DNA of 20,526 nucleotides, taken from Albugo candida. Taxonomy: Eukaryota. Below are positions 1 to 20,526 of the stretch, one piece after another (within the stretch, counting starts at the first letter, position 1; each line of letters starts with the position of its first letter). The notes beneath the pieces are model-generated. The model was not told the DNA's origin and made no database searches. It saw nothing but the letters and a program-made list of their open reading frames with translations. The stretch spans positions 248,001-268,526 of the forward strand of contig JBDOQK010000051.1 of the NCBI GenBank assembly GCA_040437565.1, read 5' to 3'. The translations under genes were made by a program, and so were the position numbers.

Positions 1-826
1 AAATCTCGTGAAATGTATCTGTCGTAATTGGTTGAGACTTGTTTTGTTCGCTTTCAGATTGGTCGATATTAGAAGTGTTTGGTGTCTTGGAATCGTTGGA
101 TTGGAAGCAGAGTTGTAATTCTTCGATTTGCTTTTTCAACAAACTCATTCGGCTCTCAAAAGCCTCGTAGAGTTTCCAGTAAAACGGTGACGGTGTATGT
201 ACGTTTCGCGCAATCTGTGCAAGCGGTGTATTTCCAGTCTGTTTATCCATGTTACTGCGCATTATCAAGGACGCTTCATCCACTTGAAGTACCGTATGTT
301 TTACGTCTTTTCCGATATGATGTGCAAAGGAATTTTGTCGGGCTAAAATGTGCTGACGACTTTGTACCATTTGTGAGAGTTTTGATAAACGATTTTTCAA
401 TTGCACTAAATTTTCCGACGACACTGACTGCAAGAACATTTCCAATTGATCCTGTTCTTTCAGAAAAGCCTGAAAAGCGATGATATTTTCCTTCACATCG
501 TTTGGTAGGTCTTCAAATAAGGTTTCTAAGGTTATGGGAGGCTGGGGGGTTGGCGTGCCTAGGAAAGAGCCACTAGTGGATGGTGTCGATGTATTAAAAC
601 CAAAAGGCGATGTAAATGTAGAGGTCGATGCATTGGTAGGATTCGTATTCCAACCAGAACCAAAAGCAAACGGTTTGGAGGTGGAACTGAACGCGCTAGT
701 GGAAGAAGACACAGTCGAAGGATTACCAAATTGAAAACCTATAATCTCCTTCAGCTATCAAAGAAAATACGCAGAGGGATGCGCACACGTACCGGACGAA
801 AGCGGAGTTGAGAATGAGAATGACAT
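1..826 (-). CDS. NUP58: FG-nucleoporin, Nup58/Nup49 (p58/p45)-like; 3' end runs off the window
   Basis: Manual translation. ATG at 826, exon 826-793, GT-AG intron 792-739 (54 nt), then open to base 1. N-terminus is S/T-rich with FG motifs (GFQFGN, PFAFGSG, SPFGFN). It is followed by 'TLFEDLPNDVKENIIAFQAFL' and the coiled-coil 'PSPFYWKLYEAFESRMSLLKKQIEELQ', which resembles the Nup58 family. Absent from the ORF track because no stop lies in the window. Confidence 0.7.
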
Positions 827-976
827 TGACAAATAGAAATAGTGGACTCCAAGCAAAAGAGCTTACAGTATGTTCTCAATTAAAGACCTCACTACATAGT
901 CGCATACTTTCTCGAAATGATTTGATAGAGGTTGTACAACCGAAAGTGCCTTTTTCCTCTTTCATCACCGTTTTGC

Positions 977-1681
977 TCATCTTTTCGCAAAGCTTATCTT
1001 CAATACGTCGGTGGATGTCAGCTTGAATCCATATAAACCTTGAAGAGCGACAGAAGCTTGTGATTCATCGCCAAATTCTACAAATGCCAAATTCTTCCCC
1101 GGCACCATGCGTACCTCCTACCGAAAAACGCTCAATAAAAGACCGCAAGCGATCGATATTAAATTGAATTGTACCTTAAAGCCATGATATTGCTCGAATA
1201 AAACCCGCAACATGTCTTGATTGCAAGATGGTGGCAAGTCTTGCAAGAATAAAATGTGGTGTGGAAAATTCTGTGATTGACGTGGAGGCGGTGGAGGTGG
1301 TGCCATTGCTCTTTTTCCTTCTCGTGTCTCGTCATCCATTTTTGAAGAATTCGGTGCGTCTCGTGTCCGTTTTTCGCGTGGAGTGAATGTTCCATCTCTT
1401 CGCGCGATAACATCGGATTCCTGTTTTGCAAACTGTACGATCAAATTTTTTTCAAAAAAGGTAGTGTTATTCATGGATCGGAGCGCGTTTGAAGCACTCG
1501 GAACATCGTCAAATGTGACCCACGCTTGTCCACGAAGAAATCGTGCTTTGAACATAGCAATTTCGAGAATTTTACCGAATTGAGAGAATGATGCGTATAA
1601 ACTTTGCTTTTGACGGTCTGGTTTGATTTTATCGTTTAAATTGTGGATGTAGAGTGTGTGTATAGGTGGATTGTCTTCCAT
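977..1681 (-). CDS. U1 snRNP A / U2 snRNP B'' (SNF) family two-RRM protein, ~215 aa
   Basis: RRM1 'TLYIHNLNDKIK...SLYASFSQFGKIL...RGQAWVTF...IVQFAKQESDVIA'. Pro-rich linker. RRM2 'PHHILFLQDLP...LFEQYHGFK|EVRMVPGKNLAFVEF...LKISFAKR*' across a GT-AG intron at 1174-1118 (57 nt). Stop at 979-977. U1A versus U2B'' cannot be resolved by eye. Confidence 0.93.
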
Positions 1682-1854
1682 TTTTGACGATTTAGAAGCA
1701 TTTTCGGTCGGGCAAGCTTCCGAATTGAGTGGATCCGCACCCATTCTGTGCCGTAATGCGAGGTACGGTACATCACAGAGAAATCACAGTGCTTCACAAT
1801 GAACAGATTCAAAAGGGTTTTCAGGGTTCGAATTTTGATAGCCAAAATACGATA

Positions 1855-2364
1855 ATGGGAACGACAGTGGCTATGGCGCCGAGTACTATAAAATGCAGTT
1901 TTAATTCGATGCACACAACTTTAACTGGTGGGTATACATCTGAGAAGGAAGTAAGACTGCAACTTCGACCTTTGTCCATTCATAAGTGCGTTTCGGAAGA
2001 ATTTGCAACTTTTGACAATCAAAATGAAGTATTGCCGTATGAAGCTACTCATCATAAAGGAACCGATAGAATTCACCCACTTCCTTGGTTTCGGAGTCCG
2101 ATGCCGATTGGACCTTCACGGCGTTGCAATAGCGACGGAAACTTGCAACATTATAATCTTTCACACAAGCGACGGGGTACACACACATCATTGTTAAGTT
2201 CGGCAACCCGTTCTCGCGTACCATCGACAAAATGGTTGGCTTGGGAAGATTCAGTGTGGAGTACACTGTGGTACACTTTTCGACATTCATGCGCGATGTG
2301 CTGGTCAAGCACAATGAAAGAAGAGTGTATGCTGCAGCGAGACCATGCTGCGTCGTGGGCCTAA
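1855..2364 (+). CDS. Hypothetical protein (~169 aa from ATG 1855)
   Basis: Longest ORF filling the space between U1A/U2B'' (divergent, 173 bp away) and PDE6D (convergent). No recognisable domain, and overlapping ORFs exist in other frames. Confidence 0.45.
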   Translation: MGTTVAMAPSTIKCSFNSMHTTLTGGYTSEKEVRLQLRPLSIHKCVSEEFATFDNQNEVLPYEATHHKGTDRIHPLPWFRSPMPIGPSRRCNSDGNLQHYNLSHKRRGTHTSLLSSATRSRVPSTKWLAWEDSVWSTLWYTFRHSCAMCWSSTMKEECMLQRDHAASWA

Positions 2365-2477
2365 GCACCAATCACGATCCGATCTGAAAAAGCCGTACCG
2401 CAGTCATGGTACATTGAGGGAGTATCGTTACTTCAAAGTGCGCTTGTCATTTAAATTCATTATATGTTCCCTTGTAG

Positions 2478-3361
2478 TCAAATGTAATAAATTCGATAGA
2501 TTGTTCGCGCAATTGGCAATTCGCCGTTGTAAAACGCTGTCTCAATCATTAATTTCCCACTAGGTCATAGAACGATTGGAACTCGCGATCGAAATTTTTG
2601 TATATGATACGAACCTTATGGTACTAGGATCCAACATGTTACCCCTTCCAGCTGATTCAATACTTTGTTGCCATGTATTTGTGGATCCCGGAATCACAAA
2701 CCCAAAAGTAAATCGCCACTCTGTATACCGAACTTAACATATGCAACATGCACCGTACACAGTGTACCTTCAAAGCAGCTTCCGTTGAGATAAACTCGTT
2801 GTTCTAACCGAAAATGCTCGATTTCTTCGGTTGAAGTGAAATTTATTTCTCTGGTGACTGTACCACATTGGAGTATCTCTTCTGGTATACGCGCTAATAC
2901 ACGAATCACGTCAATTAAAAACTTGATTCATGTTGTGTCTCGTCAACTTTCCTTCTTGTTCGATACGAAAAACGTCTTCACTCCTAGAACCGTACTTTAG
3001 AATAACGAATGTGTTTATTGATACGTAAAGAAACCATTCATCCGTTTGCCACAAAACTTTTCCGGTCTCTTCACATCGCATATTCATGAAATTTCTTACA
3101 ATCAAAAAAGTATAAATCAATTTGAAATGTGGTAGTAGACGCCTCGTACATCCTTAAGCCTTTGCAAATTTGTTGCGCACGCTGATTCATAGAAACTTCA
3201 ATTCGACCAGCCTTTGGTTCGTGAAGCTGTTTCCATTCCTCCTCGACCTCCGAATCCAATTTGGCTTCCTCATTCGCGATAGCGTTTCCTTTCGTCAGCG
3301 TCGGTTGTAAACGTTTAACTTTCTGAAAATAATAGGTGGATTCAGTGTTCTTACTTTCCAT
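2478..3361 (-). CDS. PDE6D: PDE-delta (cGMP phosphodiesterase 6 delta subunit / prenyl-binding ciliary cargo carrier), ~205 aa, 6 exons
   Basis: Exons 3361-3150, 3094-3035, 2983-2952, 2893-2768, 2720-2615, 2559-2478. Spliced product 'RAQQICKGLRINFMNMRCEETGKVLWQ...[70 protein letters not shown]...ISGKLMIETAFYNGELPIARTIYRIYYI*' is collinear with PDE6D. Confidence 0.93.
2894..2951 (-). other. Putative non-canonical GA-AG spliceosomal intron (PDE6D intron 3, 58 nt)
   Basis: Minus strand: CAA GAA G|GAAAGTTGACG...TTTAATTGACGTGATTCGTGTATTAG|CG CGT ATA. Removing it restores IEQE-A-RIP (human VEHE-A-RVP). A canonical in-frame GT alternative exists at 2966. Confidence 0.6.
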
Positions 3362-3560
3362 GCGTGCTCAACGGTGATATAACAATTCACCTCAACTCCA
3401 AACAGTCACATTTTACTCAACACAACAGCGACATATGAGGGCACCTCCAAATACGAAAGTAGTGAACTAAACGAACGTAATAAGATCGCTATCAGATTTA
3501 GTAAAAGGATGTTTCGTGCCAAATAAACACTTTTGACATTTGACTTATGCGAATTAGAGC

Positions 3561-4342
3561 TTAAGAGCGCGATCTGCGTCGATGGGTCCGACGAGATGAA
3601 GTTCGAGAGCGAGATCGAGATTTTGATCGCGAGGCCGATCGACGTCTGCGGCGTGCAGGAGACGGAGACCTTGATCGAGAAGAAGATCGTGATCGGGATG
3701 GGGATCGCGAACGAGCATTTGATCGAGATGATGAACGTTCTCGACGAACGCGTACTGTTCTCCCATCAAGCTTTGACCGATCGAGTTTTCGTATCGCTCG
3801 TTCCATTTCGTCATACGTTGCGAATGAACCCACACCGTTCCCTGAGTGATCTACATTTGTGTGGACCACATCTCCACCTCTGCGGAAGAAATCTTTGAGG
3901 TCTTGCCAGCTAATTTTCGAGGATAAATTTGACACGGTGACCCGATATTGGGTGCCAAATCGTTTGTTGGATGACGTATCACGCGTTTGGTTTGGTCCGC
4001 TACGTGAGATTTCGACTCGGATTTTAGATCCGAGAAGCTCAATGCTATATACACGATATCGTCAGACCAGGTGAAGAGAGATGGAAATGTAGACGTACCC
4101 GTTGGACTCACGGACGGCATCATCAGCTCCTTGCGAGTCTTCGTATTCCTAAATTTGTGTAAACGCTTATGTGAGTACTCGTAAATACGTTTGGTAGTGT
4201 GATGTACAATGAAAGCGAATGCCGGTGGTCGTGATGGCACCTTCAGACGGATGCAAGCTATTTGACCATGTTTTGCGAAATGCGAACGGAGAGTTTCTTC
4301 ATCAATTTCTGTGGGAAGGTTTCCTACGAATATCGCCGTCAT
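3561..4342 (-). CDS. Serine/arginine-rich splicing factor, SRSF1 (ASF/SF2)-like, ~222 aa
   Basis: Exons 4342-4208, 4148-4099, 4044-3561 (GT-AG introns of 59 and 54 nt). RRM1 'IFVGNLP...PPAFAFI|EYED', pseudo-RRM2 with the diagnostic SWQDLKD motif, and a C-terminal RS-dipeptide domain. Confidence 0.93.
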
Positions 4343-4557
4343 TGGCTCGCTGATTTAATGTGACGGAAACGTGAACGCTTCGTCGTGACGCGATCCACAC
4401 ACAAAATAAGAGTCCACATTGTTAAGTACTGTGAGCTTTTTTTTAGAAGACTCCTTAGTAACGGGTCGAAACCCGCTGAAGAATGTGTAATGGGTATACA
4501 CTATACATCCAAATTGCAGAAGAATTGACTACAATTCAGAAATAACTGTTGCACGAA
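4343..4557. promoter_or_regulatory. Probable bidirectional promoter between the SR protein and CHIP genes
   Basis: Divergent ATGs at 4342 (-) and 4558 (+), 215 bp apart. Inferred from geometry only. Confidence 0.5.
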
Positions 4558-5534
4558 ATGAGTTGCACCGCGCAAGCCGAAAAGCTCAAAGTCAAAGGGA
4601 ATGAGTGCTTCCAACGAGAGAAATATCGAGCCGCCATAGAGTTCTACACGAAAGCGATGGTATAATCATCTAACTTAATATATTGCCCAGTTCTCAATTA
4701 ATGTTTGAACGATAGTCTTTGGATGCAAATCAAACGATTTACTACACAAATCGAGCCTTATGTTACTCAAAGGTAGTTCTTCGCTCAGCAACCTTCGATC
4801 CACACTCACATCAATGGATTAGCTTGAAGATTGGAGTGCGTGCTCCAAAGATTGCAAGCAAGCTCTTATACATGACGCAATGAACCCCAAACCAGCATAC
4901 CTATTGGGTCTTTGTAGCATCAAAATGAATCGATACGAAGAAGCTGTGGATTCCTTCTCTTCTGCACTCATTCTCGCAGAAAAATCCCTAAAGCCTAAAG
5001 AGTTCCAAAACGAGATTCTTGTCCAATTGTTGCGCGCAAAGAAAAAGCATTGGGAAGAGAATAAAAACGCCTCAATGGAAAAACATATCGACTTAAAATC
5101 GAAATTTTACAAATTTGTACAGCGTCAGAGTTTGCTTCAATCGCAGGATAGTGTAGAATCAGAGAATCAGAATGACATTGATCTGATAACCGCATATGTG
5201 GAGCACATGGCGATTGCGTATGAGAATACATTCCATCCAGGCGACATTCCAGATCACCTCACATGTCCAATCAGCTTAGAAATCATGCAGGATCCAGTAA
5301 TCACACCGAGCGGCATTTCGTACGTGATGCGTGTCCTTTTGCATAGTTAACTGAATGTTTGTATCGGTTTTCAGATATGAACGTAGTCAAATCGAGTTAC
5401 ACATCAATAAAAACGGACCCGTCGAGCCAATCACACGCCAGAAACTCACAACAGATATGTTACGACCAAATAATGGTCTTCGTGATGCTATTCAAGAATA
5501 TCTTCACGCGCATCCGTGGGCGTTTGAATCGTAA
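4558..5534 (+). CDS. STUB1: CHIP/STUB1 TPR + U-box E3 ubiquitin ligase, ~271 aa
   Basis: Exons 4558-4659, 4716-4772, 4823-5319, 5375-5534 (GT-AG introns of 56, 50 and 55 nt). TPRs 'AEKLKVKGNECF...YRAAIEFYTKAM', 'YYTNRALCY'. U-box '[35 protein letters not shown]...PITRQKL...LRPNNGLRDAIQEYL...HPWA'. Confidence 0.93.
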
Positions 5535-5680
5535 CAGTAATGATGTATCAATCAATTAGAATGCAGCCATCTTATTTTGAACCAATCCCGTTCAGACAAG
5601 ACCGTGCATCAGCAGTCTTTATATGATAGTTTCTCCTTAGTATAATTTTATAATGCAACCTTTCATCATATCATAAAATT

Positions 5681-7348
5681 ATGGCATCGCCCGGTCAAAA
5701 GGCGTTTTTCGTGGTGCTTGATGACCACAATCGAGAGCATTTTCGCACGTATCCTTCACAGCAATCCCCCATGCGTCATATAGATCTCTCTTCCACCGGC
5801 AGTCCCAACATTCCCAAAAACACTACGGGATCTTCATTCTATGAACGTCGTGGGCTCAGTACAAGCGCGTTTCTCGAAAGCAGTTTGGTTTCTAATAATG
5901 ATGCGAATGATGGTAAAAAGGTACCACCACTTCGATTCCAGGCGATTTCCGTGCGGTATATGGTGCTTGGATTGTTTCTTGGCATCGCACTCGGTATCCT
6001 GCTGGCTTTCTTCAAGTCGAATTCGGTTGTCATCAATCTGATTTCGTTGCCAGGAGATCTTTTTACACGTGCGATCAAATGCATTGTCATACCGTATATC
6101 TTCTCAGCGGTAGCTGTCGCTTCTGGGGACATCATGTTTGCGGGTAAGGGCTTTGTGATCGGCTTCAAGACTTTGAAAATATTTGTGCTTTTTTGGATCC
6201 TATCGGCATCATTGGGTGTCGGAGTCGCATTAGCAAGTCGATCATTTTTCAAGTTGGAAGGCCAAGAAGAGCATCACATAGAGTATAATTACGTCCAATT
6301 GAGTTGTGATCAAGTCGGTGGAACTCTCCAATCCTTTCTGCAAAATGATTCCATTCGATGCGGAAAGGCTGATTCTGGTGCCAAAGTGAATTTTGAAGTA
6401 AAAGAACAAACCAATTTTTACAAAACGCATTCCATCATGAAAGTATCCATCAATGATCTGATTCTGACATCAATTGGGCGTATAGTCTCTGAGAATATTG
6501 CGTTGAGTTTGATAATGATGGAAACATCGGCGGTTGTCGTATTTGCATCGTTTCTTGGGATCGTCGCGGCACAAAATTACTACGAAAAAACAAGGAGAGT
6601 GAATTATTTATATTGCGTGCTCTTACAATTGCGGAATTCGTGTTATTGGGCGTTGGAGTGTATCATGCTTCTTGCTCCGTTGGCGGTAATGTCGATTATT
6701 GCTGGATCACTTGCTTCCAATCAGCACTTCAGTGCGTATACGCAAGCGGGAGCTTATGTGGGGGCTTGTGCAATTGCAATCATACTTCAAATGTTTGTCA
6801 TGTACCCAATTGTTGTGTTTTTGTGGACGCGATGTAATCCATATGCTCACATGCGGTTCATGATTCGAGCATATTTGTATGCTTTTGGATTGTCGTCGTC
6901 GTTGGCGGCAACACCGGCTACATTATCTTGCTTACAGAAATCGCGACTTTGCTCCATCACGCTGGCCGAATTCATTGTATCATTTGGCTCGACCATGAAT
7001 TTAAGCACTTCCGGTCTTGTGATTCCCATTTCGTGCGTGTATCTGGCAGAATCGGCTGGTTTCGGTAGTAGTTTGACGGTGTGGCAAATACTCTCGCTTC
7101 TGGTATTGTCGATATTTTCGTGTACTGGCGTTCCACCTGTGCCTCAAGGTCGGACTGTTATCTTAATAACAATCTTCACAAGCGTTTTCGGAACCGATAC
7201 GCTTCCTCAAACGTTTGCAACCTACATGGTTGCAGACTCCATCGTCGATCGAATGGTCACCGTAGGAAACGTGAATGATGACGCACTAGTAGTAAAAATC
7301 GTTGCAGAAACCACGGATGAGACTGTTCTTACATGGTTGCACAGTTAA
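5681..7348 (+). CDS. Dicarboxylate/amino acid:cation symporter (DAACS/SLC1) family protein, 555 aa, divergent
   Basis: Intronless and multi-TM. 'ISLPGDLFTRAIKCIVIP' (TM2), HP1 'SSSLAATP', TM8 'DRMVTVGNVNDD'. Confidence 0.9.
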   Translation: MASPGQKAFFVVLDDHNREHFRTYPSQQSPMRHIDLSSTGSPNIPKNTTGSSFYERRGLSTSAFLESSLVSNNDANDGKKVPPLRFQAISVRYMVLGLFLGIALGILLAFFKSNSVVINLISLPGDLFTRAIKCIVIPYIFSAVAVASGDIMFAGKGFVIGFKTLKIFVLFWILSASLGVGVALASRSFFKLEGQEEHHIEYNYVQLSCDQVGGTLQSFLQNDSIRCGKADSGAKVNFEVKEQTNFYKTHSIMKVSINDLILTSIGRIVSENIALSLIMMETSAVVVFASFLGIVAAQNYYEKTRRVNYLYCVLLQLRNSCYWALECIMLLAPLAVMSIIAGSLASNQHFSAYTQAGAYVGACAIAIILQMFVMYPIVVFLWTRCNPYAHMRFMIRAYLYAFGLSSSLAATPATLSCLQKSRLCSITLAEFIVSFGSTMNLSTSGLVIPISCVYLAESAGFGSSLTVWQILSLLVLSIFSCTGVPPVPQGRTVILITIFTSVFGTDTLPQTFATYMVADSIVDRMVTVGNVNDDALVVKIVAETTDETVLTWLHS

Positions 7349-7520
7349 GTTTGTCATGGTGTCGTCGAATTGTGCAGAAAGTAATCACAATGATGCGTTC
7401 CAATGTAACGTTTGGAAGCTCATTTGATTGGCACATATTCACTTGATTGTTGTAATTGTTTATGACTGCCACAACGACATTCGCTGAGCCCTGTCGACTG
7501 CATTTTCTCCATTTCTGCTC

Positions 7521-9662
7521 ATGCATAGTGATGACGACGAGAGTAAATGTGTCAATACATCGCCAGTTGTCTTGATCGACCAAGAAGTTGTTGAAACTTT
7601 ACAAAATTGTCATATAAACTCCACCGCCAATACTTCAGACAAAAATGGTACAAATTCGAGTCCAGACGACAATAGCGACGAATATGGTACTCAGGAAAGT
7701 TTTACACAGCAACGACGAAGTGATAGTGAAATCTCTTCGACTGAGGATGAAAACGACCTGAGGAGTGAAAATGAAAGCACTTCGGCGATTCGCGACCCAT
7801 ACATCAGTATCTCAGAGATGAGTTGCGCTTCTTCTAGAACGGCTCATTCCTTCCACTCGATGTCGTCTCTTTCAGATGTTGGCATGTTTGTGATTGATGA
7901 GAGCCGACCATTCACGAGTGAAAGTGCGTCATTCTCTTCTGGTACATGTTCCGGTTCCCGATCATTTTCGCGTTCCAAAGAGCCACAAACCGATTTTCGA
8001 GCTCGAAGGAATGAAGACCAATGGCAGCAATCATCTTCTTTTGATTCCACAGAGCATGCGTTCGATTTGCATGGAGATTTGGAATCAACCAAGAGAGGGA
8101 ACGGAAGATCTGACTTTTGGCTCGAATTGGAAAGCAAACGGAAGAATTCCGGAAGTGACTCCCAAAGCGGCAATCAACAGCCGACAGATCGTTCAGACGC
8201 ACTACGTATATCGATGCTGTCTGTCTTGGCTAGCATATTCCTAGGTATAGCATTTGGTCTGCTCCTCATTCTTTTTGAAGTTGATCCTTTATTACTCCAA
8301 TGGGTCGCACTTCCAGGCAATCTGTTCTATCGAGCACTCAAATGCATCATTGTTCCATATATATTTTGCGCGGTGGCAGTTGCAATGGGTGATATCTCGT
8401 TTGCAGGTCGCGTGTCAGCTCTAGGACTTGAAACAGCAAAAATATTTGCTCTCATTTGGTTCGTATCCACAAGTATCGGGATGCTCGTAGCCTTGGGGTT
8501 CCGTTATCATTTTCGTGATATCGGTACCGCAATTTCCACGAGCACCAATGCAGTAGCTCTTTTGTGTCACGATAAAAAGGTATTCCAAATGAATGGTACA
8601 CGTTTGGAATGCTCTTCCACAGAGGATGAAACACTAATAGCAGAAATCGGCGAAGGCGTCAGAAGTGTCGTACTTGGAAGTAGCCCGTCAACTTTTGTCT
8701 TCCACGACTTGAACGATTACTTTCGCAAGACACCAGGTAGCCAGATCCGACTACAGAATCAACTGTTGGACCAAGCCTTGCACTTTACGTCTTCAAATAT
8801 CGTCAAATCAATGTATAAAATGGAGCTTCTAGGAGTCATCACATTTGCTTCTCTTTTGGGCGTAATTGCTGGGCAGCAATATTACGCAAAGACAAGAAAG
8901 GTGAATTACCTGTACGCGACGCTGTTACAGCTTCGAAACGCATACTTTTGGGCCATTGAAGTGATTATTAGCTTGACACCGGGTGCTATGATTTCGTTCA
9001 TAGCTGGTTTACTGGCTCAAAATCAAGATATGTTCCAATACAAACGGATCGCGTATCTTTACATGGTGGCCATATTATCGGCAATCGTGCTCCAAATGTT
9101 TATTGCGCTTCCACTATTGGTGCTTGTATTCACTCGAAGGAATCCGTATGAGCACATGCGATACATGCTTCACGCATATCTGTTTGCATTCGCTGTCTCT
9201 TCGTCGCTAGCAACCACTCCAGTCACATTGAGTTGCATGAAAAAGTCGCGCGTTTGTACAACTGCCATCGCAAACTTTGTGATTTCATTTGGTACGGTTG
9301 CGAACTTAAGTGCGGCGGGTTTGCTCATTCCGATTGCGACTATATTTCTTGCGGAAACTGCTGGTCTAGGAACAGATCTTACAATTTTCAAAATGGTAGC
9401 ACTCGTTTTGATTTCATGGTTTGGGTGCATCGGTACAGCTCCTATTCCAAATGGACATGTAGTTTTATTCTCGACGGCGTATACTGCGATTATGGGCGTT
9501 CGGGAGCTACCATCCACGTACGCGCTTATGCTGGTTGTAGATTTTTTTATCGATCGGATTCTCACCGTTGTGAATGTGAATGATGATGCAATGGCGCTCA
9601 AAATCATTGCAGAAACAATTGACGAGACAGTTATCCAGGAGCTGGCGGGACAGCGATGTTGA
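7521..9662 (+). CDS. DAACS/SLC1 family protein, 713 aa, tandem paralogue with a long Ser/acidic N-terminal extension
   Basis: Intronless. 'VALPGNLFYRALKCIIVP', 'SSSLATTP', 'DRILTVVNVNDD'. Shares 'YYxKTRxVNYLYxxLLQLRN' with the upstream paralogue. Confidence 0.9.
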   Translation: MHSDDDESKCVNTSPVVLIDQEVVETLQNCHINSTANTSDKNGTNSSPDDNSDEYGTQESFTQQRRSDSEISSTEDENDLRSENESTSAIRDPYISISEMSCASSRTAHSFHSMSSLSDVGMFVIDESRPFTSESASFSSGTCSGSRSFSRSKEPQTDFRARRNEDQWQQSSSFDSTEHAFDLHGDLESTKRGNGRSDFWLELESKRKNSGSDSQSGNQQPTDRSDALRISMLSVLASIFLGIAFGLLLILFEVDPLLLQWVALPGNLFYRALKCIIVPYIFCAVAVAMGDISFAGRVSALGLETAKIFALIWFVSTSIGMLVALGFRYHFRDIGTAISTSTNAVALLCHDKKVFQMNGTRLECSSTEDETLIAEIGEGVRSVVLGSSPSTFVFHDLNDYFRKTPGSQIRLQNQLLDQALHFTSSNIVKSMYKMELLGVITFASLLGVIAGQQYYAKTRKVNYLYATLLQLRNAYFWAIEVIISLTPGAMISFIAGLLAQNQDMFQYKRIAYLYMVAILSAIVLQMFIALPLLVLVFTRRNPYEHMRYMLHAYLFAFAVSSSLATTPVTLSCMKKSRVCTTAIANFVISFGTVANLSAAGLLIPIATIFLAETAGLGTDLTIFKMVALVLISWFGCIGTAPIPNGHVVLFSTAYTAIMGVRELPSTYALMLVVDFFIDRILTVVNVNDDAMALKIIAETIDETVIQELAGQRC

Positions 9663-10011
9663 GATAAAACTCAGGGTCATAGCCATGCTAATTTTTGAAT
9701 TTTTCTGCGACTTAAGAAATTATAACGAAAGGGAATCGATGCAAGAAAGACAAAAGATCATCGTTGAACTTGAAGTTTCCTTTCTTCTTCGAACTTGATC
9801 GAAAGAAGCAGAATGAAGGTCACTTTGGAAGTTGAGTTTTGTATACCTTTGTTAGCCGCGTCGGGGACTCTATTCATTGATAGTTCAAGTTTCCTTCCAC
9901 CAAATTATTAAATCGAACAGGAATTGCGCATGAGCTTTGGCTATTTATGTAATTAGTAATGAAATTGCATTGTATTTCTATCATAAATCTGTAATACTGT
10001 AAACAACAAAG

Positions 10012-10033
10012 TGCCATTCACAATCATTTTCGC
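10012..10033 (+). promoter_or_regulatory. Possible oomycete INR/FPR core promoter element upstream of SMC3
   Basis: 'TGCCATTCACAATCATTTTCGC' lies about 45-65 bp upstream of the ATG and loosely resembles the oomycete YCATTY...CAWTTT initiator/flanking element. The match is imperfect. Confidence 0.3.
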
Positions 10034-10075
10034 TGTACAGATTCAAAGGGAAGGTAGAAAGTAAAGCCTGACGGA

Positions 10076-13000
10076 ATGCACATCAAGCAAGTATTTGTAA
10101 GTGGATTTCGAAGCTATAAAGATCAATTGGTAGTTGAACCATTCAGCAAAGAACACAATGTGGTGATTGGACGTAACGGGACTGGAAAATCTAATTTTTT
10201 TGATGCCATCCGTTTTGGATTGCTGACGACCCGATTTGCAAATCTGAGAACAGAAGACAGACAAGCGCTTCTGCATGAAGGTTCCGGCAAGCACGTAATG
10301 TCCGCATATGTCGAGATCGTGTTCGACAACTCCGATGGAAGATTACCGGTCGATACCGAAGAAGTGGTATTACGACGAACGATTGGTGTAAAAAAAGACG
10401 AGTTCTTTCTTAATCGAAAACATATCAGTAAGAGTGATGTGATTCACTTACTCGAAAGCGCTGGTTTCTCTCGCTCAAATCCGTACTACATTGTACAGCA
10501 AGGCAAGGTCAACGCATTGGCTGTGATGAAGGAAAAAGAGCGATTGGAATTGTTGAAGGAAGTTGCTGGGACTAAGGTGTATGAAGACCGACGACAAGAA
10601 TCACTCAAAATTTTACAAGAAACACAAGTGAAACGTGAGAAAATCCAAGAAGTTATCAGCTACATTGAAGAGCGATTGAAGGAATTGGAAGGTGAAAAGG
10701 AAGAGCTCAAGCAGTATCAGAAGTTAGATCGGAAACTTCGAGCGCTGGAATACTCGATGCATCATAAAGAATTGCAAAATATCAAGATGGATTTGGATGC
10801 AATGGAACGAAAGCGAAGTGAGGAATCAACAAAGAGTCAAGCACTTCATGAAAAGCAATTACAATTATTTGAGAAGATTCAGACCCTGGAAATAAGTCAT
10901 GCTGAACGACAAGAAGAGCTGAGCGTCGCCTGCAAAGAACATGAACAGCTAGAAATTGCTCGAAAAAAGCTGATGGAAATTTTCTGTCAATTAGAGCTAG
11001 AAGTAAAAGAGCTGGACGAAGAAATCAAACAGGACACAGATCGAAAGAAGACTGCAGAAAAAGAGTTAGGATCTCTTTGTAAAGAATCAAAAGCCAAGAA
11101 GGACACCTTGGAAAATGATATTATTCCAAATTTCAAACGAGCAGAGGCCAGTTATGAAAATGTCAGGTTGAAACTACAGCAATCATTGCAAAAATCGGAT
11201 GAACTGATTGCGAAGGAAAGTCGCAAATCTCAATTCAAAACTAAGAAGGAACGAGACAAATTTCTCAAATCAGATATTAGAGAGCTGGAGCAGCTTCTCA
11301 TGCGTAGGAAGAGTGACATGGAGAGCTTGCTTGGTGCAACAGAGTCATTAAAAGAGTCGATTAGAGAATCGAAACAAGATCTCGAGAGTAAAAGCAGAGC
11401 ATTACATGAGCATCGCAAGGTGGTCGATAATTTCCAGCCACAGCTACTAACTTTGAAAGAAGAGCGGAACAGCGTTTCTGAGGAGCGAAAAGAAAAATGG
11501 CGGGTGGAGAATGAACTCGCAAATGACGTTCGACGGTACACTGATCAATTGAGACGAGGAGAAAATATTTTGCACAGCACAATGGCTTACGACGTTCGGC
11601 GTGGATTAGAAGCTGTTCGAGAGATAACAATACAAAAGAAGATACAAGGCGTTCATGGACCGTTGATTGAACTTGTAGTTCCCACCGACGAGCGATTTTG
11701 CACAGCAGTAGATGAGGCAGCCGGGGGCTCTCTCTTTCATGTTGTGGTGGATACTGACGATACTGCAACAAAGTTTATGCGAGAATTAGAACGGAAAAAT
11801 CTTGGACGAATCACGTTTTTACCACTCAATTGTTTAAAGATTGAAGAGAAGATAACATATCCAGAAAGCGACGACTGTATTCCTCTGGTCAACAAACTCA
11901 AGTTTTCTCCGGAAATTCGCAAAGCTGTTTTGACAGCTTTTGGAAAGAAATTGCTGTGCAAAGATCTGGAAGTCTGTGTTCGATACGCAGAATCATCAAA
12001 CATGGATTGTTTGACACTTGATGGAGATATGGTCCATCGTCGTGGTGCACTCAATGGAGGGTATAGAGATCCCCATCGGTCCCGTACAAGAGCGATGATG
12101 GAAGTTCAGAATGCACGAACCGAATTAGAAAATATCAAACTGCAGGAAAAGAAAGCTCAACATGAAGCTCAACAAGCAGACCAGCGTGTTGCCATCATCG
12201 TTGGTCAAATACAGAAACTTGAAAATGAGAAGCGTCACGGTATGGCAATATACGAGGACATGTGCAAGAACATCAGTCGTCTTCGGTCTCAAATTGAGTC
12301 TGATAAGGCAAATTTGAAGAAGAAAGAACTCTTTTCGCAATTCCATTCTGAGATTGGACAATTGGAAGCCAAGATCGCATCATTGAGATCAGAAATGGAA
12401 AGGCCTCTACATGAAACGCTCAGTACCGAAGAAGTGGACTTGCTTCATTCTTTATCGACGCGTATATCAGAATTACAGCTGGAGGAACGGAAAGAAAAAA
12501 TGGCAATGGAGGAAATATGTGCAGAAAAGCGAAGTATCGAGTCGGAATTGACTCAGAATCTCGAGCGTCGTATTAAAGAACTTAAGGAGCTGCTGGATGA
12601 AGAAAGCGTGCAAGAACTTCGAGTTCGCGCGCGTGAAGGAGCATTCCAGAACAAGAAAGTGGATCTGATCGATGCATCTCGTCAAGTGGAAAACAACAAA
12701 AAGATGCTCAAGGATCTGGAACAAAAGCTAGCAACAACTCAGGAAGAGCTCACACTCGAAGCGGGCTCGATTGAATCCTTAAATGCGCAATTAGTCATTG
12801 CTGAAGGAGAAATTGGAAAAGAAGGACGGCAATCAGAGAAGCTGCTCAATCGAAGGCGTACCCTAATCCAAAAACGGGAAGATTTAATGCGAAGCATTCG
12901 AGAACTTGGAACCTTACCATTGGCCGAAGTTGAAAAATATAAAGATGTTCTCCTTCCCCAAGTGATTAAAAAGTATGGAAAATGCAGAACCAAGTTGAAG

Positions 13001-13781
13001 AACTACAGCCATGTCAATAAAAAAGCTCTCGACCAATACGTCAGCTTTGAAGACCAGCGGACCACATTGATCAAACGCAAACAAGAACTGGATGGAGGAT
13101 ACGGCTCAATTGAATCCCTTATTGAAGTTTTAGATCGGCGAAAAGATGAAGCCATTCTGCGTACTTTTAAAGGAGTCTCACATCATTTTGCCGAAATATT
13201 CCAAGAATTAGTTCCGACTGGAGAAGGCAAAATGCTCATTATTCGGTCAGACACATCACCTGAAAACTCTGAGAGTCCCGAAGCAACACAAGAAACAAAG
13301 GTTGATACATTTTCAGGTGTTCAAATCAAAGTCAGCTTCCGAGGAGAAGGTGATTCTTATCTGATGCAGCAGCTTTCTGGCGGTCAAAAGGCGCTCGTTG
13401 CTCTAGCCTTTATATTCGCTATCCAGCGATGCGACCCAGCTCCGTTTTATCTGCTTGATGAAATTGATCAAGCTCTGGACTCTACTCATCGCGCTGCTGT
13501 TGCTGCTCTCATCCATCGCCAAGCTCATTCTGTGGATTCTCCAGCTCAGGTAGACGACATCCTCATACATTATTGATATCATGGACCTTCGACTGATTGT
13601 TTGTTTGTAGTTTATCACTTCGACATTTCGACCCGAACTTGTGAGTGTTGCCGACAAGTTTTATGGAATCGGGTATCAGAATAAAGTCAGCAATGTGCAT
13701 TCGATGACAAAAGAAGAATCACTTGATTTCATTGCCAACATTATGGCTGAGGAGGAGGAAGTTGCACGAGACAAAAAATGA
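10076..13781 (+). CDS. SMC3: Structural maintenance of chromosomes protein 3 (cohesin subunit), ~1214 aa
   Basis: Walker A GRNGTGKSN, 'LLHEGSG', the SMC3 acetylation-site context 'RRTIGVKKDEFFL', 'LLESAGFSRSNPYYIVQQGK', hinge GALNGG, signature LSGGQ, Walker B/D-loop LLDEIDQALD. One GT-AG intron at 13550-13610, then 'FITSTFRPELV...' to TGA at 13779-13781. Confidence 0.97.
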
Positions 13782-13803
13782 GTATGAAGGCAGTCAGTTC
13801 ATG

Positions 13804-14374
13804 TCAAGCGCGTAGACAAGGTGCAAGTGGAATGCCTGGGGAACGTGAGAGTGTATCGGTCGGGAAGAGTGCGAATAGAAGGTGATCCTCACTCAAGTCT
13901 GCCCAATCAATTGATGGAAAGTAGTTTGATGGATCAAGGCAATCGTATGCGAGTGATTGCAACGGCAGTCTTTCCCGTGTAATCTTTCGATATGCGATCT
14001 CGAAGCCCCTGTTATTTTTTGCAAGGAATTTGGAATTAGAGACGTTTACAGAAGAACGGCTCAGGGAGGATAGAAGATGGTTTGAGTCGACAGATTTGTG
14101 ATTCTGGATGCTTCCTTGTCGATGGATACTTAATCAGTCACACGTCTCACACTTACCGCTTTTTTTATGCATCACCTATAATGAAGTCTACGGAAATGAT
14201 TCTATTGGCATTTATAGCTACTTTGGCTGCTTCCTTGAGGCGGATAGCAGTAAGTTTATCAGTGGCGTCTATCGAGTCCAGCTCACGCTTGGTTGGTCGC
14301 CTACACCCGCACGTTCTTGTCAAGTGTGCAAACGCTGATAGTATCATACTGATGAGAAGAGTGACGATTTTCAT
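13804..14374 (-). CDS. Candidate orphan secreted protein, ~160 aa, 3 exons (model uncertain)
   Basis: Exon 14374-14222 begins with a signal-peptide-like MKIVTLLISMILSAFA. Intron 14221-14176 (GTAGCT..TATAG), 19-nt exon 14175-14157, intron 14156-14115 (GTAAGT..CAAG), then a 103-codon open frame to TGA at 13806-13804. Confidence 0.4.
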
Positions 14375-14443
14375 ACATGGACGAAGCGATCAGAAAATAC
14401 AAGGTGATTTATATGGCGCGTGATTATTTCTACGGGCCAAGCT

Positions 14444-15134
14444 TTAGTGAAGACGCTTTCGAGGTGGCTGATGATCTGATTCATCGACTTGAAATTGGAA
14501 GCTTGAACCAAAATGCGTTTGAGAAGTTGACTCGGTTGAAGCCTAAGCTTAAAGATTACTGCGCGCTGCGAAATCAAAATAATATTTTGAACGCACCTTG
14601 TCGTGGTCGCAAAGCTCAGCCATGTCTTTATGTGACCCCTTTCTCTTTGTTCCACCAGAAAATTTTATCTTAGCTTCAACAATCAGAACGAAAAGGCAAC
14701 TAAACATCATTTCTATTCTCTTGAGGAAGTTGACTTCATCCAAGCCACCATGATCTACATATTGTTTGATGTTTGCTTCTATAATTTTTTGCAGATATTT
14801 ATAATTTACAAGTGTCCGAGAACGAAAAAGGCTGTTTAATCGAGCCAAATGCAGACTTTGTTTTCTTACCACTTCCGCATTTGCGAGCCGCATCGACGCT
14901 CATCGATGATAGTTCGCTTTCTATTATTTTTTTATTTTTTCTGATATTTTTCATCATATTTTTCATCATATTGCCATCAGTCTCCGCTGGTAAATGCTCA
15001 TCATTTGCAGCTTCCTGAATCGAAGCTTCATTGTCTTTTACCGGTGATCCCATTCCAAATCCCGAATGCTGTTGACTTGAGTTGAGCAACACGAACGCGA
15101 CACTTGTCAAGCTTCGGAGATTGATGCAAACCAT
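14444..15134 (-). CDS. Candidate orphan protein, ~181 aa, 3 exons, weak signal peptide (model uncertain)
   Basis: ATG 15134 (MVCINLRSLTSVAFVLL). Introns 14869-14779 (GTAAGA..TATAG) and 14596-14543 (AAG|GTGCGT..CTTAG) join track ORFs in phase. Ends '...DHQPPRKRLH*'. Confidence 0.4.
14944..14972. repeat. 12-bp tandem repeat (ATATTTTTCATC x2.4)
   Basis: Seen directly. Encodes NMMKNMMKN in frame on the minus strand. Confidence 0.85.
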
Positions 15135-17725
15135 ATTAGAGACGAAGTGGGTGGTTGATTGTGTTTTATGAAATGGTAAAACGATTCCATCTATTAAGCT
15201 TTCGAGCAAGTTTATAGAACGGGATACGCAAAGGTTGATCAAGATGTAGTACACGAAGATGGGAATAGTCGTACGCAGTTAATTCGTCGCTGCCATCGAT
15301 GCATTCGATTCGACTTGCGATTCGTGAAAAAGAAACTTGCGGGCAAAGTGGTAAGGGAGTTTCAACGGTCTGCTGTATCTTGAGTGCTTAGTCAGCAGAT
15401 GGTAGAGATCGTTAGATTCGTTAGATTTTTGAGACAATTTAGAGTAACATTGGTACGACGCAAATCAAATTCATAGTAGATACTGTAGATATTCAGTGCG
15501 ATGTTCTTATTTTCTACTTATCGAAGTGTCTTTTCTTTCAACGAATTTATTCCGCCTGCAGTCATGCTTCTCGTCTAAACTCACACTCGTTACCATAATA
15601 TGTAATGATTAGGAGGAAATGGTCCATGTTGCAAGCGTCACCGTGACCTGGATATACAGATTGATGCCACTGTTTGCCTGGCTGCATTTTCTCTATATCG
15701 TGGTATCGGTAGTACCGGTTGACTGGATCAATGATCTGATTATGTCCCGTTCTCCTTATACTTGGGAAAACTTAATGTTCATATATTACGTCACGTTTTC
15801 TATAGATTCTGAGCTATGCGACAATCACAATCTCCTACGTGAAGGCTCAATATTCGCGACCTATCGTGAGCTATATACATCGATATCTCACGCTTGTGTA
15901 TTGATGGCTGTAATACTATTCTTGCTCTAGCTACCCTACTCACGATGCTCCACGGTACCAACAATTAGCAATAGCTACAACTCGAAAGTGTCGTTGTTAT
16001 GATATAATATAAACTTTCTCGTGAAGAAGAGTCAATGTGCTTCTACGGAATCATGCACAAATTGCTTTGACATGGTATCTCCTGAAGTCAGACTTTTAAC
16101 TTGACAAACGGTCATGAGACCGGCGAAACAAAATGGGTTGTCGCCAAGGCTCGATGGTAGTGTTGAAACCAATGCGATTCGCCTTAGGGTCTCAATATCG
16201 CACAAGCTTCAACTGACGACCAAATATTGGTTCCAAGCGTGACGCCATTTTATAAAGGCAGCAGAAACACCGCTGCAATAGAATAGTCATAATGCCTGCA
16301 AACTTGTGCTCAAGCAGGGCGCTCTTAGCCGTACGCTTTTTCAAAACGTCAGCAGCAATATGGTAGAATGAACGTTTCCATAGAAGATTCTGAAATTGCT
16401 TCCTGCTTGCATAGCTACACAGATTCTTTTTTAGGTATTGGAAGGTTTAAATGCGCAAAAAAAATATATCACGTGCAAAGCTTCCTGAAAAAAAAAAACT
16501 AGCTCATCTTTCCTTTGTATCTCACTCTGGTAGTTAGTAAATTTGGCGCTGTAATGTCGAAAAGATTCTTGCTTCTTGATGAGACGTACAATACGAATTC
16601 GGAGGCTTTCTTTGCGGGATGTGATTGGATTTAATCATCAGCAGAATACAAAACCTCAGCTTCGGGCCCTTGTTCTATGCGCAATGATTCAACAGTGGAC
16701 ACCAGTCCACCAAAAGAGACTCTACGAGAATGCATTGGATGTATCAACAGTGTTATCTCACGTTTGTCGCTTTACGTAAACGACAGTATTTTCACATCAT
16801 TTCCAGTGGCATTCAAAAAAGGTACATATTTAAAACACAGATGCGCATAGTACAACTTCCCTATTGTATAGAGCAATTGCGACATCAATCGCCTAAACAC
16901 ATCAGGTATGCTATTTGCTTCTACCTCAAGTGAAAGGAACGAAGCAATCGTGAAATGCTGCGTGTTTTAATTTCAGCCGGTGCGATGGAGTATCTAAATC
17001 AATAGGGCTGGGTAGTACATATTTTGTGCAGCCCCATGTATCAAAAACATTTTGTATGCGTCGTATATATTACAGCGTACTTATAGCTTCCTCAGCTGGC
17101 CCCAACGCTCCAATTAAAAAACACTGAGGAAATGAGCAGAGCAGTGCACGAAAAATAAAGTCGGATTTACGCGAAAAATATCGATGTTTGATAAATATGA
17201 ATGAGGAAGGTTTGGCAACGATGCTAAAAGGTCTGAAACGTGGCTCGCACTAGCGGACCTAGAATACGTACCCACATTCCATTTTTGAGATCAATTGGAT
17301 GCAATCACATCAAAGCCATTCGTGCAATAGAAAATTGTAAATGAATAGACTACAAGTACAATGTTTATAATCTCAAACGATGTTCCCAGAACTCAATCTA
17401 TCGCGAATCACATTAACAACCATCAATATCTGATGCTAGAGGAGATGGTAGATCTTGTTCAAGATGGAATGCGCAACTGCCCGACAACTAGACTATGCGT
17501 CGTATTATCATTGGTGCTTATTTCAATAATATTCATGTCAGCTACTAGCGTATTTAGCTGATGAATAAGCAGGAGTGGCGTCAGCATGCCACTAATCTTT
17601 ATGCTCATAGTAGTAGAGGATAAAAGTTTACATATAAGAAAAGAGCCAGCAGCTGTGATGCACAACATCGTAAAAGATGTATGTTAACACCTCGCTTCAT
17701 TTGTTCAAGCGATAAATTGCGTTTT

Positions 17726-18303
17726 TCAAGGTCGTAACGTCCCTTTACCATCACTGGTCCGAGAAGATTTGGCGTTCATAACGAAAGAGCCTGGAAAATA
17801 TGATTAGAAGTTACATCCTGAATTGAAATCATACTAACCACTTGGAATGCTGGCAACAGACACATCAATTAAGTCAACCTTACTTGAGGTACTCAATATC
17901 ACGTTTAATAGACGGCCTGCTATGACCAGCGAACGATGCTGATTAATTACTTTCGTGCTTCTAGTGATAAATTGGTCATGCTTCATTTGTGATGGTTAGT
18001 GTACTATTACAGCCAGGTATACGTACGGTATCATAGAAAACAAGTCTTGCATCTGCTTTCGGTGATGGTAACGTGTCAGGGACGAGAATGTGGCTACATT
18101 CAGTCAAGTGCTGCAGATCCAAAACCTCTAGGACTTTTGTACGTGTGTTTGAGAGACATAATGTGCAGTGCGTGGACTCTTCGCGACCAATGCCTTCTGG
18201 AAGGCTTATCCGAGCACGCTGATGCCCTGATCCTCGCGTAGAGTGGTGTGTGTACATCTAAGAAAGTCGAGAACAGGAGCACAACAATCCCAAGCAACTG
18301 CAA
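17726..18303 (-). pseudogene. Possible spliced orphan gene or pseudogene with a CxxCL motif
   Basis: ORF 18257-18027, intron 18026-17981 (GTACGT, CTAAC branch), exon 17980-17839, intron 17838-17791 (GTTAGT..CTAAT..TTTTCCAG), then open to TGA at 17728-17726. The 5' end is unresolved. Confidence 0.3.
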
Positions 18304-18415
18304 ACAATCCCAAAATACCGTATTACACAATCCTCAATCCTTGTGTGACCACCACTTCTCTGTGTCAATAATATCTCAGTCTAGTTGTGGCACTTCACAG
18401 GATAGAAATCTGAGT

Positions 18416-18591
18416 ATTTTGTTTTGCTTTGACATGAGGCAAAATCCTTCCAGNNNNNNNNNNNNNNNNNNNNNNNNNNNNNNNNNNNNNNNNNNNNNNN
18501 NNNNNNNNNNNNNNNNNNNNNNNNNNNNNNNNNNNNNNNNNNNNNNNNNNNNNATTTTGTTTTGCTTTGACATGAGGCAAAATCCTTCCAG
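18416..18591. other. Assembly gap (100 N, 18454-18553) flanked by an identical 38-bp direct repeat; probable unmerged contig overlap
   Basis: ATTTTGTTTTGCTTTGACATGAGGCAAAATCCTTCCAG occurs at 18416-18453 and 18554-18591, abutting both gap edges. Confidence 0.9.
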
Positions 18592-19274
18592 CTTTTCAAC
18601 ATTACTGACAATCTCGATAAAAGCCTTTGTGACTACGTATGGTGATGTTTTTGCTTTTTCGATAGCGTTCCGCACACGTCTATCTATTGCTTATTCAAGG
18701 CATCACGAGCAATGAGCAAAGAGATGCAATTCCGGATGTTTCAGCACTTCTGGCGATACAACCCACGTTTAGTGCGCACAATCGTAATTTCGAAGGCAGT
18801 GTTACGTACGCTCCAATCAAGCGGATTCAGCTGACAAACTTCTGAACTGGATTGAATCATACAAAGAACCATTCGTTTCTTTCTCTCCATTCGAAGGTCA
18901 TTGCTGTTAATCTGAACAATACGAGATTTTTGCTGAGCTTTGTGAAGGGAATATTGAGCCAATTATATATGAGAAACTAGTCAAGTGCTTTACACAAAAA
19001 TGAGTCTAATAGCCAGAATATTATCGAATGCTCAGTATCCGCGTTTTTCGTTGATGATTAGCATACGAGTAATCTATTCTGAGAATTGTTGAAAATTCTC
19101 AGTCTTATTTGTATAAGTAGGTATGGAGGAAGGCAGAACAACATCCTCCGCTCTCTTCACAAGCTGGGGTGTCAGGTGGTGTATGACACCTTTCGCGAAC
19201 CTGTTCCAACGTAAGAAGTGGTGATGTCGACCTGGAGAGTCTGGTTTGGCTCTTCGACATGACCCCAACAGCTC

Positions 19275-19570
19275 TTTCATGTTGCTTAAGTGATTGAGAA
19301 AACCGCTTGTGACAAACAGATCTACCTGGTAAGGGGGAATATGCTCCCATATAACGGAGCGACCATGTTTCGGTCAGCGTGGACCGTGCGGCTTGAAGTT
19401 GGAAGAAACACCATCAGCTACGAGAGCACGGCAACAACGTTACACGAAACAACAATCAGAAATAACAAAAAATAACAAATATAAAAACACAGCAATTAAG
19501 TACTCGCGGTAGTCCCAAAAAAGTTGAAGCCAGTTCTCAGGCAGGAATTGGGGATGCGGTAACCGGAACG
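19275..19570 (+). mobile_element. Possible degenerate 3' end of a chromodomain-bearing Gypsy LTR retrotransposon
   Basis: Translation 'HVA*VIEKTACDKQIYLVRGNMLPYNGATMF...ISYE' weakly resembles a chromodomain (YLVxW..P...TW). A purine-rich AGGAATTGGGGA followed by ..GGTAAC at ~19543-19563 resembles a PPT/LTR start. Key Trp residues are absent. Confidence 0.2.
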
Positions 19571-20526
19571 AAAGCTCTCGGACCAAATTTTGTTGGAGCT
19601 CAACAATCCCCCCACTATCGTAAAATCAGAAGCACCAGACTTACTGCAGCCCCCGCCCCCATCCTATAACTGAAAAGTAAATTATCCTGACAAATACGGG
19701 TGGAGCGAAATGGGGATGTCTCCACGCAGCATGAAAAAAATGGAGCGTAATGGAGTGGAGTCGTTCCAACAAATGGTCTCAAAGCACCACCTCATGCTCT
19801 CCTGAAATTAGCATTCAAGTAATTACTTTGCTGTCCTCGCAACTATAGAGGTGGAGATTGAAGAAGTACAAGCGGTTGCCACTTCGGAGCATGGAAACCG
19901 CACGAAGTTATTTCCGTGAAAGAACGCATGCCAAAAGAGGTGGTCCCATTGAAAGAGCGGTACACTTTCACCAAAAGCGTCATCCAACGGTCGAAAAAGC
20001 GGGTCGACGAGCCACAGTTGGTGAAAAAGGGGAGCTTATGGAAATCTATTCCAAAAAACGTCCTCCATCCGCACCGACTGAATCAGCTCGTCCGAGTCGA
20101 TGAACGCATCCCTCATATGCGCAGGCTGGTACAGTTCTGTAATAACCCTAGCAAAATCATCCGGGTAGCATTCGATCGTCCGATTACCATGAATGGGGTG
20201 CTCAACACTTTCAGGGCGTCGAACGGTCCCACAGACCTATCGAACTTTGTTGCCTCTACGCAAAAATAAAAAATACGTAAAGGGAAGCAACCCAAGATCC
20301 AACCTTTCCATCAGAAAGGGTAAAGGAAATGCTAATTTACAAACTTCGATGAGAGAATGTCATCAGAGGCCATTAAGATGTGTTGCCGATTCGATATCAG
20401 ACAAATATTGTGACGAGGCAGTATTATGCATCGAGTCAGCATATTTGCATACAACAAAAACACTCACATGTTGCAAGCGATAGTTTCGACTTAGTATGCC
20501 GAGTTTCAACAGATGCTGAAATCTAG

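Follow-up and report, generated by a model that had tools for sequence, protein, structure and literature searches.

The PDE6D-like gene of the white rust Albugo candida, which encodes a predicted prenyl-binding protein, very probably contains a non-canonical U2-type intron whose 5' splice site reads GA in place of the almost universal GT. The intron lies on the minus strand at 2894-2951 of the window, by which we mean the whole stretch of 20,526 nucleotides that was analysed. It is 58 nt long, interrupts the reading frame in phase 1, and has the donor AAG/GAAAGT and the acceptor TATTAG/CG (the slash marks the cut). The upstream exon ends with GAACAAGAAG at 2952, the intron opens with GAAAGTTGAC at 2951 and closes with GTGTATTAG at 2894, and the next exon follows directly with CGCGTATACC at 2893. 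A branch-like motif, TTGAC, places a candidate branch A 18 nt upstream of the acceptor. When the sequence is read through in frame 1, a stop is met after 13 codons, and an intron is therefore required at this position. A first-pass annotation, made from the letters alone, had proposed this intron in an oomycete host; the sequence was read again and the product rebuilt, and its coordinates, phase and length proved correct, as did the host, since the organism is A. candida. Its numbering has to be changed, as what it called intron 3 is the fourth of the six introns removed in the RNA-derived contig described below.

Sequencing runs that hold this stretch provided the evidence for the junction. 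The run search returned 20 holders, none of them on record as RNA, among which X17 to X20 were guessed to be RNA. Contigs from X17, X19 and X20, and from X8, a DNA run not flagged as an assembly source, were mapped on 2400-3500. One X17 contig (9231 nt, depth 440.6) aligned in seven pieces separated by six joints, with 0 other letters. Five of these joints read CT..AC on the plus strand, that is GT..AG on the gene strand, two of them after a one-base shift of the cut, and the removal of five ordinary GT..AG introns means that the contig came from spliced RNA and not from DNA. The sixth joint, 2893/2952, skips 2894-2951 and reads CT..TC on the plus strand, which is GA..AG on the strand of the gene. 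The joined sequence, GAACAAGAAG followed by CGCGTATA (2952 to 2893, 0 mismatches), is exactly the one predicted for a functional GA donor. The evidence for this junction is a single contig from a single run, itself guessed to be RNA. The X20 run, which belongs to another study, covered 2644-2860 and supported only the intron at 2721-2767, and cover in X19 was absent between 2716 and 3238, placing the GA junction outside it. Chance is not the issue as an explanation, because the claim concerns a single junction that the RNA contig displays directly.

Since two letters fit either side of the 2893/2952 joint, the position of the cut was examined over all shifts. Only shifts of 0, +1 and +2 gave the mRNA found in X17, and these correspond to GA..AG, GG..TA and AG..TT, none of which is canonical; thus, no canonical GT, GC or AT donor explains the junction. 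The nearby GT dinucleotides do not account for it either, as cuts at GT 2947 or GT 2966 predict sequences unlike the X17 contig. As had been stated, the GT at 2947-2946 falls in phase 2, and reading the sequence revealed no acceptor to match it. The GT at 2966-2965, proposed earlier as an in-phase alternative donor, indeed costs five codons and gives a product of 178 aa rather than 183 aa (...DVF-P-RIP...). The suggestion that splicing had moved to this site found no support, since no 2966 junction is present in the X17 contig, although contigs are prone to drop rare forms and a minor isoform may still use it.

The other proposal, that the donor reflects a base-call error, was addressed with genomic DNA. 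The X8 contig shows 0 differences from the window between 2400 and 3413. This run was not flagged as a source of the assembly, and since its bases at the site agree, an error of assembly or base calling is unlikely. Four DNA runs from four studies contained 1.00 of 101 sampled words, although all four are marked as possible assembly sources; the words are spaced about 11 nt apart, and base 2950 was very probably covered by them.

With the joints of the X17 contig and the translation in hand, the gene could be laid out on the minus strand as seven exons and six introns. Exon 1 contributes the coding end ATGGAAA (3355-3361) downstream of a 5' UTR that reaches beyond 3500, and intron 1 (3289-3354, 66 nt; joint 3287/3354, GT..AG after a cut shift of +1) begins only 7 nt past the start codon, 3361-3359. 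An earlier placement of the start had to be corrected accordingly, as the ATG at 3349 falls within this first intron. That ATG opens a 98-aa open reading frame at 3071-3367, which must be a decoy given its position in the intron; a database protein from a diverged strain, P0159, corresponds to a read-through frame of this kind. The N-terminus MERNAI... given by the start at 3361-3359 is the same in the public A. candida model P0160. Exon 2 (3150-3288, 139 nt) encodes an N-terminal extension that has no Pfam match but resembles two database proteins at 100% and 98% identity. It is followed by intron 2 (3095-3149, 55 nt, GT..AG), exon 3 (3035-3094, 60 nt) and intron 3 (2984-3034, 51 nt; joint 2982/3034, GT..AG after a cut shift of +1). 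Exon 4 (2952-2983, 32 nt) was seen as the contig piece 2952-2982, the neighbouring cut being shifted by 1, and encodes the ten residues before the GA junction, besides supplying the first base of the Ala codon that the intron interrupts.

Downstream of the GA-AG intron, exon 5 (2768-2893, 126 nt) is separated by intron 5 (2721-2767, 47 nt, GT..AG), the one that was found independently in the X20 contig, from exon 6 (2615-2720, 106 nt). Intron 6 (2560-2614, 55 nt, GT..AG) precedes exon 7, whose coding part (2478-2559, within the contig piece 2400-2559) ends at the stop TGA, 2480-2478, and whose 3' UTR runs on below 2478. An X19 contig covering 2465-2715 (depth 5.8) is unbroken through intron 6; this run therefore contains DNA or unspliced RNA here, although it was guessed to be RNA. 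The six introns of this gene measure 47-66 nt; a range of 47-61 nt had been quoted earlier for the conserved genes.

The X17 contig overruns both ends of the mapped interval, so that RNA cover reaches the neighbouring genes. This suggests that neighbouring transcripts are closely packed or overlapping, and a contig that spans two genes is no proof of a single transcript. On the minus strand, open reading frames at 3561-4061 and 3851-4354 match the Pfam family RRM_1, and the sequence from 3527 is repetitive, rich in GATCG and GAGATCG, and reads as Arg/Ser/Asp repeats; 3527-4354 probably represents a gene for a splicing factor of the SR type, interrupted by introns of its own. On the plus strand, the open reading frames 5654-7348 and 7488-9662 each show a match to PF00375, the sodium:dicarboxylate symporter family, and look like a tandem pair. 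The first shares 100% identity with a protein annotated as an amino acid transporter of A. candida, and 79% with an A. laibachii protein.

The mRNA obtained by removing the six introns encodes 183 residues, and its reading frame is intact across the GA junction. Exons 5 and 6 both match Pfam GMP_PDE_delta, PF05351, exon 5 as part of the domain core with an E-value of 4.2e-09 (37.1 bits, profile positions 51-91) and exon 6 with 1.8e-08 (35 bits, profile positions 94-124), the cut-off for the family being 25 bits. A HMMER search with exon 5 against 1.84 billion representatives returned 317 proteins at E <= 0.001. By sequence homology, the gene belongs to the GMP-PDE delta / PDE6D family, from which its prenyl-binding role is predicted. 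When the product of GA splicing was aligned with 15 relatives (4 library proteins and 11 metagenome loci), it was free of gaps across the junction, whereas the product of the 2966 donor showed a five-residue gap absent from all 15.

The public annotation of the gene departs from the RNA at precisely this intron. The model, P0160 (150 aa), was found by a search with exon 2, and when it was rebuilt from the window it differed at 1 of 150 residues. It reads ten codons past the GA donor and then joins a GT at 2922 to an AG at 2719, thereby skipping exon 5 entirely; this "intron" (2719-2922, minus strand, 204 nt, GT..AG) is contradicted by the X17 contig. A protein homology search with the 41 aa of exon 5 found nothing, because the public model lacks that exon. 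A gene model that allowed only GT-AG introns is the likely cause of the error. As a consequence, users of P0160 are given a broken PDE6D, in which an exon of the domain core is missing and ten intron-derived residues are added, and other A. candida genes may be mis-modelled in the same way.

The sequence of the donor offers a possible explanation for its use. Apart from the A at +2, the site is strong, matching CAGGTAAGT at seven of nine positions, the best score among the six donors of the gene (the others match at 4 to 6). Its only mismatches are at +2 and at -3, where A is common, and the U2-type consensus is otherwise kept, with AG before the cut, A at +3 and AGT at +4 to +6. The donor AAG/GAAAGT would pair with the 5' end of U1 snRNA at all consensus positions but +2, and this near-perfect match, together with the upstream AG and the A at +3, may offset the missing U, allowing a cut before G 2951. 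Use of the normal TAG acceptor at 2894 would then yield the in-frame mRNA of 183 aa with an intact GMP_PDE_delta domain. This pairing logic, like the efficiency of splicing at the site and its constancy across life stages, we infer from the sequence and the single junction.

Other routes to a non-canonical junction were considered and set aside. U12-type introns carry the donor motif RTATCCTT, and the absence of this motif here excludes that class. Editing of A to I at +2 was rejected by reasoning, as the edited base would be read as G and not as U. An Rfam scan of the whole window matched no RNA family, and hence no snRNA. On a quick look, the other AGGA..GT strings in the window either lay inside open frames or were without signs of a donor.

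The position of the intron was then compared across other eukaryotes, using the alignment of exon-5 relatives to scan metagenomes, and the best 80 of 164 relatives were analysed. Coding sequence continues across the position in 38 of the 80 loci, which are intron-less there or represent transcripts. The other 42 lose homology precisely at the point where an AG meets the final two bases of the Ala codon, in keeping with the earlier statement that animals have a phase-1 intron in the same codon. The end of the upstream exon could be placed in 15 of these 42 loci, and the readable donors were all G/GT; the 15 represent about 8 distinct sequences, and judged from their residues the proteins appear animal-type. 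In the remaining 27 the upstream exon was not placed: 19 lacked any HSP, and in 8 the HSPs were weak or implausible. In many library proteins, too, homology starts at A-R-[IVL]-P after unrelated residues, for example in P0065, P0067, P0038 and P0112 and in the oomycete-like P0002, P0005, P0009 and P0020. The breaks in 42 of 80 loci and the many library proteins that start there indicate that the phase-1 position is old and widely shared. The best 80 of 164 contained no close Albugo relative, none of them being at least 75% identical to the seven oomycete-like proteins. The proteins P0005, P0020, P0151 and P0160 cannot distinguish GA from GT at the donor, because it is spanned by a Gly codon whose third base is silent. 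A different arrangement was observed in several loci (among them L025, L027, L044, L045, L048 and L053), which have no intron at the Ala codon and in which homology breaks ~8 to 9 residues upstream, suggesting an intron at another position in that lineage.

Among the alternatives to a normally functioning GA donor, the one that survives best is a leaky or regulated site, in which the GA donor is poor and a sizeable share of transcripts retains the intron or uses another donor, so that a weak step tunes the amount of the PDE6D-like protein, for example in flagellated zoospores. A change of U to A at +2 counts among the "dead-end" mutations, which hinder the second splicing step, and this speaks for leakiness. 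The expression stands in the title of Brackenridge et al. (2003), as cited in PMC7072748. Further support comes from P0151 and P0029, which are encoded on 9.5-kb contigs of an Albugo-like relative and have extra residues exactly at the position of the GA intron, the three other intron positions being joined in both. In P0151, the insert is in frame, stop-free and 28 residues long (about 84 nt), and lies between ...EQE and A-H-L-P. These extra residues could be the orthologous intron retained in RNA, or could belong to a genome that lost its other introns; the contigs could be RNA or DNA, and the base at their donor is unreadable from protein. The assembled X17 contig, however, has the spliced form at the GA junction, and neither retention nor an alternative junction was seen here, in contigs that show the dominant form only. 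We regard a leaky site as rather unlikely.

The insert in P0151 at this position, together with the failure of the public A. candida model there, also raises a broader reading, in which Albugo tolerates GA donors more widely, or the old phase-1 intron is a deliberately weak step across the genus. This is speculative, and we think it quite improbable. If GA donors are indeed more widespread, the same cause would have led to faulty models for a set of A. candida genes; should the step be deliberately weak, splicing of the GA intron could gate a flagellum-trafficking protein during zoospore formation.

It is very unlikely that the isolate that supplied the RNA has a GT donor, and that the GA of the window is a recent strain polymorphism that may be misspliced. 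A spliced contig cannot show its own donor base, and diverged strains do exist, since some runs contain only 0.80 of the sampled words. Nevertheless, the X17 contig is identical to the window at all 769 mapped bases, UTRs included, and also agrees with it in the codon for residue 15, which is S in both and W in the public A. candida protein. Moreover, it would be odd for P0160 to read through the donor if a perfect G/GTAAGT stood in that other assembly, and the rebuilt gene shows no other sign of decay. Finally, a join produced by reverse-transcriptase template switching, or by mis-assembly, at a 2-nt repeat (CT/CT on the plus strand) is scarcely credible, for although two letters do fit either side of the GA joint, such overlap is usual (four of the five other X17 joints have 1 or 2 letters, and one has 0), the join restores both the frame and the conserved domain without a gap, and it falls at the intron position common to 42 of 80 loci of other eukaryotes.

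A functional GA 5' splice site thus remains our preferred reading, and it can be set beside known cases. GA-AG introns are a rare but documented class, to which the Albugo PDE6D intron adds one RNA-supported oomycete case, in agreement with the idea that loss of the U at +2 can be offset by strong U1 pairing. For oomycetes, Phytophthora sojae is mentioned as having GC-AG and CT-AC introns (PMC7072748), and in one re-annotation GC and AT were the only additional donors admitted (PMC5010894). No oomycete GA-AG intron was named in the titles and abstract openings among the matches listed, and the supplementary per-species counts of PMC7072748 may bear on this point.

The largest known sets are those of Oikopleura dioica and Eurytemora affinis, where GA-AG introns are present in high numbers, exceeding GC-AG (Frey and Pucker, 2020; PMC7072748). 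The supported GA donors of these species have a conserved AG upstream and an A downstream, and a variant U1 has been proposed for Eurytemora (PMC7072748). The Albugo intron resembles them in being U2-type, in combining a GA donor that has AG upstream and A downstream with a normal AG acceptor, and, in the case of Oikopleura, whose GA-AG introns are also short, in its length of 58 nt. It differs in number, GA-AG introns being frequent in those species, while one case is known in Albugo. A sparser occurrence is described in Blastocystis ST1, with 59 GA-AG introns, about 0.16% of all, in a paper that also cites Symbiodinium (Gentekaki et al., 2017; PMC5608401). Blastocystis is, like Albugo, a stramenopile, but it represents another lineage and the introns are in other genes, with no link to the PDE6D gene.

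Single genes provide closer comparisons. The GA 5' splice site of the human FGFR genes is reported to be efficiently used and to depend on a canonical GT located 6 nt upstream (Brackenridge et al., 2003, as cited in PMC4176328 and PMC7072748). In Albugo, a GA donor is likewise used in a conserved gene, but the closest GT on the upstream side lies at a distance of 15 nt (2966-2965) and the next GT is at +5/+6; as there is no GT 6 nt upstream, the FGFR mechanism does not apply. In plants, GA-AG introns account for about 0.01% of introns in five genomes, and intron 12 of Trema orientalis SYMRK carries a functional GA allele, for which relatives have the ancestral GC and which was tested by gene editing (PMC10668435). 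The Albugo gene is similar to SYMRK in that a GA-AG intron functions in one particular gene, and different in that SYMRK has the gene-editing test and the known GC ancestor, whereas the Albugo case was read from the genomic sequence and one contig. The consequences for annotation are most like those for ITPR1, whose GA-AG junction is given wrongly in the GENCODE annotation (Parada et al., 2014; PMC4176328). In both genes, a GA-AG junction gives rise to a wrong public model when software insists on GT-AG; however, the error in ITPR1 is a small shift, whereas the Albugo model P0160 loses a whole exon of 126 nt.
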